A DNA stretch of 64,000 bases. Origin: Escherichia phage vB_Eco_F26. The DNA lies in the sequence record OP870145.1; one strand, given 5' to 3'. Below are positions 1 to 64,000 of the stretch, piece after piece; the first letter of the stretch is position 1; each line of letters starts with the position of its first letter. The position numbers were made by a program, and so were the translations under genes. The notes under the pieces were generated by a model. That model did not search any database and was not told the DNA's origin. It worked only from the letters and a program-made list of their open reading frames with translations.

Positions 1-2178
1 TTAGGCCGCAAGGGCCTTCATAGTTTTAGCGATTTGGGAAACTTCATCATCGCTCAAAGAGTTGCGATAACCGATGAAGTCGGAAACAATACGGAATTTC
101 TTGGTAAACTCAGCAACCATTTTATCACTATTTTTTGAAGCATTACGTGATAATTCATCAAAAAGATTAGTTACCGTCCAGATGTCATGACCGATGGTAT
201 CTTTTCCACCATTAAAATATACACCCTGTAATGAACTAACCATATTAGCGAGTCGTGTATATTCTTCAGAAACTTCATCTACACTGAAGTACTTCATCAT
301 AAAATCTAGTTCAGGATACTTAATAATTTTATCAATATATCGTTTAGCTGAACTTGAATAACCTACATACTTATCATAATCTACATCATCAAAAGCATCT
401 ACATATAAATCACGCAAAGCTTCAAAAATACATTGGCACTGACCGAGTTCTTTTACCTTTTTCTGTAAAAGCGGACGAATAACATAAAATTCATTAATGC
501 CAATAAGATTAGCCATACGAATCAAAATATTCATAGATGGATGACAAAGCGATGTAGTACCATCCATAGAGAAAATATCAGAACGATGCATGTATGCTAC
601 ATAACCAGTAATTTCATCTGCTTCTGATGTGAGCGTAAACAATTCCTCTTTTTCCCAGCGCCCGTCTTTAATTTCAAACTTAAATGCAGTAGCAGTTTTA
701 GGACGAGGAGCTGTACTTTTTACTGCCTTTGGAATATAACTTTTAACTAAAGCTTCAATTTCTGACAGATAATGAATGTTAACTTCATCACTTTCAAACA
801 TTGCGATAATATCAGGAAGCAAATCAATCTGCGATTCTACTTCCGGATTAATAAACAGAAGACGCTCATTGTGATGAATATTCAAAGTGTTATTAAATTC
901 ACTATCATCTAACGCGCGTGCTAATCCACGGACAATATTAACACGATTTTTAGTATTATCAATAACAATATTAATTTTTGTCGTATTAATACCAAACAGA
1001 CGATAGCTTGACGCAACGGCTGAAGTTTCATGGCTTTGCTTAATGCGTTTCAGTCGAGGGTCAAGATTTACTTCATACACAACCCCTGCATTGCATAACT
1101 TACTGTCAGGTTCAAACATGCTCTGCATCTTCTTATATGACAGATTTTTAGTCGTAAATTTGACTGAATTACTAATCATATAATCCCGAGCAGAATATCC
1201 CATCTTCATCAATTCACGGTATGTATGACGAGGAGATGTAGATTCTTTAAATCGTTTTACATCTTCATTGAATGCCTTCTCACTAAGCTCTTTAACACGC
1301 TCAATAATATTTTTACGAGTACGATCGTCCAGTGAAAGAGCCTCACGTGATGGAGCAATATCAAGTGAACCCATTGGAAACTTAATGTAATTCACTTCAT
1401 TGCGGATGCTTAACCAGTTACGGTCTCTAATAACACCATCAATAGGATAAACAATACCACCATAGATAGCATACAATCCGCCACGATCTGGCCAGTATCT
1501 TTCTGGATTTACACCGTAATAGTCATCAAAATCCGGAAAATAATCAATTTCGCGGTCAAGACCATTAATGATAGCCAAATCTTTGAATGGTCGCATGATA
1601 TAAGAAACTTCATAAGCAAAGTTTCTAAAGTCTTTTTCTTCAACCGGAACTACGATTTCAATACCAGTTTTATCGTCTGGACCCATTTCTTTTACGAATG
1701 TAGGTTTAATCTGCGGACCGTCACCATCCATGTAAGCTACATAACCACGAATTTCGCCTTTATGATATGAAGTAATACTAAATGTATCAGTATAACTAAA
1801 CGGAGATTTAGAACCTAAACCAAATCCACCAATGAAATCGTTAGATTCAGCCTTAGATGAACTGAAGTATGAATTATACAACCCAGGAGAATTATCATCA
1901 CCCTGAATATCAAAATCGCTCATACCCGGACCAAAATCTCGACAAACAAATCGCGAATCTAATCGTCCTGGAACTTGTATGATAAATTTTTCAGGATTTC
2001 CATTGAGAGCATGTGCATCAATCATGTTGGTAATCAATTCACGGACTACTGCGCGAATCTTGTTTGTGTACAAATCAGATGATAGAATTTTAAATACTTT
2101 AGGAGATGCTGTGATGCTAAATGCTTTTGATTTAGAACCATTACCAAGAATTGTTTCTTTTTCAGTGGTGATAATCAT
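1..2178 (-). CDS. rIIA: rIIA protein (725 aa), GHKL-type ATPase fold, membrane-associated; stop codon is at window start
   Basis: Full-length 725-aa ORF; N-terminal ExxxNxxDA motif ([11 protein letters not shown]) typical of GHKL ATPases; length and position match T4 rIIA. Confidence 0.85.
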
Positions 2179-2188
2179 AATTTCCTCA

Positions 2189-2392
2189 TTAATTCATATT
2201 GCGTTTAATAACTTCAGCAACTTCTAGTAGTTCATCTTTAGTTGCGGTGTCGGATTGAATTTTATCTCTAATATCCTTAAAGCGGTTTTTAAACTCTTCA
2301 GCTTCTCCCATATCGAAAAAGCGTTGAATGATTCTATATTCTCGATGAACTGCTTTATCAAAAAGTTCTAAATTTACTTTATATGATTTCAT
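2189..2392 (-). CDS. small hypothetical protein (67 aa), rIIA.1-like
   Basis: ORF immediately upstream of rIIA, same strand, tight spacing. Confidence 0.5.
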
Positions 2393-2417
2393 TCCAATAT
2401 CCTCATTTGCCCAATTA

Positions 2418-2447
2418 ATTATACCACATCCTTGTGGTAAAGTAAAC
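2418..2447 (-). promoter_or_regulatory. T4-type early promoter (GTTTAC -35, 18-bp spacer, TATAAT -10)
   Basis: Minus-strand reading GTTTAC-N18-TATAAT; overlaps 3' end of gene 60; same 32-bp sequence repeated at 51435-51466. Confidence 0.55.
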
Positions 2448-2979
2448 TACTGGCTCATCCATTCTTTACGAAGGTCAGCATTATCTCCCATGAGCATTTC
2501 AAAAAGCTCTTTCCAATTCTCAGGAAGTTTAACAACATCATATACTGGATTTTGAATCATCTCACGATATTCAGATTTTTCCAAAGAGCCAAGTCCTTTA
2601 ATATAACGGATGCTATGTTTAGGTAGAGCATCTTTGGCACTCTCATATTCAGCGACTGTATAAAACCATTCTTGTTTTTTACCGACCTGGGCGATGATTA
2701 CAGGAGTTTTGACAAAGCGAATACGTCCTTGCTCAAACAATTCTGGCCAATTACTAAAAAATCCTAGCAGAGAAGGATAAATAGAACCTAATCCAATAAT
2801 CTCTTAATTATGAGGTATTTCTATGGATAGCCCGAAGGCTATCCATCGTGATCTGCGTCTGTCATAATAGCGACATTCGCATAGTTCATTGAAGAGGATT
2901 TAATAGAACGACGAACATTGTTCTGCAATTTATATTTTTTCATATCAACGCTAGAAGAATCAATTTTTACAAATTTCAT
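2447..2979 (-). CDS. 60: DNA topoisomerase II large subunit C-terminal fragment gp60 (160 aa), translated in two segments (2979..2842 and 2791..2447) across a 50-nt untranslated gap
   Basis: Segment 1 encodes MKFVKIDSSSVDMKKYKLQNNVRRSIKSSSMNYANVAIMTDADHDG (46 aa) ending GGA-TAG; segment 2 resumes LGSIYPSLLGFFSNWPELFEQGRIRF...; 46+114=160 aa, matching recalled T4 gp60. Confidence 0.9.
2792..2841 (-). other. 50-nt translational bypass (coding gap) element with take-off hairpin
   Basis: mRNA reads GAU GGA UAG CCUUCGGGCUAUCC...UUGGA UUA; take-off GGA (2842-2844) followed by UAG stop inside an 8-bp stem with UUCG loop (2826-2845); landing GGA at 2792-2794; reading frame restored at UUA 2789-2791. 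Confidence 0.85.
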
Positions 2980-3778
2980 TATACACCTCATAGAACTTTT
3001 CATCAGGAATCCAACCGCGTTTAAATTCATTAAATGCTCGGCCGAATAATTTTGAATTCACAGTTATATTATTAACTGATTTCCATTTAGCAACTCCTGT
3101 TCGTTTATAATGATCGGGGTCATATTTCGTGACGTACCATTCATATAAATTTGGTATTAATTTTACAGCCTCTGGATTTGTCGCTGATTTATTATACCAT
3201 GGTTTCGCTTTTTCAAGTTCAGCTGCTTTTGCAGTAGCAGCAACAGTATTTCCAATACCAACTAATTTTTCAGCTTTAATGCGTGGATCATTAACATGAA
3301 GACGAAAAACTTCGCCCTTTTCATTTTTAAAGCATGTCATGCCTTTAATTCCAGGAAGCTTAACACCTTTATTAACACCGCACCATTCCTTTGGGTTAAA
3401 TGATCCTTTAATTAATAAGGCGCATTTACCCGATTTAATACTTCTCATTAAAACTTTATCTTTCATAAAGTTTTTTGACCATTCAGATACTGCTCTTTGA
3501 TGGTAAATTCTAGCAATTTCATATAATTTACTAGAACGTAAATATTTTTCAGTGTTTAACATTCTATTCATCGCATATGCCATTTCACGATTACGATGAA
3601 TTTTATATAGTAGAAAATGTGCTAAAAAGTGTTCACGAAAAGTCAGTTTCACCAAATTTTCTTTATCATCAGAACCTCCCATTGATCTTGGAAGGATATG
3701 ATGAATTTCACCCTTAAATTTAGAAACGCGGGTTTTACCCCGCACTATTAAGTCATTATAGATTTTTTCGTAATTCAC
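2960..3778 (-). mobile_element. mobA: HNH homing endonuclease gene (272 aa), mobA-like, inserted between gene 39 and gene 60
   Basis: HNH motif EIHHILPRSMGGSDDKENLVKLTFREHFLAHF; overlaps start of gene 60 and end of gene 39. Confidence 0.75.
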
Positions 3779-5306
3779 CTACTGTTATCCATTTACCATT
3801 AATCTGTACTTCATCATTTTCATTTACGATAATTGTATCGCCATTTAGTTCGAAAGTAAACCACTCGCCATCTTCTTTTTCTTCAAATGCCTTTTCACCG
3901 AGAACTAATCCAGTGATTGCGCAAATATCAAACAGTTCTTTGTTTTTAAGCATATCAGCATATGACATACCCCAGCTATTAAGAACTTTACCGCGCAATG
4001 GATAACCACCATGAAATTCTTTATCACGAACATCAATAAGATATCCGATAGCGGAATCACCCTCAGTCAAGAAAAGAGTAGTGTCAGCATCTTTACCACA
4101 AAGATTCGCTTTAATATGTTTATGAACCTTAGCTTTAGAAGCCTTTTTAGCTGCTTTAGTTTCTGCTGCTTTTTCTGCCGCCAATTTACGAGCCAAGGCA
4201 GCTTCAATGATTGGCATTAAAATTGCTTCATTATTCAAAATAGCACGTGAAATCTTTTTAGCATCAAGCTGAATATGACTACGGATTTCACCAAATGGAG
4301 AAGTCAAACGCTCTTTAGTTTGAGAATCAAATCGCATGTTTTTCATATCACGAACAAACATAACGATAGTCAAACATTCTTTAACACGTGCTTTAGTTAC
4401 ATCAATTTTGAATTTACGTTTGATTTGTGGAATAAGGTCTTCACAAATATCATCCATAACGCAGTCAATGTGATGGCCACCATTCTTAGTATGAATGTTA
4501 TTGACGTATGTTAATTGACGAAAACCATCAGGTGAACGACCAACCGCAATAGAACAGTTTTCTTGTTCTTGAACGATAGCATGTTCATCATATTGGCGTG
4601 CATATTTCTTGAAATTACCCTGAACCTTTTTACCATTAAAGGTAAATTGAATATCAGGATAAACTACTGCAAGTGTCTGGAGACGATCTAATGTAATGTC
4701 AAGATAAACTTGGGACAGCTCATTAGTTTCAAATGACATAAAATCAGGAATGAAAGTAACACGAGTTCCTTTCCATTTTCCTGGAATAGTTTCCCATGAT
4801 TTATTTTCCATGCCGTTTGAACAACGAACTACAATATTATTTTGACCATCGCCAGTTTCACCGACAAACATCACAGAAAAAATGTTTGTCAAACTAGAAC
4901 CAACACCATTCATACCGCCAGTGACGCGTTCTTTATCATCACCGAAGTTACCACCTGCTTTTGGAATAGTCCATGCAGCAACAGGACCAGGAATTTCTTC
5001 ACCGGTAGGTGTTTTAACCATCGCCTGTGGAATACCGCGACCGTTATCTTCAACTGTTACTTGATTGTTTTTAATAGTAACATTAATTTTATTTGCGAAT
5101 TTAAACTTAGTACGAATACCTTCATCTACTGAGTTATCGATAATTTCATCAATAAGCTTAACAAGACCAGGTACATACTGAACACTTTCCCATTTACCAA
5201 ACAGAAAGCGCTCATGCATTTCATTAGCAGAAGAGCCAATGTACATGCCGCTACGCTTTTTGATATGTTCAATATCGCTCAGAATTTTAATTTCATTCTT
5301 AATCAT
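3756..5306 (-). CDS. 39: DNA topoisomerase II large subunit, ATPase + Toprim part (gp39, about 516 aa from ATG at 5306)
   Basis: GyrB-like GHKL N-box (DEIIDNSVDEGI) and Toprim EGDSA motif (FLTEGDSA); ORF track starts at GTG 5309, ATG at 5306. Confidence 0.9.
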   Translation of the reverse strand: MIKNEIKILSDIEHIKKRSGMYIGSSANEMHERFLFGKWESVQYVPGLVKLIDEIIDNSVDEGIRTKFKFANKINVTIKNNQVTVEDNGRGIPQAMVKTPTGEEIPGPVAAWTIPKAGGNFGDDKERVTGGMNGVGSSLTNIFSVMFVGETGDGQNNIVVRCSNGMENKSWETIPGKWKGTRVTFIPDFMSFETNELSQVYLDITLDRLQTLAVVYPDIQFTFNGKKVQGNFKKYARQYDEHAIVQEQENCSIAVGRSPDGFRQLTYVNNIHTKNGGHHIDCVMDDICEDLIPQIKRKFKIDVTKARVKECLTIVMFVRDMKNMRFDSQTKERLTSPFGEIRSHIQLDAKKISRAILNNEAILMPIIEAALARKLAAEKAAETKAAKKASKAKVHKHIKANLCGKDADTTLFLTEGDSAIGYLIDVRDKEFHGGYPLRGKVLNSWGMSYADMLKNKELFDICAITGLVLGEKAFEEKEDGEWFTFELNGDTIIVNENDEVQINGKWITVGELRKNL

Positions 5307-5330
5307 CACTTATCCTCGTTTGGTTTCGGG

Positions 5331-5360
5331 AATATTATACTCCGGTAATCATAAAGCTAA
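5331..5360 (-). promoter_or_regulatory. possible middle promoter (MotA-box-like AGCTTTA, 13-nt spacer, TATAAT) upstream of gene 39
   Basis: Minus-strand TTAGCTTTA ... TATAAT immediately downstream of a hairpin; box has one mismatch to TGCTTTA. Confidence 0.4.
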
Positions 5361-5377
5361 AGGCCCGAAGGCCTTTT
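5359..5377 (-). terminator. GC-rich hairpin with tetraloop (AAGGCC-UUCG-GGCCUU) at 3' end of lipoprotein gene
   Basis: Inverted repeat aggcc/ggcct around cgaa; followed on the mRNA by U-rich run. Confidence 0.45.
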
Positions 5378-5636
5378 ATTTAAAACGAATAGTTGAATCC
5401 TTAAAGAACAGCCCAGAACATACTGTTCCTTCTACTTTCTGCCCAGTAGGTCCAATAGCACGAAATCCAGTATGCTGGAAATCATTTTCAGAGCAACCGA
5501 ACCAGTTATATCCGGTGATTTCAATATTAGTAAAACCACTTGAAGACAAAACTTTGGTTGCATTATCAGCATCAGTACATCCTATTAAAGACACTGCTAA
5601 TACTAATGCTGCAATAGAACGATTAATATATTTCAT
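5376..5636 (-). CDS. small predicted lipoprotein (86 aa)
   Basis: N-terminal signal peptide with lipobox LIGC (MKYINRSIAALVLAVSLIGCTD). Confidence 0.5.
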   Translation of the reverse strand: MKYINRSIAALVLAVSLIGCTDADNATKVLSSSGFTNIEITGYNWFGCSENDFQHTGFRAIGPTGQKVEGTVCSGLFFKDSTIRFK

Positions 5637-5638
5637 AA

Positions 5639-5815
5639 TTACCCTTTAAGCAAGTCGTAAAATCCACCATTCACATGCTTAGGAGCGGAAACTAACCGAA
5701 TAGCAATCCGATGACAATCAGGACATACATCAGTATCCCTTTCAGAAATTTTCTTGATTTTTTCGTATTCTTTTGCACAGTCTTTTGATTGACATTTATA
5801 ATCATAAAGCGGCAT
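5639..5815 (-). CDS. FmdB-family-like zinc-ribbon protein (58 aa), not in supplied ORF track
   Basis: Hand translation MPLYDYKCQSKDCAKEYEKIKKISERDTDVCPDCHRIAIRLVSAPKHVNGGFYDLLKG; two Cys pairs (C-x4-C ... CPDC) and RLVSAP motif. Confidence 0.5.
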   Translation of the reverse strand: MPLYDYKCQSKDCAKEYEKIKKISERDTDVCPDCHRIAIRLVSAPKHVNGGFYDLLKG

Positions 5816-5817
5816 AA

Positions 5818-6237
5818 TTATTCCTTAAAGTAAGCTTTCAACATCTGATATAAAGACCACGCCTGATCATTATTTTCAATAGTAATTTTCATGACTGGGA
5901 ATTCTGTGAAATCTTCTATTTGTTCTTGCTCTTCCTGCTCTTGTTCTTCAGCTGCCTGGTATGGATTTTCAACTTCATTAAAGAACCCAGCTTCGTTAGT
6001 AGAAAGCCAGATAAAGTTTTCGCCAAGGATATCACCATATGTTGAATATCCAACTGTGCCAGTAGATGTCACAATTTTAGTAGGACGCCCGTAATAGTCA
6101 ACATCTAAAATTTTAAAAGGTTCCATACCTAAACGGCGCGCATAGATTCCATTATAAGTATGGTCTTTAATAAAAGCTTCTTGAGCTTGTTTATTTTTAA
6201 ATTGATACCATTTATTAACCTCAAATTTAATAGCCAT
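5818..6237 (-). CDS. hypothetical protein (139 aa) with acidic EQEQEEQEQ tract; possibly goF-like
   Basis: ORF in position of T4 goF; name not verifiable from sequence. Confidence 0.4.
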
Positions 6238-6455
6238 TAATAAATTTCCTTCCAGTAAGTTGTGCCATCTTCAGTAATTTCACGAAATACACCGTAAATT
6301 GGTTGTTTATCACTGACTTTCTCATACACATAAACCGAAGTCAAGTGAGTAAACTTGCTAGTATGTTCCTTTTGAACTACTACCAAATCTGGATCGAATA
6401 ATACATCTTCAAATTCATCATTAGTGCAATTCTGAACAATTTTACGTTTCATCAT
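6237..6455 (-). CDS. small hypothetical protein (72 aa), cef-like position
   Basis: ORF with overlapping start/stop to neighbour. Confidence 0.4.
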
Positions 6456-6624
6456 AATTTCCTCATTAATTGAACATTGGAGAGATGCGTTTCAGAAGAG
6501 TATCAGCACCTTTGGCGAATTATCCATTTTATTCTTCAAGTTGTTTTCTGTATCAGTAGTTGATATTGATATAGTACCATAATCAACTACTGATGTATAT
6601 AGTTTTATGAAAAAATTTTAAACT

Positions 6625-7116
6625 TTATGCATAGCGAGCTTTGCTGTAGTGTTTAATCCAACTTTCAGGAATGACTTTGTATGTTCCTAAAAATACCACA
6701 TTGTACAGCTTAACACCATCTTCTACCCATTGATCAGTAATGTATGCACACATAGCGCGAGTACGCTGAGGAAGTGGTTGTCCACCTTCGGTAAATTCAA
6801 ACTCATAAGGAGCAATGAACTTGATAGCTTGACCAAGTTTCCACTTAAAGTCTACACCTACATGTGAAGTATCAATCGTTTCAATTCCTTTAGCAGGAAC
6901 AGCTTTCAAAAACGCAGATTCAAGAAATTTCGCGCGAACATAACCAAACTGAGGTTTAGACTTTCCATCTTTAGGAATGATACGCACTTTTACTTCAGAA
7001 TCTTCATCTTTAACGCCATGTTTAAGCTGAATGCTTACAATTTCGACCAATTTTCCTGCTGCTTTAGAACGGGATTTATCAGATACACGAGCAATTTCAC
7101 CAATATTAATAATCAT
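6625..7116 (-). CDS. hypothetical protein (163 aa), motB-like; paralog of 7193-7735
   Basis: C-terminal motif ITDQWVEDGVKLYNVVF shared with next ORF (VTDQWIEDGVELLNVVH). Confidence 0.45.
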   Translation of the reverse strand: MIINIGEIARVSDKSRSKAAGKLVEIVSIQLKHGVKDEDSEVKVRIIPKDGKSKPQFGYVRAKFLESAFLKAVPAKGIETIDTSHVGVDFKWKLGQAIKFIAPYEFEFTEGGQPLPQRTRAMCAYITDQWVEDGVKLYNVVFLGTYKVIPESWIKHYSKARYA

Positions 7117-7192
7117 AGTTATCTCTCACTTGTTAAAAAGATTTTATACTCCACAGGACCATTATACTCTGGTCCCAAGAGTTTGTAAACTA

Positions 7193-7735
7193 TTAATTCA
7201 AAATAGCTACCACTGCACTACGAGGTACTACGCTAAAATCACCTGCATGAACAACGTTCAGAAGTTCAACACCATCTTCAATCCATTGGTCTGTTACCCA
7301 ACCACAGACCGAAATAAATGGAGTCTTGATAGCTACCGCATGAGTTAGAAGGTCGGTAGGGTCTTGTTCTTCAACTTCTTGGAACAGGATGAACTCATCT
7401 TCATAAACCAGGTTTTTCTTTATTTTGTTATTATCTAACCGGCGACCGTGGATGACGTAAGATTTGTCAAACCACTCACTTTTGGCAAATTCTTCAACAA
7501 TAAATTCGCCTTCGCCAAAAACATCAGTCAGAGTTTTATGACCGGAAATCAAGGCATTAGTTTTAATTTTAGGTTCAACCAGTTTGTAGGTTTTGCCGAT
7601 TTCAATAGCGGTAGTCATAGTAGGTTCCTTAATTTCCAGCGGTTTAACAGGGCATACATAAGTGCTTACAACATCAAAATCAATCAGTTTAGCTACCGGA
7701 TTTGGTATGTATTCAGGATTATAATTAAATTTCAT
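7193..7735 (-). CDS. hypothetical protein (180 aa), paralog of 6625-7116
   Basis: Shared C-terminal TDQW(I/V)EDGV motif block. Confidence 0.45.
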   Translation of the reverse strand: MKFNYNPEYIPNPVAKLIDFDVVSTYVCPVKPLEIKEPTMTTAIEIGKTYKLVEPKIKTNALISGHKTLTDVFGEGEFIVEEFAKSEWFDKSYVIHGRRLDNNKIKKNLVYEDEFILFQEVEEQDPTDLLTHAVAIKTPFISVCGWVTDQWIEDGVELLNVVHAGDFSVVPRSAVVAILN

Positions 7736-7737
7736 AA

Positions 7738-8238
7738 TTATCTCATTTCAATAAAATCTACGAGTTCAGCATGCGATTTGCGGAACATTACTTGGTGCCC
7801 GCCAATGATAACTTGGTCATCTGGCACTTCGTATACAGCAAGATAAAATCCTTTAGAAGATAATTCTTCCCGCTCTTCTCGTGTGAACCATCTCATCATA
7901 TCATACTCACTAGCGAAAGCAAAATGATAAAGAGCTATAAACCATCCTGGAATATGATATTCTACTCCAACATAATCTTTCTTGAACTTAGTATTAATTA
8001 CTATATTAGCGTTTTTAACTAATAGTTTATCTTCGTGTGGTAAAGGAATTCTTTTATTATTATCGCTATGATGCATAAAATTAGGTCTGCCATAACCTAC
8101 GTGTAATAGCCACTCTTCGCTCCATGAATCTATTATACTCCTGTACGGCGTTATTTGAACACAAAGATTTCGACGTATTGTTATAGCATCTTCATTATTA
8201 AGAATACTAAACGATGATTCAACACGATAAATTTTCAT
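7738..8238 (-). CDS. hypothetical protein (about 166 aa from MKIYRV)
   Basis: ORF track begins at 8277, but early promoter at 8264-8295 and GAGGA SD favour ATG at 8238. Confidence 0.45.
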   Translation of the reverse strand: MKIYRVESSFSILNNEDAITIRRNLCVQITPYRSIIDSWSEEWLLHVGYGRPNFMHHSDNNKRIPLPHEDKLLVKNANIVINTKFKKDYVGVEYHIPGWFIALYHFAFASEYDMMRWFTREEREELSSKGFYLAVYEVPDDQVIIGGHQVMFRKSHAELVDFIEMR

Positions 8239-8263
8239 TTTATTATCCTCAGTAGCTATGGTG

Positions 8264-8295
8264 TTATAATACCACAACTAACCGAGGAAGTAAAC
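8264..8295 (-). promoter_or_regulatory. T4-type early promoter (GTTTAC-N18-TATTAT)
   Basis: Minus-strand GTTTAC at 8290-8295, -10 at 8266-8271. Confidence 0.5.
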
Positions 8296-8301
8296 AACTT
8301 T

Positions 8302-8985
8302 TTATCGTTTTGTTGGAAGAGACAGAGGATCGCAATCTTCCTCTGACGGAGCATCTTCAAGACCCATAGCGTATCGCAAAGCATACTTCATCATCAGGAT
8401 GTCTTTCGCACAGTCATGAATAGAATCATGCGCAACGAATCCATCTAAAGTTCCTTTTGGAAGAGGACACGTGGTCATATCACGAACAAGCAGAAGTGCT
8501 TCAATTCTGGTACGAATATCACGCTGATTCCAAAATTTACAAGGTTCTAACTTAAATGTATCAAGCTCATTCTCGGAAACGCCGTTAAGACGTTGAATAT
8601 CGCGAATGAGATCGACTAAAATTGGAAAATCAAACGACATTCCACGGCACCAGCCTTGAGATTTCCAAGGATCGATATTATGCGCATTGATGTAATCATT
8701 AAATTTTGCAATACCATCGATAGTGCTTACATCTTCATCTGATGGCGCAATATTTTTTCGAGCTTCAGGAGATTGATTCTTCCACCATTCGATAGTGCTT
8801 TTAGTAAAAAGACGATGTCCTTTTTGGCTTTTTAAATCAAATTTGATTTTAATGCCACGTGAAACTAATTCATCAAATGTTTCAACGACTTCTGGATTAG
8901 GGTCAAAAGCAATTACAGCCAAATCAATAACAGCTGCTTTTTCACCGCTTCCCATTGTTTCAAAATCTATAATAAAATCAAACAT
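8302..8985 (-). CDS. dexA: exonuclease A (227 aa), DEDD-type 3'-5' exonuclease
   Basis: N-terminal FDFETMG acidic motif; 227 aa as in T4 DexA. Confidence 0.8.
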   Translation of the reverse strand: MFDFIIDFETMGSGEKAAVIDLAVIAFDPNPEVVETFDELVSRGIKIKFDLKSQKGHRLFTKSTIEWWKNQSPEARKNIAPSDEDVSTIDGIAKFNDYINAHNIDPWKSQGWCRGMSFDFPILVDLIRDIQRLNGVSENELDTFKLEPCKFWNQRDIRTRIEALLLVRDMTTCPLPKGTLDGFVAHDSIHDCAKDILMMKYALRYAMGLEDAPSEEDCDPLSLPTKR

Positions 8986-9260
8986 TAAATTTTCCTCGCT
9001 AAATCGCGAATTTGACCTACAGTATAATCTTGGATATAAACTTTATTAATGGGCTCATCAATAAATTTTGCCATAGATTCAATATCTTTTTGTATCTCTT
9101 CAAGACTGTATACTATCTTTGAAGCTTTTTCGCAAATAGTAACATTATCAGGTCCTGGATTTTCCTCAATGACAGCTTTAACATTTGTCATAAGAGATTT
9201 AAACTGATGCAAACTTAATTCAATCATTAATAACCGCCTTATAAAGATGGCTAATTTCAC
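8985..9260 (-). CDS. hypothetical protein (91 aa), dexA.1-like
   Basis: ORF with ATGA start/stop overlap with dexA. Confidence 0.45.
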   Translation of the reverse strand: MKLAIFIRRLLMIELSLHQFKSLMTNVKAVIEENPGPDNVTICEKASKIVYSLEEIQKDIESMAKFIDEPINKVYIQDYTVGQIRDLARKI

Positions 9261-9480
9261 CTAAAACGTAATCACTGATTGTAACAGTTTTCACTTCACC
9301 ACAAAAGAATTCTAACGCAATCAAATCTCGTTCAATTTCTTCCAATTGAAGCATTAACTTGCCTGATTCAATTTTCACGTTTTTGCGATTTTTACTATAA
9401 GCTATTTCATATATTTCGCTCACTTTATCTTGAAGTAGATAAAACTGGTCTTTAGTTATTTCCACGAATAGCTTCCTCAA
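9220..9480 (-). CDS. hypothetical protein (86 aa), dexA.2-like
   Basis: ORF. Confidence 0.45.
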   Translation of the reverse strand: MRKLFVEITKDQFYLLQDKVSEIYEIAYSKNRKNVKIESGKLMLQLEEIERDLIALEFFCGEVKTVTISDYVLGEISHLYKAVIND

Positions 9481-9486
9481 ATTTAA

Positions 9487-10806
9487 TCATACATAAAACA
9501 CATCATAACGACCACGTGTTACACCAACATAAAGAAGCTGCTGAGCTAGTTCAGCATCTGCATAATGAATGCAAGGTGTATAAATGAAAGCACGATCTAC
9601 AGACATGCCCTGAGCTTTATGGAATGTTGATGCAGGAAGTGCTTTCACTTTACTAAACTGTGATTTAGCATCCCAAAAATCACTCCACGGAGCTTTTCCA
9701 CCTTTATTCCAATTTTTATAAGTTTCTGCCGTTTTACCTAAAAATAAGTTAAACTTATACAGCTCTTCATCAGATGAAATTATTTTAATCTTTTCACGAT
9801 AATATTCATCATCGCCGTAAGTTTCTACTGTTAAATCCCAATGACGAATTAGATATTCTCCGGGAACACCACGAGCTTTAACAAATGTTGATGTATACTC
9901 TGCTTCTATAATACGAACTAATTGTCCATTATTAAAAATAATTTCTGACACAGGCTTTCCATCAATTTTATATGTTTTAATTAATGGTTCCTGCATTACA
10001 ATAATTTCACCAACGATAAAATCTTTATCAGTTTCAAAAATCTTTTTGCGAATAATGCTATTTAACTTATCAACAGATTTATTCGTAAATGCCATTACGC
10101 GATTTTCAAACAAATCATCTAGCGATTTGACGATTGAAAAATAATTTACCATAAAATCGCGTAAAGCGGTATCACCAGTAAATCCACGTACTCCATGCCC
10201 GTCAACAATTTTATCATAAATCCACTTACCGTTGCGAACATCAGTAGCTACATCAATAATAGGAGCATTACTGCGTTTAACTTCAGTGAGTTCACATTGA
10301 TAAAAATCTTTGTGCGTAAAGAATGGACTGATATAAGCAGTGTTTTCTCCTGGGTCAACAGGTCTAATTTGCTTATTATCGCCTATTCCAATTATAGTAC
10401 ACCAAGGTGGAATAGTTGAAAGCAGAATTTTAAATAGCTTTCTATCATACATTGATACTTCGTCGCAGATTAATACTCTGCATTTAGCTAAATCCGGTAC
10501 TTCTTTTTGTTCAAAAAGAACGTTTTCTTCGTATGTTACTGGGTTAATTTTAAGAATACTGTGAATAGTACTCGCTTCTTTCCCTGATAGTTTTGAAAGA
10601 ATCTTTTTAGCTGCATGTGTAGGAGCTGCTAAAATAATTCCAGTTTCGCCCGTAGATATTAAAGCTTCAATGATGAACTTAGTAAGAGTAGTCTTACCAG
10701 TACCAGCAGGTCCATTAATAGTTACATGATGTTTCTTTTCTTTGATAGCCCTCATAACGATGTTAAAGGCATTTTTCTGGCCTTCGGTCAAATCATCAAA
10801 TGTCAT
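9487..10806 (-). CDS. dda: Dda SF1B DNA helicase (439 aa)
   Basis: Walker A GPAGTGKTT, Walker B LICDEVSM; length 439 aa as T4 Dda. Confidence 0.9.
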   Translation of the reverse strand: MTFDDLTEGQKNAFNIVMRAIKEKKHHVTINGPAGTGKTTLTKFIIEALISTGETGIILAAPTHAAKKILSKLSGKEASTIHSILKINPVTYEENVLFEQKEVPDLAKCRVLICDEVSMYDRKLFKILLSTIPPWCTIIGIGDNKQIRPVDPGENTAYISPFFTHKDFYQCELTEVKRSNAPIIDVATDVRNGKWIYDKIVDGHGVRGFTGDTALRDFMVNYFSIVKSLDDLFENRVMAFTNKSVDKLNSIIRKKIFETDKDFIVGEIIVMQEPLIKTYKIDGKPVSEIIFNNGQLVRIIEAEYTSTFVKARGVPGEYLIRHWDLTVETYGDDEYYREKIKIISSDEELYKFNLFLGKTAETYKNWNKGGKAPWSDFWDAKSQFSKVKALPASTFHKAQGMSVDRAFIYTPCIHYADAELAQQLLYVGVTRGRYDVFYV

Positions 10807-11114
10807 CGTAAATTCCCTGCAATTGGTATACTAACAATACGCCCAGTATCTAAAATTCGCCGATATAATCTTTGTGTGTCTACATCAGGCTTAACGTGTT
10901 TAACTTCTATTTTATTAAACCAAAACTTGCGTGGAGTCTCAACTAATCTCGGAATTCCCATACCTAAAGCTAGTTGATACTGCTCTTTAAGAGTAGTAAA
11001 TACTTTATCAGCAATCTCCCTTTCAAAAAATACAGCAGGACGATGTTCATCAAGAGGAACAGGCACCGCAAATCCATCTTTATCTCTATACACTATCGCA
11101 TATACATAAAACAT
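10803..11114 (-). CDS. hypothetical protein (103 aa), dda.1-like
   Basis: ORF overlapping dda start. Confidence 0.45.
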   Translation of the reverse strand: MFYVYAIVYRDKDGFAVPVPLDEHRPAVFFEREIADKVFTTLKEQYQLALGMGIPRLVETPRKFWFNKIEVKHVKPDVDTQRLYRRILDTGRIVSIPIAGNLR

Positions 11115-11115
11115 A

Positions 11116-11862
11116 TTATCCTCGGATAAGTTTAAAAATTGAACAATTTAGCGGGTATCCTCTTTTCAGTTTAAGTTTATCAATAAAAGACAAATTTTGA
11201 TACCGCTCTACACCTTGAATAATTTTATCACACATATCATATTGCATTTCTGCTTCTGACAACTTTTTCACAATTTTCCAATCCGAGCCTTTAAGAAGAA
11301 CGTTCAGTTTAACAACTTCAGCGCCTTCTGCTATACGAGAACCATCAATACGAGCTTTAAGTGCTATAATTCTTAGCTTAATGTCAGAGGTCTGTTTTGA
11401 TTTAGAAAGCTGAGAAATGTGTTCAATTCGGTTTTCACGTTTTTTCTGTATAGCTTTAATTTGATTATAAGTCTTTTTGATTTTAGCCCATTTCTTTTCA
11501 TCTAAATTTAGTTTATGAACTTTTTTCGCAGATGAACGACCAATTCGCAAAGCAAATAAATCACGCTTTTCAATTAACTCTTCTAAAGTATAATCAGAAC
11601 GAAATGTATTATACTTTTTCTTTACTGCAATAACATTCCCTTTAATGTATCCAACGTTATTATCAAAACGTTCTAACGATAATTTCTCTCCTTCAATACG
11701 ATTATCAAAAGGTTCTCCTGAGTAAGCGCAAACTTTCTGATCTAAAATGTTCTTAATGTAATTGAAGTCTAAGTTAAAATCTTTAGAACGTCTTTTTGCA
11801 GATGCCTGAGTATGCTCTAAACGACGTTTAATTTTACGAATTTGATTATTAGACAGCTTCAT
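11116..11862 (-). CDS. srd: Srd-like protein (248 aa), basic, putative sigma-factor-related regulator
   Basis: Position after dda and before modA; basic N-terminus; name from synteny. Confidence 0.5.
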   Translation of the reverse strand: MKLSNNQIRKIKRRLEHTQASAKRRSKDFNLDFNYIKNILDQKVCAYSGEPFDNRIEGEKLSLERFDNNVGYIKGNVIAVKKKYNTFRSDYTLEELIEKRDLFALRIGRSSAKKVHKLNLDEKKWAKIKKTYNQIKAIQKKRENRIEHISQLSKSKQTSDIKLRIIALKARIDGSRIAEGAEVVKLNVLLKGSDWKIVKKLSEAEMQYDMCDKIIQGVERYQNLSFIDKLKLKRGYPLNCSIFKLIRG

Positions 11863-11891
11863 ATTTTTCTCACGGACGGTTAACTACTTAT

Positions 11892-11921
11892 ACTATATCA
11901 TTTTTACTTCAGCTTGTAAAC
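11892..11921 (-). promoter_or_regulatory. T4-type early promoter (GTTTAC-N18-TATAGT)
   Basis: Minus-strand GTTTAC 11916-11921, -10 11892-11897. Confidence 0.5.
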
Positions 11922-11977
11922 AACTTTATGAAAAATGCTTTAAAACTTTCATGGTATAATGAATCTAAGTCCTTCCA

Positions 11978-12580
11978 TTATAGATTAAATCCTTCAAAAT
12001 CAAGAGTATAGATAGTGTATGTTGAATACTTTTTATACTCATATCTATCCGCAATTCTAAATACACTTCCAGCTGGTATCATTACTTCTTGTTCATCTGA
12101 AACTAATTCCATATTACGATAGCGATGGCTATCCGGAAACTTAAAACTTGGACTGTATTCTTTACAACGTAGAGCTTTTATAGCATACTCCTGAAAATTA
12201 AATACCATAGGAGCTTTGAATTCAAAAATAACTTGCGTGTTGTATTCTAATCCAGAAGCAAAATGCAGAGCTATATTTTTATCATATGAAGCTGATACTA
12301 CTTTATCAAATGTAATAATATCAATTCCTTGATTTAACACCTGCTTAGTCTCAACTGGAACACCTCTCCAAAGAGGTTTATCGTTTGGAACCAAACGAGA
12401 TTTGATTATTTCATTTAACCAAGAATGATCGTCTGGCTTATTAGTAATACAATGAATTAAAAGTTCAATTTCAGATAAATTAAACCCTTCAGAAAGTAAT
12501 TCTTCACGAATAGAAGCACGCACAGATGCATCCATTGATTTTATTTTAAAATCTTTTAGTTGCATTACTGAGTATTTCAT
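11978..12580 (-). CDS. modA: ADP-ribosyltransferase ModA-like (200 aa)
   Basis: 200 aa, tandem with 207-aa paralog; matches T4 ModA/ModB lengths and locus. Confidence 0.65.
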   Translation of the reverse strand: MKYSVMQLKDFKIKSMDASVRASIREELLSEGFNLSEIELLIHCITNKPDDHSWLNEIIKSRLVPNDKPLWRGVPVETKQVLNQGIDIITFDKVVSASYDKNIALHFASGLEYNTQVIFEFKAPMVFNFQEYAIKALRCKEYSPSFKFPDSHRYRNMELVSDEQEVMIPAGSVFRIADRYEYKKYSTYTIYTLDFEGFNL

Positions 12581-13200
12581 TCAACTACCTCAATATCATA
12601 AACTTTAAATGTTCCAAATGAATCGTGTAATTTTTCTTTTGAAATAGAAGTTATTTTATACTTTCCAATTGGAATCATCCATTCTTGTTCACGCACAATC
12701 ATCATTAAGTTATCAGTACGCTCTGAATCTAGCCCATCAGTATCTTCATACGTGTACTTGAACTCAGTATTAGGAGAAGAAAGTATAATATCGCTGATAT
12801 GGTCAGAATAATTAAAAGCTTTATCAGTTTTTAAGCGAAATATTATTTCAGTGAAATACTCAACATAAGAAAAACCACATGCTGTGTGCAAACTAGTAGT
12901 AAATGAATCTACCCTGTTCGTTGAAAACACCTCTCCAACTTGTAAATCTTTAATGAGTTCTTTTGTCGATTTTGATATACCACGATATAGCTGATAAGGT
13001 GATTTAGTTAAATGCTTTTTAACGATTTTATTCAACTGCTGATGAAGAGCTTCATTCTTTTTGGCTTCCATACATTGCCAAAGAATTGACTGTTCAAAGT
13101 CAGTAAATTTTTCACAGACCTTTTTATACATATCATATTGAAAATCAACACTTTCAGCTTTTATAGATAACTGTTCAACATCTGCAAGATTAATAATCAT
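12577..13200 (-). CDS. modB: ADP-ribosyltransferase ModB-like (207 aa)
   Basis: Paralog of preceding ORF; 4-nt overlap. Confidence 0.65.
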   Translation of the reverse strand: MIINLADVEQLSIKAESVDFQYDMYKKVCEKFTDFEQSILWQCMEAKKNEALHQQLNKIVKKHLTKSPYQLYRGISKSTKELIKDLQVGEVFSTNRVDSFTTSLHTACGFSYVEYFTEIIFRLKTDKAFNYSDHISDIILSSPNTEFKYTYEDTDGLDSERTDNLMMIVREQEWMIPIGKYKITSISKEKLHDSFGTFKVYDIEVVE

Positions 13201-13226
13201 GATAGCCTCCGTATACTTCAGAAGCT

Positions 13227-13256
13227 ATCATATCATCGTTAGAAAGGAAAGTAAAC
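13227..13256 (-). promoter_or_regulatory. T4-type early promoter (GTTTAC-N18-TATGAT)
   Basis: Minus-strand GTTTAC 13251-13256, -10 13227-13232. Confidence 0.5.
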
Positions 13257-13267
13257 AACTTTTTGAA

Positions 13268-13450
13268 TTATTTTGCCCAGGGAGCCCAGGGCGGAGGGTC
13301 AAGATGGTATGAAGCTAGTTCTTCTAGAAGAGCATCTGGGGCTTCAATTCCATAATTCTGTAATACTATACGGTACTCTTTCTTATAATCACTAGAATCA
13401 TTCTGGATATTCGTAGAATGATTATCTTCTAACATCTCAAATAAATCCAT
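13268..13450 (-). CDS. hypothetical protein (60 aa)
   Basis: ORF. Confidence 0.4.
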   Translation of the reverse strand: MDLFEMLEDNHSTNIQNDSSDYKKEYRIVLQNYGIEAPDALLEELASYHLDPPPWAPWAK

Positions 13451-13458
13451 ATTAATTC

Positions 13459-13929
13459 CTAGCGATAAAAACCAAAATGACGATTAGCTTCAGCAATCTT
13501 TCTTTCTTCTTCGGACATTCTCCAGCGTAGTCCAACATCAAAATGAGCCCAGACCATTTTAACAAATGCGTGTATGTCTTTAATATCCTCAATAATGAAT
13601 GTTTTACTTTTCGAAGGTTGACTCGCTAATTTAACCTTATCATCTTCAAACAGGTCAAAAAGACCATATTCATGAGCTCTTTTATAGCCTTTAATAGTTA
13701 AAGCTTCGGAAGAAGAAAACGGTGAATCAATATTTTGCAAAATATCTTCAGTATGCTTTATAATTAGAATAATATTTTCTGGATATTTTCTTTCTTTTAT
13801 ATCTTTAATTAAAAAATCCGGATTTTCTGCTAAAGGAATAATTAATGAGCATTTTTTATCAAGTGTATTTACTGATTTACCTTCTTTAGACATAAATTCT
13901 ATTGAATAATGTTTTGCTACTTCAATCAT
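13459..13929 (-). CDS. hypothetical protein (156 aa)
   Basis: ORF. Confidence 0.45.
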
Positions 13930-14082
13930 GGGATTTCCTTTTGCCTACTAATGGACCATCGGGAATTTTGTTTTCCTGGATATATTTCTCATTTTCTTCC
14001 ATCATTTTACTACCTATTTTAAGAAGCAAATCCATTGCTTCATTTGCTTTAGCTTTAGCCTCTTCTAACGTCATATCTTTGT

Positions 14083-14286
14083 TCATGATTTATCACCATA
14101 GATGTCTCTCATCAATTTAAGCGCTGAGCGTTCTAATTTCTTTTCTTTCTCAGCACTAATCATTGATTTCATCCATTCTTCCGATTCGTTCTGCATTTCT
14201 TTATTTGCTTGTTCAACCCAACCATCATCAATATACATTGAGTTTGGTCTATTGAACCATTCAAGCATTTTCTTCAGAGCTTTCAT
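14083..14286 (-). CDS. hypothetical protein (67 aa)
   Basis: ORF. Confidence 0.4.
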
Positions 14287-14758
14287 TTGTTTTACCTAAA
14301 ACAATAGTAGGAGCATCGTCAAATTCATGAATTTTTAGCAAATTTGGATTTAAATTATTCCATAAAGATGTAATAAAATATGATAAAGCATCTTCGTCCA
14401 CAATTATAAACTTATTTCCTTTATCTATTTCCCAACTATATGCTGAATCATATGAATAAAAAGATAAAGGTTTATCATTATATTTTTCTGTGTTAACATT
14501 AATGTATTCTGATTTAGTAAATGCTTCAATTGCTCTAAATGGAATATTTTGTACAGTTTCAATAATACCAATCTTTTTAAGTTTTATTTCAGCATCTTCT
14601 GGAACTGGCATTGAAACGAAATTTTTTACGAGATACATTGGGTCACAATAACCCTTATCAATCATTACAGCTACAGTAATTGGAACATCTTTAGCAAACG
14701 ACATGCTATTACTGCTAATATACATTTCAAACAAAATCGCTTCCATAATTTTCCTCAA
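14261..14758 (-). CDS. hypothetical protein (165 aa), mrh-like position
   Basis: ORF. Confidence 0.4.
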
Positions 14759-15087
14759 TCACAGGATGTGGATGAACAACTAGAATCACAAGAACTTCCA
14801 CATGAATCGCCCGTCCATACATGAACAGGAACATTAGTATCATATGAATCAGAACTAGACTGTGTATTAGATGATGTAGTAGGTACTGACCAGCGCCAAG
14901 GATTTTTATAATATTCTTGGGCTTCTTCATAAGTCATAGTGACTGCTTCTACTGTTCCATCTCCCATATAAACATACTCAACTACAGTTAAAGGAAGGTC
15001 GTCATTTGAAATAGGAACTACACCTTCCCCAGGAACTGTAGAGAAAAAATCCGTAAAGAAATTTTTAAACCAATTAAAGATAAACAT
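14755..15087 (-). CDS. hypothetical protein (110 aa) with Ser/Cys-rich C-terminus
   Basis: ORF; C-terminal [15 protein letters not shown] tract. Confidence 0.4.
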
Positions 15088-15293
15088 TACAAAAAGCCTC
15101 TTTTGAATTCAACTTGCTTCTCGCCATAATCGTATCGAATCTCTGCATTAAATTCAACAGAACCATCTGCGTACATCATAAATGAATGCACAACAACTTC
15201 TGTAGACCATGGTTGCAATTCATATTTCTTCATTACGTGTCGTGAAATGATAATATCTAAATCTTCATTCGGTTTAATCCAACGATTTAACAT
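15087..15293 (-). CDS. hypothetical protein (68 aa)
   Basis: ORF. Confidence 0.4.
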   Translation of the reverse strand: MLNRWIKPNEDLDIIISRHVMKKYELQPWSTEVVVHSFMMYADGSVEFNAEIRYDYGEKQVEFKRGFL

Positions 15294-15364
15294 AGCGCTC
15301 TCCTCTATAAGATAATTCTATTATACCATACTCATTTTGATATGTAAACCATTTAAATGAAAAA

Positions 15365-15384
15365 AGGACTCCCGAAGGAGTCCT
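15365..15384 (-). terminator. intrinsic terminator-like hairpin after soc (GGACUCC-UUCG-GGAGUCC + U-run)
   Basis: 8-bp stem with tetraloop followed by UUUUU on mRNA. Confidence 0.6.
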
Positions 15385-15391
15385 TGAATTA

Positions 15392-15637
15392 TTAACCACC
15401 AGTTACTTTCCACAAATCTTCGTTTGCAGCAATCCATTCAGTACGCTGATTTTCTTCATATACAGTAGTATATGCTGCTTTTTCTGAAGGGAACGTCTGG
15501 TAATGAGCACCAGAAATTTTGTGAACGTCAGAATAAAGAGGGAAAGCTACAGAAATTTCCTTTCCTTCAATTTTCTTATTTCCATCTAATTTCTGCTCAA
15601 ATGTTTTAATATTAACATAACCGCGAGTACTAGCCAT
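15392..15637 (-). CDS. soc: small outer capsid protein Soc (81 aa)
   Basis: Sequence MASTRGYVNIKTFEQKLDGNKKIEGKEISVAFPLY... matches recalled T4 Soc. Confidence 0.9.
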   Translation of the reverse strand: MASTRGYVNIKTFEQKLDGNKKIEGKEISVAFPLYSDVHKISGAHYQTFPSEKAAYTTVYEENQRTEWIAANEDLWKVTGG

Positions 15638-15667
15638 GTAATTCTCCTTTTATTTAAATTACATGAT

Positions 15668-15675
15668 TATTTATA
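15668..15675 (-). promoter_or_regulatory. late promoter TATAAATA upstream of soc
   Basis: Exact TATAAATA on minus strand about 30 nt upstream of soc ATG. Confidence 0.6.
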
Positions 15676-16360
15676 CATCTTCTTTTCTGAATAAGTAAAT
15701 TAAATTCTTAAGAGCTGAACTTGTTACATCATATTTTCCTTTAAGCGCCTTTACAACCGGGCCTGTTGCTGGTTTACCTAAAGAAACCCATAACTCATGT
15801 ATTTCGCTTTTAAGCGGTTCATGCCAATGCGGCGCTTTTCTTTGCGCCCTTGAAGTTCCTTCTGAAATCTTTTTATTTCCGCCATTCGAATAAAACTTTT
15901 TCATTACTTCAGATTGCCGAGCTTTTCGTTCTGCTCTATTTTGGGCTATACGTTGTGAATTCTTCATCCGAGTTTTTGTTTCAGGATTGTTTAATCTAAG
16001 TTTATGTTCTAATCGTTGTTGCTCAGTCCATTTTCTTCCTTCTCCACCCTGACCACCAGGAGAAATATTAATGCAAGTATCTGGGTGTTTACGTTTTAAT
16101 GCAGATATTAGCTCGCGTTCAACTTCATATGATTTTTCTCTAGAACCATGGCATTTTGACCAACGTATTTTATAATTAAAACCATACTTACGATATATGT
16201 TCCATAGTATTTTGCCTGACCCCGGATATTTATCATCATATGGATTTACAATAAATGATTCATGTTTCCCAGCGTACCAAAAGACGCCTTTCGGCGTCCT
16301 AACTTTTACGATATATGTTCTATAAAATTTTTGTTTAATACCCATTATCTTGACGTTCAA
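15671..16360 (-). mobile_element. segF: GIY-YIG-like homing endonuclease (229 aa), segF-like
   Basis: N-terminal GIY-YIG-like motif (RTYIVKV ... GVFWYAGK), basic C-terminal DNA-binding region; between soc and gene 56. Confidence 0.65.
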
Positions 16361-16850
16361 AATTATGTTTATTTTTCAAATAATAAAGTTTAAAGATTTC
16401 TTCCGCATTCATTCCAAGGCCAGCAAACATATTTAATACGAAATGAAATATATCCACAAGCTCAAATTTAATTTCGAGCTGATCTTCTGGGGACATTTCA
16501 TCAATGCGTTTTTCTTGCGCTTCAATATAACGTGCTTTCCATTTTTTCCAAACTGCCGATGCATCTTTTTCACCACGTGACATTTCACCAAGAGAAGTCA
16601 GAAGTTCGCGGAATTCATCATCAATACAGTCTTTTTGTTCACGCATCCAAGAAACAACATCACCGGCAGTTTCTAATTTATCTGGATGATAACAGTATTC
16701 GCGGTCATTTGCTAAACGAATCTGTAAAGATTTCTGCATATCAAGCATTACCTGCAGCGGGTCTTTTTCATCACCGAGAATATCCCAATATTCATTTTGA
16801 GCTTTATCAGCGCCTTCGATCAGTTGACTACATTCGTTGAAATGTGGCAT
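16335..16850 (-). CDS. 56: dCTP pyrophosphatase (dCTPase/dUTPase, MazG-like), 171 aa
   Basis: 171 aa; locus and length match T4 gp56. Confidence 0.8.
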   Translation of the reverse strand: MPHFNECSQLIEGADKAQNEYWDILGDEKDPLQVMLDMQKSLQIRLANDREYCYHPDKLETAGDVVSWMREQKDCIDDEFRELLTSLGEMSRGEKDASAVWKKWKARYIEAQEKRIDEMSPEDQLEIKFELVDIFHFVLNMFAGLGMNAEEIFKLYYLKNKHNFERQDNGY

Positions 16851-16923
16851 GTTATTTTTCCTTTCAATTCATGGGTTAGTAGATTAATTATACAATAAAT
16901 ATATAAAGCAATAAGGAGGACAT

Positions 16924-17124
16924 ATGGTACAAAAATTAATGGCACTTGTTAATGCCATAAAAGGTAATAAGAAACGTATAGCTTTTACTATTACTGCTAT
17001 GATAGGAATTTTACTTTGGAATTTTGTTTTATCGCCAGTTGCTATTGCTCATGGCGTTAGTATTCCAGTAGTTACTCTTGATACATTCGTAGATTTAGCA
17101 TTTGCTTTAGTTGGGTTAATTTAA
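16924..17124 (+). CDS. small hydrophobic protein (66 aa), plus strand
   Basis: Strong SD AAGGAGGA 4 nt before ATG; two predicted TM segments; only convincing plus-strand ORF in window. Confidence 0.4.
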   Translation: MVQKLMALVNAIKGNKKRIAFTITAMIGILLWNFVLSPVAIAHGVSIPVVTLDTFVDLAFALVGLI

Positions 17125-18149
17125 ATCTTAGCATATTTAGATAGCCGCATTTTAGCCATTAACCCCTGGGCAATATTATTTTTCATATATTCCATAATTT
17201 GTTCAGGGGTTGCACCTTCCTTTCTAATCATATCATTAACATCTTTTGATTTCCAGGGAGATTTATCCCAAAACATAACCCTTTCTCCTGCATCAACTAA
17301 TTTAGTCATTCGTTTAATAGTGTCAGGGTGACGAGGTTCATTATCTAAAACCCACACTCGTCTATCTTTAAATGGAACAACTTCTAGGTCTAATTGACCA
17401 CCCGTAATAGCTATACCATTTTCAATAAAAAGTGAATCTATAGGTCCTTCTAGAACATATACATCACCATCTTTAACTCGTTCGACTCCATAAATTTTTG
17501 TTGCTTCAGGATAAGCTTTGATGGTGATATATTTTTGAGGAGCATCTTTCTTTAATGCACGTCCTTGAAACGACTCAGCTTTTCCATTAGCATTATAAAT
17601 TGGAATAACAAGACGAGGCTCAGAAATTTCCTTTTTATATGTTCCCGGTGCTATGCTATTAACTAATTTAGGCCATTCGGTTGTAAACCAAAGATATTTC
17701 CATTTATCCTTTGGAATACAACGAGCTTTTACATATTTTATAATTGGATGGTCTTCCGCCAGTTTATCTAATCTAACACATGACGGAAGAGATTTAATTA
17801 TTTTCTTCTCAGGTTGTTTAGGAAGTTCTTTAGGTTTTTCTACTGGACGACTTTTACCTTTTTCTTTTCTTATTTCAAAGATATACTCACGATATAAATC
17901 AGGTTCAAACTCCTTTAAATATATTCCGATTGGTGCATGATAGTTACAGTTATAACAATGAATATTTCCTTCATTATTATCACCATAATACCATCCACGG
18001 GCTTTATTCTGGTCGGTTTTTGAATCTCCACAAACTGGGCATCTAAACCGTAATTTAAAAGTTGAACTATTATTTACTTGTGTGAATTTAGGTAAATGAG
18101 CTAATGCACGGTATGCAAACTCATTATCAATCCAAGGTATTGATGACAT
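17121..18149 (-). CDS. 61: DNA primase (342 aa)
   Basis: Zinc ribbon CPVCGDS...CYNC plus Toprim region; 342 aa as T4 gp61. Confidence 0.9.
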   Translation of the reverse strand: MSSIPWIDNEFAYRALAHLPKFTQVNNSSTFKLRFRCPVCGDSKTDQNKARGWYYGDNNEGNIHCYNCNYHAPIGIYLKEFEPDLYREYIFEIRKEKGKSRPVEKPKELPKQPEKKIIKSLPSCVRLDKLAEDHPIIKYVKARCIPKDKWKYLWFTTEWPKLVNSIAPGTYKKEISEPRLVIPIYNANGKAESFQGRALKKDAPQKYITIKAYPEATKIYGVERVKDGDVYVLEGPIDSLFIENGIAITGGQLDLEVVPFKDRRVWVLDNEPRHPDTIKRMTKLVDAGERVMFWDKSPWKSKDVNDMIRKEGATPEQIMEYMKNNIAQGLMAKMRLSKYAKI

Positions 18150-18151
18150 TT

Positions 18152-18316
18152 TTACTCTTCTTTTTCTTTAGATTCCTCTTTTTTCTTTTTAGGAATCTGT
18201 TCAGGACCTTTATTTACTACAGCGCCTGACGTTGTTCCAGTAGAGATATTTTCAGGACTACCACCTGAATCTCCAGCGACCATATCTTCTTTGATAAATT
18301 CTTTATATGTTTTCAT
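18152..18316 (-). CDS. small acidic/basic protein (54 aa), 61.1-like; not in ORF track
   Basis: Hand translation MKTYKEFIKEDMVAGDSGGSPENISTGTTSGAVVNKGPEQIPKKKKEESKEKEE. Confidence 0.4.
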   Translation of the reverse strand: MKTYKEFIKEDMVAGDSGGSPENISTGTTSGAVVNKGPEQIPKKKKEESKEKEE

Positions 18317-18317
18317 A

Positions 18318-18674
18318 TTAACCTCTATTCATAAAAGCATTAAAAATTTGGTCATCAATAGATGGTGCAGTAATATTTTCTGCATCATTTAGCAAATCAT
18401 TAATTTCATCAGATAGCATAACACATGTACCTTTATTTCCTGTAATTGTTACTGCGCAATTACGAACGTTTTCTTTATTAAATTTTAGGTTAATATTTTC
18501 GTAATGAAAATCCTTTAATGCCGAATAAATCTTTAAAATGAAATTGTCTTTTACTACAATAAACCCAACCTCGCTATTAAAACGTGGTTCATGGAAACTG
18601 TAATAAACCTTTTCATCTATAAAATCGTATGAAATTTTTTCCATTTTTAAATATGAAAATTCAGAACTATGCAT
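18318..18674 (-). CDS. hypothetical protein (118 aa), 61.2-like
   Basis: ORF. Confidence 0.45.
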   Translation of the reverse strand: MHSSEFSYLKMEKISYDFIDEKVYYSFHEPRFNSEVGFIVVKDNFILKIYSALKDFHYENINLKFNKENVRNCAVTITGNKGTCVMLSDEINDLLNDAENITAPSIDDQIFNAFMNRG

Positions 18675-18686
18675 ACTAACCTCTAA

Positions 18687-18980
18687 TTACTCACCTACCA
18701 CTTCAGCGATGATATTTTTGTTATTAAAGTTTTTATCGCAATACAGAACATAATTATACTGCATTACACCACCAGACTTAAGCTGTTTTTGCACTTCAGC
18801 TTTCATTTCAGGACGATCGCGCTCAACGATATTCATAATATCTGCTTCAATTTGGGTTTCAACCTCAGTCTGATCCGCAGTCATAGACCATTCGCACAAA
18901 TCTTTATCATAACCTGCCATAGCAGGCTGAGCAGCACAAGAAGCTAAAGCAAAAATTGTAGCAAAGATAAATTTTTTCAT
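18687..18980 (-). CDS. sp: Spackle-like periplasmic superinfection exclusion protein (97 aa from MKKFIF)
   Basis: Signal peptide MKKFIFATIFALASCAAQPAMAG; size and locus match T4 sp. Confidence 0.65.
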   Translation of the reverse strand: MKKFIFATIFALASCAAQPAMAGYDKDLCEWSMTADQTEVETQIEADIMNIVERDRPEMKAEVQKQLKSGGVMQYNYVLYCDKNFNNKNIIAEVVGE

Positions 18981-19041
18981 GATTAATCTCCTCAGTAGTT
19001 TATGTTTATATAGTATCTCAATTTCCAACAAAAGTAAACAG

Positions 19042-19341
19042 CTATTTTAAAACTTCTGCGTAATCACATGTTACAAACTGTTTCTCTAGCTTAACGATCT
19101 TACGAAAATACCTTTTACACTGACGAATCTGCCGCTTCGTAGGGCGAACAGCAAACTTAATAAATTCCACTCTACCAAATGGAGGGCTTTCTTCTGCTGG
19201 AATATCTAGCACCAATTCCCATGTATCTGCAATAAGTGCTTTGAATTGCGTATTTTTCCTGACGTTATACGGAGTGGGTTTAAATAAAACAATATGCATA
19301 TTATCCTCGGCAATCCACTTCACATACTTTCTTGTCATCAA
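19042..19341 (-). CDS. hypothetical basic protein (99 aa), 61.4-like
   Basis: ORF. Confidence 0.4.
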   Translation of the reverse strand: MMTRKYVKWIAEDNMHIVLFKPTPYNVRKNTQFKALIADTWELVLDIPAEESPPFGRVEFIKFAVRPTKRQIRQCKRYFRKIVKLEKQFVTCDYAEVLK

Positions 19342-19483
19342 TGAAAGCTTTAACTAATGCTTTATTAACTTCAGCATACTGAGTAGTAGCCCATTGAACG
19401 TCATCTTTCATCATTGTGGTTTCTTTAGTAAACATGCTTTCATTCTTAAACCACCCCATAAAAACTACTTTTACCAATTCCAT
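19301..19483 (-). CDS. dmd: Dmd-like antitoxin (60 aa from MELVKVV)
   Basis: 60-aa ORF directly downstream of gene 41; locus matches T4 dmd. Confidence 0.6.
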   Translation of the reverse strand: MELVKVVFMGWFKNESMFTKETTMMKDDVQWATTQYAEVNKALVKAFIDDKKVCEVDCRG

Positions 19484-19512
19484 AACAATCTCCACATTTA
19501 ACCAACAAGACT

Positions 19513-19542
19513 ACTATACCATAGTCTTGTCAGCTTGTAAAC
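19513..19542 (-). promoter_or_regulatory. T4-type early promoter (GTTTAC-N18-TATAGT) upstream of dmd
   Basis: Minus-strand GTTTAC 19537-19542, -10 19513-19518. Confidence 0.5.
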
Positions 19543-20969
19543 TAAAATTTTAATTCATTTGCCAAAGCATCTAACTGAGCTCGAGTGGATTCATTTCTTT
19601 GATAGCGATTCTGCTCAGCCTGAATCTGTTGTGAACCTGCTACCTCACTCACTCCAGTTGGAGTAGAATCTTGTTCAATTTCTACCCATTTCTGATTTCC
19701 TTTTTGAACACCCATCAAAAACTTATTCCACTTATTCTTATCACCATATCGTGATTTGATTTGCTTAATGAGTTGTTGCTCAGCGGCTGCTAGCTCCTCG
19801 GTTTCAATGACTGCAAGCATAAAATCAGCTGTTGCTGGAAGACCAGCAGATTCTGCAATATCGCTCATGTTAACATCAGAAGAATCCCAAGCTTGCTTAC
19901 CAACCTGTGCTGCAGTCCAAAGAACAGTTTCGGTTTCAACAGCCAGAGCACGCAATTCCTCTGCGATAGCTTTAACAGTTGTGTAACTATTTTCTGAATA
20001 AACTCTAATGCGGCAAGATTTACAAATACCTAGATAGTCGACAATAATGATTGTTGGAACAAAATTCTTTTTGAGCTTCAATTCATTCAAGAGAGACCTG
20101 AATGTATTAGCGTCTGCTCCACCAGTAGGATACTGTTTAACGATTAAACGACCAAGAGTAGATTTCTCACGCCATTTTTCCATTTTTCCTTTATATTCAG
20201 CGTAAGAAATATGTCCATCATCAATATCGTCAAGAGAAACATCGAGCATGTTAGCATCAATACGTTTAGCACAGACTTCTTCTGCCATTTCCATGGAGAT
20301 ATAAAGAACGTTATGTCCGAGCTGCAAATAATCTGCTGCTAATGAACAAAGTCCTAATGATTTACCAACGTTAACGCCAGCCATTAAAACGTTCAGTGTT
20401 CCAGTCTCAGCTCCACCTTTAGTAATTTTGTTTAGAATTCTGAGTTTAAATGGAACCTTACGAGCTTTATTCATATAAGATAGCCAACGCGCTTCGTAGT
20501 CATCCATCCAATCATGACCAACGTAACTATCAAATGAAATAGATAATGCCTGGCGCATGATGTCAGGAATAGCACCTACATCTGGCATTTTCTTATTTCG
20601 TTTTTCCGGAGGAAGCTCAGCATTAGTTTGAATTTCAATTATTTTAGATGTGGCGTTAAACATCGCCCTTTGCTGAACATATTTTTCTGTTTCTTTTACT
20701 AACCAGCTGTGGTCTTCCGGAGAATCAGCTAGTTTTGAAATAAGTGTTTTTACACCAGAATATTCTGTTTCAGTAAATGAACTATTTTCTAATGCAACAT
20801 TTAACGCATTAATAGATGGAACGCTATGATACTCATTAACATGAGATTTAATTAATTTGAATGTATTTTTAGCTGGACCACTTTCAAAATATTCTGAATC
20901 CATATATGGCCAAACTTTTGAAAAATAAGCTTGATCAAATATGAGATGAGAAAGAATAATTTCTACCAC
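19542..20969 (-). CDS. 41: replicative DNA helicase (DnaB-like), 475 aa
   Basis: Walker A GVNVGKS, RecA-like core; 475 aa as T4 gp41. Confidence 0.9.
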   Translation of the reverse strand: MVEIILSHLIFDQAYFSKVWPYMDSEYFESGPAKNTFKLIKSHVNEYHSVPSINALNVALENSSFTETEYSGVKTLISKLADSPEDHSWLVKETEKYVQQRAMFNATSKIIEIQTNAELPPEKRNKKMPDVGAIPDIMRQALSISFDSYVGHDWMDDYEARWLSYMNKARKVPFKLRILNKITKGGAETGTLNVLMAGVNVGKSLGLCSLAADYLQLGHNVLYISMEMAEEVCAKRIDANMLDVSLDDIDDGHISYAEYKGKMEKWREKSTLGRLIVKQYPTGGADANTFRSLLNELKLKKNFVPTIIIVDYLGICKSCRIRVYSENSYTTVKAIAEELRALAVETETVLWTAAQVGKQAWDSSDVNMSDIAESAGLPATADFMLAVIETEELAAAEQQLIKQIKSRYGDKNKWNKFLMGVQKGNQKWVEIEQDSTPTGVSEVAGSQQIQAEQNRYQRNESTRAQLDALANELKF

Positions 20970-20978
20970 ACTTACTCC

Positions 20979-21341
20979 TTAAAAGAATTTAAATTTTTTC
21001 TTTGACCTTTTATTAAATGCATCTTGTAGTTGCATTGTAATACATTTTTCTACATGAGGAGCTAACTCAGCTTTTCTTTCTTGGTCAAGAACAGCAAAGT
21101 CCATTACGACTTTTCCATCAACCCAATCTAATTTTGTCACATACACAATGTGTGTAGAACCATCTTCTAGTTTAATGACAATCTCCTGGATAACATTTTC
21201 CATAGCGGATTTAATTATCTTAAGAGACTCATTAAAAAGACGTTCTTTTCTTTCTTCTTCCCCCTCCGAAGAGGGGGATTCATCGATAATTTCTAGATCT
21301 AAGTCTAAATCATCTTTATTCATTAAATTCTTCCATATCAC
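20979..21341 (-). CDS. 40: gp40-like protein (120 aa)
   Basis: Locus between 41 and uvsX; acidic N-terminus. Confidence 0.55.
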   Translation of the reverse strand: MIWKNLMNKDDLDLDLEIIDESPSSEGEEERKERLFNESLKIIKSAMENVIQEIVIKLEDGSTHIVYVTKLDWVDGKVVMDFAVLDQERKAELAPHVEKCITMQLQDAFNKRSKKKFKFF

Positions 21342-22497
21342 TTAACTGCTCGAGGTCAGTTTCTAAATCAGCTGCTGATTTACTTTTACTTTCTGGAGAT
21401 TTAAATTTTTCAACCTTTGAGTTAATCAATTCATCAACTTCAGCTTCAACAATTTCATTACTATCAATAGCACCTAACTGATAAGCGCGTTTAATAGCAT
21501 CTCGGAATGGTTGATGCTTAAATAAAGGACCCCAGAATGTAGTGCAGTTGGTATCTTTTGCACGCCAAGATTTTTCTTCGCGAATCATCTCACCGGTTTC
21601 TTCGTCAAGAAATTCACGAGCATACCAGCCATTTTTAGGTTTTACTACAAATCCTAATTCTAGAGCCATATCTAACAGTCCAGAATAAGGATCGATACCA
21701 CCGTCAAATTTAACATCAATAAAGAATTTACTTTTTTCTTTAACGGTACGAGATTTTTCTACATTTAGAACAAATTGATACCCCTGAAGATCAGAACCAT
21801 CTTTAATCTGACGTTTACCGATAATGAATACGGTATCAGCCGAATACATTACGCCTGTACCACCTGTCATCACGGTTTTACTAAACATTTCAATTGTTTC
21901 AATTGTATGGTTAACCGCAACACATGGAATATTTTTAATGCTAAAGTAAGGAGTAACAATACGGAATAATGACTTCAGTGATTTAGCACGAGTCATATCT
22001 GCCACAGATTTTTCATTCAAGGCATCTTCCGTTTCTTTCTTAGAAGCCATATTACCGATTGAGTCGATGAATACAATAACCTTTTCACCGCGATCAATAG
22101 CTTCAAGCTGATTCACCATATCAATTTTCAGCTGTTCAACTGACTGGATTGGCGTATGAATTACTCGTTCTGGGTCAACCCCCATGGATCGCAAATAAGC
22201 TGGAGTAATACCAAATTCGCTATCATAGAATAGACAAACCGCGTCAGGATATTTGTTCAAATACGCCGCAACCATAGTCAAAGACATATTTGATTTAAAG
22301 TGTTTAGAAGGCCCTGCGAAAATAGTTAAACCAGACTGCATACCACCATCAATCGCACCAGAAATAGCAATATTAAGCATTGGAATTTTTGTACGAATTA
22401 CATCCTTTTCATTAAAGAATTTAGATGTAGTCAGTTCAGCAGTCATTTTAGAAGTGGAAGCTTTAATCAAACGGGATTTTAAATCTGCAATAGACAT
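21316..22497 (-). CDS. uvsX: UvsX recombinase (RecA/Rad51 family), 393 aa
   Basis: Walker A GPSKHFKS, RecA fold, acidic C-terminal tail. Confidence 0.9.
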   Translation of the reverse strand: MSIADLKSRLIKASTSKMTAELTTSKFFNEKDVIRTKIPMLNIAISGAIDGGMQSGLTIFAGPSKHFKSNMSLTMVAAYLNKYPDAVCLFYDSEFGITPAYLRSMGVDPERVIHTPIQSVEQLKIDMVNQLEAIDRGEKVIVFIDSIGNMASKKETEDALNEKSVADMTRAKSLKSLFRIVTPYFSIKNIPCVAVNHTIETIEMFSKTVMTGGTGVMYSADTVFIIGKRQIKDGSDLQGYQFVLNVEKSRTVKEKSKFFIDVKFDGGIDPYSGLLDMALELGFVVKPKNGWYAREFLDEETGEMIREEKSWRAKDTNCTTFWGPLFKHQPFRDAIKRAYQLGAIDSNEIVEAEVDELINSKVEKFKSPESKSKSAADLETDLEQLSDMEEFNE

Positions 22498-22574
22498 TCA
22501 TTTTTTCCATAGGCATCATTATATTTTCCTCACTGGTTAAAGATAGAGTAATTATAACACAATAAATTTAGGCA

Positions 22575-23423
22575 TTAATCAACTGCTATTGGATGAATAG
22601 CATTAAACTTATGAAATGCTTCTGATTTTTCTTTACGAGAAACACACATGCGAAGAACCTTTAATGGCTCGTCTTCTTCACCCAACGATTTTCGTTTTTC
22701 AATATTAGAAGTTTTCCAACGAGCTTGCTCTGGAAACTCTCTATTGATTTGTTCAAGCGCTCTATTATGTTTAGAATTACTACGAATTGAACTGCACCCG
22801 CCGGGAGCGTGTGATTTTCCAGATACAACTAGATATTTGAACAAGGCCAAATGCGGATAACCTTGATTAATTAAATTGAGAAATGCATACATATCTTCAC
22901 ATAAATCAATTTTTCCATACCCAATTTGTTCTGTCGTAAGTTTTCCGAGGTCATACCATGTATTCGTGAATCCATATGAGTTTTCACGATAATTACCCCA
23001 AGATGAAGTAATTTTAAAAATTGGTAGACGAGCATGACCGTGATAATACCCGCAATCCATAGCATCCTCAACGTATTGAATTAATTCATAGAACTGTTCA
23101 CGAGTTAATTGATTAATTTTATCTACGCGCCGTTTATCGTCTCTCTTTCGTATTGAACTCATACGAATAGTAGTATCATCATCAATCATCCAGATTCGTT
23201 GACCTGCATACATATCAGTAATTGCTTTACGAGTACCGGCAATTCCATTAACATCATCAGGAATAGTTACAATTTTAGCTCTAGACCCATAAGCATCATA
23301 ATAAGCTTTTTCTTCGTGTTCACGCACTACAATATGTGGTTCATAATCAGTCGGAAACATATCAAGGGCAGAAACTGCCCCGACACGCTGATAACTTGGA
23401 ATTACGAATTGAATCATTTCCAC
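22575..23423 (-). CDS. GT-A fold glycosyltransferase (282 aa) at the beta-glucosyltransferase locus
   Basis: FVIPSYQR N-terminal strand and DxD motif (IWMIDDDTT) typical of GT-A/GT2-like enzymes; lies between uvsX and gene 42. Confidence 0.55.
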   Translation of the reverse strand: MEMIQFVIPSYQRVGAVSALDMFPTDYEPHIVVREHEEKAYYDAYGSRAKIVTIPDDVNGIAGTRKAITDMYAGQRIWMIDDDTTIRMSSIRKRDDKRRVDKINQLTREQFYELIQYVEDAMDCGYYHGHARLPIFKITSSWGNYRENSYGFTNTWYDLGKLTTEQIGYGKIDLCEDMYAFLNLINQGYPHLALFKYLVVSGKSHAPGGCSSIRSNSKHNRALEQINREFPEQARWKTSNIEKRKSLGEEDEPLKVLRMCVSRKEKSEAFHKFNAIHPIAVD

Positions 23424-24154
23424 TCACCTTTATAGTCTTTTTTCACAATATGAGTTTCGCCAGTATTCCACCAATGATCAACCAAGTAAAAATGACGAGA
23501 ATATACATGAAGACTTCCGACATTCCATATAATAGAACCTGCTTTATACTGACGAGTTGAATCGCCTGCATTCAAATCAGATACTAATTTATCTAATACG
23601 TATTTTTGCCATGCATAATCATTACGGAATCCGAAGACCACGTCATTTGAGCGCATGCTTACTACTGCATTGACTTTCTTATCACGAATCAGGTACTGTA
23701 CTGTATTAGTACACATGAAATCTGACATACCATCTTTATTGTAGTCAAATTGCATGGATGGACGAGTATAAATCATGATACCACGTCGAGAATCAGGATT
23801 TTGACCAAGTTCAGCTAAACACATATCATACTGGGCATAGTTATCTTCTGACCAAATAGCCCAACCATAATTCGAGTTAATTTCGCCTTTAGAAGATGCT
23901 ACCTGCTGCCAAATCTTTGGTGTTTCACCTGGAATATCTTTAACAAACAAGCTCTTAGATTTATACCATTCAAGTTCGCGCTGAATGTATTCATCATTAA
24001 GAGCGCCAAAAATAAACGGTTCATCTGCTACAAATGATGCGCCAATAATTTCAATAGTTTTAACACCGGTTTTATCAACTACGAAATCTTTTTCTTTTAA
24101 TGCAAGCCCCAAATGAAGACGGATTTCTTCAACTGTCATAGAGTCACTAATCAT
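23414..24154 (-). CDS. 42: dCMP hydroxymethylase (246 aa)
   Basis: Thymidylate-synthase-like fold; 246 aa as T4 gp42. Confidence 0.85.
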   Translation of the reverse strand: MISDSMTVEEIRLHLGLALKEKDFVVDKTGVKTIEIIGASFVADEPFIFGALNDEYIQRELEWYKSKSLFVKDIPGETPKIWQQVASSKGEINSNYGWAIWSEDNYAQYDMCLAELGQNPDSRRGIMIYTRPSMQFDYNKDGMSDFMCTNTVQYLIRDKKVNAVVSMRSNDVVFGFRNDYAWQKYVLDKLVSDLNAGDSTRQYKAGSIIWNVGSLHVYSRHFYLVDHWWNTGETHIVKKDYKGEWK

Positions 24155-24307
24155 TTAAACCTCAATTGATACATTCATATTTAACTTGTAACAGTAATAA
24201 ACCCCAACCTAAAATAATAGTTGGAATCATAAGAGGAACCGTTACACTATAGTATATACTTATTATAATCATCAAGATTAAAAGCAACACTGCTATAATT
24301 TTGCTTT

Positions 24308-24559
24308 TCATTCCTTCTCTCTGATGATAATTACCTGATTTGGTTGTGCAGACTTTTTAGTTTCATCCGCAATTGACCAAATAAATGTAATAAACCAACC
24401 AATAATTGACCAGTTAAACAGTAAAGACGTGAAAAAGATTCCTACTGTTGATTTTGACCCACGCATCAAGGCGATGAACCATGGAAGCATGTATATAATA
24501 ATAGCCAACACGCCTGAAACTAAAACCATAAAAATTGAACCTGCTACTAAAGTTTCCAT
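24308..24559 (-). CDS. imm: immunity (superinfection exclusion) membrane protein (83 aa)
   Basis: Two TM helices; 83 aa; downstream of gene 43 and upstream of 42 as in T4. Confidence 0.75.
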   Translation of the reverse strand: METLVAGSIFMVLVSGVLAIIIYMLPWFIALMRGSKSTVGIFFTSLLFNWSIIGWFITFIWSIADETKKSAQPNQVIIIREKE

Positions 24560-24566
24560 GTTTTCC

Positions 24567-24947
24567 TCACTTAGTCAAATTTTTTACACACGAATTATAA
24601 GAATTCACTACATACTCCATCGGAGCATTTTTACCTGTACGCCATTGGTAATTATTAGCCCAATTTGCCCAAAGTTCTGCACAGTAGTTTTCAATTTTTT
24701 CTTCGCGTGTAATTACATCCGAATTACGATATGCTTGAGCAGATTCATCTGGACGAATAGCTTCGTCAAAATTCGCCTGCATTTGTTCTACTGTCTGTTT
24801 TGGAGCTTCTTTATAACACTTGACATTAGGATTATAAAATTTGCTTGAACAGTTTACAATTTTTCCTACATCAGACTGATTTACTACCGGTCCTTGAGCT
24901 ACACAACCAGTAAGACCTAATGCAATAACCAAAATAGCGATTTTCAT
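24567..24947 (-). CDS. predicted lipoprotein (126 aa)
   Basis: Signal peptide with lipobox LTGC (MKIAILVIALGLTGCVAQ). Confidence 0.5.
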   Translation of the reverse strand: MKIAILVIALGLTGCVAQGPVVNQSDVGKIVNCSSKFYNPNVKCYKEAPKQTVEQMQANFDEAIRPDESAQAYRNSDVITREEKIENYCAELWANWANNYQWRTGKNAPMEYVVNSYNSCVKNLTK

Positions 24948-24957
24948 AATAATTTCC

Positions 24958-25200
24958 TCAAATGCAAGTAGTAATTACTCCAGTAGTGCTTACACAGGTA
25001 TTACCTAATTGAACACCCAGCGTTCCATTAGTATTCATATGAAGATTATCATCAATTTTTGTTGATACTTTACCATTCATGTGAATAACAGTATTAGATT
25101 CAATTACATTCTGAGTGTCATTTTCAATATCAATATCAATAAATGGAACAGCTGCTAATGCAACTAAACACACTGCTAAACAACCATAAACAATTTTCAT
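24958..25200 (-). CDS. small secreted/membrane protein (about 80 aa from MKIVYG)
   Basis: ORF track starts at 25389, but early promoter at 25235-25264 favours internal ATG at 25200; hydrophobic N-terminus. Confidence 0.4.
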   Translation of the reverse strand: MKIVYGCLAVCLVALAAVPFIDIDIENDTQNVIESNTVIHMNGKVSTKIDDNLHMNTNGTLGVQLGNTCVSTTGVITTCI

Positions 25201-25234
25201 TTTATTCTCCAAATCCGTATCAGTTGATAGTTGT

Positions 25235-25264
25235 ATAGTACCATAGAAGAGCAGGGATGTAAAC
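25235..25264 (-). promoter_or_regulatory. T4-type early promoter (GTTTAC-N18-TACTAT)
   Basis: Minus-strand GTTTAC 25259-25264; conserved downstream block shared with 56523-56560. Confidence 0.5.
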
Positions 25265-25351
25265 AGTTTTGTGAAAAAATTTTTAATGAATTTACAGGAC
25301 CTAGAATCATCTATTTTTCCTAAGTATAGATTTATATTACTTGTATGAAAA

Positions 25352-25369
25352 GGGGACCCGGAGGTCCCT
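25352..25369 (-). terminator. hairpin (GGGACC-CGGA-GGUCCC) immediately after gene 43
   Basis: 6-7 bp GC stem 12 nt downstream of gene 43 stop; short U-run. Confidence 0.45.
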
Positions 25370-25381
25370 AGATTTATTCTA

Positions 25382-28078
25382 TCAGCCAAACAGGAAGTCT
25401 AACGAAGCTTTTTCCTCATAATCCATACCTGCCGATTCACACATACCCGCAAGCGGTTTAACAAACGATTTTTGGAACAAAGTTGAGTGGTCAATCCAAG
25501 ACAGTACGTCAGAACGAATTTCTTTTGGAAGTTCTGTGCCCGACGGCCAAGCAATACACTTGTCACCAAATGGATTTCCCTCACGTAATGGAAGAACCAT
25601 TACCTTATTTCCATCCAAAATTGGAGCTACACCTAAACCACTAACAGCTCGACGATAAGTTAGCACACCACGAATATGGAACGGGCATTTAAATCCTGGC
25701 CAACCTTTATCGTCATATTTCGCTATATCGTTCGCAGTTTTTACTTCAGCAATAACTTTATAGTCAAGTTGACGATATTCTTTCTCGAAGTTCTTGTAAT
25801 ATTCTTGGACAGACTCTTCGCCTTCCTGAAGAATACGACGAATACTTTCTTCGAGAGCTTCTTGTACTGCTTTTGGTGTTGAACTCTGTTGAGTTTCCAT
25901 ACCCATGATTTTTAGATGCGGTTCAGCAAATCGCTTATCTTCCATATCATAAACGTTCAGAGCATAACGCTTTTTCGCTTTCCAAAATCCACCAACTCCC
26001 TTTGAACCAAGCGGAGGGCAAGAAATAGCTTCACGGTCCATATGCATCAGATGCTCGCGGTTATTCATATAATCACATAACTCGCGATATGCAACATCAA
26101 TCATAGGTTCCATCTTTTTCTTACCGAACTGATTCATGAATTCAACTAAATCGTTCTGCTCTTTGAATCTGTCAAGACCAACTTTTTCAATAACTTTATC
26201 TACACAAACATATACCGAATCAGTATCACCTGCTGCGATGAAATCTTCATCATTAGTTCCGCATACTTTATTCAGATATTCATTAATTTTACGAGCAATC
26301 CACTGAATACCAACTTGGCCGAAAATTGTGATAGCAGTAGCATTTCGCAAATCATAGTAACGGAAATGAATATTACCAAGAGCACCATAAAGACTGTTAA
26401 TAAGAATTTTACGGTTCAGTTGATTTGTATTAGCAAGTGTAGCCGCTTTTTCACATTCTTCAATCAGACTATTGAGAACGGATTCGGTGTAATTCGATAG
26501 TTCATTTAAGAAATCATCACTGAACTTAACATATCGTTCAACTTCTGGTTTAGTTGAACAAGACCCTGCGCCTTTCATAATAATCTTTTTAATAGCTTCG
26601 GCATTCATTTCTTCAGCGAACATTTTCTTTTTCCAATCTTTACGCTGGAAAAATACTTTAGCGATTTCCTTTGGAATGATACCTTCTTGATGCTTATCAT
26701 ACATCCATCCATTCGGAGAACAAGAATATTCATCACTCGGTTTAGGAGCTGTTCCTGCAATATATTCATGAATTGGATGAACTTTAAACTGCCCACGAAT
26801 AGTCTCAGGACTAATGTTAACCTGACGAATAATGCTAGGATACAGAGACGTCAAGTCAAAACTCATAATGTATCGACGAGCAATCGGTTTAGGTTCAAAC
26901 ACAAATGCACCTGGAAAACTCTGTTTAACGTGCGAACCTTGTTGAGGAATAACCTTATGTTCACCTTTCAGTGAGTTAAAAATAATAGCATCCCAAGTTT
27001 TAATAGGACTCATTACACCAGAAAAAGGCATTTTAGCGTAATAAGACATACTTAAAACTAGATCGATAAACCCACGAATTTTATCAATTGCTTGAACTGA
27101 TTCTACGTCAATGATGTTATAACTAATGTATCGTTGATGATTAGTTTCACGAAGTTTATTAATAGGACCGTCGTATGGTAATTTACCTTTTTTGGTTTCA
27201 TGCTGAGCAACTGATTCCAAAGAGAATGACGGCAAATTAGTAAATGCGAATTTCTTATACAAATCTAAATAATCAAGAATAGATACGCCATCAATAGAAT
27301 AAATTTCTTTGCTACCGTACATATTTTGGATAAGTTTAGATTTTACTCGACCGATTGGAGAGAAGCGTTTCATACTACGTTCACCGAGAACCATTTTAAC
27401 GCGATTCATGATATACGGAACGTCAAACCCCTCAATATTCCAACCAGTAAAAATAGCAGGTCGTTTCTGTTCCCAGAGATTGATATATTCCATGAGCATA
27501 TCACGCTCATTATCGAATGGCATATAAATTACTCGGTCAAGAATTTCTTGAGGAACTTCATCACCACCTTCACAGTCAAGCTTAGCAGCTAACTTTGCAT
27601 CCCATTTTGATACTGAACCGTACATTGAATTCAAAAGGTCGAAAACATAAAAACGGTCGTCAATTGAATCATAATGAGTGATAGCATCAATTTCATATTC
27701 TGCTTTCATTGGGTCAGGAAATTTATCACCAGTAACCTCAATGTCACAGTTAGCTACACGAACAAATTTTCGGTCATAAACAATTTCTGAACCATATGTA
27801 TCACTGATATAAGCGAGTTTAAAATCGTTCATACCGAGAGCTTCGAGACCGATGTCTTCCATTCGCTTCATCCAATCTCGAGCATCTTTCATTGATGGAA
27901 ATTTTTGAGGAGCGCAGTTTTTACCATAGATGTCTTTGTATTTTGACTCTTCCTTACAATGCCTAAACATAGTCGGAAGATATTCTACTTCACGAGTACG
28001 TTCCTTTCCGTTTTCATCAATATAACGTTCAACAATGTTATTTCCAACTGTTTCGATAGAGATATAAAATTCTTTCAT
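25382..28078 (-). CDS. 43: DNA polymerase, family B (898 aa)
   Basis: Exo I motif DIE (CDIEVTGD), pol motif A DLTSLYPS, motif C GDTDS; 898 aa. Confidence 0.95.
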   Translation of the reverse strand: MKEFYISIETVGNNIVERYIDENGKERTREVEYLPTMFRHCKEESKYKDIYGKNCAPQKFPSMKDARDWMKRMEDIGLEALGMNDFKLAYISDTYGSEIVYDRKFVRVANCDIEVTGDKFPDPMKAEYEIDAITHYDSIDDRFYVFDLLNSMYGSVSKWDAKLAAKLDCEGGDEVPQEILDRVIYMPFDNERDMLMEYINLWEQKRPAIFTGWNIEGFDVPYIMNRVKMVLGERSMKRFSPIGRVKSKLIQNMYGSKEIYSIDGVSILDYLDLYKKFAFTNLPSFSLESVAQHETKKGKLPYDGPINKLRETNHQRYISYNIIDVESVQAIDKIRGFIDLVLSMSYYAKMPFSGVMSPIKTWDAIIFNSLKGEHKVIPQQGSHVKQSFPGAFVFEPKPIARRYIMSFDLTSLYPSIIRQVNISPETIRGQFKVHPIHEYIAGTAPKPSDEYSCSPNGWMYDKHQEGIIPKEIAKVFFQRKDWKKKMFAEEMNAEAIKKIIMKGAGSCSTKPEVERYVKFSDDFLNELSNYTESVLNSLIEECEKAATLANTNQLNRKILINSLYGALGNIHFRYYDLRNATAITIFGQVGIQWIARKINEYLNKVCGTNDEDFIAAGDTDSVYVCVDKVIEKVGLDRFKEQNDLVEFMNQFGKKKMEPMIDVAYRELCDYMNNREHLMHMDREAISCPPLGSKGVGGFWKAKKRYALNVYDMEDKRFAEPHLKIMGMETQQSSTPKAVQEALEESIRRILQEGEESVQEYYKNFEKEYRQLDYKVIAEVKTANDIAKYDDKGWPGFKCPFHIRGVLTYRRAVSGLGVAPILDGNKVMVLPLREGNPFGDKCIAWPSGTELPKEIRSDVLSWIDHSTLFQKSFVKPLAGMCESAGMDYEEKASLDFLFG

Positions 28079-28108
28079 AGATATTCCTTAGTTTATAGCC
28101 CGAGTTAT
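28079..28108 (-). promoter_or_regulatory. gene 43 translational operator region (hairpin AGCCU-AAUAACUC-GGGCU + SD)
   Basis: 5-bp stem / 8-nt loop hairpin directly 5' of SD AAGGA and gene 43 ATG; matches known gp43 autoregulatory RNA operator architecture. Confidence 0.55.
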
Positions 28109-28126
28109 TAGGCTCTTGATATATTA

Positions 28127-28144
28127 TACTCCAAATAAGGGGCC
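28127..28144 (-). terminator. GC hairpin with tetraloop (GGGGC-UUCG-GCCCC) after regA, followed by TATAAT
   Basis: Inverted repeat; -10-like TATAAT at 28113-28118 downstream on minus strand. Confidence 0.45.
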
Positions 28145-28156
28145 GAAGCCCCTTGC

Positions 28157-28525
28157 TTAATTACCAATCGTATATTTAGGAACGAGTTTCCATTCGTGTT
28201 TTTGTTTAAAAGAAATAACTCGGAAGTTATTAGTTAAATCTTTCATAAAAGTTCTTTGACCAGGAACGATTTCAATCAGTCCCCAATCTTCTAATAGCCA
28301 TGCAATCGAATCACGACGAACTTCATCTTCTTCTGTCATTTCAACTTGGCGACCATCCATACGAAGCATTTCTTTAAAATGAACGATATAGTATAGTCCT
28401 TTTTTCTGAAGAATATGACAGGACTGATACAGAACTTTATCTTTATTATTAGCAATTCCCATACGAGTCAAAGTTTCTTTTACTTTCAGAAAATCTTCAG
28501 GTTTTTTAAGAGTAATTTCAATCAT
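28157..28525 (-). CDS. regA: RegA translational repressor (122 aa)
   Basis: 122 aa; locus between 62 and 43. Confidence 0.8.
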   Translation of the reverse strand: MIEITLKKPEDFLKVKETLTRMGIANNKDKVLYQSCHILQKKGLYYIVHFKEMLRMDGRQVEMTEEDEVRRDSIAWLLEDWGLIEIVPGQRTFMKDLTNNFRVISFKQKHEWKLVPKYTIGN

Positions 28526-28526
28526 T

Positions 28527-29090
28527 TTACCATTCCAATGCTAGTTTTTTGAGTTGTTTCTGTTCTTTTACGTTCTTAGTCACTTCTTTCAAAAAATCAT
28601 CCGTGACTAATCCTTTAAGTTCTTTTAATACTAAAGGTAGTTTTCCATTTTTAGTAAGAATTGATTTATAGTTAATTGCATCATTTGTATTAACTTGATA
28701 CCGCTTAGCAAGTAACTTAATAATCAATACTTCGGTGGAATCTTCAACTAGTTTTGCCCATTTACCATATCTTTTACCACGAGGAACTGCAGCCATTAGA
28801 TAATTAAAATGAGCTTCATCACTTAAGCCTGATCCAATTAAATTCATAGCATATACAGCTGGCATGCACTCCGGAAATTGCGATAATGCATTCTCAACCA
28901 TGTATTTTGAATACTCTTTTTGAGCAATAGAGCATTTAGTTTTATTATTAATAGCTCCAATTATTTCAAAAAACTCATTTTCAGCTTTTTCTTTAAAAGA
29001 ATCGGCAGCGGATTGGACAGCTGTCCAATCTTTAGAATACCAAGCAACTTGATGCTCGTTTAATTGAATATCATCTTCAAATAAGCTCAT
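28527..29090 (-). CDS. 62: clamp loader small subunit (187 aa)
   Basis: 187 aa, adjacent to gene 44. Confidence 0.8.
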
Positions 29091-29091
29091 A

Positions 29092-30051
29092 TCACTTCCA
29101 CTGCATTTCGCATGCTAATTGAATGAAAAGATAAGCTAGATGCAATTCAGTATTAGCTGCAATACCATGATACTGATTATTTTCGCCGACAATTTCGTAC
29201 ATACGAATAATGCTCTGTGGAGTTACACGTGAATAGATTTCTTCGGCAAGTTTACCAACAAACCAAGAATAATCTGCTACATATTTTGGTGCTAAAGCTC
29301 TGAGTTGTTTAACATCTTTATTTTTGAGAGACTCAAGAACATCATCAATAGCACCACGATCGTTAGTAACCAGTGATAAAATACCAGCATCCAAAACACC
29401 TTTAGATGAATAACTATCGAGCTCGCCAATAGTTTTACGAAAATCAGGAAAATTCTTTTTAACCAAAGCTGCTACAACTTTCATATCAGCTATAGCAATT
29501 CCTTCATGCTTACAGATTTCAGTCAACCGACGAATCATCTGCTTCATCATTTCAATTTTATCTTCATCGGTCGGTTGACCGAATGTGATAACTCGACAGC
29601 GTGACTGAAGCGGTTTAATAATACCATCAATATTGTTAGCAGTAATAATAATACTACAGTTTGAACTATAAGCTTCCATAAAGGAACGAAGATGTCGCTG
29701 AGACTCTGCTAAACCTGAGCGGTCAAATTCATCAATAACAATTACCTTTTGACGACCATCAAATGAAGCTGCACTCGCAAAATTAGTTAAAGGACCACGA
29801 ACGAAATCAATTTTACAGTCTGATCCATTTACAAACATCATATCAGCATTTACATCATGACACAATGCTTTTGCTACAGTTGTTTTACCTGTTCCTGGAG
29901 AAGGAGAATGAAGAATAATATGTGGAATCTTACCTTTACTTGTAATAGATTTAAAGGTTTCTTTATCAAAGGCGGGAAGAATACATTCATCGATAGTAGA
30001 TGGACGATATTTCTGTTCAAGAATGTGTTCTTTTTCATTTACAGTAATCAT
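29092..30051 (-). CDS. 44: clamp loader large subunit, AAA+ ATPase (319 aa from MITVNEKEH)
   Basis: Walker [11 protein letters not shown], Walker [12 protein letters not shown] motif (QSRCRVI). Confidence 0.9.
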
Positions 30052-30084
30052 AATTTCCTCATTCAAGTTTTAGTGTAAATTATA

Positions 30085-30100
30085 AAGGGCCGAAGCCCTC
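30085..30100 (-). terminator. GC hairpin with tetraloop between genes 45 and 44
   Basis: agggc/gccct stem around cgaa. Confidence 0.4.
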
Positions 30101-30102
30101 TA

Positions 30103-30789
30103 TTAAAAATCGTGGGTAGAATCAGCTTCAAGAGCTACTACATAATTCGAGTGTTCACCTTCAAATTTAGCAGCGCCTTGTTTACCTTTTGCCCAGAGCA
30201 GAAGTTTATAATTTCCTGGTTGCATTTTCATATTTGCCATATTGATAATGAAATTAAATGTATTTTCACCATCATAATCACCAAGAGTCAAAGAATATTT
30301 AACACGGGTCAGAGCAGAATCTTCTACTTTATTAAAACCGTTAATTACGATTTTACCTTCTTTTACCGTGATAGCAATTGTATCAATTTGCAGACCACGA
30401 GATACACGCAACAGTTGTTGAAGGTCTTCAGCTTTAATTTCAGTAACAACAGATGCTACCGGGAATGGAATTGGTTTATTAGGAGCAACTACTGTACTCG
30501 GATCGGCTGCTGGCCAAAAAATTGTTGAACGAGCATCAGCAATTTTAATATTTCCATCTTCTGACTGGGAAATTTCTGCATCATCATTAACTAGAGACAG
30601 AATACCGAGAAAACCGTTCAAATCGTAAATTGCTACATCAAAATCAATAACGTCAGAAATATTTGCTTCCGCATAAGTTGTACCATTAACTGCGCGAGTC
30701 ATAATAAATTGACCGGATTTAAGCATAATACCGGAGTTAATAGTAGCGAAATTTTTAAGCAGAGCGGTAGTATCTTTAGACAGTTTCAT
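30103..30789 (-). CDS. 45: sliding clamp (228 aa)
   Basis: 228 aa; locus upstream of 44/62. Confidence 0.85.
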   Translation of the reverse strand: MKLSKDTTALLKNFATINSGIMLKSGQFIMTRAVNGTTYAEANISDVIDFDVAIYDLNGFLGILSLVNDDAEISQSEDGNIKIADARSTIFWPAADPSTVVAPNKPIPFPVASVVTEIKAEDLQQLLRVSRGLQIDTIAITVKEGKIVINGFNKVEDSALTRVKYSLTLGDYDGENTFNFIINMANMKMQPGNYKLLLWAKGKQGAAKFEGEHSNYVVALEADSTHDF

Positions 30790-30844
30790 GTAATTTCCTT
30801 CAATTCAAATGAGATTTAATTTTATAACTAATTTAATAAAGCAA

Positions 30845-31234
30845 TTAACGATTAAAATCAGCTGCGATTGTTTCGGCAACAATTTGAGCAGCAACAATCA
30901 GACGTTCATCTGCATTACCGCAATAATCATCTTCAAGGCGTTCACCACATGAAGTCATAATAAATTTAGCACCAGCATTTAGAGATTCTGCCGTATGTTT
31001 GCGCATCAGTTCAATCCATTTATCACTAACTTCACGATCGATAGCTTCATAATACGCATGACGAGCAGGTGCAGATTTAATTTTGTTCTGAATAACTTCC
31101 ATCGCGTTATCAGAAAGAGACAAAACCCATGCTCGACGAATTTTATTTTGGTTTTGTGGATTTGATTCAGAACGCACGTGTTTTGGCTGAATATCTTTTA
31201 CATCAACAGTATAATTCACGGTAATTTTAGTCAT
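30845..31234 (-). CDS. rpbA: RNA polymerase binding protein RpbA-like (129 aa)
   Basis: 129 aa; locus between 46 and 45. Confidence 0.6.
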
Positions 31235-31243
31235 AATACACCT

Positions 31244-31432
31244 TTAGTCATAATAATCAGTAACAGTCCAAGCTTCATTTCTGTTGGACATTATTTTCGT
31301 ATATTCTGATTTAAATGCATTCTTAAGCATAGATTCAGTAACTATATGCTCTTCATTAGAAAAATTATTTCTCAGAATATATCGTTTTATTTCAGGAATA
31401 GTTAATAGATGCTGTCCAGTTGAATATTCCAT
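31244..31432 (-). CDS. hypothetical protein (62 aa)
   Basis: ORF. Confidence 0.4.
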   Translation of the reverse strand: MEYSTGQHLLTIPEIKRYILRNNFSNEEHIVTESMLKNAFKSEYTKIMSNRNEAWTVTDYYD

Positions 31433-31487
31433 GTTTTTCCTCCATAGAGATTATACTCTAATAAATTAAAGCATAATCTCTTATAAA

Positions 31488-33170
31488 TTAAACCATTACA
31501 GTAAATCGACCGACTTTCTTCATTTGAAGATGCTGACCATATTCTTGCGGGTCATGGTCTTTATGTGAAATTATAAAAACATTAGTGTTTTTCATTGAAT
31601 TTATAATATTAGCTACACCTTTAATACCTTCGGCATCAAATGACCCGTCAAACACTTCATCGAGTATTAATGTACTAATACTAACACCAGATACAATAGA
31701 AGCAATATCACGCCAAGTAAATAAAAGAGCAATATCAATTCTTGCTTTTTCGCCTTCACTAAATGAAGCATAACTAAAATCTTCACGACCACGGGATTTA
31801 ATTGTCTCATTAAATTCTTCATCTAATGTAAACACATAATCCGCTTCCATTATTTTAAGATAATGGTTAATCTGCTTATTAAATAATGGAATGTACTTTT
31901 TAATAATAGCACCTTTAATACCAGAATCTTTGAGCATATCAGTCAAAATTCCTCGGTGGTATTTTTCCATTACTAAATTAGTTTTTGTCTTAACAATTTT
32001 ATCAAGTTCTTCTTGAAGCAGTGCTATTTCATCAGCATGGTCAATAAACTCAGAAGATGCTTTTTCTATAGCTGCTTTAACTTTTTTGGCTTTATCTACC
32101 GTCGTGATTAGAGATTGCTTTTTATTGCGAATATCATTTGCCAACGACTGTTGGGTTTTAATATTATCTCGGTATTCATCAACAAGAACTTTTAAATTAT
32201 CACGATGTGTTGAAAGCTGTTCAAACGAATGCGTACATTCAGAAACTTTATCTTTAATTTTAGAAACAACTTTATCACCGGAACTCAATTGTGACAAACA
32301 GGTTGGACATAATCCACCTTCGTGATACATATTAATGACTTTATTATACGAGTCAATTTTTGATTTAATTAAAAATGCTTCTTGACCGATTTTATTAAAT
32401 GCATCAGTTGGGTCTTCATCCAAAACAATATTAACTAATCTTTCATTAGCTTCTTCTATTTCCGATTTTAGCGTTCTAGCTTCTTTTGCCAAATCATCAT
32501 ACATATTTTGCAGACGAGTAAGGTTGTCACCCGTTAATTTTTTCTGGCGTTCAACGTTATCATTATATATTTTAATTTGTTGGATAATACTATCTTTTTT
32601 AACATCAAGCACTTGGTTCTGCGAATTTAATTCGCGTATTAGTGCTTTATTAAGCTTATCCATTTCAGCTAATGTTCCTACCTCAAGCAGGTCTTCCACA
32701 AGCTTTCTTCGTGCAGGGGTCGACAACCCCATGAAAGGGGTATACCCTGCTGTACCAAGGACAACAATCTGCTTGAAACTGGCATATGACATTCCGATAA
32801 GCTGTTCAAATTCTGCTTGGAAATCTTTACTGCTGGCAGATTCATTAAGACGTGTACCGTTAACGGTGATTTCGAAAACGTTTGGTTTTTGTCCTCTTTT
32901 GATATAATACTTTTTCTCATCATATTCCATCCACAGTTCAACTAAAAGTTCTTTCTTATTTGTGCTGTTTATTAATTGACCTTTCTTTACATCACGAAAT
33001 GGTTTGCCAAAAAGCCCAAATGTGATGGCTTCTAACATAGTAGACTTACCACCGCCATTTCGTCCAGTAATAAGAGTTTTTTGAACCTTATCTAATTGAA
33101 TGTCAACTCCATTTTGACCAACTGACATTATATTTTTATATTTTACTCTATTAAGTTTAAATGATTTCAT
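31488..33170 (-). CDS. 46: recombination endonuclease subunit gp46 (Rad50/SbcC-like), 560 aa
   Basis: Walker A GRNGGGKST, long coiled-coil with CxxC zinc hook (CPTC), C-terminal Walker B/D-loop. Confidence 0.9.
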   Translation of the reverse strand: MKSFKLNRVKYKNIMSVGQNGVDIQLDKVQKTLITGRNGGGKSTMLEAITFGLFGKPFRDVKKGQLINSTNKKELLVELWMEYDEKKYYIKRGQKPNVFEITVNGTRLNESASSKDFQAEFEQLIGMSYASFKQIVVLGTAGYTPFMGLSTPARRKLVEDLLEVGTLAEMDKLNKALIRELNSQNQVLDVKKDSIIQQIKIYNDNVERQKKLTGDNLTRLQNMYDDLAKEARTLKSEIEEANERLVNIVLDEDPTDAFNKIGQEAFLIKSKIDSYNKVINMYHEGGLCPTCLSQLSSGDKVVSKIKDKVSECTHSFEQLSTHRDNLKVLVDEYRDNIKTQQSLANDIRNKKQSLITTVDKAKKVKAAIEKASSEFIDHADEIALLQEELDKIVKTKTNLVMEKYHRGILTDMLKDSGIKGAIIKKYIPLFNKQINHYLKIMEADYVFTLDEEFNETIKSRGREDFSYASFSEGEKARIDIALLFTWRDIASIVSGVSISTLILDEVFDGSFDAEGIKGVANIINSMKNTNVFIISHKDHDPQEYGQHLQMKKVGRFTVMV

Positions 33171-33185
33171 TTTGTATCCAATTGT

Positions 33186-34040
33186 TCACAATGAAGAAAA
33201 TTCTTTAACTAAAGCCTGTAATGAAGCCTCTATTGGATATCCATTCTTAACTAACATTTTCCTAAACATCACATGTTTAGGACGATTATATGATATCCAC
33301 AATTCATACAATTTATCTTTATTATCCCAATGATAGCCTTTTCGTCGAGATGCTATATGAGCTTTTCTAATCTCCGGATTTTTCCAACTAGCAGCTACTG
33401 AATTTGATATAGCTATTTTATATTCAGGTTTTGATAAAGCAGCACGAACAGCCTTTTGGTGTTTAATTTTATTTTCTTCGTTATTAAACCATTCCCTTGA
33501 AGCCATTGAAATTTTTTGTTTTGTTTTAAAATTATTTAATCTTTCTTTGTTATCTTTCCTATTTTTTGCTACTGAAAAATATTTTAATGCCCTTTCTCTA
33601 GCAGCATTTCTATTTTGCGGATTTGAATAATATTGTTGAAGCCTTTTTGATATTGTGTCACTTACATCTTGTTTTATAAAACTATATTCAGCAGCTATTA
33701 AATCAACTTCGGCTAAAGATAAATTTTTATATGTTTTTCCTGACATCATTCTATTTAAAGCATTTAGCATTTTTCCATTTTTACCTTTTGCTAATAAGAA
33801 ATGTGCTTTAAAATGATTAAAATGACTTAAATTAACTAAATTCCATGTAGATTTTAAATATTCAGGAAATATTGATTTAGGAAGCACGTGATGTGCTTCC
33901 GTTTTACCTGGAGTTTTAACAGTTGAATTCATAGAAATAAAATTAATATAAGACTTGGCGTCTTCTTCACTCAACGCTAATTTTTCAACTAATTCCTTTA
34001 TTAAAAATTCATCATTAAGGTCAAGTTTAAAATTCTTCAC
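33186..34040 (-). mobile_element. HNH homing endonuclease (284 aa) inserted between genes 46 and 47
   Basis: HNH motif EAHHVLPKS...NLVNLSHFNHFKAHF; basic C-terminal DNA-binding repeats. Confidence 0.7.
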
Positions 34041-34300
34041 AAAAGATTCCTTTTAATGTATCTTTTAGACCATTCTATCATATCATCATAATCTAAAAAG
34101 TATTCATCAAATTCAGCCATGCAAACAACACCTTGTGCTGCTTTTGATGTGATATAAATTATTCCAACATATCTAGAATCTTCTTCGGTATAATCAATAT
34201 TTGCTATGAATTCATCATTAATGTCAAATGTCGAAAACTTCACAATACGCATCCTTAATACAAGATACAGCCATATCTTGTAATGATTTAGGTGTGTCAT
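34037..34300 (-). CDS. hypothetical protein (87 aa)
   Basis: ORF. Confidence 0.4.
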   Translation of the reverse strand: MTHLNHYKIWLYLVLRMRIVKFSTFDINDEFIANIDYTEEDSRYVGIIYITSKAAQGVVCMAEFDEYFLDYDDMIEWSKRYIKRNLL

Positions 34301-34487
34301 TATCTAAAATGTTGAAGTTAAAAGATACAGCCCAGTCAGTGCAGACCGTAACCTTTTTAATACAATTATCTTCAACCTCTAACGGTTCAAACCAATATTC
34401 AATAATTTCTTTATGACCAATATCATCTTTTACTTCGCATTCAAAATGCTGACTCATCATAACATTTTTAAATTCATCAAAAGTCAT
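34224..34487 (-). CDS. hypothetical protein (87 aa)
   Basis: ORF overlapping neighbours. Confidence 0.35.
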   Translation of the reverse strand: MTFDEFKNVMMSQHFECEVKDDIGHKEIIEYWFEPLEVEDNCIKKVTVCTDWAVSFNFNILDNDTPKSLQDMAVSCIKDAYCEVFDI

Positions 34488-35503
34488 TGTGTTGCCTCTA
34501 CATATAGCTGATTTGCATATTGAATAAGTGCTTCACGATCAGAATCAGTGATGTCTGGAATTGCATTAATGTATTCTTCCATCAACGTCTGAAGAGATTG
34601 AACTTCAACTTCTTCACTGTCATCTGACTCGACAGAGTTATCAATCTTTGACACAACTCGTAATGAATGCACAACTTTTTCTAGTTCAGATTCGAACTTC
34701 GTTAGATTTTTGTCTACTTCAGTTACTATAACACGTACTGATAGATTTGTAAAATCTTTATAGTCAATTTTTCCTTTAAATGGATAATGAATTCTACGAT
34801 GCCAGGTAGTGTTGTTTGGAATAAATTCCATTCGTTCTGTTTCTGTATCAAACATCCAGAACCCACGAGGGTCATTCTCGTCACCTGCAGTTAGTGTCCA
34901 TGGTGTCCCAATATATCTGACGTTAGCAGCCTCAGAGATAGTATGGAAGTGACCAGACCACACTTCTTTATAAGTCTTAAGGAAATCAGGTTCAAGACCG
35001 TGAGATTTCATTCCTTTATAAAAATAAAATCCGTTCAGTTCCCAGTGACCAACACAAAAAGAAGCAGATGAAGTTTTGATGTGTTCAAGAATTTCACCAG
35101 TATTTTCTTCACACATCCAAGGAATCAAATCAATCAAACACCCGTCAAAATCTACTGTAGTAGGCTTATCATATACTTTAACATTAGGATATTTAGCCAA
35201 AAGCTCAGTAGAGGCATTTGGATGCATTACATTTTTATAGTGGAGATCGTGATTTCCTACAATAGTGTGTAATGTAATTCCAGCATCATCAAGCGTTTGA
35301 ACTATTTCACGGGCAAACTCCATAGTTTTATGTGTGATCGCTTTTCTCACATCAAAAATATCACCATATTGAATCCAGGTAGTAATTCCATTTTTCTTAG
35401 AATATTCTATTGCTTGTTTAATTCCATCAATTTGAATACCGCGAATCCACTCATCATCAGCTTTAACGCCTAAATGCCAATCACCCAAGTTTAGTATTTT
35501 CAT
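34484..35503 (-). CDS. 47: recombination nuclease subunit gp47 (Mre11/SbcD-like), 339 aa
   Basis: Calcineurin-like phosphoesterase motifs GDWHLG, GNHD; 339 aa. Confidence 0.9.
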   Translation of the reverse strand: MKILNLGDWHLGVKADDEWIRGIQIDGIKQAIEYSKKNGITTWIQYGDIFDVRKAITHKTMEFAREIVQTLDDAGITLHTIVGNHDLHYKNVMHPNASTELLAKYPNVKVYDKPTTVDFDGCLIDLIPWMCEENTGEILEHIKTSSASFCVGHWELNGFYFYKGMKSHGLEPDFLKTYKEVWSGHFHTISEAANVRYIGTPWTLTAGDENDPRGFWMFDTETERMEFIPNNTTWHRRIHYPFKGKIDYKDFTNLSVRVIVTEVDKNLTKFESELEKVVHSLRVVSKIDNSVESDDSEEVEVQSLQTLMEEYINAIPDITDSDREALIQYANQLYVEATQ

Positions 35504-36104
35504 GGTGTCTTTTCCATCCTAATTTAGCTGCTTTTGAAACTAGTTCTTTAATTTTTCCTTTTGTCCATTCAGGACCAGGAGGTTCATGACATAACATTTG
35601 CTTAACTCCGTTATTATACCATTTTTTACCTTTATTATGTGATGAAGCTTTAAATTTATTTGACCTTCCTTTTACATAACCTTCTGGAATATAAGGCAAA
35701 AAGGCAGATTTTCCTGTTAATGGATCATGTGAATGTATATTTCCTTTACAATTATGAGAACCATATAATGGATGATTTTGTCCTTTGTTATCTCTTCCAA
35801 ATGAACCTTTTGGAGCAGCATATGACATATTAAAGAATAATGGATTTTTAACTGCATCATGCAATCGTTGATAATATAACTCGCATTTAATAGCTTCTTC
35901 ACGCGTATCAAATTCAGCTAAAATGCATGAATCAAATAAGTGAGGATTATCTGAAAGCTCTTTATTATAAATTTTCTTATACTTTTTAGATAAAACTGAA
36001 CCATGATATCCAGCTAAATGCCTATCTAAAGACGTAGATCCAATATAAAAAGGAGGAAGTTTATCTCCACTATATATTGTTAAATAAGTTATATATTTTT
36101 TCAT
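35481..36104 (-). mobile_element. GIY-YIG-like endonuclease (207 aa) between gene 47 and alpha-gt
   Basis: N-terminal YITYL...PPFYIGSTS (GIY-YIG-like), NUMOD3-like repeats (NHPLYGSHN). Confidence 0.5.
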
Positions 36105-36264
36105 ATATCAAGAACCGTCATTGAAATGCAAAATAAAATTATTGAAATAAATCCATCTGGAGTGCTAAAGAACCCAATCCAACATGCTCTAGTGAATAGA
36201 TAAAATGCAAGAAAAAGTATCACATATCCAAGAAATATCATTATATCAAACTCCGTATAAAGCT

Positions 36265-36282
36265 AAAGGGCCGAAGCCCTTT
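36265..36282 (-). terminator. GC hairpin with tetraloop overlapping alpha-gt stop; followed by MotA-box-like + TATAAT
   Basis: aaagggc/gcccttt stem around cgaa; downstream TAGCTTTA-N12-TATAAT. Confidence 0.45.
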
Positions 36283-37483
36283 ATTTTGTAATAATGTCAA
36301 ACTGTTCTTTAAAGCAGAAGCTTGAATCTTGATGCTGATACAAAAATTCATACGCTTTTTCTCGCTCACGGTCATAAAGAGCTCGGTCAGATGACAGTTC
36401 TTTAATACGTTCAAATGTTGATTCCATGTCATTTTCATCAAACCAAACGATACCGCTATCGTGTGAAATTAATGGAGTGTTATCAACACGGAATTTTAAA
36501 TTTTCGCCAGTAGATTTCCAAAATACTGGAATTGTTCCACATGCGCCAAGCTCGAGATGAGTATATTCTAAAGAACGTTGTAGATATTTTTTATCTAATT
36601 TACTCAGCTGATAACCAAATCCGGATTTACTCATGCGTTCAAGCATTTCGCTATTTACATAACGGTCGAGAATTTGCGTTGGCAAATTAGGAGCAATTTT
36701 AATTTGGTCTACTTGATGAAGACGATAATACTCGTATGGAATTCCTTTTTCTTTAATAGGAATGAACGCTGGAGAACGTTCCAGACCTTCCATAATAGTA
36801 CTTAGTCCTGCAGGTTTAAGATGTTTTTCATGAAAATCAAACATCTGATAAAAGCCTTTCCATGTAGTAGTACGACCAATCCAACGGTTGATATTCATGT
36901 TAATTTCAGAAACATCTTTCCAGTAGGTTGACCGAACCTTCGCAATATCCATAGGAGGCTGAAAATTATATACTGTTGGTGCTTCTTCAATATCATCAAA
37001 CAGAGAAACAGTTTCTGGATACCATTCTTTCATCAGAACTTTATTAAAATCGCCATTATCAGAATGACTAAAAATAACATCAGCTCGACGAACAGTTTCT
37101 TCTAATCCCAAATTTCGACGCAAAGAAAGAACAGAATGATCATGCTGATAAACTACAACACGAATAGAAGGTTTAATATTATCTAAAAGTTTTTTATAGT
37201 TATTAATCGTGGCTTCTTGAACGGAAGTAGCAGGAACAGAATTAATAATTAGAATATCACAATCATTTACCAGCTTAAGTGTTTTATCGTATTCTTTAGC
37301 TAAAATAACTGGAATTGAAAATGATTTATAATCATGCGCGCAATTACGGGTAAATGATTTATCTTTAGCATAAACCAAAGTTACTTCATGACCATTTTTA
37401 ATAAACCAATCACGCTGCTCAAGAGAAAATTTAGTTACACCGCAACCTTCAAGACCCCGAGCCAGAAAAATGCATACTTTCAT
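36281..37483 (-). CDS. a-gt: alpha-glucosyltransferase (400 aa)
   Basis: 400 aa; locus between 47 and 55; GT-B-like architecture. Confidence 0.75.
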   Translation of the reverse strand: MKVCIFLARGLEGCGVTKFSLEQRDWFIKNGHEVTLVYAKDKSFTRNCAHDYKSFSIPVILAKEYDKTLKLVNDCDILIINSVPATSVQEATINNYKKLLDNIKPSIRVVVYQHDHSVLSLRRNLGLEETVRRADVIFSHSDNGDFNKVLMKEWYPETVSLFDDIEEAPTVYNFQPPMDIAKVRSTYWKDVSEINMNINRWIGRTTTWKGFYQMFDFHEKHLKPAGLSTIMEGLERSPAFIPIKEKGIPYEYYRLHQVDQIKIAPNLPTQILDRYVNSEMLERMSKSGFGYQLSKLDKKYLQRSLEYTHLELGACGTIPVFWKSTGENLKFRVDNTPLISHDSGIVWFDENDMESTFERIKELSSDRALYDREREKAYEFLYQHQDSSFCFKEQFDIITK

Positions 37484-37505
37484 TTAATATCCTCTTTGTT
37501 TTGGT

Positions 37506-37533
37506 TTATTTTATCAAAAAATTTATAAAGCAA
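37506..37533 (-). promoter_or_regulatory. middle promoter (MotA box TTGCTTTA, 12-nt spacer, TAAAAT) upstream of alpha-gt
   Basis: Minus-strand TTGCTTTA then -10-like TAAAAT, followed by SD GAGGA and alpha-gt ATG. Confidence 0.5.
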
Positions 37534-37534
37534 T

Positions 37535-37554
37535 ATAGGAGCCGAAGCTCCTAT
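37535..37554 (-). terminator. GC hairpin with tetraloop (UAGGAGC-UUCG-GCUCCUA)
   Basis: 8-bp inverted repeat around cgaa. Confidence 0.45.
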
Positions 37555-37742
37555 CCACATAATACGCCATACAGAGGCTCATTAGAACTTTTAAATTTTA
37601 TGCGCCTATATGTTATAGTTCCTTCTGCTTTAGCTTTATCATGAGACTCTTTAAAGCGTCTCATCATTTCCTCTTTAGAGGAACGAATTTTATTATAATC
37701 TATTTCAGAAGTCTGGTGTTCATCTTTCATAACTGCCACCAT
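37551..37742 (-). CDS. hypothetical protein (63 aa)
   Basis: ORF. Confidence 0.4.
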   Translation of the reverse strand: MVAVMKDEHQTSEIDYNKIRSSKEEMMRRFKESHDKAKAEGTITYRRIKFKSSNEPLYGVLCG

Positions 37743-37933
37743 TTTTTGACTTGATAAGAATCAACCCACACTTTCATATTAGGGTCTGCTCTTACAATAG
37801 GAGGATTAACTTCTTTAATTGAACTATCATGGTATTCTTTTTCAGAAATTTTCACACAAAGATGACCATTCAAAGATTCAGTAAATCCTGCATTAATTTT
37901 AAGACGCTTGAATTTTACGTGTGTAAGCATCAA
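37727..37933 (-). CDS. hypothetical protein (68 aa)
   Basis: ORF. Confidence 0.4.
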   Translation of the reverse strand: MMLTHVKFKRLKINAGFTESLNGHLCVKISEKEYHDSSIKEVNPPIVRADPNMKVWVDSYQVKKWWQL

Positions 37934-38216
37934 TCATATCCTCAATTTGCGATCTAGTAGTCTTCCAAAGAATACTGATGAGTTCATCGTTATATGGCTG
38001 TTTTAGAATATCCCGACTTTTCTTGATAGCATATTCGTATTGAGCAAAATTATTGTTTTCAGCTGCGATCTGAGCGTGCTTATAAAGACGATTCAGTTCG
38101 CGTTTGTTTTTAGACAATAACTTATTTGCTTTTCTTTCTGCTTCAAGACGGTTCTTTTCTTCAATAGAAGAAATAAGCTTTTCCACTTCATCATTAATTT
38201 CGGGTTTATCAGTCAT
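37899..38216 (-). CDS. hypothetical protein (105 aa), coiled-coil
   Basis: ORF. Confidence 0.4.
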   Translation of the reverse strand: MTDKPEINDEVEKLISSIEEKNRLEAERKANKLLSKNKRELNRLYKHAQIAAENNNFAQYEYAIKKSRDILKQPYNDELISILWKTTRSQIEDMIDAYTRKIQAS

Positions 38217-38217
38217 A

Positions 38218-38436
38218 TTATTTCTCTAATATAAAATAAAAATCATCATCTGTTAAATGATACCTGTAATTTAATTCTACACCATTAGATTTAAAAGCGG
38301 TATCATACGGATTTTCTGGATCAATATCAATGTCAAGAGCTAAAACTTCCCTGAGATACATTTTAAGTAAATAGGGAATAGCTTCAACTTCAGGTATTTC
38401 TTCCAAGAATCCGGAGAGGTTAATCGTTAGCCTCAT
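38218..38436 (-). CDS. hypothetical protein (72 aa)
   Basis: ORF. Confidence 0.4.
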
Positions 38437-38977
38437 ATAAAAAATCCAAACTAGGAGAATCGTCTACAACACTTTTCTTTTCAGCCCCCGGTGTTCTATA
38501 GGTTGATTCTTCGTAATGCGTCATTTTATCGTAGATGTCTTGAATAAAAGTTTCATCCACTAACGCAACCATATCGTCGTCACGACTGTCATAGACATTG
38601 TGAACGAAGTAACTATATTTCTTTGCAACTTCCTTACGTTCTTTTTTAATACGTTGGACGAATGCATTAAAACAAGCTTGAGTTATATATGCATGTGGGT
38701 TTTTATATTTCGTTTCATCAAAATTATGAAGCCCCTTAATAGAAGCTTCTATACCATCTGCAATCATTTCTTGTTTCCAAGACTGGGTATATCCTGAAAA
38801 GTTGAAACGTTTAGATAAGCCTTCTGCAATAAGCATAATGGCTAATCCGATAGTATCATTCTGACGAACTACTTTATTTGGGTCTTTATTATTTGCTAAT
38901 TCTGTTTTCCAATCAATAATAGCCTGTAAAAGCTCTTTATTGTTTACGTAATTATATTTAGGCTTAGTTTCTGACAT
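38420..38977 (-). CDS. 55: late-transcription sigma factor gp55 (185 aa from MSETKPKY)
   Basis: Sequence [24 protein letters not shown]... matches recalled T4 gp55; 185 aa. Confidence 0.85.
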
Positions 38978-38983
38978 TTTCAC

Positions 38984-39308
38984 CTCTTAGCTCAATTCAT
39001 AGATCTATTATATCATAATATTTGAAGATCTATCTTAAAGCATAGAGGATATCAGTTATCTAAGTAAGCAGTATGCTTGGAACACTTTCTCCATCATCTT
39101 TTTAAATTCATGAATATCTATGTAATGATCATTAATATCAGCGCGATATAAAAAGTCTAAAAACTTTTTATGGGTATTAGAGTTAATTCAGAAACATGGC
39201 TTTCCCAATATCCAACACCAGTTTTATTTGGGAAAAATGAAATTTTCATGTATTGGTCAACATAGAAAATACCAAAATTTTCAATAGCAATAGAAATATT
39301 AATTAATT
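38984..39308 (-). pseudogene. possible decayed gene remnant (short ORF fragments in shifting frames)
   Basis: 325-bp gap in otherwise compact coding; minus-strand 52-codon ORF from 39306 with further in-frame-like fragments after stops. Confidence 0.25.
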
Positions 39309-39524
39309 TCATACATTCATCAACTTAGCCGCTTCAAGAGCTGCATCTAGTGAATCAAATTGGTCAACATATTCAATCAATTCGCCATAATTGGCATATA
39401 ACCACCATTGGCTAAATTCATACTCAAGGATGAATCCGTTTCCTTCAATTTGAGTTAAACCAATGCCATTTGTATTTACTTCATATCCAGCAAGACGCAA
39501 ATCGTTAATAAGAGCTTCGTTCAT
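39309..39524 (-). CDS. hypothetical protein (71 aa)
   Basis: ORF. Confidence 0.4.
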   Translation of the reverse strand: MNEALINDLRLAGYEVNTNGIGLTQIEGNGFILEYEFSQWWLYANYGELIEYVDQFDSLDAALEAAKLMNV

Positions 39525-39526
39525 AA

Positions 39527-39853
39527 TTATACCTTAGTAATTTTCAGGTCTGCAAATTTTTTCTTGCGTTGATTTTTCATGCGACGAATAGTCTTATCGG
39601 AAATTTCATGCTTTTGATAAGCTTTAGATTCTACACCAAAAGCTTTAACATCAAATTCTGACAAGATATATTGAACCAACAATTCACGGACAGTATTGCG
39701 TCCAATCTTCTGATCATTCTGTTTCATCGTCTGATGAAGCTCTTTTTCCCATTTATCCAAAATTTGAGGAGTTACAATATCGCCTTTTTCTAGCAAAGAA
39801 ACTACTTTATCATATGCGTAAGAATTAATGACGTTTTTAATTTGAATAGTCAT
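39527..39853 (-). CDS. hypothetical protein (108 aa)
   Basis: ORF. Confidence 0.4.
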   Translation of the reverse strand: MTIQIKNVINSYAYDKVVSLLEKGDIVTPQILDKWEKELHQTMKQNDQKIGRNTVRELLVQYILSEFDVKAFGVESKAYQKHEISDKTIRRMKNQRKKKFADLKITKV

Positions 39854-39905
39854 ACATTATCCTCAATTACGTTAAAATTTTATTATCCAAAAAGGGCCGA
39901 AGCCC

Positions 39906-40106
39906 TTAGCTAAACTTTTTGGCACCCTTCCAGCCTTCGTACATCATTGCTACTGACAATGACAAAGCTCCTTCACATGCTGCATACTTATTATTCCAGA
40001 ACCAATTTAGAAAAACTTCATCCTCAATACCATTGTGTTTCATGTTCTGGAAAAATTTGGCGCGTTCTTCAGCAATTCGCTGCGATAATTTAGATTCAGG
40101 ATTCAT
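39906..40106 (-). CDS. hypothetical protein (66 aa)
   Basis: ORF; GC hairpin immediately 3'. Confidence 0.4.
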   Translation of the reverse strand: MNPESKLSQRIAEERAKFFQNMKHNGIEDEVFLNWFWNNKYAACEGALSLSVAMMYEGWKGAKKFS

Positions 40107-40115
40107 TTAAATTTT

Positions 40116-40322
40116 TCAGTTACCGTTTTCATCAATAAATTTAATCCAGTCATTTACTGACCACTTAGTTGTATCGCCTTTTGGAGTAACATTTAAAGTG
40201 TATAACCCTTGTTTAAAAAGCATTCGTTTGATATTCATATTTTCCTCAGCTGTAACGATAGCACTCGTTTGATTTACGCTTAGCAACTCGTTGAGAAGTA
40301 TTATAATCAAAATCATCGTCAA
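40116..40322 (-). CDS. hypothetical protein (68 aa or shorter)
   Basis: ORF overlapping next. Confidence 0.35.
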   Translation of the reverse strand: MTMILIIILLNELLSVNQTSAIVTAEENMNIKRMLFKQGLYTLNVTPKGDTTKWSVNDWIKFIDENGN

Positions 40323-40584
40323 TGTAAACTGATTTTTTCAACTTTCTTACTTCACCGCGTAATTGACGATTTAACTCATCTTTAACTTCTGAATCAATAC
40401 CTTTCATTCTACGCCATTTATCTGAGCGAAAAATGTTTTCAACCATATCTTTATGATTTACACCATCAGGAGCTTTACGCTTTCCGAAATAGTCATAATC
40501 ACGCACTTTTAAGTCTTTACGACGATACGTTTTACCCATGGAGTTTAATTTCCTTAGCAACTGAACTAAATACAGCACGGTCAC
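40246..40584 (-). CDS. hypothetical basic protein (112 aa)
   Basis: ORF. Confidence 0.4.
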   Translation of the reverse strand: MTVLYLVQLLRKLNSMGKTYRRKDLKVRDYDYFGKRKAPDGVNHKDMVENIFRSDKWRRMKGIDSEVKDELNRQLRGEVRKLKKSVYIDDDFDYNTSQRVAKRKSNECYRYS

Positions 40585-40714
40585 AAATCATCTGTTTATG
40601 TAACTTGAGTATAAGATAATAAACTTCAAAACCGTTTACATAAGTAACACGAACAACATTACCATTAATAAAATAATACTGTCCCTTTTTAATTTCTTTA
40701 TCAACCACAACCAT
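40532..40714 (-). CDS. hypothetical protein (60 aa)
   Basis: ORF downstream of early promoter 40745-40774. Confidence 0.4.
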   Translation of the reverse strand: MVVVDKEIKKGQYYFINGNVVRVTYVNGFEVYYLILKLHKQMICDRAVFSSVAKEIKLHG

Positions 40715-40744
40715 ATCAATTCCTCAAAGGCAATTCATATGTTA

Positions 40745-40774
40745 ATAATACCACAGTTTGAACTTCTTGTAAAC
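40745..40774 (-). promoter_or_regulatory. T4-type early promoter (GTTTAC-N18-TATTAT)
   Basis: Minus-strand GTTTAC 40769-40774. Confidence 0.5.
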
Positions 40775-40872
40775 AACTTTGTGAAAAATATTTTAGGGAA
40801 TGACAAGAAGGGAACGATAGCTTAGAATGGTAATATACAGAATGTGAGAAAGAAAGGCCCAGAGGGCCCGCC

Positions 40873-41205
40873 TTAGTCTTCTATGATATCTCTATCATAT
40901 CCAAGTGAAATGAGAGTTTCTTTGAAGTGTTTAATGTTCTTTTGTCTAGAATCATTGATGAAAATGACTGGATAACGAATGTTAAGAGATGTGAATCCAG
41001 CGCGTTTAGCAAGAGATACAATCAGTGGACGATCATACTCAATCTTACCATTATTTGTAAGAACTTTATAGAAAGTAAAAGGAGCATTAAGCTCCTTTAG
41101 AAGTTTTGTAACTGATTGACATCCAGGACAACGACCTACTTCATCTGGAATTCCATAGACTTCAATCTTATTCTTTAAGTTCGAGTTTTGTTCCACGAGA
41201 AATAA
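40873..41205 (-). CDS. nrdH: NrdH-like glutaredoxin (about 110 aa; start probably GTG near 41205)
   Basis: CPGC redox motif (GRCPGCQSV); ORF-track N-terminal extension overlaps upstream gene. Confidence 0.55.
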   Translation of the reverse strand, partial: LFLVEQNSNLKNKIEVYGIPDEVGRCPGCQSVTKLLKELNAPFTFYKVLTNNGKIEYDRPLIVSLAKRAGFTSLNIRYPVIFINDSRQKNIKHFKETLISLGYDRDIIED

Positions 41206-41479
41206 TTCCTTGGTAAGCCCAATAAGGAGGATTAACAGAATCCTCACCAGAGTTTTCTTCAGGAAAATAAACCTGGATAACGAAACCGGATTCATCAAAG
41301 GTAAAATAAACCGTAGGCAGTTCACCTAACAATTCGGCACGAGCATTAATTTCTTCGAGATCTCGTTCACGTCCAGCCCAAAAACTAGGATTTAGACTAC
41401 ATTCGTAAAAATAATAGTCATTACCGAACATATCAAAACCCTTCCAACTCTCGACCACATACCGCTCAAAACTAATCAT
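41168..41479 (-). CDS. hypothetical protein (103 aa)
   Basis: ORF. Confidence 0.45.
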   Translation of the reverse strand: MISFERYVVESWKGFDMFGNDYYFYECSLNPSFWAGRERDLEEINARAELLGELPTVYFTFDESGFVIQVYFPEENSGEDSVNPPYWAYQGIISRGTKLELKE

Positions 41480-41481
41480 AA

Positions 41482-41697
41482 TTAAGCCTTTTTATCAAGA
41501 ACAGAATTCAGCTTGTTAGTAATTTTATCCAGACGCCCATTGAATTCACTAGAAGATAAGCCCTTTTCTGGAGAAATTAAACTAATCACGAAAAATATAG
41601 CAATAAAAGGAATAAGGAAAATAGCTCCAACTGCCATAAACAGAAAGAATGTTACAGTTGTAAGAAAATCAGCTAAACCTTTACGAAATTTATACAT
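41482..41697 (-). CDS. small membrane protein (71 aa)
   Basis: Hydrophobic TM segment FLFMAVGAIFLIPFIAIFFVISLI. Confidence 0.4.
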   Translation of the reverse strand: MYKFRKGLADFLTTVTFFLFMAVGAIFLIPFIAIFFVISLISPEKGLSSSEFNGRLDKITNKLNSVLDKKA

Positions 41698-41812
41698 ATT
41701 TTACCCTTAATTGATTAACCAAGCATTGATAAGCACTAAACTATACTGTGAATAAAATTCTGGACCAAAATGAAAAATCATATCATTTATAGTATCCATA
41801 ATGTAATTCAAT

Positions 41813-42283
41813 TTAATCATGTTTCCACACCCCATCGGTATTTGACCAAAGCCGCTGATTATCTGATCCTCTCCACAGCTTTTTAGTCGGAAGATTTTTC
41901 TCATACTTCCCATCAATAATAACATCAACATATTTAAGCATTTCTAGTTGTTTAATATCTTCAAACTTATATCCTGTCCACAACCAAATGCTTTTATTGG
42001 GATAAAGATTTTTTACTGTTTGAACGATGCAATGAATCACGTCTCTGTTATCAGGATAAAGAGGGTCACCTCCGGTTATAGTTAATCCTTCTATATAATC
42101 ATTATTCAAACATTCAATTAATTGTTCTAGTGTTTCACCAGTGAATGGAACGCCATTTCTAGCATTCCATGTTGATTTATTATAACACCCTTCGCATTTA
42201 TGCAAACAACCTGTAACGAAAAGAACGGTCCTGCATCCAGGACCATTAACAAAGCAGCACGGGTATATTCTGTCATAATTCAT
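41813..42283 (-). CDS. nrdG: anaerobic ribonucleotide reductase activating protein, radical SAM (156 aa from MNYDRIYP)
   Basis: Radical-SAM cysteine cluster CLHKCEGC. Confidence 0.8.
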   Translation of the reverse strand: MNYDRIYPCCFVNGPGCRTVLFVTGCLHKCEGCYNKSTWNARNGVPFTGETLEQLIECLNNDYIEGLTITGGDPLYPDNRDVIHCIVQTVKNLYPNKSIWLWTGYKFEDIKQLEMLKYVDVIIDGKYEKNLPTKKLWRGSDNQRLWSNTDGVWKHD

Positions 42284-43110
42284 AATAATATCCAATTTTT
42301 CCAAGCTTCATCAGTAGAATTACAGCGTTTTAGTATAAGATGTCTAGAAACTTTTATGGCATTTGAGCACTTTTTAATTGAATCATATTTAATACCGTCA
42401 ACTGAAACGGTTTTGCTAGTTGGAGAAATTTTTCCATACATTGGATTTTTTGAACCAACTTGAAGTCCTTTTAAAGCTTTTGAAAGCTTTTGTCTAGATT
42501 CCAATGACATGGGAGAATTCTTTTTACCTTCAATAATTCGCTTGCGATGAAGTTCGCGTTCTTCTTCACTCAAAGAATTGTAATATTTTTTAACACCGTT
42601 TGATATAGATAATTTATCTTTCTCAGACCGCTCTCCAGCTAATTTACTTCTAACATCTTTTCGCTTCATAGCTATGCTTACAGCTTTATTTAAATTTGCT
42701 TGATGCTCTGGCGTACGTTTATATTTCTTTAAAGCACGTGAAATAGCTATTTTAGTTTCTTCTGTTCTCTTTTTACCTTTATTTGCTAAACTATTTTTGC
42801 GGCGATGCTCAAGTGTCTGTTCATAGGCAGTTCCACCTTTTCCACCAGGTTTAATATTATATGTGTTTTCTTTTAGACAATACTCTTCGGTTACAAGTTC
42901 AGCTTCTTTATCATACATTTGTTTTTCATTATCAAAAACATGTAAAATTTCTTTATTAAAATTTTTTCTACCATATTTTAATAAAGCGGCACGAATCAAT
43001 GTTCCTGATCCCATATAACCGTCATTTATGTTATCGGTGCTATGCGCACCGATATATTCCTTTGAATTAATTATATTTGTTATTTTATAAATTATATAAT
43101 ACCTATGCAT
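42280..43110 (-). mobile_element. GIY-YIG homing endonuclease (276 aa) between nrdG and nrdD
   Basis: N-terminal YYIIYKITN...KEYIGAHS motif; basic C-terminal region. Confidence 0.65.
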
Positions 43111-44434
43111 GTTTTACTCGTTTTACCATTTCTTTCATTTTACCTAAATTCCATGGAACAACGCTAGGAGTTCCAAGATATCCGCATGTTCTTCTTATTG
43201 TGTTCATCTTTTTAGGATCAGTTTCTCCACAAATAGAACAAACAAATCCGTTTTCAGTAGGAGTCATTTCATGGGTACTTCCACATGTAAAACATTTATC
43301 TACTGGCATATTAACACCAAAATAATCTAAATGTTGTGCAGCATAATCCCATACGGCCTCAAGGCCTTTCAAGTTATTTTTCATATCAGGAAGTTCAACA
43401 TAAGAAATGTGACCACCTGTCGCAATGAAATGATACGGAGCTTCGCGAGAAATCTTTTCAAACGGAGTAATATTTTCTTCTACTGAAACGTGGAAACTGT
43501 TAGTGTACCAGCCTTTATCGGTAACATCTTTTACACTTCCATATTTTTCGGTATCAAGTTTACAGAAGCGATAGCACAGGTTTTCAGCAGGAGTAGAATA
43601 CAAACTAAAAGCAAAACCGGTTCTTTCAGTCCACTGCTTAAGACGAGCATTCATTTTAGTCAAAATTTCCTGTCCAATATCACGACCGACAAGAATATTC
43701 AATTCGTGAATACCAATGTATCCTAGGGATACTGAACTTCTACCGTTTTTAAATAACTCAATTATGTCATCATCAGGTTTAAGACGAACCCCGAATGCAC
43801 CTTCTTGGTAAAGAATAGGAGCAACAGTAGCTTTAACTCCTTTTAAGGAACTAATTCTACACATCAAAGCTTCAAAACACAGGTCCATTCGCTCGTCGAA
43901 CAATTCAGTAAATTTCTGTTCATTGAACTGTGTTCCAATATAAGAATCTAACGCGATGCGAGGAAGATTCAGTGTTACAACGCCAAGATTATTACGACCG
44001 TCAAGAATTTCATTACCGGTCGAATCTTTCCATACGCTCAAGAAACTACGGCAGCCCATTGGAGAAACTGGAACTGAAGAACCAGTGATAGCTTTATTGT
44101 TCTTAGCTGAAATAATATCAGGATACATTCTTTTGCTTGCACATTCTAACGCAAGTTGTTTAATATCATAGTTTGGATCATCTTTATAAAGATTAACACC
44201 TTCTTCAACAAACATAACAAGTTTAGGAAAAATAGGAGTTATTCCATCACGACCAAGACCTTTAATGCGGTTTTTAAGAATTGCCTTCTGAATCATTCGT
44301 TCGGTCCAATCGGTTCCTGTACCAAATGTAATTGTTACAAAAGGCGTTTGTCCGTTTGAACTAAAAAGAGTATTTACTTCATCATTATATTCAGCATGAG
44401 TCGCAAATTCATGCCCGTTTATATGAAACAACAA
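43103..44434 (-). CDS. nrdD: anaerobic ribonucleotide reductase NrdD, exon 2 (glycyl-radical C-terminal part); exact 3' splice site not determined
   Basis: Glycyl radical motif RRTCGYLG near C-terminus; CxxC pairs; ORF-track N-terminus probably includes intron-derived codons. Confidence 0.8.
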   Translation of the reverse strand: MLFHINGHEFATHAEYNDEVNTLFSSNGQTPFVTITFGTGTDWTERMIQKAILKNRIKGLGRDGITPIFPKLVMFVEEGVNLYKDDPNYDIKQLALECASKRMYPDIISAKNNKAITGSSVPVSPMGCRSFLSVWKDSTGNEILDGRNNLGVVTLNLPRIALDSYIGTQFNEQKFTELFDERMDLCFEALMCRISSLKGVKATVAPILYQEGAFGVRLKPDDDIIELFKNGRSSVSLGYIGIHELNILVGRDIGQEILTKMNARLKQWTERTGFAFSLYSTPAENLCYRFCKLDTEKYGSVKDVTDKGWYTNSFHVSVEENITPFEKISREAPYHFIATGGHISYVELPDMKNNLKGLEAVWDYAAQHLDYFGVNMPVDKCFTCGSTHEMTPTENGFVCSICGETDPKKMNTIRRTCGYLGTPSVVPWNLGKMKEMVKRVKHA

Positions 44435-45430
44435 AATTTGGATAGTCCATAGATATGCAACGTTCTTTTATAGCGCTAGGATGAAAATTTAGCGCTTTAG
44501 CTGCTTCTATATAAGACGTATACTTAATACCGTCAACAACCACATATTCAGGAACTTTATGAATAGTAGTCTTAATACTCAAAACAAGAGGATGAGTTTC
44601 GACTTCACTTTCAGTGCAATTTAAATATTCCGCTGCTTTTTTAAAACTTCTAAAAGTTTTATTTTTAAGCTTTATCGATACTTGTTTTTTACTTTTTCGA
44701 CTATTGATATTATTTTGCACATGTTCCTTAGATCTTCCGTTTTTAGCATAATATTCAGCTACAGAAGATTTTATATTGTTTTTATGAGATTCGGATAACA
44801 CTTTACCCTTATGAGCATCTCTTAATTTTTGAATATGTTCTTCAGTATCCGGATGCTTATAAAACTTTTTACCGCCTATGGATTTATTTAAACATTTTTT
44901 GCTATAAAAATATTTACGTATGACCTCTTCTTCATGTTTTAATGCATCTTTATAACTATCAAATGTTTTTAAAATTATCCATTTAGTAGGTGTATCAGTT
45001 TTTAAGCGTTCATTTATATACTTAGATGACGTTGTGTAAGTTTTCCAGTTTGTGGGCTTGTTTTTAATTGTTCTAAATTTTTTATAACCGATATAAATGT
45101 CGCCATTAGAAAACTTAACTAAGTATGTAAATGCGTCTTTATCTTTTATTTTAGTACAACGTCTTTTTATCCATTTCATTGTTTCACCTCGTATTCATAA
45201 GATAATCTTATTTATACAAGATGACTGCTGCATGTCGCCATGCAGATTAGACTATATCTTCATCTTTCGATGCCGGCCGTTTCGAATAGCATTAGCTTCT
45301 ATTCTACACCGCTACATTCATCACGGTTAGTCGTTAGGCATTTAGTTCAAAAGAACATTTAGCACGGGATTGTCTACTAGAGAGGTTCCCCGTTTAGACC
45401 GGTTTTACATGAGCCTGAATTAAATTAACT
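44380..45430 (-). other. group I intron in nrdD (approximate boundaries) carrying an endonuclease ORF
   Basis: nrdD reading frame interrupted by about 1 kb containing a GIY-YIG ORF and 240 nt of non-coding structured sequence (45180-45420); exon lengths sum to about 605 aa only if about 1.0 kb is removed. Confidence 0.6.
44409..45179 (-). mobile_element. intron-encoded GIY-YIG endonuclease (256 aa), I-TevII-like
   Basis: N-terminal FTYLVKFSNGDIYIGYKK motif; located inside nrdD intron. Confidence 0.65.
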
Positions 45431-45965
45431 CATACGCCTGGAATGCATCGTATACGTCTTTTTCTGTTTTAGATTGAGCATAATTCAACGCATCAGCGAT
45501 TTGCCATTTTTCTGCATCCTCAATATGTTTTGCATAGGTGCGTTTAACATAAGGAGAAAGTACTTTATCTACATTCGCAAAAGTCGTTCCGCCGTATTGG
45601 TGAGAAGCAACCTGTGCAGTAATTTGTGCCATAATTGCAGTAGCAACACCGATTGATTTAGGAGTTTCAATCTGTGCATTACCGAGCTTAAATCCGTTCT
45701 CAAGCATTCCTTTTAAATCTACTAAACAGCAATTAGTAAAAGGCAATGATATACTGTAATCTAAATCATGAAAATGAATTAATCCAACATTATGGGCATT
45801 TACAATATGACTTGGAAGAATACGACAAGCGATATGTTTAGAAACAATACCGGCCATTAAATCTCTTTTTGTTGGAAAGACGCGAGAATCTTTGTTGGCG
45901 TTTTCTGTATTTAATTCTTTATCTTTATTTGAAATAAAATTTAAAACATCTTTCTCTAAAGACAT
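45420..45965 (-). CDS. nrdD: anaerobic ribonucleotide reductase NrdD, exon 1 (181 codons in ORF track; last codons may be intronic)
   Basis: N-terminal part of class III RNR, in-frame stop at 45420 inside intron. Confidence 0.7.
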   Translation of the reverse strand: MSLEKDVLNFISNKDKELNTENANKDSRVFPTKRDLMAGIVSKHIACRILPSHIVNAHNVGLIHFHDLDYSISLPFTNCCLVDLKGMLENGFKLGNAQIETPKSIGVATAIMAQITAQVASHQYGGTTFANVDKVLSPYVKRTYAKHIEDAEKWQIADALNYAQSKTEKDVYDAFQAYELI

Positions 45966-46777
45966 AATTCTAATTTATCCTTTTGAAATTCTTCGTCTAA
46001 ATATGGGTTCCAACCCATTTTAAACCTTTTGATGAAATTATCAATTCTAAATTTCGGTAAGTTTAAATCCGCAAAAATAGATGATTTACTTTTAAAATCT
46101 GGACCTAAATAATCATATAAAATTTCTGCGTATTTTAACCATAATATATAAGTACCAGATTTAATTGCTCTCGGAGTTTTCCAAGGTTTTACACCATACA
46201 TCGGATTTCCACTTCCTTTATGCCTGATAGAAGATGAAATTCCAATTTTAATTTTAGCTTCCTTTGTGTGCGAAAATCCATGATGCGGATTTTCTTTCCA
46301 GTATTTTTTAGAAGCTTCTGATATTTTCTTTCTGGCTAAATTAGTATGATGCTTTCCATAAAATCCATGATTTTTACCTTTATTACGATTTCTTTTAATC
46401 ATGGTTATTGATTGCTTTTCTCTAGTTTCTTTAGAAGGAGAAATACCATACGTTGTAAATTGACCGTTAGCATATGCTAAATTGAAATACTCTTTATTCC
46501 ATATATCTTTTTCTATATTCTTTTGAAATTCAGCTTCAATGCTAGTTATTTGTTCATCTCCGACTAATTGAAAATATAATATTTCAACTTTCGGCGTTTC
46601 TTTCAATAGAGCTTTTTGAAATTCAGAAGATGACGAAGACGAATAATAAAATTTACCATTTTTATCAATAATATTCGTTCCATCAAAAGTGCAATTAGTT
46701 TTACTTCCAATGTAATAATATGGCGGGGTTTTAGCATTAATTCTATTAATAAATGATAGTTTATATACTACATTCAT
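45956..46777 (-). mobile_element. GIY-YIG-like endonuclease with NUMOD3 repeats (273 aa) between nrdD and gene 49
   Basis: VVYKL...PPYYYIGSK N-terminus; repeats GKNHGFYGKHHT, HHGFSHTKEAK, GSGNPMYGV. Confidence 0.6.
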
Positions 46778-47247
46778 TTTAAACTCTTTCTAAGCTGCTT
46801 CTTAAATGAAGCTATTAACTGTGTTTTAGTGTCAGATTCATTATATTCAAATCCTCTTTGAAGCATCTCAGCCATCATTTCCTCTTTTCCTAAACGAGAA
46901 AATTCCTTTGATTTATCTCCAACGAAGTTAGGGTGAATATTATTTTGGGTGTAATCGGATTTTAAATAAGTAAGTAAATTTTCTAACCATTCAAGATAAT
47001 CAACACCTTGTCCCTTTAAGCCAGAACGATTAAATTTATGCTTCATTTGACCTTCTGCGGCATTGCAGAGATTACAAAGCAATCCACGTACCTTTCCTGC
47101 TTTTGGTCCATTTAATTCATGGTCATGGTCGAGGTGATTAGCTTGAACATCAGGATTTAGTTCTCGTTGGCAAATTAAGCATTTACCATTTTGTGCATCA
47201 TAAAATTTCTGTTTTTCTTTTTTATATAATTTGCCAGTCAATAACAT
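46774..47247 (-). CDS. 49: endonuclease VII (Holliday junction resolvase), 157 aa
   Basis: Zinc-binding CLICQ...HLDHDH motif; 157 aa. Confidence 0.8.
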   Translation of the reverse strand: MLLTGKLYKKEKQKFYDAQNGKCLICQRELNPDVQANHLDHDHELNGPKAGKVRGLLCNLCNAAEGQMKHKFNRSGLKGQGVDYLEWLENLLTYLKSDYTQNNIHPNFVGDKSKEFSRLGKEEMMAEMLQRGFEYNESDTKTQLIASFKKQLRKSLK

Positions 47248-47288
47248 AATAAACCCTTACCTTAAATAGATAAGGGTATTTATTATTT

Positions 47289-47774
47289 TCAAGTATTGTA
47301 AAACATTTGATTCAATCGCTTATATTGCCGAATCTTTTGGTCAGAAAAAGAAATTTGAGTTTCAAGCCATTCAATGTACTCTGCGGCAGCTTGCATCAGG
47401 TTACCTTCATAGCCATCGTTATTTTCTTGTGCAGCTAATTTAGCTAATGCGTATGAAATACGTTCACCTTGAAAAGCGGCTTTAGGTTTATGAATAGCTT
47501 GATCAACTCGTTCTACGACTTCTTCAATTTCGCCATTTTCTACTGATTCAGTATTCCATAAGCACCAATACGTAATTGGCTTATCGTAGATGTTAATAAT
47601 CTTTCCGTCGGAAAGTTCAATTTCAATAATTCCAGTATCAGGTTCTATATCATCTTCACATTCTTTTGCAAGTTCACGAACTTTAAAGACAGTACCTGCG
47701 CTAAGTTCCGGCCAGTAATTACATAGCCCTGTATCAGCACGATTAATTCTAAACCACTTATCTACTGTAATCAT
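47289..47774 (-). CDS. hypothetical protein (161 aa from MITVDKW), Pin-like position
   Basis: ORF; name from synteny only. Confidence 0.4.
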   Translation of the reverse strand: MITVDKWFRINRADTGLCNYWPELSAGTVFKVRELAKECEDDIEPDTGIIEIELSDGKIINIYDKPITYWCLWNTESVENGEIEEVVERVDQAIHKPKAAFQGERISYALAKLAAQENNDGYEGNLMQAAAEYIEWLETQISFSDQKIRQYKRLNQMFYNT

Positions 47775-47897
47775 GTCCCATCTCCATATCAATTAAGTCA
47801 TTTATTGTTGGTTCATTATATACTATTTCTTCATCAGTGTAAACCGGTTCTTCCGGCTCTGGCTCTACAGTTTCCCATCTAGCCGCCCACCAAGGTT

Positions 47898-48218
47898 TTA
47901 TAGCGTAATCCATTCTCGTACTATCTGAGTTACTACACGTTCACGGGGCTCGACTAGTTCAACAGTCGGAACTGCATAATACCAGTCAGAATGATAAGAA
48001 CCTGACAGAGATTCATTTACCGCTACATGTACATTATGTTTTGGACTAAAGTAAACACACTGACGATATTGGCATTTACCATCTTGCACCCAGTCTTCTA
48101 TTTCGATAGGTTTAAGATAATCCGAAAAATCGAAATCATAATTTTCTGAAAATGCATCATGGTCTTCAATGATTTCACTAAGAACTGCATCAACATCTAA
48201 TTTATTTTCAATATTCAT
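47898..48218 (-). CDS. hypothetical protein (106 aa)
   Basis: ORF. Confidence 0.4.
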   Translation of the reverse strand: MNIENKLDVDAVLSEIIEDHDAFSENYDFDFSDYLKPIEIEDWVQDGKCQYRQCVYFSPKHNVHVAVNESLSGSYHSDWYYAVPTVELVEPRERVVTQIVREWITL

Positions 48219-48228
48219 TTTTCACCAC

Positions 48229-48618
48229 TTAATTTCGCAATTTATTAAGTTCTTCATAATCAATCCAGGATTCTAGTCCTGATGGCAGGTCACATTCAAT
48301 TTCCCAAAGAAGTTCTTCAATTTTATGAAGACGATCTAGTTCTTCAGCAGGAATAGTAACCATTGACGGAGCTCTTGCTACATTAATATCGTAAATCATA
48401 TTTACCCCCAGTTTGACCATACAATCGCCGTATTTCCACTTAGAAATAGACTTTTCACCATTAGAATAATAAACTTCAAGTTTAGCACGATTATTTTTAA
48501 TTTGAATAACCTTTGCTGTCATCAAAGTTCCATACCCATAATAAACTGCAACTTCATCACCTACATATACCGCGCTTCCGCGGTAATCGTGAATATAGTC
48601 AGTTCCTTCGAGCATCAT
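48229..48618 (-). CDS. hypothetical protein (129 aa)
   Basis: ORF. Confidence 0.4.
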   Translation of the reverse strand: MMLEGTDYIHDYRGSAVYVGDEVAVYYGYGTLMTAKVIQIKNNRAKLEVYYSNGEKSISKWKYGDCMVKLGVNMIYDINVARAPSMVTIPAEELDRLHKIEELLWEIECDLPSGLESWIDYEELNKLRN

Positions 48619-48878
48619 TTAAAATATTCTCGCAGTTGGTCAAATCCACCAATATGACTTCCATCAGGAGCAAATACCTGGGGCATTGTCAAGCCGATTT
48701 GAGTATCACGACCTAGTTTAGTCAGAAGCTCAGCGATTTTCTCATCATCAAAAACACCTTTTTCCGGCATAATGTTGATAAATTCAAACGGCTGTTTCTT
48801 CACGGTCAAAAGACGTTTTGCATTATCACAATACACGCATTTATGAATGTTGCTATCATAACCATATACTTTAAACAT
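48615..48878 (-). CDS. nrdC: thioredoxin/glutaredoxin NrdC (87 aa)
   Basis: CVYC active site (MFKVYGYDSNIHKCVYCDNAKRLL); 87 aa. Confidence 0.85.
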   Translation of the reverse strand: MFKVYGYDSNIHKCVYCDNAKRLLTVKKQPFEFINIMPEKGVFDDEKIAELLTKLGRDTQIGLTMPQVFAPDGSHIGGFDQLREYFK

Positions 48879-48879
48879 A

Positions 48880-49137
48880 TTATTCCTTAATTCCTAGTAC
48901 TTGTTTAAAAGTCTCGTCGTAATCAAGACTTTGGCCCGTTTGTTCTTTATGTTTGTATATAATATCACTTACTTCTAATAGCATATTTTTATATGAACGA
49001 GTTAAAGCAGATTTAAGCACGCTGTATCTATCAGGAAATTTACCATGTTCATTATAATAAGCTATTGCTAATTCACGGACTGCCTTTTCAGCAGTCTCCA
49101 TATATTCTTTACGCTTGGCCATTTTCTTCTCTCTCAA
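48880..49137 (-). CDS. hypothetical protein (85 aa)
   Basis: ORF. Confidence 0.4.
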
Positions 49138-49426
49138 ATCGGTGTTTGCAATGACGACATTTATAACGAAGAATACTAGTCTGCCAATGAATCAATTGAA
49201 CCTGTTCAGTACCACATTTTGGGCAGTTCGGAACATTCTTAGAAGCCCTTTCGCGGCGTTCAACCATAACCATAATGGCATCCCAAGCAGGAGGTTTAAA
49301 GTCTAAATCGTCACAACCATGAATCTTTCCACGCATTTCCAGATCGTCTTCTTCACCAGCCATAATAATTTTAATTAGACTAGAATTACTTGAAGCTACA
49401 ATGTCTTCTAATAGACGCTTTTTCAT
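49109..49426 (-). CDS. zinc-ribbon protein (105 aa)
   Basis: CPKCG...CRHCKH four-cysteine ribbon. Confidence 0.45.
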
Positions 49427-50352
49427 TTCAATACCTCAATAGCATTACGTAAACCATTTGCTTTTGCATTAAGAGCTTTTAACAGTTTGGTGTGTTCGGC
49501 AATCTGGGCTTCAACTTCAATCAAACGAGCATTGAGATATTCACGTTCTTCACTCAGGTTATCAACCTTTTCTACTTTAGGTTCTTTTACAACTTGCTTA
49601 TATGTATTAGGGTTCTTCAGTTTAATTAGAATGCGTGAACTGTACAGCATTGAACCATTATCTTCGGTTTCGTCATACATTTCCACTACGTCCATCATCT
49701 CCACCATCGTGCAGAGTTTATAAGACAACGAACGAATAATTTTGTTGTGCTTATTAATTTCTCTAGCTGTCATGGTGCCGAGATTACGTGAGTAATAATA
49801 AGGAACCTGGATATTAATTAATACTGATGAACCACCTGGCTTGTGTGTTACTTCATCAGCAATAACCCAATCCTTAACATGAACTGTATTTGTACGGTCA
49901 TCGCCCGCGGTAAATAGTTTACGAGCATGCTTAAAAAGCATATTCACTTGGTCATTGAATTGACAAGCGAATTTATCAGCAAATTTAGTTTCGGGAATGG
50001 TAGATAACCAATCAGTCAAATGGGTCTTTTTAACATCGTTAACAATAGTAAATTCAACCAAATCGGTTATAGATGTCTCAGATTTAATGAAGCTCGGCTT
50101 CATAAAGTTTTTAATGTTATCACTAGCTACAGTAGAAGATAACAGACGAGAACGTTTAAACCATTGAAGCAAATTGCCTAACGAATGAGAATAAGCGTTT
50201 TGAGTATCTTTACAGATATGATTTTCCTGGCCAACATATTGAAGGAAATCACGAAGAATATTATTGATTACTGCCCTGTGTCCTATCTGATAATTACGAT
50301 GTTTAGTAATAAGACTGTCAAAATAATCAATATAATGTTTACGAGTTTTCAT
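49423..50352 (-). CDS. hypothetical protein (309 aa) with C-terminal coiled-coil; member of tandem family
   Basis: MKTR N-terminus; C-terminal heptad region ...[31 protein letters not shown]. Confidence 0.5.
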   Translation of the reverse strand: MKTRKHYIDYFDSLITKHRNYQIGHRAVINNILRDFLQYVGQENHICKDTQNAYSHSLGNLLQWFKRSRLLSSTVASDNIKNFMKPSFIKSETSITDLVEFTIVNDVKKTHLTDWLSTIPETKFADKFACQFNDQVNMLFKHARKLFTAGDDRTNTVHVKDWVIADEVTHKPGGSSVLINIQVPYYYSRNLGTMTAREINKHNKIIRSLSYKLCTMVEMMDVVEMYDETEDNGSMLYSSRILIKLKNPNTYKQVVKEPKVEKVDNLSEEREYLNARLIEVEAQIAEHTKLLKALNAKANGLRNAIEVLK

Positions 50353-50404
50353 GTTCTTCTCACTTTGTTAATGATTTGTACTCCGAGCCATCCTTGGCTT
50401 TAAA

Positions 50405-51436
50405 TTACTTAATTAACTGTAAAGCTTGTTCTAGATGATCAAGACGATTAACGGATTCTTCCCAAATCTTTTTAGCCTGCTCATATTCTTTCTGCGCTTT
50501 ATTAGAAATTTCTAGAACTTCCTTATAAGCTTTTTCTAATGCAATAACTTCTGGACGAATTTCTACCGGTTCAGGTGAATCATCAAGACATTCCATTAGT
50601 TCCTCAAGGGTAGTTTCTTCTTTAGGAGTATTCACAATTTCATCACATTTTTGTTGGTAAATTTCTTTATCAGTCGGTGAGTACGCGCACTTTACTTCAC
50701 GAAGACTAATTACAATTTTATATCCTTCCCAACCGCATATATTCTTAAAAGGATAAGTATGAATATTTTCTACTGTTTCCATACAAAGTAATGCGGTCTC
50801 TAATTGACGAGTTATAGTGCTAGCAATTGAGAAAAATTTATTAATATTCTTTTGGTTAGTTTCTGGTGTAAAAAATCCATAATTCACAAAAATAGCTACT
50901 TTATTTTTATCAAGCTCATATTCTTTTACGATAATCATATCAGAAGCCAAAGGATGAATTTGACGATAATTGCCATAACATAATTTAGAAGCTGATTTTA
51001 GAATTTGTCCTTTGAAAAGTCTGAAATTACTAATCCAACGACGAGTAAAAATATTCTCAGGGTCTTCTTTATTATTAAGATGATAAGAATTAACATCACC
51101 GAACCAATTATATCCTACTACATCTTTAGTTCGTTTAATTTCTTTCCCAAATTTACCAAGAATATCTCTGTTGACTAAGTATGAAAGAAGACGAGACCCT
51201 TTAAAGGTTTTCTTAATGTCATCTTTATCTGTACGACTAGAAATTTCACGAACTTCGTGAATAAATCTGCTGGAAGAAACAATGCTTACATCAATATTAT
51301 TGAGCCATTGATTGATAATAGAAAGAACACTATTCTGACTAGACTTAGGTTTAACTTTATCATCAATAACACTGTTGAATGATTTGATATATTCGTTACG
51401 AGTCATATTAATCTCCTCAGTAGAAAGTAAGAACAT
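50405..51436 (-). CDS. hypothetical protein (up to 343 aa) with C-terminal coiled-coil
   Basis: C-terminal ...NKAQKEYEQAKKIWEESVNRLDHLEQALQLIK; downstream of early promoter 51435-51464 so true start may be internal. Confidence 0.5.
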   Translation of the reverse strand: MFLLSTEEINMTRNEYIKSFNSVIDDKVKPKSSQNSVLSIINQWLNNIDVSIVSSSRFIHEVREISSRTDKDDIKKTFKGSRLLSYLVNRDILGKFGKEIKRTKDVVGYNWFGDVNSYHLNNKEDPENIFTRRWISNFRLFKGQILKSASKLCYGNYRQIHPLASDMIIVKEYELDKNKVAIFVNYGFFTPETNQKNINKFFSIASTITRQLETALLCMETVENIHTYPFKNICGWEGYKIVISLREVKCAYSPTDKEIYQQKCDEIVNTPKEETTLEELMECLDDSPEPVEIRPEVIALEKAYKEVLEISNKAQKEYEQAKKIWEESVNRLDHLEQALQLIK

Positions 51437-51464
51437 TATACCACATCCTTGTGGTAAAGTAAAC
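51435..51464 (-). promoter_or_regulatory. T4-type early promoter (GTTTAC-N18-TATAAT), 32-bp identical copy of 2418-2449
   Basis: Exact repeat attataccacatccttgtggtaaagtaaacta. Confidence 0.55.
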
Positions 51465-52492
51465 TAGTTCAGTGCATTTAGTGCATTGTTCAGTTTAGAA
51501 CGTTGCTTCGTGAGATTTTTGACTTTTTCTTGAGCTTTTTCTAGCATCTTTTCAGCTTCTAGCACTTCATTAGTTGCTTTAACGAGTTCATCATCTACTG
51601 CCTTGATAGACTTCTCAATCGCATCGGCATGCCATTTTTCAACAGGTTTAAGACTCGGATTTTCAACAGGAAGAAAATTCACTTTATTGAATTTCCATGC
51701 ATCCTTATTACCTGAACTATACATCCAAAATTTAGGATCGTTTGATGAGTAATTGGATAAATTTAAATTTAAGTTATCTTGCACTTCTTGCTTTTTCTCT
51801 TGCGGGACTTCGTCCTTTCTCAAAAAATCGTATTTAAATGAAACGATCATATCAAGTTCATATGATGTTGTATCTAACTTAAATCGTTCAAAACGAGGTA
51901 AAATCTTAGATTGAACAGCAGCAACAACATCCATATATTTAAATGCTTCTGTCAACTGTGATTTAAGGCATTCACAAATTGAAAGAGAATTTTTTGTATT
52001 AGGTTTAAAGCTAATTCGTGCAGTTCTATTATTTTCTTTTAATGGTCTTACTTCCATCTGAAGAGTATAACCATCAAATTTCAGGTTCTTTAAGTTAATG
52101 TCAGAACCTTTTAATCGACTAGCCGTCGACAAAATTTGCTTTAATTGTTTACGGAATAGAGCAATAAATCTCCATTCAATACGATAATGATTTGGATTGA
52201 AAAATCCAGATGATAAATCGACCTTACTCTGACCAACACCTTGAACAAACAGAGGATTTTTATAATCAATAGTTTTACAAAAATCGGTGAGCTGCTCACG
52301 GGCCGTCATTTGTGTAATATACCCTGCTTTACTAAAATTACGCACCCATTCACTGCTATTCGTATACTTAAAGTGATGAATAACACGATTAACTTTATCA
52401 GGGTCTAAATTATTTTCACACAAAAATGTCATAACATCACGAGTATAGCTGGCATTACGAACCATATCTTCAATTTGAGAACGAGTTTTCAT
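51464..52492 (-). CDS. hypothetical protein (342 aa) with C-terminal coiled-coil
   Basis: MKTR N-terminus; C-terminal ...LEAEKMLEKAQEKVKNLTKQRSKLNNALNALN. Confidence 0.5.
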   Translation of the reverse strand: MKTRSQIEDMVRNASYTRDVMTFLCENNLDPDKVNRVIHHFKYTNSSEWVRNFSKAGYITQMTAREQLTDFCKTIDYKNPLFVQGVGQSKVDLSSGFFNPNHYRIEWRFIALFRKQLKQILSTASRLKGSDINLKNLKFDGYTLQMEVRPLKENNRTARISFKPNTKNSLSICECLKSQLTEAFKYMDVVAAVQSKILPRFERFKLDTTSYELDMIVSFKYDFLRKDEVPQEKKQEVQDNLNLNLSNYSSNDPKFWMYSSGNKDAWKFNKVNFLPVENPSLKPVEKWHADAIEKSIKAVDDELVKATNEVLEAEKMLEKAQEKVKNLTKQRSKLNNALNALN

Positions 52493-52500
52493 GGTATTCC

Positions 52501-53409
52501 TTAAGATTTAAGTAAATCAACGATTTTAATTAACTTTTCACGCTCAGATTTAGCTTTACTACTCAATCCAGATAGTCTGAAAATTTCATCGTCATATTGT
52601 TGAATAGAAATATTCAGCTCTTCAATTTGCTTATTAAAATAATCAATTTGTTCAGAATGTTTTTCGTTACTACGAACTGGTACAGGTTTTGTAGGCAATT
52701 TAGTTGAACTGGATTCATCCGGGCGATAAATTAAAATACAACTTGAACCAATAGGGCATTTTGCACCAGATGAATATTCTAATGTTCCAGCTTCTTTTAA
52801 AACTTCAAAAGCCAAACAGAGATGATGCCCCATATTAACATAATCTGTAGAGCGAGCTCTGACGTAATAATCATCGCCGCGAATACTAAATTTAAAGCAT
52901 TTAAGGTCTTCTGTATTATTGGTCTTAAAAATCATTTGTTTATCTAGACCTTTAGCTAATCGAGCGCCTAATGCTAATAATCGTCGTTGATTTTCCCACA
53001 AATCTGCGATCATTTGGTCAAATGATAATTTCGGCATTAGTCGACCGTAAAGATCATAGCCTTTATTATAATTGCGAAGAATTTCACTTGCATTAATATG
53101 AGACAACGCTCCAATTTTATTAAGGGCTTTCATGATGCGATTAGATAAAAGCATTCCAGATCCGTTTGTTCGTTGTAAATGTTTTTCTAATCCAAATCCA
53201 ATATCAACTTTAAACTTATCTAAAATTTCGGCGTGAACATCTTTATCAATAACATTTAAATTTAGTACTGGGTTAAATTTATGAAAAAATTTATCTGACT
53301 CGTCGCGTTGAAGTACAGTCCATTCATTTGATTTTTTATTAACTAAAGATTTAATTACTGCATTGACATTATTAATTGCTACTGACATATTTTCCTCACT
53401 CAATTTCAA
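52501..53409 (-). CDS. hypothetical protein (302 aa) with C-terminal coiled-coil
   Basis: C-terminal ...QIEELNISIQQYDDEIFRLSGLSSKAKSEREKLIKIVDLLKS. Confidence 0.5.
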   Translation of the reverse strand: MKLSEENMSVAINNVNAVIKSLVNKKSNEWTVLQRDESDKFFHKFNPVLNLNVIDKDVHAEILDKFKVDIGFGLEKHLQRTNGSGMLLSNRIMKALNKIGALSHINASEILRNYNKGYDLYGRLMPKLSFDQMIADLWENQRRLLALGARLAKGLDKQMIFKTNNTEDLKCFKFSIRGDDYYVRARSTDYVNMGHHLCLAFEVLKEAGTLEYSSGAKCPIGSSCILIYRPDESSSTKLPTKPVPVRSNEKHSEQIDYFNKQIEELNISIQQYDDEIFRLSGLSSKAKSEREKLIKIVDLLKS

Positions 53410-53803
53410 TTTTACTAAATACGCAGAATATGATGGAAAAGACTATATAAGCACCGCATACAGATTGAACTAATACCATTCCAAAGAACCAAATAATATT
53501 ATCAAACAATGTCTGTTTTACGTCGAAAGGACGTAAACTTACAGTAATATTATCGCCTTTTTCTATTGAAGAATACATCTCTGGTGAAATATATTCACTA
53601 AATCTATAACCGTCATTTAGTTCATATACAGCAATAAACGATAAACTAGACCCCTTTCCTTGAGTTCCTGTAAGGGTATTAACTACAGTAACATCATAAT
53701 CTTTATAATGCATATAATCATTAATTGCGTAATAACCATATGCAATTACTATACATAAACAACATATCAATAAATTCAATCTTTTAATTATCAACTGTTT
53801 CAT
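53396..53803 (-). CDS. membrane protein (135 aa)
   Basis: N- and C-terminal TM helices. Confidence 0.45.
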   Translation of the reverse strand: MKQLIIKRLNLLICCLCIVIAYGYYAINDYMHYKDYDVTVVNTLTGTQGKGSSLSFIAVYELNDGYRFSEYISPEMYSSIEKGDNITVSLRPFDVKQTLFDNIIWFFGMVLVQSVCGAYIVFSIIFCVFSKIEIE

Positions 53804-53832
53804 AATAATCTCAATTAAAAGGGCTTAGAACC

Positions 53833-53857
53833 ATTATACCATCCTTGGTATAAAGCG
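53833..53857 (-). promoter_or_regulatory. possible middle promoter (CGCTTTA box, 12-nt spacer, TATAAT)
   Basis: Minus-strand GCTTTATACCAAGGATGGTATAAT. Confidence 0.35.
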
Positions 53858-53858
53858 G

Positions 53859-54386
53859 TTATGCGAGTACCGTCTTTAACCGTTCTTCAAACTTCCGAAG
53901 AGTATTTTGGCGTTCAGCTCTTTGCTTTTTGTAAGTTTCAATACGCTCTGAAATGAGAGTGTATCGTTCATTTACTGATTCTTTCATAAAATCAGGAATT
54001 TCACGAGAAGCTTTAATCTCGTCAAATTTATCAATAACAGCTTGCTCTTCAGCAATTAAGTTATCATACATCAAAATATCTTTCTTGATGAACTCAATAT
54101 CTTCTTGAGTTACACGAGATAATTTAGATGCTTTATCCTTTTTGTACTGTTCGTTAGTATCACGAGACCAGTGTAATGTACGATTTTTATTCGTATTCTT
54201 GTAAATTTCTACAATACCAATCTCATCAATAATAACGATCCAATTCCAACGGGATTTGTAAATTTGTCCTCCATCAACAGTGATTTCACCTCCGATTGAG
54301 ATGTCATTAAAGAACTTGCTTTGTGCTTCAGATTTAAATTTACCATCGTTGTAATTTACCAAGTTGAAAATATCTTTAGCGTTCAT
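53859..54386 (-). CDS. hypothetical protein (175 aa)
   Basis: ORF with GGAGGA SD; downstream of early promoter. Confidence 0.45.
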   Translation of the reverse strand: MNAKDIFNLVNYNDGKFKSEAQSKFFNDISIGGEITVDGGQIYKSRWNWIVIIDEIGIVEIYKNTNKNRTLHWSRDTNEQYKKDKASKLSRVTQEDIEFIKKDILMYDNLIAEEQAVIDKFDEIKASREIPDFMKESVNERYTLISERIETYKKQRAERQNTLRKFEERLKTVLA

Positions 54387-54414
54387 TTTGTGTTCCTCCG
54401 TAGTTGATAGTTGT

Positions 54415-54444
54415 ATAGTACCACAGAGGAACGGTCTTGTAAAC
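54415..54444 (-). promoter_or_regulatory. T4-type early promoter (GTTTAC-N18-TACTAT)
   Basis: Minus-strand GTTTAC 54439-54444. Confidence 0.5.
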
Positions 54445-54446
54445 CA

Positions 54447-54761
54447 CTAAAAGAAACTTCTTTCACAATTTTTTCCACTGAACCACGCGCTCACTGCTTT
54501 CTTAGTCTCAGGAGCAGTGTTATCCATAAACCATTCAAAGGCAGCCTTTTTATGATTCTGGAGGGCTTCTCGAGCTTTAATCTGCTCACGGTCTATTAAC
54601 ACTAACATATGAGCCTTTCTTGTCACCAAGGGCTTCTTATGATTCTTGGAGTATTCCCAGTCATTTGTCCATCGCATCGTTGTTGCGAATTGAAGTACAG
54701 CTTCTTTAATTTTAGTTTCGTAAATTTCACGAGCCTTTGAGTATAACATCATTACCTCCAT
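54447..54761 (-). CDS. hypothetical protein (104 aa)
   Basis: ORF. Confidence 0.4.
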   Translation of the reverse strand: MEVMMLYSKAREIYETKIKEAVLQFATTMRWTNDWEYSKNHKKPLVTRKAHMLVLIDREQIKAREALQNHKKAAFEWFMDNTAPETKKAVSAWFSGKNCERSFF

Positions 54762-54831
54762 TTACCAGTTTAATTCTAGTCATCTTTTTAATGGCAGTCC
54801 ATATAATCTATTTCTGAACTTCCTTTTTGTC

Positions 54832-55551
54832 TTAGGATTCTTCTAAATGTCTTTTCTGAAAAGTTGATACCATACTACGATACGGTTCATTTGGATATCC
54901 GTGTTTTATAGCTTCCTTTGTAAATTTTCTCCATCCATATTTAGTTTCTTTCCAAAGCTCGAATAATTCATCTTCATACTGCCATATAGTTAAATGAGAA
55001 CGCTTTGCAGCTTTAATTCCATTAATATGCTTTTCTTTTACTGTAGGATTGCTTAGTTTCTTTTTAATAATATTACTAACTTTTCTAACAAAAACTGGGT
55101 CCTTATATCGTTGCGAAGTTTTTATTGAAGTGTTTAATTTAGCTTCCGGCGTGGATGTGACCTCTTTCATCTTTTTCTTCATATGCTGTATATGATTAGG
55201 ATTTTTCCATAAATTTATAGAATGCTTTTTGCATTTTATCCTAGTTTCATCTGCAACCTTTCCTCCTTCACCCCCGTATGACAGGTTAACACAGTTTTTT
55301 CCATATTTCAATTTACCTGCCATGATATATAATATTTCAGCTTGTACCATTTTATCATAATTATCAAAAACTTCTAAAACCGTTTTTGATAATATGTGGT
55401 CATTTGACACTTTTACACGTTCTATATAATTTCCACTACCAACATACGAATCATTGATGTTATTAGTTATATGTCGACCATAATAGTATTTCTTAATACC
55501 TGTCTTTAAATTTAATATTTCAGTTTTATAGATAGTAAAATATTTTTTCAT
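54832..55551 (-). mobile_element. possible GIY-YIG-like endonuclease (239 aa)
   Basis: N-terminal YFTIYKTE...KKYYYGRH; basic C-terminal half. Confidence 0.4.
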
Positions 55552-56528
55552 TTTAATAATACCGTTTCAGCAATTTCTTCCCAATGGTTTTTGTCGGTCA
55601 TAATAAAGTCAGCAAGATAAAGAGCAGTACGCAGTGAAACATTGCGTAAACGATTAACATTGACTTTCATCCATGATAATGCTTTATAAGTTTCTTCATC
55701 AGAAAGACCGCGCTTTTGCATCATGTCAGTTGAAAGAATAACATCTTCAACCCTGACCATAATTTCTTCATTAGTGTGAACACCCAAATCCAAATAAACT
55801 GAGCGGGACACTAATGCTTGTAAATGTGGAGCAAGTTTAGTACCACGGTCTAATTCGCGGTCAATATCAACGTTTGTGATAAAAACAATCGTTCCTTTAA
55901 ATTCAAACTCACGCTCAATGCCTTTTTCTTCTAAGTAAGAAGATGCAGTGCTCCAGCAGACTTTACGGGTCTCTCCAGTGTCCAGAGCAGCTTTCAGAAG
56001 ATTAAGAATGTCCATATCAGAGAAAACATCCACATCATCAATCAAAAGGACAGAATTCTCTTCACGATTATTCCAAAGCTGTTCATAAAGACCGATACCA
56101 GAGATTTTACCATTAATGCTTTTATACTCAATGTATCCAATATCATTTGCTTTATTCAAAGCTTTATCTAAAGAATACGTTTTACCAATACCTGCCGCAC
56201 CAGAGATAATTAATGAACGAATGTTTCCGTTAATAATACCATTCGTCATCATTCCCATAACATTAAATCTTTTATTAATGCGGGTTTTCATATCTTCATA
56301 TGATTCTTTAACTTCTTCAACTTTTACACCATCATATGAAATGTCTGATTTGTAAACCCAAACACCGCGACGCTTACCGTCAATTTCAACAAAAACTTTA
56401 CCATCTCCTTGTGCATCTACCGGAGCATTATCTGGGAACCATTCGCCTAAGAGCTCAAAAGTTCCAGAGATTTCTTTACCGAAGTAGATACCCTTATTGA
56501 TAGTTACAGTTTTCATTTTATTCTCCAA
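55548..56528 (-). CDS. P-loop NTPase (326 aa)
   Basis: Walker A GAAGIGKT, Walker B LLIDDVD. Confidence 0.55.
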   Translation of the reverse strand: MENKMKTVTINKGIYFGKEISGTFELLGEWFPDNAPVDAQGDGKVFVEIDGKRRGVWVYKSDISYDGVKVEEVKESYEDMKTRINKRFNVMGMMTNGIINGNIRSLIISGAAGIGKTYSLDKALNKANDIGYIEYKSINGKISGIGLYEQLWNNREENSVLLIDDVDVFSDMDILNLLKAALDTGETRKVCWSTASSYLEEKGIEREFEFKGTIVFITNVDIDRELDRGTKLAPHLQALVSRSVYLDLGVHTNEEIMVRVEDVILSTDMMQKRGLSDEETYKALSWMKVNVNRLRNVSLRTALYLADFIMTDKNHWEEIAETVLLK

Positions 56529-56550
56529 ATCTGTATCAGTTGATAGTTGT

Positions 56551-56580
56551 ATAGTACCATAAAGCTTTATGCTTGTAAAC
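56551..56580 (-). promoter_or_regulatory. T4-type early promoter (GTTTAC-N18-TACTAT)
   Basis: Minus-strand GTTTAC 56575-56580; near-identical 38-bp block to 25207-25244. Confidence 0.5.
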
Positions 56581-56602
56581 AGTTTTGTGAAAAAATTTTG
56601 AA

Positions 56603-56630
56603 ATAAAAAAGGGAGCCCGAAGGCTCCCTA
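56603..56630 (-). terminator. intrinsic terminator (GGGAGCC-UUCG-GGCUCCC + U6)
   Basis: 7-bp GC stem, tetraloop, six U on mRNA. Confidence 0.65.
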
Positions 56631-57644
56631 TCATTTATAATAACTTCGGTGGTTTTCAAGATAGACCTTCTCAAGGAAGTCATCCCAGAAACTCATGTCT
56701 ACTTTTTGTTGCATACCATTCTTAGAAGCTTCAGTAGATGCTGCTTCTACTTGATCGACCACATCTTCCAAAAACTCTTGAACTGTTTTAAATGGATGTT
56801 TACCCAACTTCACGTCGAGAATAAATGGAGCATCTTGGAGTGGATAAATCAAGTCGCCAGTTTTGTAAATTTCCAATAGTTGAAGTCCACCACGACAAGC
56901 ATGACTTAGTGCTTTCCAGTCAATACCTTCATTGGCTTCGGCCTTACGAGCGCGTTCACCATATTCAGCATCTAATTTGTTCAGTGACTGCTTAAGCTCA
57001 ATAAGAGAAAGAGTTGTCTGATATTTACGACCCAACACAGTGTAGAACGTTTGTGGGCCTGTTTTCTCATGATTATGGAACACCCATTCACAGAATTCGT
57101 TTTCTGGAAGACGATGCTTAATATCTTCAACTTTAGTACGACGCTGCTTAATGGAACCGTCTTCTTGGTAATCAACCCATTGCTCGGGGATTTGATTAAC
57201 TACTTTCAATACATCGCGTAATGCAGCCAAACGAGAACCCTTGACACCGTATTTAGAAGCTTGCTTGCGGACATATCCTAAATAGGATTTCATGTTAGTC
57301 GTATAAAAACGAGAACGGTTGTCTTGAATAAACTTCCACACATCAGGCAAATCGGATTTAACCACTAGTTCAGGTGGAGTGTGAAGCATATCCAACGCTA
57401 CAGTTTCACCATCTGCTGCTAATTTAAAGAAATACTTAAGACTGTATAGTTCATGGTCAATATCATCTTTAGTGTTTTTAGATGATGTGTTGTTAGTGTT
57501 TTTACTCATGTGCTCTTTGACATTTCCGATAAGAATATCGCGAGCAGGAGGAACAAAGATTTCTTTAAAATCTACATCAGATTCTGGGGTAGAAGTTCCA
57601 TAAAGATGACTACCAAAATAGCTTTTCATTACTGTTTTCATCAT
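56631..57644 (-). CDS. predicted nucleotidyltransferase (337 aa)
   Basis: Pol-beta-superfamily NTase motif GS-x10-DVD near N-terminus (YFGSHLYGTSTPESDVDF). Confidence 0.5.
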   Translation of the reverse strand: MMKTVMKSYFGSHLYGTSTPESDVDFKEIFVPPARDILIGNVKEHMSKNTNNTSSKNTKDDIDHELYSLKYFFKLAADGETVALDMLHTPPELVVKSDLPDVWKFIQDNRSRFYTTNMKSYLGYVRKQASKYGVKGSRLAALRDVLKVVNQIPEQWVDYQEDGSIKQRRTKVEDIKHRLPENEFCEWVFHNHEKTGPQTFYTVLGRKYQTTLSLIELKQSLNKLDAEYGERARKAEANEGIDWKALSHACRGGLQLLEIYKTGDLIYPLQDAPFILDVKLGKHPFKTVQEFLEDVVDQVEAASTEASKNGMQQKVDMSFWDDFLEKVYLENHRSYYK

Positions 57645-58102
57645 TCAGCCTTATATTCAATAACAGGACATACTTTAGCTTTACGAGCTTTTAAAAATTC
57701 GACGATAATCGATTTCTTGGGTTGAATAGGAGGTAAACCTTTATACGCCCTATCAATATTTTCTACGTGTAAAGCATAATCCTTTTTCCATTTATAATCT
57801 TTATATTTTTCACGCAAATGTGCAGGAATAACAAATGAACTGATAATAAGTAAAACAACCAAAAGCGCAAGTATAAATGCTGATGGAAGCAAAGTCCATA
57901 AACTACCAAAAATAATCCAACGTTGTAGGCTTTCTGCACAAATAATTGTTAGCCCTACGAGTATAGCACATCCAAAAATAGAAACGAAAAATGTAGGAAT
58001 GGCAATAGACCAAAAATATGCGCACAGTGTCTTAGGTCGTTGCCATTCATCGTTAAACATTTTGAATAATTTATAGTGCCAAGAGTTTTCATTAATAATC
58101 AT
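57641..58102 (-). CDS. membrane protein (153 aa)
   Basis: Three predicted TM helices. Confidence 0.45.
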   Translation of the reverse strand: MIINENSWHYKLFKMFNDEWQRPKTLCAYFWSIAIPTFFVSIFGCAILVGLTIICAESLQRWIIFGSLWTLLPSAFILALLVVLLIISSFVIPAHLREKYKDYKWKKDYALHVENIDRAYKGLPPIQPKKSIIVEFLKARKAKVCPVIEYKAE

Positions 58103-58104
58103 AA

Positions 58105-58626
58105 TTATCCTTTCATTGAAGGCGTAACAGTTGTTAAATACTTAATCATAGCTTCAGCTTCTGATTTTGATAGTGAAATTTCTTCACCGTTTTGGCGAAT
58201 AGAAACAAAATCTGGATGACGATCACCACCAGCTTTTAAAACACACATATAAGTATCAGCTTCGCCTTCAATATTTGAAATGATTGAAGCAGTTCCACAT
58301 GAATGCGGTTTTTGATAAATCAATACAGCTTTTCTTCCACCATTTGACTGTTCATAGGCTTTTAATACATCAAGCAAATCAGTTCTTTTATCAATAGCTA
58401 AGATGTTATTTTCATCTTCAATATTAAATCCTTCGGATACTTCATAAAGAGTTACCCATAAATCACCGATGTCAATAACAGCATTTACTTTTCCACGGCT
58501 TTCAAGAGTATGACAAATTTTCTTGATTTCGTCATAACTCATTTTAATAATATCATCTCCTTGAATAAGAAAGATGTCATTTTTAAATTCAACACGAATT
58601 AAACCACTTTCACTTGAAATAAACAT
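58105..58626 (-). CDS. hypothetical protein (173 aa); paralog of 58633-59178
   Basis: C-terminal ...SKSEAEAMIKYLTTVTPSM vs ...TKDEAIALKTYLDSVIPTM. Confidence 0.45.
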   Translation of the reverse strand: MFISSESGLIRVEFKNDIFLIQGDDIIKMSYDEIKKICHTLESRGKVNAVIDIGDLWVTLYEVSEGFNIEDENNILAIDKRTDLLDVLKAYEQSNGGRKAVLIYQKPHSCGTASIISNIEGEADTYMCVLKAGGDRHPDFVSIRQNGEEISLSKSEAEAMIKYLTTVTPSMKG

Positions 58627-58632
58627 ATTTCC

Positions 58633-59178
58633 TCACTTTGAAATCATAGTTGGAATGACAGAATCAAGATAAGTCTTTAGCGCAATAGCTTCGTCTTTGG
58701 TAAATGTGACAATATGTGCTCGAAAATCATCAATTTGACGAATAGTTAAGACATCTCCATCTTCATAACATTTTGATACGTTTAAAACAGTTTCATCATT
58801 CTGATTGCAAGCGTTAGTAATAATAGCATTGCAATTTTTAAACCATTTTAAACTATGTTTTCTTTCATTAGAATAATAAAAATATTTAATCTTATCTATA
58901 AAACTATCCCAATGGATAACTGATAAGCATATTGACTCGCTTTCAATATTAAATCCTGGGCATGAAGAATAAAAATGAATTTTATGCTCATCATTAATGC
59001 TTACAATTTTATCAGTATAAGGATTTTCAATTTTGGTTAAATGAATGATTTCACTAGGCGTAAAATACAGCATATCGTCTTCTTGTGTCAAACGATACAT
59101 ATTATTTACTTTTTCTATAGCCAATTCACCAAAAAGTGAACTAACTTCTAATACTAATCGTTTCGCCGCTACCGTCAT
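58633..59178 (-). CDS. hypothetical protein (181 aa); paralog of 58105-58626
   Basis: Shared C-terminal motif. Confidence 0.45.
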   Translation of the reverse strand: MTVAAKRLVLEVSSLFGELAIEKVNNMYRLTQEDDMLYFTPSEIIHLTKIENPYTDKIVSINDEHKIHFYSSCPGFNIESESICLSVIHWDSFIDKIKYFYYSNERKHSLKWFKNCNAIITNACNQNDETVLNVSKCYEDGDVLTIRQIDDFRAHIVTFTKDEAIALKTYLDSVIPTMISK

Positions 59179-59310
59179 TACATACTCCTCTGAATCATAT
59201 CAATAATGTTGTTCACCAGATTATAAGTAAACATTGGGTAATTATATTGAATCACCACATACACAACAAGCAAAACTTTCATTCTCTTCTCCTTGGCAGT
59301 TGACAAGATT

Positions 59311-59340
59311 ACTATACCATAACCTTGCCAACTTGTAAAC
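59311..59340 (-). promoter_or_regulatory. T4-type early promoter (GTTTAC-N18-TATAGT)
   Basis: Minus-strand GTTTAC 59335-59340. Confidence 0.5.
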
Positions 59341-59505
59341 CATTAAATGACGTTTTCAATAAAATTCTGAAGCTTTGTGTGAGCATCAACCATGATTTTC
59401 ATTTCTTCCTTTGCGAAAGCTGTACCTCTTTCCCGAGCAGAATACTCATAGTCAGAAACTGCATTAGCATATTCTTCAATTAGCTTCATTAAAAACATCT
59501 GCTTT

Positions 59506-59700
59506 TCAGTTTTCATTATTCCACCTAATCATTTCAAGATATTGAACTAACTTAGCTTTAGATTTATCCAAATCCTTTTTAGCTGCTTCTATACCGTCGT
59601 ATGAATATCCTTCACAATGCTCAACTGCTAATTGATATGAATCTATTTCAATATCACGTGCTAATTTAATGATTTTTTCAAACTGTTCGAGTGTTAGCAT
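59506..59700 (-). CDS. hypothetical protein (64 aa)
   Basis: ORF. Confidence 0.4.
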   Translation of the reverse strand: MLTLEQFEKIIKLARDIEIDSYQLAVEHCEGYSYDGIEAAKKDLDKSKAKLVQYLEMIRWNNEN

Positions 59701-59702
59701 AA

Positions 59703-59942
59703 TTAAACTCTCGTATTATGATCGATAATTTCATCAAGAAACATATCTAACGCTTCTAAAGCATTATCAACTTTAGTTTCAAAGTCTTTAATGCCTTTAT
59801 TCGAAATACCCGATGAATACCAAGCAAAGTCAATCAGCTCTTCATCTGCTTTACGAATTGAAGCCACTAATTCCTTGATTTTATCTGCTTGCTCTATACT
59901 AATCATTATTCCACCACATATGACAGAGAGAATATTGCACAC
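59703..59942 (-). CDS. hypothetical protein (79 aa)
   Basis: ORF. Confidence 0.4.
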
Positions 59943-60094
59943 GCCATATGCGTTGCAGCTTCATCACACATATTATAACGTTTCTTCAAAACTTCAACAA
60001 GTTCTTCACTAGTAACTTCATCCATGTTGACGAAAAAATCACCATTAATGATGACGTAGATATTTCCTTCTTGATTGAGTGCTTCAATTTTCAT
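59906..60094 (-). CDS. hypothetical protein (about 62 aa from MKIEALNQ)
   Basis: ORF track starts at 60139 but promoter 60123-60152 favours ATG at 60094 with GAGGAG SD. Confidence 0.4.
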
Positions 60095-60122
60095 GATGTT
60101 CTCCTCTTTATCCGATAGTTGT

Positions 60123-60152
60123 ATAGTACCACAGCTCAAACGGAAAGTAAAC
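60123..60152 (-). promoter_or_regulatory. T4-type early promoter (GTTTAC-N18-TACTAT)
   Basis: Minus-strand GTTTAC 60147-60152. Confidence 0.5.
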
Positions 60153-60160
60153 CGGTAAAA

Positions 60161-60186
60161 TGAAAAAAGTCTCCCGAAGGAGACTA
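60161..60186 (-). terminator. intrinsic terminator (AGUCUCC-UUCG-GGAGACU + U6)
   Basis: 7-bp stem, tetraloop, U-run. Confidence 0.65.
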
Positions 60187-60189
60187 ATG

Positions 60190-60576
60190 TTATTCGAGGG
60201 AAAGAAGATACTTACTCTGGTAAAACATTCCAGTAATATCATCTATCGTGCTTTGGATGGCTGGAGGCATTTCTTTATAAATGCTGTTAGATTGGTCTAG
60301 TATGCGATCAATCATTTTAATTGTGTCGGTAGGAAGTTTACTGGCATCTGGAATTGAAGGTGTGTATTTTCTACCAGAATACCCCAAATATTGCTCACCA
60401 AATTTATCAATCAAATCTGGCAACTCGGAGAAAATAAAATCGTATGCTTTGTGTCTAGCATAACTTTTAGTTTCAAAATGTGCAGAATGAAAATAAGCTT
60501 GTGCAGCCATTAATAAACCTAAGTATTCATCTGCCTTTGAAGGTTTTCCACTTTGTGAAAAGTCGCTGAATTTCAT
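60190..60576 (-). CDS. hypothetical protein (128 aa), immediately downstream of rI
   Basis: ORF with 4-nt overlap to rI. Confidence 0.45.
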
Positions 60577-60866
60577 TCAGTCTCCAATTTAATGTTCATA
60601 ATTCTAGCGTATGATTGTGCCATCTCCGCGCCTCGCTCTATACATTCAAAATCAGAAGAGCACGGGTCATTTTTATAAGTCGTTCGCATAAAACTATAGA
60701 ACTGTTCAGATGATTCTACGCTTTTATTTTCAAAAAGCATATAAACGTGTCTAATACCAGATTCCATAAATTTATCAAAATGAGGATCGACATTCGCTTC
60801 AATCGGTGGAGACAAAGCAAATGCTAATCCTAGCATGGCAAATAGTGCCGTTGCTTTTAAGGCCAT
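60573..60866 (-). CDS. rI: lysis inhibition regulator rI (97 aa)
   Basis: N-terminal signal-anchor MALKATALFAMLGLAFALSPPIEA; 97 aa; matches recalled T4 rI. Confidence 0.8.
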   Translation of the reverse strand: MALKATALFAMLGLAFALSPPIEANVDPHFDKFMESGIRHVYMLFENKSVESSEQFYSFMRTTYKNDPCSSDFECIERGAEMAQSYARIMNIKLETE

Positions 60867-60878
60867 AAAGGCCTCCTA

Positions 60879-61091
60879 TCATTTTTGTCCTGTATTTACT
60901 TTATGCCGATGCACGGCCTTAACTTTATCAAGGTATTTTTCAAAATTTCGCAATCTAGTATAGTCTGCCGGAGATTGGTTGAGTGATACTTCTCGACGCA
61001 AAGCTGAAATGATATTTCCAACTTCCCTACGAATTTCATCTAATTGAAGAACAGTAAGATTGCGAAGTTGCTTTTCAGTTAATTGTAGCAT
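60879..61091 (-). CDS. hypothetical protein (70 aa)
   Basis: ORF. Confidence 0.4.
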
Positions 61092-61133
61092 ATATACCCC
61101 TTTAGTTAGATAAACCTATTTATAACTTTTGCA

Positions 61134-61715
61134 CTAACCGAGCTTTTTAGTTAATTCATTCCAATGTTTTCTGCACAAAGAAACATAAATTTCATCACCA
61201 ATACAGATTTGATTACCTTCTTTAACTGGTGTTCCATCTTCCATTAATCGAGCTGTCATAATAGCTTTTTTACCACAATGACAAACTGCTTTTAGTTCAA
61301 TAAGTTTATCTGCAATCGCCAAAAGTTCTTTAGAACCTTCAAATAATTTTCCAGCGAAATCAGTCCTTAATCCATAAGCCATAACAGGAACATTATATGT
61401 ATCAACAATTCGACTTAATTGATGCACTTGTTCAGTTTTTAAAAACTGAGCTTCATCTACAAATACGCAATGAATATCTTTTTGTGCTTCAGCCCATTTA
61501 TAGAACTCGAAAATATCCATATCATCTGTAATAATATTCGCTTCCTGTTTAATTCCAATGCGAGAAACAACTTCACAGACAGAATCGCGAGTATCAATAG
61601 CAGGCTTAAGAACTAATACACTCATTCCACGTTCTTTATAATTATGTGCAGCAGTCAAAAGAGAAGCAGATTTTCCAGCATTCATTGCTGCATAAGTAAA
61701 AATTAAACTCGCCAT
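61134..61715 (-). CDS. tk: thymidine kinase (193 aa)
   Basis: Walker A GAMNAGKS; C-terminal zinc site CHCG...C; 193 aa. Confidence 0.9.
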   Translation of the reverse strand: MASLIFTYAAMNAGKSASLLTAAHNYKERGMSVLVLKPAIDTRDSVCEVVSRIGIKQEANIITDDMDIFEFYKWAEAQKDIHCVFVDEAQFLKTEQVHQLSRIVDTYNVPVMAYGLRTDFAGKLFEGSKELLAIADKLIELKAVCHCGKKAIMTARLMEDGTPVKEGNQICIGDEIYVSLCRKHWNELTKKLG

Positions 61716-61716
61716 C

Positions 61717-61905
61717 TTAGTCCTTAGTTAAATTTTCTAAATATGTTTTTAAATCATTTTCAGCTTTATCGATAGATTTTACTAATTCGTAATATGTTTC
61801 GGCATCTCCATATTCAGAAGATATTTCAAAAGACAAATCCTTTTCTAAACTAATAATTTCACCAACTAAAAATAATATTTCGTTCTTTTGTTCGCGAGTA
61901 ATCAT
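61717..61905 (-). CDS. hypothetical protein (62 aa)
   Basis: ORF. Confidence 0.4.
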   Translation of the reverse strand: MITREQKNEILFLVGEIISLEKDLSFEISSEYGDAETYYELVKSIDKAENDLKTYLENLTKD

Positions 61906-62093
61906 AAGGAATTTATATAATTAATAAGTTCTTGTTCTTTATTATCGAATTCTTTAGAAAGTTCTTCGTACTCGTTTGCACTAAAAGGACCGCATTCATT
62001 ACAAACTTTTTCCAATTCACTATTTTTATCCATAACTTCGTGGATAAGAGAAAAGAGTTTGTCTTTTTGTTCTTTACTTAAACTCATAACCAT
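61902..62093 (-). CDS. hypothetical protein (63 aa)
   Basis: ORF. Confidence 0.4.
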   Translation of the reverse strand: MVMSLSKEQKDKLFSLIHEVMDKNSELEKVCNECGPFSANEYEELSKEFDNKEQELINYINSL

Positions 62094-62311
62094 GTCACCT
62101 TTAAGCAGTATTCTTCTACATGCTGTTTACGACCTTTCTTATCAATAAAGGTATATTCAACGAATGTTCCAATGTAGTCTTTATCTACATCATGTGGACT
62201 ATTAATTGGACATTTAGTACGGCAAATGCGTTCCCATTGACGAATAATTACTGCCTTATTCTTTGGGTCATATGGATGTGGATAATGTATATTCATAATA
62301 ATGGTTCCCAA
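62084..62311 (-). CDS. hypothetical protein (75 aa)
   Basis: ORF. Confidence 0.4.
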   Translation of the reverse strand: MGTIIMNIHYPHPYDPKNKAVIIRQWERICRTKCPINSPHDVDKDYIGTFVEYTFIDKKGRKQHVEEYCLKVTWL

Positions 62312-62760
62312 TCAACAATCACAATTTCTAATTTAGAGGAATATGTATCTAAAATCCCCTCAATAATATCCCAGTTTCCTTTACCTATGCCTGCACCAAT
62401 CCTAGGCATATAGATTGTAGGTTTAATCAGTTTATTTTCACCAAACTCATTTAATTCTAACATACAATTCATTAAAGCGGAATATTCAAAATTTGGCCCT
62501 GGTTGAAATTGAGTATAAAGATTAAAGCAGTAAGCTTTATGAGTCCTAAAGTATTTTTCATAGACTGAGTAAGAACCAAGTTTAGTTACATCACCCCATT
62601 CAGTCTGTAATTTATCAGCTTCCAAAATTTTAGGGAAAGCTTTGGTTAATTGACCTGCGACTCCAGCTTTCATCGTATGAAAACAATTGCATCCATGCGC
62701 AATATTTTTACCTTCAGTGAAAAGGGCGACAATATCGCCCTTGATATATTTTACAATCAT
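62293..62760 (-). CDS. macro-domain protein (155 aa), predicted ADP-ribose binding/processing
   Basis: Macro-domain signatures GDIV...NIAHGCNCFHTMKAGVAG and IGAGIGKGNWDII. Confidence 0.55.
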   Translation of the reverse strand: MIVKYIKGDIVALFTEGKNIAHGCNCFHTMKAGVAGQLTKAFPKILEADKLQTEWGDVTKLGSYSVYEKYFRTHKAYCFNLYTQFQPGPNFEYSALMNCMLELNEFGENKLIKPTIYMPRIGAGIGKGNWDIIEGILDTYSSKLEIVIVDWEPLL

Positions 62761-63104
62761 CTAGTACTCAATCCTCGATTATAAGAATCTACCAAACGGT
62801 CAACCATTGAATGACAAGCGGCTTTATCTTTCTCCTCCGCAACTGAACATTCTAATGTATTCCACTTTTTAGCATATCGTTTTAATAATGTATCGTTTTT
62901 GTATCTGCTTGATTTATCTCTTTCTCCGTCTTTATATGCATATATTAATTTCTGCGCAAATTCAGCTTGGCATGCTTTATTTTTCCCACAATAATCTGCC
63001 GCAGTGCGATTTACATATTCTCTAATTTCAGTATATGATGTATCTGCTGACGCAGAAGCAGAAAATGAAATTAATCCTATACATAAAACCAAAATTTTAG
63101 TCAT
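62757..63104 (-). CDS. secreted protein (115 aa), vs-like position
   Basis: Signal peptide MTKILVLCIGLISFSASASA; four cysteines. Confidence 0.45.
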   Translation of the reverse strand: MTKILVLCIGLISFSASASADTSYTEIREYVNRTAADYCGKNKACQAEFAQKLIYAYKDGERDKSSRYKNDTLLKRYAKKWNTLECSVAEEKDKAACHSMVDRLVDSYNRGLSTR

Positions 63105-63642
63105 TTACTATTTCCAAAAGTTTATTATTTTTAAGGTAATTAGCCTTTTCTAGGACTTCAGAAGCATATTTAGAACCAGCTTTAACATTCCATCCCGAAT
63201 TATAAGAGGATATCGCCTTTCTTATATCGCCCTTATGTATATTTAACCAATAAGAAAGTTCAATGTACGCCCAGGAAGCTGAATTGGACCGTTTATTCAA
63301 CATTCTTTTTATTTCAGCATCGGTCATATTATAACCAAGTTCCTTAACTCTTGCTCGCATAGTAGGCAAATAATTTTGGAACATTCCGTAGGCGTGATGC
63401 TTTGGTTTAGATTTTAAATTAACTCCGCCAGAGCTTTCTTGCCATAAAATAGCAGCCATTATATGACCTAATCCGCTCTTGTGGATATTTTTATGTGTTT
63501 TATATTTTCCATCCTTAGAAAATTGTTCCCCGAATTGATACGCGTAACGCATGTTATCGAGTTGGACATTACTGAAAGTATGCTCGGAGCTATGTGCCAT
63601 CATTGAAATGGCCAATAGACCAGCGAGTAGTGCTTTTCTCAT
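63097..63642 (-). CDS. periplasmic lytic transglycosylase-like protein (181 aa)
   Basis: Signal peptide MRKALLAGLLAISMMAHS; SLT-like motif AILWQESSG and catalytic-region GMFQ. Confidence 0.5.
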   Translation of the reverse strand: MRKALLAGLLAISMMAHSSEHTFSNVQLDNMRYAYQFGEQFSKDGKYKTHKNIHKSGLGHIMAAILWQESSGGVNLKSKPKHHAYGMFQNYLPTMRARVKELGYNMTDAEIKRMLNKRSNSASWAYIELSYWLNIHKGDIRKAISSYNSGWNVKAGSKYASEVLEKANYLKNNKLLEIVND

Positions 63643-63649
63643 GCTTACC

Positions 63650-64000
63650 TCATTGAGTTTTAATTACTGCTTTAGAAGCCTTTCCTGGTAAACGACGACT
63701 GTTAATAATTGCCATCCTACATTGAAGTGACGGGTCTTTGAACTTCTCATTAGGTTTACAAACTGTAAATCCAAGCCAAAGATTTCCATCTGTGATTTCT
63801 AAACGTCCAGGACGATATTCAATTCCATCAATAAAATCCTCGTCAATGTCAGGACGCGGAGGCATACTCAGGAATTCATTAACTTCTAAAACATGGTCTT
63901 TTATTTTATGGAATAATTCAAAAACGTATGTCTCATCAATCTCCCGTTGAATTGCGCGATCAAGAAGATGTTGAGAATATTTTAGATGAAACGATGAGAC
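63650..64000 (-). CDS. regB: RegB endoribonuclease, C-terminal part (N-terminus beyond window end)
   Basis: Open frame continues to window edge; sequence ...VSSFHLKYSQHLLDRAIQREIDETYVFELFHKIKDHVLEVNEFLSMPPRPDIDEDFIDG... matches recalled T4 RegB. Confidence 0.75.
   Translation of the reverse strand, partial: VSSFHLKYSQHLLDRAIQREIDETYVFELFHKIKDHVLEVNEFLSMPPRPDIDEDFIDGIEYRPGRLEITDGNLWLGFTVCKPNEKFKDPSLQCRMAIINSRRLPGKASKAVIKTQ

Follow-up and report, generated by a model that had tools for sequence, protein, structure and literature searches.

The window, as we call the whole 64,000-nucleotide stretch of Escherichia phage vB_Eco_F26 (OP870145.1) that was analysed, belongs to a Tequatrovirus (T4-like) genome, and the region described here is 97.4% identical to that of Salmonella phage Lv5cm. 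A database sequence search with the nrdD region matched 962 records, mostly from Tequatrovirus. All features described below lie on the minus strand, which reads gene 49, then a seg-like ORF, nrdD with exon 1 and exon 2 separated by an intron, and finally segH and nrdG. The five ORFs listed in the initial annotation were all found on this strand and at its coordinates, 45956-46777 (273 amino acids), 45420-45965 (181 amino acids), 44409-45179 (256 amino acids), 43103-44434 (443 amino acids), and 42280-43110 (276 amino acids). The upstream neighbour of this group, gene 49 (recombination endonuclease VII, nucleotides 46774 to 47247), was identified by Pfam matches to Endonuclease_7 and Endonuc-dimeris and by alignment with T4, RB3, and SP21535; in the sequence ATGA its stop codon and the seg-like ORF's start overlap. 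The downstream neighbour, nrdG (activating enzyme, nucleotides 41813 to 42283; Pfam Fer4_12 and Radical_SAM), has 471 nt in the window, in T4 and in the relatives alike, and likely starts at the ATG at 42283 rather than at the TTG at 42304 chosen by the ORF-listing program. The T4 order is 49-nrdD-mobC-nrdG, with I-TevII encoded in the nrdD intron, and the gap between gene 49 and nrdD is empty in T4 as well as in RB3.

The 181-amino acid ORF matches positions 1-141 of the Pfam NRDD profile and the 443-amino acid ORF matches positions 145-562 of the same profile plus Gly_radical. The initial annotation was right in describing nrdD as a gene in two pieces but not in the inner ends that it gave them (45420 and 44434), which are ORF ends that overshoot the exon boundaries at 45428 and 44382. 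Exon 1 has 538 nt (45428 to 45965) and exon 2, which includes the stop codon and codes for the glycyl-radical domain, has 1280 nt (43103 to 44382). The junction was placed by alignment to the exons of T4, Lv5cm, and the intronless RB3, and the predicted ligated sequence at that point is ...GCGUAUGAGU/AUGAAGUAAAU..., where the slash marks the junction. Joining the exons restores the frame and generates an uninterrupted 1818-nt coding sequence for 605 amino acids, the same length as the intronless nrdD of RB3 (40539-42356).

The intervening sequence (nucleotides 44383 to 45427, 1045 nt) is a group I intron of the IA type located at the insertion site of the T4 nrdD (sunY) intron, and as a member of this family it would be expected to splice. 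The alignment showed the insertion site to be identical to that of T4, with conserved exon flanks. The Rfam model RF00028 matched with 70.6 bits (E = 1.6e-17, gathering score 50), with model positions 1-253 at 45228-45463; scans of the whole window with this model missed the intron. The initial annotation had predicted an insert of about 1 kb with a 256-amino acid ORF and about 240 nt of structured non-coding sequence, and had proposed a covariance-model search for P1-P9 and the splice sites. Its prediction held, as 248 nt of RNA precede the ORF and 26 nt follow it, and the core was located by the Rfam search and the splice junction by the alignments. The first intron nucleotide follows the U of GAGU and the last is the G at 44383. 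The internal guide sequence GCUCAU (45409 to 45414), read from the sequence, pairs with the last six bases of exon 1, AUGAGU, to form P1, a helix conserved in T4, JEP1, and A110a, in which U(45428)·G(45414) is the pair at the 5' splice site. The rest of the catalytic core, consisting of P3, P4, P5, P6/P6a, P7, P7.1, P7.2, P8, and P9 (45228 to 45402), was defined by the Rfam alignment and by per-helix pair counts, which revealed compensatory changes in P3, P4, P6a, P7.1, and P7.2, whereas P7 does not vary. Over five sequences and 52 pairs, 96.4% of the cells were paired; changes on both sides were found in 20 pairs as opposed to 1 to 5 in slid controls, and none of 500 shuffles reached the observed score. 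A 3'-terminal hairpin that contains the stop codon of the ORF (44393 to 44415) was predicted in the window and in T4, with the stem GCAUGA/UCAUGC in the former and GUAGAG/CUCUAC in the latter, i.e. compensated.

These characteristics bear on whether nrdD could be genuinely split or dead, with the intervening sequence retained and the two ORFs representing a pseudogene or separate polypeptides. Possible start codons precede each of the genomic ORFs and many GenBank records annotate two separate coding sequences, as such a reading would have it. We nevertheless consider it extremely improbable: the group I core is complete and shows strong covariation, the frame is exactly restored at the T4 splice junction, the exons are 93-98% identical among relatives right up to that junction, the annotation of the T4 homologue joins the coding sequence across a group IA intron, and splicing and mobility of the T4 nrdD intron are established (PMC2988022).

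The intron ORF (44409 to 45179) codes for a 256-amino acid GIY-YIG homing endonuclease that shares 144/257 identical residues (56%, E = 2e-101) with T4 I-TevII over residues 1-256. As the initial annotation had it, the protein is of the GIY-YIG type: in addition to this full-length homology, the PF19835 match reached 26.6 bits with the full protein and 31.1 bits with the N-terminal domain alone (cut-off 25), while Pfam NUMOD1 fell just under its cut-off (22.0 versus 22.8 bits). By homology the ORF is thus a diverged allele of I-TevII and not the T4 protein itself. Upstream of it there is an exact match to the T4 late-promoter box, TATAAATA (45209 to 45216), which T4 has at the equivalent place and to which we assign a late-promoter role after the arrangement published for I-TevI as well as I-TevII and I-TevIII (PMC2988022). 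A hairpin that would sequester the Shine-Dalgarno sequence GAGG of the ORF (45184 to 45224) has an equivalent in T4; its minimum free energy is -19.4 kcal/mol (z = -4.4) and none of 200 shuffled sequences was as stable. Both elements are thus conserved with T4 and fit the published regulatory scheme (PMC2988022). An identity of just 56% to the characterised I-TevII is a point against the overall explanation that we prefer.

Relatives of the intron ORF fall into two discrete classes with no intermediates, one including 44 phage records at least 95% identical to it and another including 32 records under 60%, most of them of the T4 type with about 56% and a few being distant partial hits. Between the window-type and T4-type classes the intron DNA is just about 66% identical. 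A possible reading of this dichotomy is that the window-type intron represents a second lineage of deep divergence, whose endonuclease would have a recognition or cleavage specificity shifted in connection with exon-2 polymorphisms, and that both lineages and the flanking endonucleases compete for nrdD in mixed infections, one intron's enzyme cutting DNA that carries the other, rather than the introns acting as equivalent alleles of a single homing system. An earlier case of such a competition is that of SPO1/SP82 (Goodrich-Blair and Shub 1996, cited in PMC2988022), of which this locus would then be the T-even counterpart. Carriers of the two types differ at exon-2 positions +8, +11, +14, +15, and +17, and the homing site resembles the ribosome-binding-site region more closely than expected by chance in T4 (24 of 2000 shuffles do as well), whereas in the window it does not (846 of 2000). 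On the other hand, both intron types occupy exactly the same site and in both the intron interrupts the recognition site, with no sign of intron-containing DNA being cut, and window-type carriers have exon flanks similar to those of the intronless RB3 allele, as expected under ordinary homing. On balance we regard both the differing specificities and the competition between lineages as unlikely.

The gene downstream of nrdD (42280 to 43110) is segH. It is a free-standing gene for a homing endonuclease of the GIY-YIG type, and its 276-amino acid product is 100% identical over its length to RB3 SegH (AY262138.2, ABI48949.1), with four or five synonymous nucleotide differences between the genes. 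Its overlaps with the neighbouring genes measure 8 nt at the nrdD stop and 4 nt at the nrdG start. When the N-terminal domain was scanned alone, PF19835 matched with 30.5 bits (cut-off 25), and there was also a Pfam match to NUMOD3; I-TevI_DNA-bd remained below its cut-off (21.1 versus 27 bits). The identity to RB3 SegH and the PF19835 match bear out the earlier assignment of this ORF as a free-standing GIY-YIG gene. The initial annotation had also mentioned an HNH gene, mobC, between nrdG and nrdD in T4, so that the endonuclease type could differ here, and had suggested comparing the flanking endonuclease genes with those of T4. The statement was accurate: segH stands in the place of T4 mobC, and T4 has no gene at the position of the one upstream of nrdD. 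SegH of RB3 and U5 is the subject of a 2005 article by Sandegren, Nord and Sjöberg (NAR 33:6203), which, going by its title, is said to report site-specific endonuclease activity and homing.

The gap between gene 49 and nrdD is occupied by an unnamed 273-amino acid ORF (45956 to 46777), a putative free-standing SegG-like GIY-YIG homing endonuclease gene. The first reading of this ORF as a free-standing GIY-YIG-type gene agrees with the 40% identity that it shares with SegG over about 126 amino acids of the N-terminal domain and with the GIY-YIG catalytic fold that it shows. An alignment of 21 homologues revealed that Y5, Y22/I23/G24, E81, and N99 show little or no variation; the canonical catalytic Arg position is not conserved in this family, and R12 is conserved elsewhere. 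Neither PF01541 nor PF19835 matched the protein even at E = 10, and RB3 SegG likewise gave no match to any Pfam profile; since the latter is a characterised relative, the profiles do not cover the clade of the upstream ORF. The C-terminal half includes a Pfam NUMOD3 motif and is unrelated to that of SegG. An orthology with SegG was considered and rejected, as the homology is confined to those N-terminal residues and the locus is 49/nrdD instead of 59/32; by homology, the product is SegG-like but is not SegG. Neither this gene nor segH has an evident promoter of its own, and the overlap of their starts with the stop of the preceding gene suggests translational coupling.

Because of the missing Pfam GIY-YIG match and the lack of conservation at the canonical Arg position, the predicted endonuclease activity of the upstream ORF is the least certain of the three. 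This raises the alternative that the intron splices and at least one of the endonuclease genes, most likely the upstream one, is a decaying or inactive passenger that hitch-hikes on its neighbours' cuts, in the way that MobE mobilises the defunct T4 I-TevIII (PMC2790892). T-even phages commonly have homing endonuclease genes that are defunct, homing in trans by means of a neighbour is documented (PMC2790892), and the three genes of this locus are found within 4.5 kb, that is, within co-conversion range. All three endonuclease ORFs, however, are intact and full length. The SegG-type domain also lacks a Pfam match, yet endonuclease activity of SegG has been published (Liu et al. 2003, cited in PMC2988022), and in the upstream ORF E81 and N99 do not vary and both tyrosines, that of GIY and that of YIG, are conserved. 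The occurrence of each element alone in other phages argues for autonomous spread. A passenger gene at this locus seems to us improbable.

The combinations in which the elements occur vary among relatives. RB3 has segH only, SP21535 and SYGD1 have the intron and segH, the Pu-Krd-SF phages lack the intron but carry the two flanking genes (the match has 3656 nt, i.e. 4701 minus 1045), and fPS-2 has all three, but with a T4-type intron. These differing combinations point to independent mobility. The intron is 99.7-99.9% identical in SP21535, Lv5cm, and SYGD1, and identities between phages are about 99.4% for segH and about 98% for the upstream gene, while that of nrdD exon 2 is just about 94%; the fact that the elements are more alike than the exon suggests that they have spread recently.

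Both ends of nrdD diverge together with the adjacent endonuclease gene. The first 225 nt of the gene (45741 to 45965) are 61% identical to those of T4, RB3, and SP21535, which do not have the upstream gene, and 99.6% identical to those of fPS-2 and Lv5cm, which do, whereas from nucleotide 226 on exon 1 is 96-98% identical across all of them. There are 80 fixed differences in exon 1 according to the presence of the upstream gene, the last one at nucleotide 225. This tract is likely a co-converted flank and includes the predicted site of the upstream enzyme's target in phages that do not have the gene. At the other end, the last 82 nt (43103 to 43184), located directly after the CGYLG glycyl-radical motif, show 58.5% identity to T4, which has mobC, as opposed to 98.8-100% to RB3, SP21535, fPS-2, and Lv5cm, all with segH, while the remainder of exon 2 is 93-95% identical to these five phages alike. 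Both tracts could be products of co-conversion or could confer immunity, and the targets proposed here are guesses made from their location.

A mechanism modelled on the RNA and protein families and on the T4 and RB3 elements would account for splicing, endonuclease activity, target sites, and homing as follows. The transcript would fold into the P1-P9 core and self-splice, with guanosine attack after the U of AUGAGU and exon ligation after the terminal G, to generate an mRNA for the 605-amino acid NrdD. The intron ORF would be silent in early and middle read-through transcripts, in which the hairpin hides the ribosome-binding site, and would be expressed late from the promoter inside that hairpin. 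The I-TevII-like enzyme could then cut nrdD close to the insertion site in a co-infecting phage whose copy has no intron, and double-strand-break repair would copy the intron into the cut gene. The free-standing enzymes would cut alleles without their gene close to their own insertion points, and during repair neighbouring nrdD sequence would be copied along with the endonuclease gene. Considering this scheme along with the anatomy, homologies, covarying RNA structure, restored frame, flank linkage, and near-identity of the elements between phages, we are highly confident in the explanation taken as a whole: an anaerobic ribonucleotide reductase operon (49, nrdD, nrdG) colonised by three independent selfish DNA elements, namely a splicing intron with I-TevII-like homing, segH, and the SegG-like gene. 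The initial observation of an intron with its homing endonuclease and two free-standing endonuclease genes is correct and ordinary; these elements are of well-known kinds, and all three have already been annotated in various combinations in dozens of GenBank phages.

The closest known system is the T4 nrdD (sunY) group IA intron with I-TevII, which shares with the window the host gene, the exact site, the P1 pairing, the location of the whole P1-P9 core 5' of the ORF with a short 3' hairpin after it, the late promoter, the ribosome-binding-site hairpin, and an ORF homologous over its full length. The window intron differs in its size (1045 nt compared with 1033 nt), in sharing only about 66% of the DNA sequence and 56% of the endonuclease residues, in P3, P4, P6a, P7.1, P7.2, and P8, which have compensatory substitutions or other lengths, and in belonging to the discrete second allele class of 44 database phages. 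RB3 SegH is the same protein in the same nrdD/nrdG position and is linked to the same variant nrdD 3' end; other than the lack of an intron in the adjacent RB3 nrdD, nothing of substance distinguishes the two. T4 SegG (gene 32.1), a free-standing endonuclease of the GIY-YIG type, cleaves at a distance and is responsible for marker exclusion. The upstream ORF resembles it in the N-terminal catalytic domain and in being a free-standing gene with no evident promoter, squeezed in between two essential genes, with stops and starts that overlap. It is unlike SegG in its locus and in its C-terminal half, and as this half is unrelated and includes NUMOD3, with no Pfam match in RB3 SegG, a different DNA target can be expected. 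Finally, as in the trans-homing of T4 mobE and the nrdB intron and in collaborative homing between introns and free-standing endonucleases, a free-standing endonuclease gene is present within recombination distance of a ribonucleotide reductase group I intron, so a cut by one element can co-convert the other (PMC2790892); unlike that case, the window intron has an intact endonuclease ORF of its own and is flanked by two genes, both of the GIY-YIG rather than the HNH type.

The nrdD locus of the window lies on the minus strand and includes, in the order of transcription, gene 49 (endonuclease VII, 46774-47247), a 273-aa ORF (45956-46777), an ORF for the N-terminal portion of NrdD (45420-45965), a 256-aa ORF (44409-45179), an ORF for the C-terminal portion of NrdD with the glycyl-radical domain (43103-44434), a 276-aa ORF (42280-43110), and nrdG (41813-42283). 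This organization, obtained from an ORF listing and Pfam searches, agrees with the coordinates of the initial annotation. Megablast analysis identified the window as a Tequatrovirus sequence; the 4.7-kb region shares 97.4% identity with Salmonella phage Lv5cm, and parts of it were matched by 962 phage records. In T4, gene 49 directly adjoins nrdD, whose CDS is joined across a group IA intron with I-TevII, and the HNH gene mobC and then nrdG follow; therefore the initial annotation was right to place mobC between nrdD and nrdG of T4. The ORF lister assigned nrdG a TTG start (41813-42304, minus strand, 163 aa). The ATG at 42283, which overlaps the stop codon of the 276-aa ORF as ATGA, defines a 471-nt gene for 156 amino acids, as in T4 and relatives.

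The splice sites of nrdD were located by aligning the locus with T4, Lv5cm, and the intronless RB3 exons: the 5' site follows ...GCGTATGAGT (45428) and the 3' site follows ...GAATATAATG (44383), with a predicted ligated-exon junction in which ...GCGTATGAGT is followed by ATGAAGTAAATAC... The 1045-nt intron (44383-45427) occupies the insertion site of the T4 nrdD intron, and joining the exons generates an 1818-nt CDS coding for a 605-aa NrdD, the same length as that of the intronless RB3 gene. A covariance-model search, the check proposed in the initial annotation, matched RF00028 with 70.6 bits (threshold 50, E = 1.6e-17) over the whole model at 45228-45463 when a 1.5-kb sub-region was scanned with Rfam. 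When the full 64 kb were scanned, nothing was returned with the gathering threshold or with the E-value threshold; as the intron was found by the sub-region scan only, a negative whole-window scan is not evidence of absence. The Rfam speed filters lose the ORF-bearing intron in long inputs, and further structured RNAs in the window could therefore be missed likewise.

In P1 the final six bases of exon 1, AUGAGU, pair with intron GCUCAU, leaving a U·G at the cleavage site, and the terminal intron base is G. Helices P1, P3-P9, P7.1, and P7.2 were scored for covariation in five sequences: the window, T4, and the intron cores of Escherichia phage JEP1, Aeromonas phage 2L372X, and phage A110a. In this alignment 96.4% of cells were paired, and changes on both sides were found in 20 of 52 pairs, versus 1-5 when partners were slid by 1-3 columns; none of 500 shuffles reached the observed covariation. 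P7, in which the guanosine-binding site lies, is invariant among the five sequences, and between the window and T4 a 3'-terminal hairpin that includes the ORF stop codon is preserved by compensatory changes. The possibility that nrdD is split or dead was considered and rejected, since the RF00028 match, the 1818-nt joined CDS, and the covariation all stand against it. The same match and covariation, the T4 insertion site, and the restored frame uphold the original reading of an nrdD divided in two pieces by a group I intron as in T4. The intron is a member of the T4 nrdD intron lineage, in which it represents a second allele class. We infer splicing, cleavage, and homing from the T4 and RB3 precedents (PMC2988022, PMC2790892, PMC1865063).

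The related intron cores are about 70-82% identical to positions 14-217 of the window intron. They are found in nrdD of JEP1 (390-1150 of locus L008), in an unannotated record of phage A110a (544-826 of L010), and in the terminase large-subunit gene of 2L372X (555-805 of L009). Their presence elsewhere indicates that one ribozyme scaffold has been combined with more than one endonuclease family and more than one target gene. From reading of the sequence, the JEP1 core splits nrdD at another codon (between SMG and CRSF), and its P6 loop contains an HNH ORF. The A110a core has the same exon flank as JEP1, CATGGGTAAACT, and a P6 that is 52 nt longer.

The 256-aa intron ORF shows 56% identity to T4 I-TevII over its whole length (E = 2e-101), and its N-terminal domain scores above the PF19835 GIY-YIG cut-off, in accord with its initial classification as a GIY-YIG protein. 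The Shine-Dalgarno sequence GAGG is sequestered in a stable hairpin (-19.4 kcal/mol, z = -4.4), which also contains a T4 late-promoter box, TATAAATA, at 45209-45216. The T4 nrdD intron likewise has its late-promoter box within a Shine-Dalgarno hairpin, and regulation by a late promoter plus hairpin has been published for I-TevI, II and III (PMC2988022). Across the phage collection, two discrete classes of the intron ORF protein were found, with none intermediate: 44 records show at least 95% identity to the window protein, and another 32 show less than 60%, the majority being T4-type (about 56%). The two types of intron are about 66% identical at the DNA level, and two exon-2 variants occur (GTAAATACT versus GTGAACACG).

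An operator has been proposed for I-TevII (PMC2988022), and in line with it the T4 homing site matches the promoter/ribosome-binding-site region at 17 of 21 bases, a level reached by 24 of 2000 shuffles. The fused homing site of the window (45428-45434 / 44373-44382) resembles the ribosome-binding-site region at 45184-45200 (TATGAGTATGAAGT... versus TATGAATACGAGGT...). This match is weaker because exon 2 differs, and it is no better than chance (846 of 2000 shuffles); an operator is thus not claimed for the window.

The protein encoded by the 276-aa ORF between nrdD and nrdG (42280-43110) is 100% identical to SegH of RB3 (AY262138.2), which identifies the gene as segH. The paper with which that record was deposited reportedly named segH as the mobC replacement. 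The suggestion that the flanking endonuclease may differ in type from that of T4 thus holds, with SegH at the position of the HNH gene. The last 82 nt of nrdD, directly past the CGYLG radical motif, are 98.8-100% identical among segH carriers and only 58.5% identical in T4; outside them, exon-2 identity is 93-95% for all compared phages. In GenBank SegH is annotated as 244 aa in SYGD1 (L003, 881-1615) and fPS-2 (L005, 881-1615), starting at the internal Met33, which removes the GIY-YIG motif. The full 831-nt frame is intact across the whole alignment in fPS-2, and SYGD1 SegH is 100% identical over the annotated 244 aa, the part compared. Most records annotate nrdD as two separate CDS without a join.

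The 273-aa ORF between gene 49 and nrdD (45956-46777) had no counterpart in T4, RB3, or SP21535 when these were aligned. Its N-terminal region of about 126 residues is 40% identical to SegG, and the C-terminal half, which includes a NUMOD3 motif, is unrelated to SegG. Since the homology is N-terminal only, orthology was rejected, and the gene is classified from its sequence as a SegG-like paralogue. Pfam GIY-YIG models matched neither this protein nor RB3 SegG. Residues Y5, Y22-I23-G24, E81, and N99 are conserved; the canonical arginine was not evident among the homologues aligned. No meaningful match was obtained when the three endonuclease sequences were compared with PDB chains, and NCBIfam gave nothing beyond sub-threshold TIGR01453 matches. 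The gene is present at 90% identity or higher in 49 phage records, between gene 49 and nrdD in every carrier among the matches listed. Its ATG replaces that of nrdD in the ATGA overlap with gene 49, and its final 10 nt overlap the new nrdD start. Nucleotides 1-225 of nrdD are 99.6% identical among carriers versus 61% to non-carriers, with 80 fixed differences; beyond nucleotide 225 identity to all compared phages rises to 96-98%.

The relatives carry different combinations of the three elements: segH alone in RB3, intron and segH in SP21535 and SYGD1, both flanking genes without the intron in the Pu-Krd-SF phages, all three with a T4-type intron in fPS-2, and the same set as the window in Lv5cm. 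Each is most likely an independent homing element. Between phages, identity is 99.7-99.9% for the intron, about 99.4% for segH, and about 98% for the upstream gene, and the host gene is more diverged (about 94% in nrdD exon 2), as would be expected if the elements had spread horizontally in the recent past. Co-conversion from a more distant donor may have left the diverged nrdD tracts beside the free-standing genes; alternatively, they could have arisen by selection for resistance to self-cleavage. The tracts probably mark the target locations of the free-standing enzymes.

Two more seg-type GIY-YIG ORFs were detected on the minus strand by tblastn with SegH, at 54832-55551 (31% identity) and 15671-16360 (30% identity), both in the N-terminal domain. 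The latter adjoins and overlaps the end of a 171-aa ORF (16335-16850) that, by its translation, we take to be a gene-56 dCTPase homologue; T4 SegF has a comparable position.

Genome annotation should treat the two nrdD ORFs as one CDS joined over the 1045-nt intron. The three genes labeled hypothetical or homing endonuclease can likewise be named: the intron ORF is an I-TevII allele, the downstream gene is segH, and the upstream gene is SegG-like. As a whole, the locus illustrates in compact form how the ribonucleotide reductase genes of T4-like phages gather selfish endonuclease genes, with a recoded piece of the host gene traveling with each free-standing one. The finding is correct and already known in kind; it is consistent with existing knowledge and raises no new question. 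Public phage genomes already contain all three elements with an annotation as homing endonucleases, and Lv5cm has the complete arrangement.

Follow-up and report, generated by a model that had tools for sequence, protein, structure and literature searches.

NrdC.5 of phage T4 (DUF7235) is the closest described counterpart of the genes studied here. Expression of T4 nrdC.5, an early gene according to the same paper, allows a T4 deletion mutant to plate again on dsr1 cells (PMC9391042, eLife 2022, Srikant et al. 2022), and what the Dsr1 sensor detects is the major capsid protein of the phage (PMC13581612). The window analysed here, a stretch of 64,000 nucleotides from Escherichia phage vB_Eco_F26 (OP870145.1), carries an orthologue of this gene at 51464-52492 in the same gene order, and the two do not differ at the family level.

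Three other systems are alike in outline or outcome. The anti-DSR2 protein DSAD1, from Bacillus phages of the SPbeta type, likewise counters a defence-associated sirtuin NADase; it neutralises DSR2 by binding the sensor protein (PMC10973363, PMC10981675). DSR2-DSAD1 complexes are present in the PDB, yet no PDB chain matched our three family profiles by sequence or the nrdC.6 model by fold, indicating no sequence or fold relationship to DSAD1, and host, phage group and target also differ between DSAD1 (DSR2) and NrdC.5 (Dsr1). The likeness is best described as an analogy, not family membership. The dmd-tifA-adfA 'anti-TA island' of T4 (PMC9391042) resembles the present block: both gather early, non-essential accessory genes of small to medium size, which vary among relatives and each counter a host system, as nrdC.3, nrdC.4 and nrdC.6 presumably do; however, the island consists of unrelated genes, whereas the block consists of tandem homologues of ~300 aa with a common C-terminal helix. 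Finally, the NARP1/2/3 NAD+ reconstitution pathways also overcome DSR1 and thus lead to the same outcome, escape from an NAD+-depleting defence; these systems are enzymes, in contrast to the four proteins, which have no enzyme domain.

Identity and tandem expansion of the nrdC.3-nrdC.6 segment

The window belongs to a Tequatrovirus (T4-like phage), and the block at 49423-53409 is its nrdC.3-nrdC.4-nrdC.5-nrdC.6 segment. The original prediction placed four adjacent same-strand ORFs here, with coordinates and lengths that are exact for the longest ORFs in the ORF listing, where all four lie on the minus strand. It had considered no function or family assignable, which no longer holds: the ORFs are T4 nrdC.3-nrdC.6 with DUF7235, PF26897 and PF26899 and PHROGs 1435, 2351 and 2257, and T4 nrdC.5 has an anti-Dsr1 counter-defence phenotype (PMC9391042). 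The features of the block are as follows.

49423..50352, minus strand: nrdC.3 orthologue, 309 aa; nrdC.3/nrdC.4 family, phrog_1435, Pfam PF26897
50405..51406, minus strand: nrdC.4 orthologue, 333 aa from ATG 51406, frame open to 51436 (343 aa); phrog_1435, PF26897
51435..51464, minus strand: early-promoter-type element GTTTAC-N18-TATAAT, directly upstream of nrdC.4
51464..52492, minus strand: nrdC.5 orthologue, 342 aa; Pfam DUF7235 (PF23882)
52501..53388, minus strand: nrdC.6 orthologue, 295 aa from ATG 53388, 302 aa from TTG 53409; PF26899 (Phage_T4_Y05B), phrog_2257

The T4 reference has nrdC.3-nrdC.6 in identical order, flanked by nrdC.2 and nrdC.7. Identity to the T4 proteins is 60 % for nrdC.3, 93 % for nrdC.4, 96 % for nrdC.5 (342 aa here vs 340 aa in T4) and 94 % for nrdC.6. 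The family assignments come from matches of nrdC.3 to phrog_1435 (E 1.8e-115), of nrdC.5 to PF23882 over its full length (E 5.7e-128) and of nrdC.6 to phrog_2257 (E 5.6e-150), while PF26897 and PF26899 are borne by homologues of nrdC.4 (94 % identical) and nrdC.6, respectively. By megablast the 3987-bp block matched 629 phage records, the hosts being nearly all Escherichia, Shigella and other enterobacteria. The four ORFs are real genes, each present in 553-741 phage records and with dN/dS values of 0.09-0.35 against five related phages.

Two of the starts deserve comment. The true start of nrdC.4 is most likely ATG 51406 (333 aa), as also annotated in T4, since the ATG further upstream shares bases with the -10 hexamer of the early-promoter-type element and a GAGGAG Shine-Dalgarno sequence precedes 51406; the phrog_1435 alignment begins at residue 11 of the 343-aa ORF. 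For nrdC.6, ATG 53388 (295 aa) is the most likely start, because most homologues found are 280-298 aa long and phrog_2257 aligns from residue 8 of the 302-aa ORF. The promoter-type pattern, which we take to be the T4 early-promoter consensus, has seven matches across the window, every one of them on the minus strand, where 0.12 would be expected by chance, and the 32-bp stretch containing the element upstream of nrdC.4 (51435-51466) is repeated exactly at 2418-2449 (blastn).

The nrdC.3-nrdC.6 family has expanded in tandem. Distant T4-like contigs and Kanagawavirus have a single copy at this syntenic position, three copies are found in other T-even-type loci (L013-L021) and in the phiE142 type, and Tequatrovirus has four.

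Homology and shared architecture

A tandem paralogous family had been predicted from the order and outline of the ORFs. This was borne out at the profile level but not by BLASTP, in which five of the six pairs lacked detectable similarity; nrdC.3 and nrdC.4 were the sole linked pair (E 5e-6). These two, which have phrog_1435 in common, were also joined by hhalign (98 %, E 1e-14), and together they were linked to nrdC.5 at 80-92 % (E 1.5e-5 to 7e-7). Direct hhalign of nrdC.6 against nrdC.5 gave 0.3 %, and nrdC.6 joins the family only via intermediate relatives from other T4-like phages (96-99 %). When 1.84 billion proteins were searched exhaustively by HMMER for the nrdC.6 profile, only 15 matches were returned, three of which are remote full-length relatives (E 7e-7 to 6e-5). 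The intermediate profile, made from these three sequences and gp94 of Yersinia phage fHe-Yen9-01, matched nrdC.6 (98.7 %, E 1.7e-16), nrdC.5 (96.4 %, E 1.4e-9) and nrdC.3+4 (96.7 %, E 4.5e-10), and the matches were collinear over ~230 columns. The profile links remained when the C-terminal helix was deleted (51-98 %, a single pair falling below 72 %), and six neighbouring gene families used as negative controls gave hhalign values of at most 1 %. Two of the proteins, nrdC.3 and nrdC.5, begin with MKTR as noted earlier, and nrdC.4, read from ATG 51406, opens with MTRNEY; the N-terminus M(K)TR..(Y/I) recurs across the nrdC.3, nrdC.4 and nrdC.5 families and is therefore a sign of homology, not of chance. 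As judged from these profiles, the comparisons show that the four genes are tandem paralogues which have diverged strongly within one superfamily, here found only in T4-like phages (Straboviridae). The databases, in contrast, split the four genes into three Pfam families and three PHROGs, and hold T4 NrdC.3/NrdC.4 (PF26897) and NrdC.6 (PF26899) apart from DUF7235.

We propose that each protein starts with a helical region, continues with a basic alpha/beta core and a variable low-complexity linker, and closes with a conserved heptad helix of 46-59 residues. Two motifs are conserved in the core, F(K/N)+s..hS...A...L..F and A(S/A)(R/K)L..G, and the helix ends in ...L..A(h)..LK. The C-terminal heptad-like helix that had been predicted in each protein was recovered: when the final 46-59 residues were aligned within each family, the hydrophobic periodicity peaked at 3.45-3.50 residues, with p values obtained by permutation for the power at 3.5.

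49423..49563, minus strand: nrdC.3 C-terminal heptad helix, last 46 codons and stop; period 3.50, p 0.0025
50405..50554, minus strand: nrdC.4 C-terminal heptad helix, last 49 codons and stop; period 3.45, p <0.0005, 65 sequences
51464..51643, minus strand: nrdC.5 C-terminal heptad helix, last 59 codons and stop; period 3.50, p 0.0005
52501..52662, minus strand: nrdC.6 C-terminal helical hairpin, last 53 codons and stop; period 3.50, p 0.0045

With a heptad score computed on single sequences, a cruder measure, significance was attained for nrdC.3 (0.78; 3 of 200 shuffles scored as high), nrdC.5 (0.88; none of 200 did) and nrdC.6, but not for nrdC.4. In the AlphaFold2 model of nrdC.5 (overall pLDDT 46), helix 283-341 is the sole confident part (pLDDT 66-90). 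The nrdC.6 model (pLDDT 77.8, pTM 0.65) shows the tail as a helix-turn-helix (242-271 and 277-294), and Foldseek matched this model to proteins of 300-335 aa from the phages IME523 (Enterobacter) and PM2 (Pectobacterium), with E 1e-7 and 4e-7 and TM 0.42-0.50; these proteins are also sequence relatives of the intermediates. An intermolecular coiled coil formed via the C-terminal helices is thus plausible.

Evolution of the block and rival readings

The dN/dS values (nrdC.3 alone, 0.10-0.35) are to be compared with 0.00-0.13 in endoVII, nrdC, nrdC.8, nrdC.9 and nrdC.10, and their range overlaps those of pin, nrdC.2 and nrdC.7. Values were below 1 throughout among the five related phages, so that whole-gene positive selection is not evident. 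Among phage records nrdC.3 falls into three discrete allele classes, the allele in the window belonging to a class other than that of T4, and the two proteins are divergent in the centre and conserved at the ends. In some phages copies are split, frameshifted or fused. T4's own nrdC.6 is frameshifted (it is intact here), which indicates that this gene is dispensable on laboratory hosts. Accessory counter-defence genes would fit the early-promoter motif, the rate of protein evolution, which exceeds that of most neighbours, the discrete alleles and the broken copies; we read the last three as the signature of an arms race.

The four proteins might also be paralogues of which NrdC.5 alone serves counter-defence, the others being early host-takeover or regulatory proteins (modulators of host enzymes or transcription) with no link to immunity. 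Paralogues at 15-25 % identity frequently differ in function, and the functional data are limited to nrdC.5, in one complementation experiment in T4. Moreover, the nrdC.6 family is the most widespread (741 records) and has the strongly conserved motif NQRRLLALGARLA.G.DKQM.FKT, which together suggest a conserved target and not a fast-changing immune one. We nevertheless judge this reading to be rather improbable, as the genes sit in a non-essential, variable accessory block, vary from one to four copies across genera, and include the discrete alleles and broken copies described above, among them T4 nrdC.6. It is unlikely that the family consists of oligomeric nucleic-acid-binding proteins in which a basic domain binds DNA or RNA, the coiled coil dimerises and the anti-Dsr1 activity is indirect. 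The globular parts are indeed basic (pI 9.1-9.5, net charge +6 to +11), C-terminal heptad helices are of a type common in dimeric DNA-binding proteins, and nrdC.3 weakly matches the N-termini of XerD and tyrosine recombinases, below threshold (18 bits vs a cut-off of 279); however, the DNA/RNA-binding effectors suggested in the original prediction gained no direct support, as domain searches found no nucleic-acid-binding domain.

Exclusion or defence proteins directed against competing phages or mobile elements, and not against host immunity, are a very improbable alternative. T4-like accessory regions also contain exclusion genes, a homing endonuclease lies nearby (54832-55551), and a varying number of copies would suit conflict between phages no less than counter-defence, but the PADLOC defence models gave no match and NrdC.5, the sole tested member, counters a host system. 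Many GenBank records carry nrdC.x gene names and 'thioredoxin' product labels, which would make the proteins thioredoxin-like or ribonucleotide-reductase accessory proteins. The label was carried over from the neighbour gene nrdC, and the idea, of practically negligible probability, is refuted: there is no thioredoxin/glutaredoxin Pfam match, none of the four proteins has a CxxC motif, and the predicted secondary structure does not resemble that of a thioredoxin fold.

Proposed counter-defence role

It has been demonstrated for the T4 orthologue that NrdC.5 counteracts the SIR2 NADase Dsr1, and the same activity is assumed for the 96 % identical allele here. Since NrdC.5 and its paralogues form one family and NrdC.5 is anti-Dsr1, the block is most likely a counter-defence set. 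NrdC.5 would already be present when the capsid protein, a late product and the trigger of Dsr1, is made. Rather than working as an enzyme, it would inhibit the Dsr1 sensor or effector by stoichiometric binding, or serve as its decoy. Domain searches of the four proteins found no enzyme domain or other known domain, and no conserved catalytic-looking motif was found in them; with no known domain, and no PDB match to the three family profiles or to the nrdC.6 model, we propose that they are probably binding proteins and not enzymes. The variable central domain would set target specificity, and the conserved C-terminal helix would serve oligomerisation or docking. By extension, nrdC.3, nrdC.4 and nrdC.6 would likewise be counter-defence genes, whose products may inhibit other host targets. 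With somewhat better than even confidence, we therefore regard the block as diverged tandem paralogues of one superfamily, early and non-essential accessory genes that would neutralise host immune proteins.

Identity of the block and its database families

The interval 49423-53409 is the nrdC.3-nrdC.6 block of a Tequatrovirus, because gene order, strand and protein identities agree with those of T4. In the T4 reference, nrdC.3, nrdC.4, nrdC.5 and nrdC.6 occupy the equivalent place and strand, flanked by nrdC.2 and nrdC.7, and the four proteins are 60, 93, 96 and 94 % identical, respectively, to their T4 counterparts; the order from nrdC.2 to nrdC.7, the strand and the high identity to the T4 proteins establish orthology for all four. 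T4-type neighbours were also recognised around the block, namely endonuclease VII, pin (PinA), nrdC (the glutaredoxin-like thioredoxin NrdC) and nrdC.7-nrdC.10. The interval matched 629 phage records by megablast, almost all of them T4-like phages of Escherichia, Shigella, Yersinia or Salmonella (the closest with 96.5 % identity over the full length), and each of the four genes was found in 553-741 phage records. The G+C content in the window is about 33-36 % and the GC skew is negative throughout. The four adjacent ORFs of the original prediction were recovered in the ORF listing with exactly the same coordinates and lengths, all on the minus strand. For the 343-aa ORF the more likely start is the ATG at 51406, which yields 333 aa: the ATG of the longer frame overlaps a promoter-type -10 hexamer, GAGGAG precedes the ATG at 51406 and the T4 annotation has 333 aa. 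A shorter reading is likewise probable for the 302-aa ORF, from the ATG at 53388 (295 aa). With these starts, the genes, under the names of their T4 orthologues, are:

49423-50352, minus strand, nrdC.3
50405-51406, minus strand, nrdC.4
51464-52492, minus strand, nrdC.5
52501-53388, minus strand, nrdC.6

The databases file these genes in three unrelated groups: phrog_1435/PF26897 (nrdC.3 and nrdC.4), phrog_2351/DUF7235 (nrdC.5) and phrog_2257/PF26899 (nrdC.6). The PHROG matches were full-length in each case, with E-values of 1.8e-115 and 1.9e-165 for nrdC.3 and nrdC.4, 3.2e-171 for nrdC.5 and 5.6e-150 for nrdC.6. The Pfam model DUF7235 (PF23882) matched nrdC.5 with 427 bits (gathering score 30; E 5.7e-128), residues 1-342 aligning to positions 1-307 of the 307-position profile, and did not match nrdC.3, nrdC.4 or nrdC.6. 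Membership of nrdC.3 and nrdC.4 in PF26897, and of nrdC.6 in PF26899 (Phage_T4_Y05B), is very likely, as database proteins 92-95 % identical to those of the window carry these precomputed domains. Beyond these families, no known domain, enzyme motif or defence-system model in Pfam, NCBIfam or PADLOC matched nrdC.3-nrdC.6. Weak matches in NCBIfam (XerD, DndD, PgrA and prefoldin) and in Pfam (PHL, DUF3905, DUF4164 and AAA_23) were set aside because they fell below threshold or reflected coiled coils, as was the sole PADLOC match, to the coiled coil of BrxC (11 bits, E 0.015).

The thioredoxin or glutaredoxin identity implied by the GenBank label is refuted, since none of the four proteins contains CxxC or matches Pfam PF00085 or PF00462, and the predicted secondary structure of the AlphaFold2 models of nrdC.5 and nrdC.6 is incompatible with a thioredoxin fold. 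The label that nrdC.3-nrdC.6 bear in many records is a carry-over from nrdC. Many T4-like genome records call nrdC.1 to nrdC.11-type genes 'thioredoxin', an annotation error that has spread via the gene-name prefix, and record GEP001 calls one gene of the block 'Mur ligase domain-containing protein'.

Relationship among the four proteins

The pairwise similarity expected of a paralogous family was detected by BLASTP for nrdC.3 and nrdC.4 (25 % identity over 226 residues, E 5e-6) and for no other pair, the remaining relationships emerging only from profiles and intermediates. Profile comparison scored 98 % for nrdC.3 against nrdC.4 and, after divergent nrdC.5-like ORFs from other T-even-type loci had been added, 86 % for nrdC.4 against nrdC.5 and 92 % for the joint nrdC.3 and nrdC.4 profile (nrdC.3+4) against nrdC.5; a separate hhalign comparison of the latter two gave 80 % (E 1.5e-5). 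Compared directly by hhalign, nrdC.6 showed no significant match to nrdC.5 or nrdC.3+4 (17 % or less), and the link between nrdC.6 and nrdC.5 therefore depends on intermediates. The nrdC.6 profile was searched exhaustively with HMMER against 1.84 billion representative proteins and produced only 15 matches, showing that the family is very narrow. Three of the 15 (P0235, P0237 and P0238) are remote full-length proteins, with E-values from 7e-7 to 6e-5. An intermediate profile built from these three and gp94 of Yersinia phage fHe-Yen9-01, all remote relatives from T4-like phages, matched nrdC.6 with 98.7 % (E 1.7e-16), nrdC.5 with 96.4 % (E 1.4e-9) and nrdC.3+4 with 96.7 % (E 4.5e-10), each match being collinear over about 230 columns.

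These links are independent of the coiled-coil tail. When the C-terminal helix was cut from every alignment, they still scored 51-98 %, with all pairs but one at 72 % or above (intermediates against nrdC.6, 97.8 %; intermediates against nrdC.3+4, 95.0 %; nrdC.3+4 against nrdC.5, 90.5 %; nrdC.6 plus intermediates against nrdC.5, 85 %). As negative controls, six neighbouring gene families, nrdC.8 included, scored 1 % or less against all four profiles. The joint alignment revealed the shared motif F(K/N)+s..hS...A...L..F (WFKRSRLLSSTVASDNIKNF, TFKGSRLLSYLVNRDILGKF, NFSKAGYITQMTAREQLTDF and ALNKIGALSHINASEILRNY), a second motif, A(S/A)(R/K)L..G, that closes a long helix (HARKLFTAG, SASKLCYG, TASRLKGS and LGARLAKG), and a common C-terminus ending in ...L..A(h)..LK. 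We conclude that nrdC.3, nrdC.4, nrdC.5 and nrdC.6 are diverged paralogues, the weakest point being nrdC.6, which is joined via a small intermediate profile. The paralogous family expanded in tandem that had been predicted is thus borne out by significant, collinear links of 80-99 % that survive removal of the tail, and by a copy number that varies from one to four across loci. The nrdC.8 orthologue (53859-54386, minus strand; 175 aa, phrog_2274) was rejected as a fifth member, having no HMM match and hhalign scores of 0.6 % or less; it likewise ends in a heptad-like helix.

A C-terminal heptad-like helix, also part of the original prediction, was found in each protein. The last 46-59 residues of all four family alignments show a hydrophobic period peaking at 3.45-3.50 residues (permutation p 0.0045 or lower), a span of at least four heptads. 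AlphaFold2 predicts a single long C-terminal helix for nrdC.5 (residues 283-341) and an intramolecular helical hairpin for nrdC.6 (242-271 and 277-294). The nrdC.5 model was left out of the fold searches; it reached a pLDDT of only 46 from 19 homologues because the family is too uniform, all homologues being at least 80 % identical except one at 38 %. A BFVD search with the nrdC.6 model (pLDDT 77.8) retrieved proteins of 300-335 aa from Enterobacter phage IME523 and Pectobacterium phage PM2 (E 1e-7 and 4e-7, TM 0.42-0.50). Both are sequence relatives of the intermediate P0237, so structural and sequence evidence agree. Core elements follow a similar order (helix, strand, strand, helix, strand) in the nrdC.6 model and in that of nrdC.5 at its pLDDT of 46. 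No PDB chain, those of the DSAD1-type sirtuin inhibitors included, matched the three family profiles by sequence or the nrdC.6 model by fold.

Copy number, alleles and promoters of the locus

The number of copies at this site differs among T4-like phages. A single member occupies the equivalent site in Kanagawavirus IME523 and in distant T4-like metagenome contigs, with nrdC.10 and nrdC.11-type genes on one side and nrdC, pin and endonuclease VII on the other. Three copies are found in other T-even-type phages (loci L013-L021), in the order nrdC.6-like, nrdC.5-like, nrdC.4-like, and in phiE142-type phages as nrdC.6-like, nrdC.5-like and nrdC.3; all four are present in Tequatrovirus. Yersinia phage fHe-Yen9-01 (L022; Tegunavirus) has two dispersed members (9459-10337 and 16382-17323) and no tandem array. 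Its gp94 is of the intermediate type; its gp111 (313 aa), the BFVD entry A0A1V0DXL6 matched by the nrdC.6 model, shows only weak sequence similarity to the nrdC.5 profile (E 1e-4, with seven sequences in the database searched).

Individual genes vary as well. Alleles of nrdC.3 fall into three discrete classes. One comprises 361 records with at least 90 % identity; a second, about 75 % identical, has 192, and a third, about 60 % identical and including T4 and T2, has 100. Between T4 and the window phage the centre of the protein is divergent and the ends are conserved. The split nrdC.4 of phage vB_EcoM_G8 (L002/L009/L026), broken into ORFs of 193 and 158 aa, and protein P0056, an in-frame fusion that has lost nrdC.4 and in which the middle of nrdC.5 runs into the C-terminal half of nrdC.3, are signs of locus turnover. 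The T4 reference nrdC.6, annotated as 275 aa (NC_000866, L001 10067-10894; AF158101 52007-52893), aligns by tblastn to the intact 295-aa protein of the window in two separate pieces; this is a frameshift, by which the laboratory strain loses the conserved C-terminal helix. Purifying selection acts on all four genes, whose dN/dS is 0.09-0.35 compared with 0.00-0.13 in endoVII, nrdC, nrdC.8, nrdC.9 and nrdC.10; the range overlaps those of pin (Lon inhibitor), nrdC.2 and nrdC.7. Three further features lie beyond the block:

54832-55551, minus strand, homing-endonuclease ORF of 239 aa (phrog_314, E 1.9e-30) between the nrdC.9 and nrdC.10 orthologues
55548-56528, minus strand, nrdC.10 orthologue of 326 aa, with weak sub-threshold P-loop matches (AAA_14, AAA_22 and nSTAND3)
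56610-56629, strong bidirectional hairpin terminator just upstream of the nrdC.10 orthologue

T4 lacks any gene at the site of the homing-endonuclease ORF, which probably inserted as a mobile element.

Directly upstream of nrdC.4 lies GTTTAC-N18-TATAAT. The more general form GTTTAC-N16-18-TAYAAT, which we take to resemble the T4 early-promoter type, occurs seven times in the window, all on the minus strand, against 0.12 expected. This specific search was used in place of a generic sigma-70 promoter scan, which performed at chance level (54 found against 48.5 expected). An exact 32-bp repeat, TAGTTTACTTTACCACAAGGATGTGGTATAAT, is present at 51435-51466 and 2418-2449, both on the minus strand and about 49 kb apart, each copy just upstream of a gene start. 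The DNA query has a second location in most phage records, which probably is no paralogue, as the only second match within the window is this 32-bp promoter repeat.

Proposed counter-defence role and alternative functions

That the four genes are T4 ORFs, one of them with a published phenotype, is already known. A T4 clone with deletions no longer plated on ECOR17, and deletion of the host gene dsr1, which encodes a SIR2 NADase defence protein, brought plating back; T4 nrdC.5 expressed alone regained plating on MG1655 carrying dsr1 (PMC9391042). According to a 2026 study (PMC13581612), the phage major capsid protein is the trigger for the Dsr1 sensor, a domain that also occurs in Avs7 and in fusions with at least 20 different effector domains. 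Our search of a full-text library for nrdC.3-6, anti-Dsr1 factors and the Pfam accessions found only the 2022 eLife paper (PMC9391042); the three Pfam families go unmentioned in that library, where a single paper describes what any of these genes does. The novelty lies in uniting three families that had been filed apart into one tandem-expanded superfamily, which we found stated in no paper.

Anti-Dsr1 activity has been reported for T4 nrdC.5 only, in a study that cloned no other nrdC.x gene (PMC9391042), and the other three might serve other early functions, nrdC.5 alone being anti-defence; we consider this rather unlikely. The shared superfamily makes nrdC.3, nrdC.4 and nrdC.6 candidate counter-defence genes. 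As early products, the NrdC.x proteins would be present before the late capsid trigger, and they may bind host immune sensors or effectors directly and stoichiometrically, with the variable centre of each protein setting the target and the conserved C-terminal helix oligomerising or docking; nrdC.3, nrdC.4 and nrdC.6 would then have counter-defence roles of their own. An elaborate version would make nrdC.3-6 a dedicated family of inhibitors of bacterial pattern-recognition receptors, in which a single ancestral T4-like phage gene gave rise to a four-gene 'anti-sensor' array by duplicating in tandem and exchanging cassettes. The paralogues or alleles would each neutralise their own clade of Dsr1/Avs7-type capsid sensor, or another sensor, the variable central domain would give sensor specificity and the C-terminal helix would assemble paralogues into homo- or hetero-oligomers. 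With all its parts taken jointly, this scheme is unlikely to be correct. The globular domains are basic (pI 9.1-9.5), as nucleic-acid-binding oligomers might be, but the searches brought up no nucleic-acid-binding domain or fold, and we hold this reading to be distinctly unlikely; a role as inter-phage exclusion proteins appears very improbable.

The superfamily merges three database families that are now kept apart, and in T4, the best-studied lytic phage, the common origin offers three immediate candidate counter-defence factors. The variable centres between conserved ends offer a concrete route to dissecting specificity, and the advance, though modest, is directly testable. Since pathogenic E. 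coli and Shigella are common isolation hosts of Tequatrovirus phages, the alleles and copy number of these genes may help explain differences in host range.

What the first reader, a model, noticed from the sequence alone, without database searches (positions are those of the whole stretch)
62293..62760. Macro-domain protein near thymidine kinase
A 155-aa ORF has macro-domain signatures (GDIV...HGCNC...MKAGVAG; IGAGIGKG). Macro domains bind or hydrolyse ADP-ribose adducts. In a phage that encodes ADP-ribosyltransferases it could reverse or edit ADP-ribosylation, or counter host ADP-ribose/NAD-based defence.
Basis: partly seen in the sequence, partly recalled or inferred. Interest (0 to 1): 0.45.

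Follow-up and report, generated by a model that had tools for sequence, protein, structure and literature searches.

The report
T4 tk.4/adfM anti-DarTG2 macrodomain gene
This ORF is the T4-like phage gene tk.4, a small macrodomain (ADP-ribose-removing) protein recently named AdfM because T4 needs it to resist the bacterial DarTG2 defence, so the finding is correct but already known.

Summary
The 155-aa ORF is real. It passes Pfam's Macro threshold. A high-confidence model (pLDDT 92) matches the solved TARG1, Poa1p, BT1257, DarG and SCO6735 macrodomains. The window is a Tequatrovirus, and the protein is 152/155 identical to T4 Tk.4, in the same vs–tk.4–tk.3 gene order.

The A1pp/macro domain of tk.4 was noted in 2006. 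A 2025 preprint (HIDEN-SEQ) found tk.4 as the only T4 gene needed against DarTG2. A clean knockout sensitised T4, and the gene was renamed adfM.

One detail appears to be new. The T4-type protein lacks the catalytic lysine of DarG, TARG1 and PhiKZ AdfM. It has a glutamine there (Q84), invariant in 120/120 relatives, as in Streptomyces SCO6735. SCO6735 is a proven thymidine-ADP-ribose DNA hydrolase that depends on that glutamine. T4 AdfM and PhiKZ AdfM are therefore different macrodomain subfamilies sharing one name.

The most likely mechanism is hydrolytic removal of DarT2-added ADP-ribose from thymidines in phage single-stranded DNA. The role is shown genetically for T4. The chemistry is inferred.

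Verdict: correct observation, supported interpretation, already known, low interest.

The parts
62293..62760 (-). tk.4 / adfM coding sequence, 155 aa: a standalone macrodomain protein.
   Evidence: ORF. Pfam Macro above threshold. 152/155 identical to T4 Tk.4. Model pLDDT 92. Fold matches to TARG1, Poa1p, BT1257, DarG and SCO6735.
62653..62697 (-). Loop 1, residues 22-36 (HGCNCFHTMKAGVAG). It holds the conserved Asn25, which aligns with DarG N22, PhiKZ AdfM N23 and SCO6735 N27, and the invariant Gly33.
   Evidence: N25 is present in 119/120 relatives and G33 in 120/120. hmmalign places the DarG and SCO6735 Asn in the N25 column at top posterior probability. N27S nearly kills SCO6735 (PMC9411070). 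The PhiKZ N23A mutant has reduced activity (PMC13309987).
62509..62523 (-). Residues 80-84 (NLYTQ). Gln84 sits where TARG1 has K84 and DarG has K80, and where SCO6735 has Q85.
   Evidence: Codon checked in the sequence (ttg on + = CAA on -). Q84 is present in 120/120 relatives. MAFFT alignment A2 and hmmalign at top posterior agree. HMMER aligns the family Q with SCO6735 Q85. The published structural superposition equates Q85 with K84 and K80, and Q85A is inactive.
62371..62406 (-). Loop 2, residues 119-130 (PRIGAGIGKGNW): the glycine-rich diphosphate-binding loop. G122 and G124 align with SCO6735 G126 and G128. The TARG1 D125 position is Gly here.
   Evidence: P119, I121 and G124 are 120/120. 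Position 126 is A or G in all 120. SCO6735 G128E has reduced activity.
62757..62760 (-). ATGA overlap: the vs stop codon (TGA) overlaps the tk.4 start codon (ATG).
   Evidence: vs ORF at 62757..63104 and tk.4 at 62293..62760. Bases read. The same arrangement is annotated in T4.
62293..62296 (-). ATGA overlap: the tk.4 stop codon (TGA) overlaps the ATG of tk.3 (MNIHYPH...).
   Evidence: Sequence. The T4 annotation has tk.3 ending 4 bases inside tk.4 (locus 2085..2297 versus 2294..2761).

Best explanation
The ORF is the orthologue of phage T4 tk.4, now called adfM (anti-DarT factor, macrodomain). It is a free-standing ALC1/TARG1-like macrodomain. It is made from a chain of overlapping minus-strand ORFs running vs.1-vs-tk.4-tk.3-tk.2-tk.1-tk.

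When the host carries the DarTG2 toxin-antitoxin defence, DarT2 attaches ADP-ribose to thymidines in single-stranded DNA and blocks replication. AdfM most likely binds the ADP-ribosyl-thymidine and hydrolyses the N-glycosidic bond, releasing ADP-ribose and restoring the template. It would thus act as an orphan antitoxin.

The active site is not the lysine type found in DarG and TARG1. It is the glutamine type of SCO6735. There, Gln (here Q84), held in place by Asn (here N25), positions the distal ribose, and a backbone-held water starts catalysis.

Shown here: identity with tk.4, the fold, and the binding and active-site residues. Shown in the literature for T4: tk.4 is required for resistance to DarTG2. 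Inferred: hydrolysis of T-linked ADP-ribose by this protein, and the Gln-dependent mechanism.
For: - Orthology: 98% identity to T4 Tk.4, and 98-99% DNA identity and the same gene order as T4 and T6.
- Genetics in T4: tk.4 was the single significant hit on a DarTG2 host, the knockout is sensitised, and the gene was renamed adfM. T4 lacking adfA and adfN stays DarTG2-resistant, so another factor had to exist.
- Fold and class.
- Active site: Q84 and N25 are (near-)invariant and align with SCO6735 Q85 and N27.
- Precedent: SCO6735 removes ADP-ribose from DarT-modified oligonucleotides, rescues E. coli from DarT, and Q85A is inactive (PMC9411070).
- Independent phage precedent: PhiKZ AdfM de-ADP-ribosylates DarT2-modified DNA in vitro (PMC13309987).
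- The only PADLOC and NCBIfam families hit are DarG.
Against: - I found no biochemical assay of T4 Tk.4 itself in the searchable literature. The T4 evidence is a preprint showing necessity, not sufficiency or activity.
- The protein lacks the catalytic lysine of DarG and TARG1.
- It differs from SCO6735 at three points. Gly23 replaces Val25. There is no Lys at the K34 position. The long lysine-bearing mobile loop is missing. The SCO6735 mechanism may therefore not transfer exactly.
- The DarG family scores are weak: 29 bits against 133 for PhiKZ gp104, and 24 bits against a cut-off of 250.
- Catalytically dead SCO6735 still inhibits DarT by binding, so hydrolysis need not be the only mode of action.
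Confidence: 0.8

Rival explanations
1. Tk.4 protects mainly without catalysis. It binds and inhibits DarT2, or shields ADP-ribosylated DNA, rather than hydrolysing the adduct.
For: Catalytically dead SCO6735 Q85A, DarG K80A and TARG1 K84A all inhibit DarT in vitro, and SCO6735 does so most strongly. Tk.4 lacks the catalytic lysine.
Against: - The residues that matter for SCO6735 catalysis (N25, Q84, G122, G124) are (near-)invariant across 120 relatives from very different phages and hosts. That pattern fits a conserved small-ligand active site better than adaptation to varied DarT2 surfaces.
- Tk.4 has no counterpart of the DarG C-terminal DarT-binding domain. It matches only profile positions 2-145 of 329.
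Confidence: 0.1
2. Tk.4 processes soluble ADP-ribose derivatives instead of, or in addition to, DNA adducts. Candidates are ADP-ribose-1''-phosphate (Poa1p-like phosphatase), O-acetyl-ADP-ribose and cyclic ADPR immune signals. This would tie it to NAD+ salvage or RNA-repair modules.
For: - Yeast Poa1p is among the closest solved relatives.
- The Poa1p H23 position is conserved as H22.
- Database labels read 'phosphatase' or 'O-acetyl-ADP-ribose deacetylase'.
- In Acinetobacter phage TAC1 and Vibrio phage ABurr the homologue sits between PRPP synthetase and nicotinamide/nicotinate phosphoribosyltransferase, near RNA ligase 2. In two other T4-like contigs it lies near Rnl1 or PNKP.
- Iyer et al. 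argue that phage macrodomains mainly target small ADPr derivatives (PMC9503650).
Against: - The only phenotype reported for tk.4 is DarTG2 sensitivity.
- Poa1p has Ser, not Gln, at position 84. Its Phe152 position is Gly/Ala in this family.
- The labels are inherited domain names, not tests.
- In this window tk.4 has no NAD-salvage neighbours.
Confidence: 0.15
3. Tk.4 reverses or tunes ADP-ribosylation or RNAylation of host proteins made by the phage's own Alt, ModA and ModB enzymes.
For: modA and modB lie in the same window. SCO6735 and TARG1 also remove Glu/Asp-linked ADP-ribose from proteins.
Against: - Alt and Mod enzymes modify arginine (my own knowledge, not checked here). None of the close relatives was reported with arginine-ADP-ribose activity in the papers read here.
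- tk.4 is about 49 kb from modA/modB, so there is no linkage.
- tk.4 was identified there as conditionally essential, with read counts reduced specifically in the presence of DarTG2.
Confidence: 0.04

Closest known systems
Phage T4 Tk.4 = AdfM (anti-DarT factor macrodomain; HIDEN-SEQ preprint, bioRxiv 10.1101/2025.11.20.689424)
   Same: 152/155 residues identical, same length, and same position between vs and tk.3 with the same overlapping start and stop codons.
   Different: Three substitutions relative to T4: T15 (T4 A), K31 (T4 G) and A32 (T4 S). The last two lie in loop 1, next to the ADP-ribose site. K31 is rare, at 5/120 relatives.
Streptomyces coelicolor SCO6735 (PDB 5E3B) and Bacteroides BT1257 (PDB 2FG1/2AFC)
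   Same: - Standalone ALC1-like macrodomains.
- Gln in place of the catalytic Lys (Q85 = Q84).
- The Asn, His and two loop-2 Gly residues are conserved.
- SCO6735 hydrolyses thymidine-linked ADP-ribose on ssDNA and neutralises DarT.
   Different: - Only about 20-29% identity.
- Tk.4 has Gly23 where SCO6735 has Val25.
- Tk.4 has no Lys at the K34 position.
- Tk.4 has a short mobile loop without K89/K94, like TARG1 and DarG.
- One is cellular and the other phage-borne.
DarG antitoxin macrodomain of DarTG2 (T. aquaticus 5M31/5M3E, M. tuberculosis 5M3I)
   Same: Same fold and class (E 2.4e-7 to 1.2e-6, TM about 0.74). The Asn is conserved. The 'FN-x-x-T' strand precedes the catalytic position. Both antagonise DarT2.
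   Different: - The catalytic K80 is replaced by Q84.
- There is no C-terminal DarT-binding domain.
- There is no neighbouring darT.
- The score is far below family thresholds.
PhiKZ gp104 AdfM (chimallivirus DarG2-like antitoxin, Cell Rep 2026, PMC13309987)
   Same: A phage-encoded standalone macrodomain with the same name and the same target system. De-ADP-ribosylation of DarT2-modified DNA was shown in vitro.
   Different: - gp104 is a true DarG-type domain. It scores E 9e-25 to Mtb DarG and 133 bits on the DarG model, and it keeps the lysine (K78).
- Against Tk.4, BLASTP finds only a 23-residue match at E 0.017.
- It is imported into a phage nucleus, which T4 lacks.
Human TARG1/OARD1 (PDB 4J5R/4J5S) and yeast Poa1p (6LFQ)
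   Same: These are the best structural matches, with the same loop architecture and the same short mobile loop.
   Different: The TARG1 K84/D125 dyad is Q84/G126 here. Poa1p has Ser at position 84 and is an ADPr-1''-phosphate phosphatase.

Membership tests
Macro domain superfamily (Pfam PF01661) | Profile match above the curated threshold | tested here: met
   25 bits against a cut-off of 22, E 1.9e-5, profile positions 2-113 of 118.
Macro domain superfamily (Pfam PF01661) | Alpha/beta macro fold | tested here: met
   AF2 model with pLDDT 92. 148 PDB matches at E<=0.001. The listed matches are macrodomains or enzymes designed on macrodomain scaffolds.
Macro domain superfamily (Pfam PF01661) | ADP-ribose-binding elements: N-terminal Asp, the Asn/GxG loop 1, and the P-x-I-G-x-G loop 2 | tested here: met
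   D9, N25, G33, P119, I121, G122 and G124 are present and (near-)invariant in 120 relatives.
ALC1-like (TARG1/DarG/SCO6735/Poa1p) macrodomain class | Closest sequence and structure relatives all belong to this class | tested here: met
   All 15 profile hits in the PDB and the top 17 Foldseek hits are TARG1, Poa1p, BT1257, SCO6735 or DarG.
T4 Tk.4 / AdfM orthologous group | Near-identity and conserved gene order with T4 tk.4 | tested here: met
   98% identity. The vs-tk.4-tk.3 order and overlaps match T4.
T4 Tk.4 / AdfM orthologous group | Required for phage growth on DarTG2 hosts | not testable with these tools
   Reported for T4 itself. Not tested for this phage.
DarG antitoxin (DarTG2) | Catalytic lysine (Taq K80) | tested here: not met
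   Gln84 occupies that column, at top posterior probability. It is Gln in 120/120 relatives.
DarG antitoxin (DarTG2) | C-terminal DarT-binding domain and full-length family score | tested here: not met
   The protein is 155 aa and matches only positions 2-145 of 329 (PADLOC, 29 bits) and 2-146 of 338 (NCBIfam, 24.3 bits against a cut-off of 250).
DarG antitoxin (DarTG2) | Encoded next to darT | tested here: not met
   The neighbours are vs and tk.3. Contigs labelled as bacterial that carry homologues are T4-like phage DNA without darT.
SCO6735/BT1257 glutamine-type macrodomains | Gln at the catalytic position, supported by the conserved Asn | tested here: met
   Q84 aligns with Q85 and N25 with N27.
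SCO6735/BT1257 glutamine-type macrodomains | Val/Ile at the Val25 position, Lys34, and the extended mobile loop carrying K89/K94 | tested here: not met
   Gly23 is present in 119/120 relatives. Position 32 is A or S. The loop is 5-7 residues shorter than in SCO6735 and BT1257.
SCO6735/BT1257 glutamine-type macrodomains | Hydrolysis of thymidine-linked ADP-ribose on ssDNA | not testable with these tools
   Shown for SCO6735. Only inferred for Tk.4.
TARG1 (Lys/Asp dyad glycohydrolase) | K84 and D125 | tested here: not met
   Q84 and G126 occupy those columns. The TARG1 sequence was verified against PDB 2LGR.
Poa1p-type ADP-ribose-1''-phosphate phosphatase ('phosphatase' label of PHROG 335) | The residues probed in the Poa1p structures: H23, S30 and F152 | tested here: inconclusive
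   H22 is conserved. The S30 position is Thr29. The F152 position is Gly/Ala. Activity was not tested.

The most novel reading that the evidence does not exclude
T4-type AdfM is a lysine-less, glutamine-type macrodomain. It was recruited by phages independently of the DarG-type AdfM of chimalliviruses. Like SCO6735 and TARG1, it may have a wider substrate range than T-ADPr DNA. Candidates are uracil-ADPr on RNA, Glu/Asp-ADPr on proteins, and soluble ADPr derivatives feeding the NAD-salvage genes it neighbours in some phages. Its role in the more than 2700 phage genomes that carry it would then go beyond DarTG2.
Probability: 0.3. Interest if true: 0.4.

Novelty: already known. Interest (0 to 1): 0.15.

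Why it matters
The gene illustrates how T-even phages stack several countermeasures against DNA ADP-ribosylating defences: AdfA (gene 61.2), AdfN (gene 30.3) and AdfM (tk.4). That picture is already published.

What this analysis adds is small:
- The widespread 'phosphatase' and 'O-acetyl-ADP-ribose deacetylase' labels on this family are inherited domain names, not tested functions. They probably mislead.
- The two proteins called AdfM, from T4 and PhiKZ, belong to different macrodomain subfamilies with different catalytic residues.
- A direct enzymatic test of the T4 protein, including a Q84 mutant, still appears to be missing.

Tried and rejected
- **hhalign and hmmalign with PhiKZ gp104.** Both place PhiKZ K78 two columns away from Q84, at low confidence. 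I did not rely on them. Instead I used the clear gp104-DarG alignment (FPTKDNWR / FPTKKHWR) together with the top-confidence DarG-to-family alignment.
- **Cellular origin next to darT.** I checked homologues labelled as bacterial, from Bacilli and Culicoidibacterales MAGs. Both contigs are T4-like phage DNA carrying Rnl1, PNKP, a Dda-like helicase, spanin and dCMP deaminase. Neither has darT.
- **Promoter and terminator scan around the gene.** There were 12 promoter-like sites against 16.4 expected, so nothing can be concluded about transcription.
- **NCBIfam.** It returned only a far sub-threshold DarG match, so it supplies no usable name.
- **N25-Q84 geometry in the model.** I wanted to measure it, but the model coordinates are not exposed to scripts.
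- **CmdTAC.** I considered whether Tk.4 might also erase CmdT mRNA ADP-ribosylation. Wild-type T4 is strongly restricted by CmdTAC, and that modification is described as irreversible. I rejected the idea.

Full report
**Observation.** One search lists a 155-aa ORF at 62293..62760 on the minus strand, starting with ATG. Thymidine kinase lies at 61134..61715 on the same strand, three small ORFs downstream. The tk.4 start codon overlaps the stop codon of the upstream ORF (vs, 62757..63104) as ATGA. Its stop codon overlaps the ATG of the downstream ORF (tk.3) in the same way. The gene therefore sits in a chain of tightly packed, probably translationally coupled ORFs.

**Is it a macrodomain?** Yes, on four lines of evidence.
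- Pfam Macro (PF01661) is matched above the curated threshold, at 25 against 22 bits and E 1.9e-5, over nearly the whole profile.
- The single sequence finds the solved macrodomains BT1257, Poa1p, TARG1 and DarG. A profile of 28 relatives raises these to E 1.5e-16 (BT1257), 4e-15 (Poa1p), 3e-14 (SCO6735), 2e-13 (TARG1), and 1.5e-12 and 3e-10 (the M. tuberculosis and T. aquaticus DarG macrodomains).
- An AlphaFold2 model built on that alignment is confident, with pLDDT 92 and pTM 0.88. Its best Foldseek matches are TARG1, Poa1p, BT1257, DarG and SCO6735, at TM 0.7-0.8.
- The ligand-binding elements are conserved across 120 relatives: D/N9, N25, G33, P119, I121, G122 and G124.

**What is the gene?** The surrounding 2.9 kb is 98-99% identical to T4, T6 and many other Tequatrovirus genomes. 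The protein is 152/155 identical to the product of the gene between vs and tk.3 in phage T4, which is tk.4. Records annotate it variously as 'macro domain containing protein', 'high-affinity ADP-ribose binding module protein', 'phosphatase' or 'hypothetical protein'. The A1pp/macro domain of tk.4 orthologues was already reported in 2006 (PMC1524935). tblastn finds homologues in 2727 phage records from many host genera.

**What does it do?** A 2025 preprint on transposon mapping of T4 gene essentiality (bioRxiv 10.1101/2025.11.20.689424) addresses this directly.
- When the T4 library infected a host expressing DarTG2, tk.4 was the single significant hit.
- A clean tk.4 knockout sensitised T4 to DarTG2.
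- The authors named the gene adfM (anti-DarT factor macrodomain). From structural similarity to M. tuberculosis DarG, they proposed that it removes ADP-ribose from DNA.

This fits earlier work. T4 lacking both adfA and adfN remained DarTG2-resistant, which implied a further factor (PMC11825919). An independent paper gave the same name to PhiKZ gp104. It showed in vitro that gp104 removes ADP-ribose from DarT2-modified DNA (PMC13309987). I found no biochemical assay of T4 Tk.4 itself.

**A point the T4 preprint does not discuss.** I aligned Tk.4 with TARG1, the two DarG macrodomains, PhiKZ gp104, SCO6735, BT1257 and Poa1p. I first checked my recalled TARG1 sequence against PDB 2LGR and found it identical over the aligned residues 2-152. 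The catalytic lysine of TARG1 (K84) and DarG (K80) falls on Gln84 of Tk.4. MAFFT shows this, and hmmalign to a 120-sequence family model confirms it at top posterior probability.
- Gln84 is invariant in 120/120 relatives.
- The TARG1 D125 position is always Gly or Ala.
- SCO6735 and BT1257 carry the same Gln.

SCO6735 is well characterised (PMC9411070). It cleaves thymidine-linked ADP-ribose from DarT-modified ssDNA and rescues cells from DarT. It loses all activity when Gln85 is changed to Ala and nearly all when Asn27 is changed to Ser. Its authors propose a lysine-independent, water-mediated mechanism. Tk.4 keeps the equivalents of H24, N27, Q85, G126 and G128, as H22, N25, Q84, G122 and G124. 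It differs in three respects: Gly23 stands in place of Val25, there is no Lys at the K34 position, and the short mobile loop resembles that of TARG1 and DarG.

PhiKZ gp104, by contrast, is a genuine DarG-type domain. It scores E 9e-25 to Mtb DarG and 133 bits on the PADLOC DarG model against 29 bits for Tk.4, and it retains K78. Against Tk.4, BLASTP finds only a 23-residue match. The two 'AdfM' proteins are thus distant relatives within the ALC1-like class. They have different catalytic residues and were probably recruited separately.

**Membership.** The protein belongs to the macro superfamily, to the ALC1-like class and to the T4 Tk.4/AdfM orthologous group. It is not a DarG. It has no catalytic lysine, no DarT-binding domain and no neighbouring darT, and it scores 24 bits against a 250-bit cut-off. 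Homologues labelled as bacterial lie on T4-like phage contigs without darT. It shares the Gln/Asn signature of SCO6735 but not the extended loop.

**Mechanism and rivals.**
- *Best explanation (confidence about 0.8 for the role, lower for the chemistry).* The protein hydrolyses ADP-ribosyl-thymidine made by host DarT2 on phage ssDNA, at a Gln84/Asn25 active site of the SCO6735 type.
- *Binding inhibition of DarT2.* This is possible, because dead SCO6735 inhibits DarT. The invariance of the active-site residues across diverse phages argues for catalysis.
- *A role on soluble ADP-ribose derivatives.* This cannot be excluded. Poa1p is a close relative. In Acinetobacter phage TAC1 and Vibrio phage ABurr the homologue sits between PRPP synthetase and a nicotinamide/nicotinate phosphoribosyltransferase, near RNA ligase 2.
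- *Reversal of the phage's own ModA/ModB marks.* modA and modB are in this window at 11981..13200. This role is unlikely. Those marks are arginine-linked (my own knowledge), and none of the close relatives was reported with that activity in the papers I read.

Wild-type T4 is still restricted by CmdTAC, so Tk.4 is not a universal ADP-ribose eraser.

**Verdict.** The gene and its anti-defence role are already described, so novelty is 'already known' and interest is low. Two points remain open: the Gln-for-Lys active site, with the resulting split between T4-type and PhiKZ-type AdfM, and the lack of direct enzymology for the T4 protein.

Noticed in passing
window 62722..62742 (inside the 5' end of tk.4, codons 7-13): A perfect 8-bp GC-rich hairpin (AAGGGCGA-CAATA-TCGCCCTT) followed by a T-rich run on the + strand, antisense to tk.4. 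It was the top terminator-like hit in the scan. One related record (vB_EcoM_DalCa) annotates a 'terminator' under the tk.4 match. It could stop antisense transcription or structure the tk.4 mRNA.
   Followed up: no
window 18318..18674 (-): At the position of gene 61.2 (adfA, the anti-DarTG1 factor) the window has only a 118-aa ORF. It is 29% identical to the C-terminal part of the 208-aa T6 gp61.2. This phage therefore seems to carry a short, divergent allele.
   Followed up: partly
L004 4001..4474 (Acinetobacter phage TAC1); L005 4004..4480 (Vibrio phage ABurr): In two unrelated phages, Tk.4-family macrodomain genes sit directly between PRPP synthetase and nicotinamide/nicotinate phosphoribosyltransferase genes, close to RNA ligase 2. 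This hints at a link to phage NAD+ salvage modules.
   Followed up: partly
L006 and L007 (GCA_051648945.1 and GCA_051660865.1 contigs): Contigs deposited as Bacilli and Culicoidibacterales MAG sequence carry T4-like phage genes: Rnl1, PNKP, a Dda-like helicase, T4 spanin and dCMP deaminase. They are probably phage DNA binned into bacterial MAGs.
   Followed up: no
window 62084..62296 versus L001 2585..3170: The window, like T4, has a single small ORF (tk.3) between tk.2 and tk.4. vB_Eco-B1.1 carries about 373 bp more there, with two additional small ORFs. T6 and several other relatives match in two pieces with a similar size difference.
   Followed up: no
window 62665..62670 (codons 31-32 of tk.4): This phage has Lys31-Ala32 where T4 has Gly31-Ser32, in loop 1 next to the ADP-ribose site. 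Lys at position 31 occurs in only 5/120 relatives. It lies one residue from the position of the SCO6735 DNA-binding Lys34.
   Followed up: no
window 11981..13200 (-): modA (11981..12580) and modB (12580..13200), the T4 ADP-ribosyltransferase genes, are present at about 97.5% identity to T6.
   Followed up: partly
window 62293..62760: PHROG 335, and hence pharokka-style annotations, label this family 'phosphatase'. JGI labels it 'O-acetyl-ADP-ribose deacetylase (regulator of RNase III)'. Both are inherited domain names that do not match the reported anti-DarTG2 role.
   Followed up: yes
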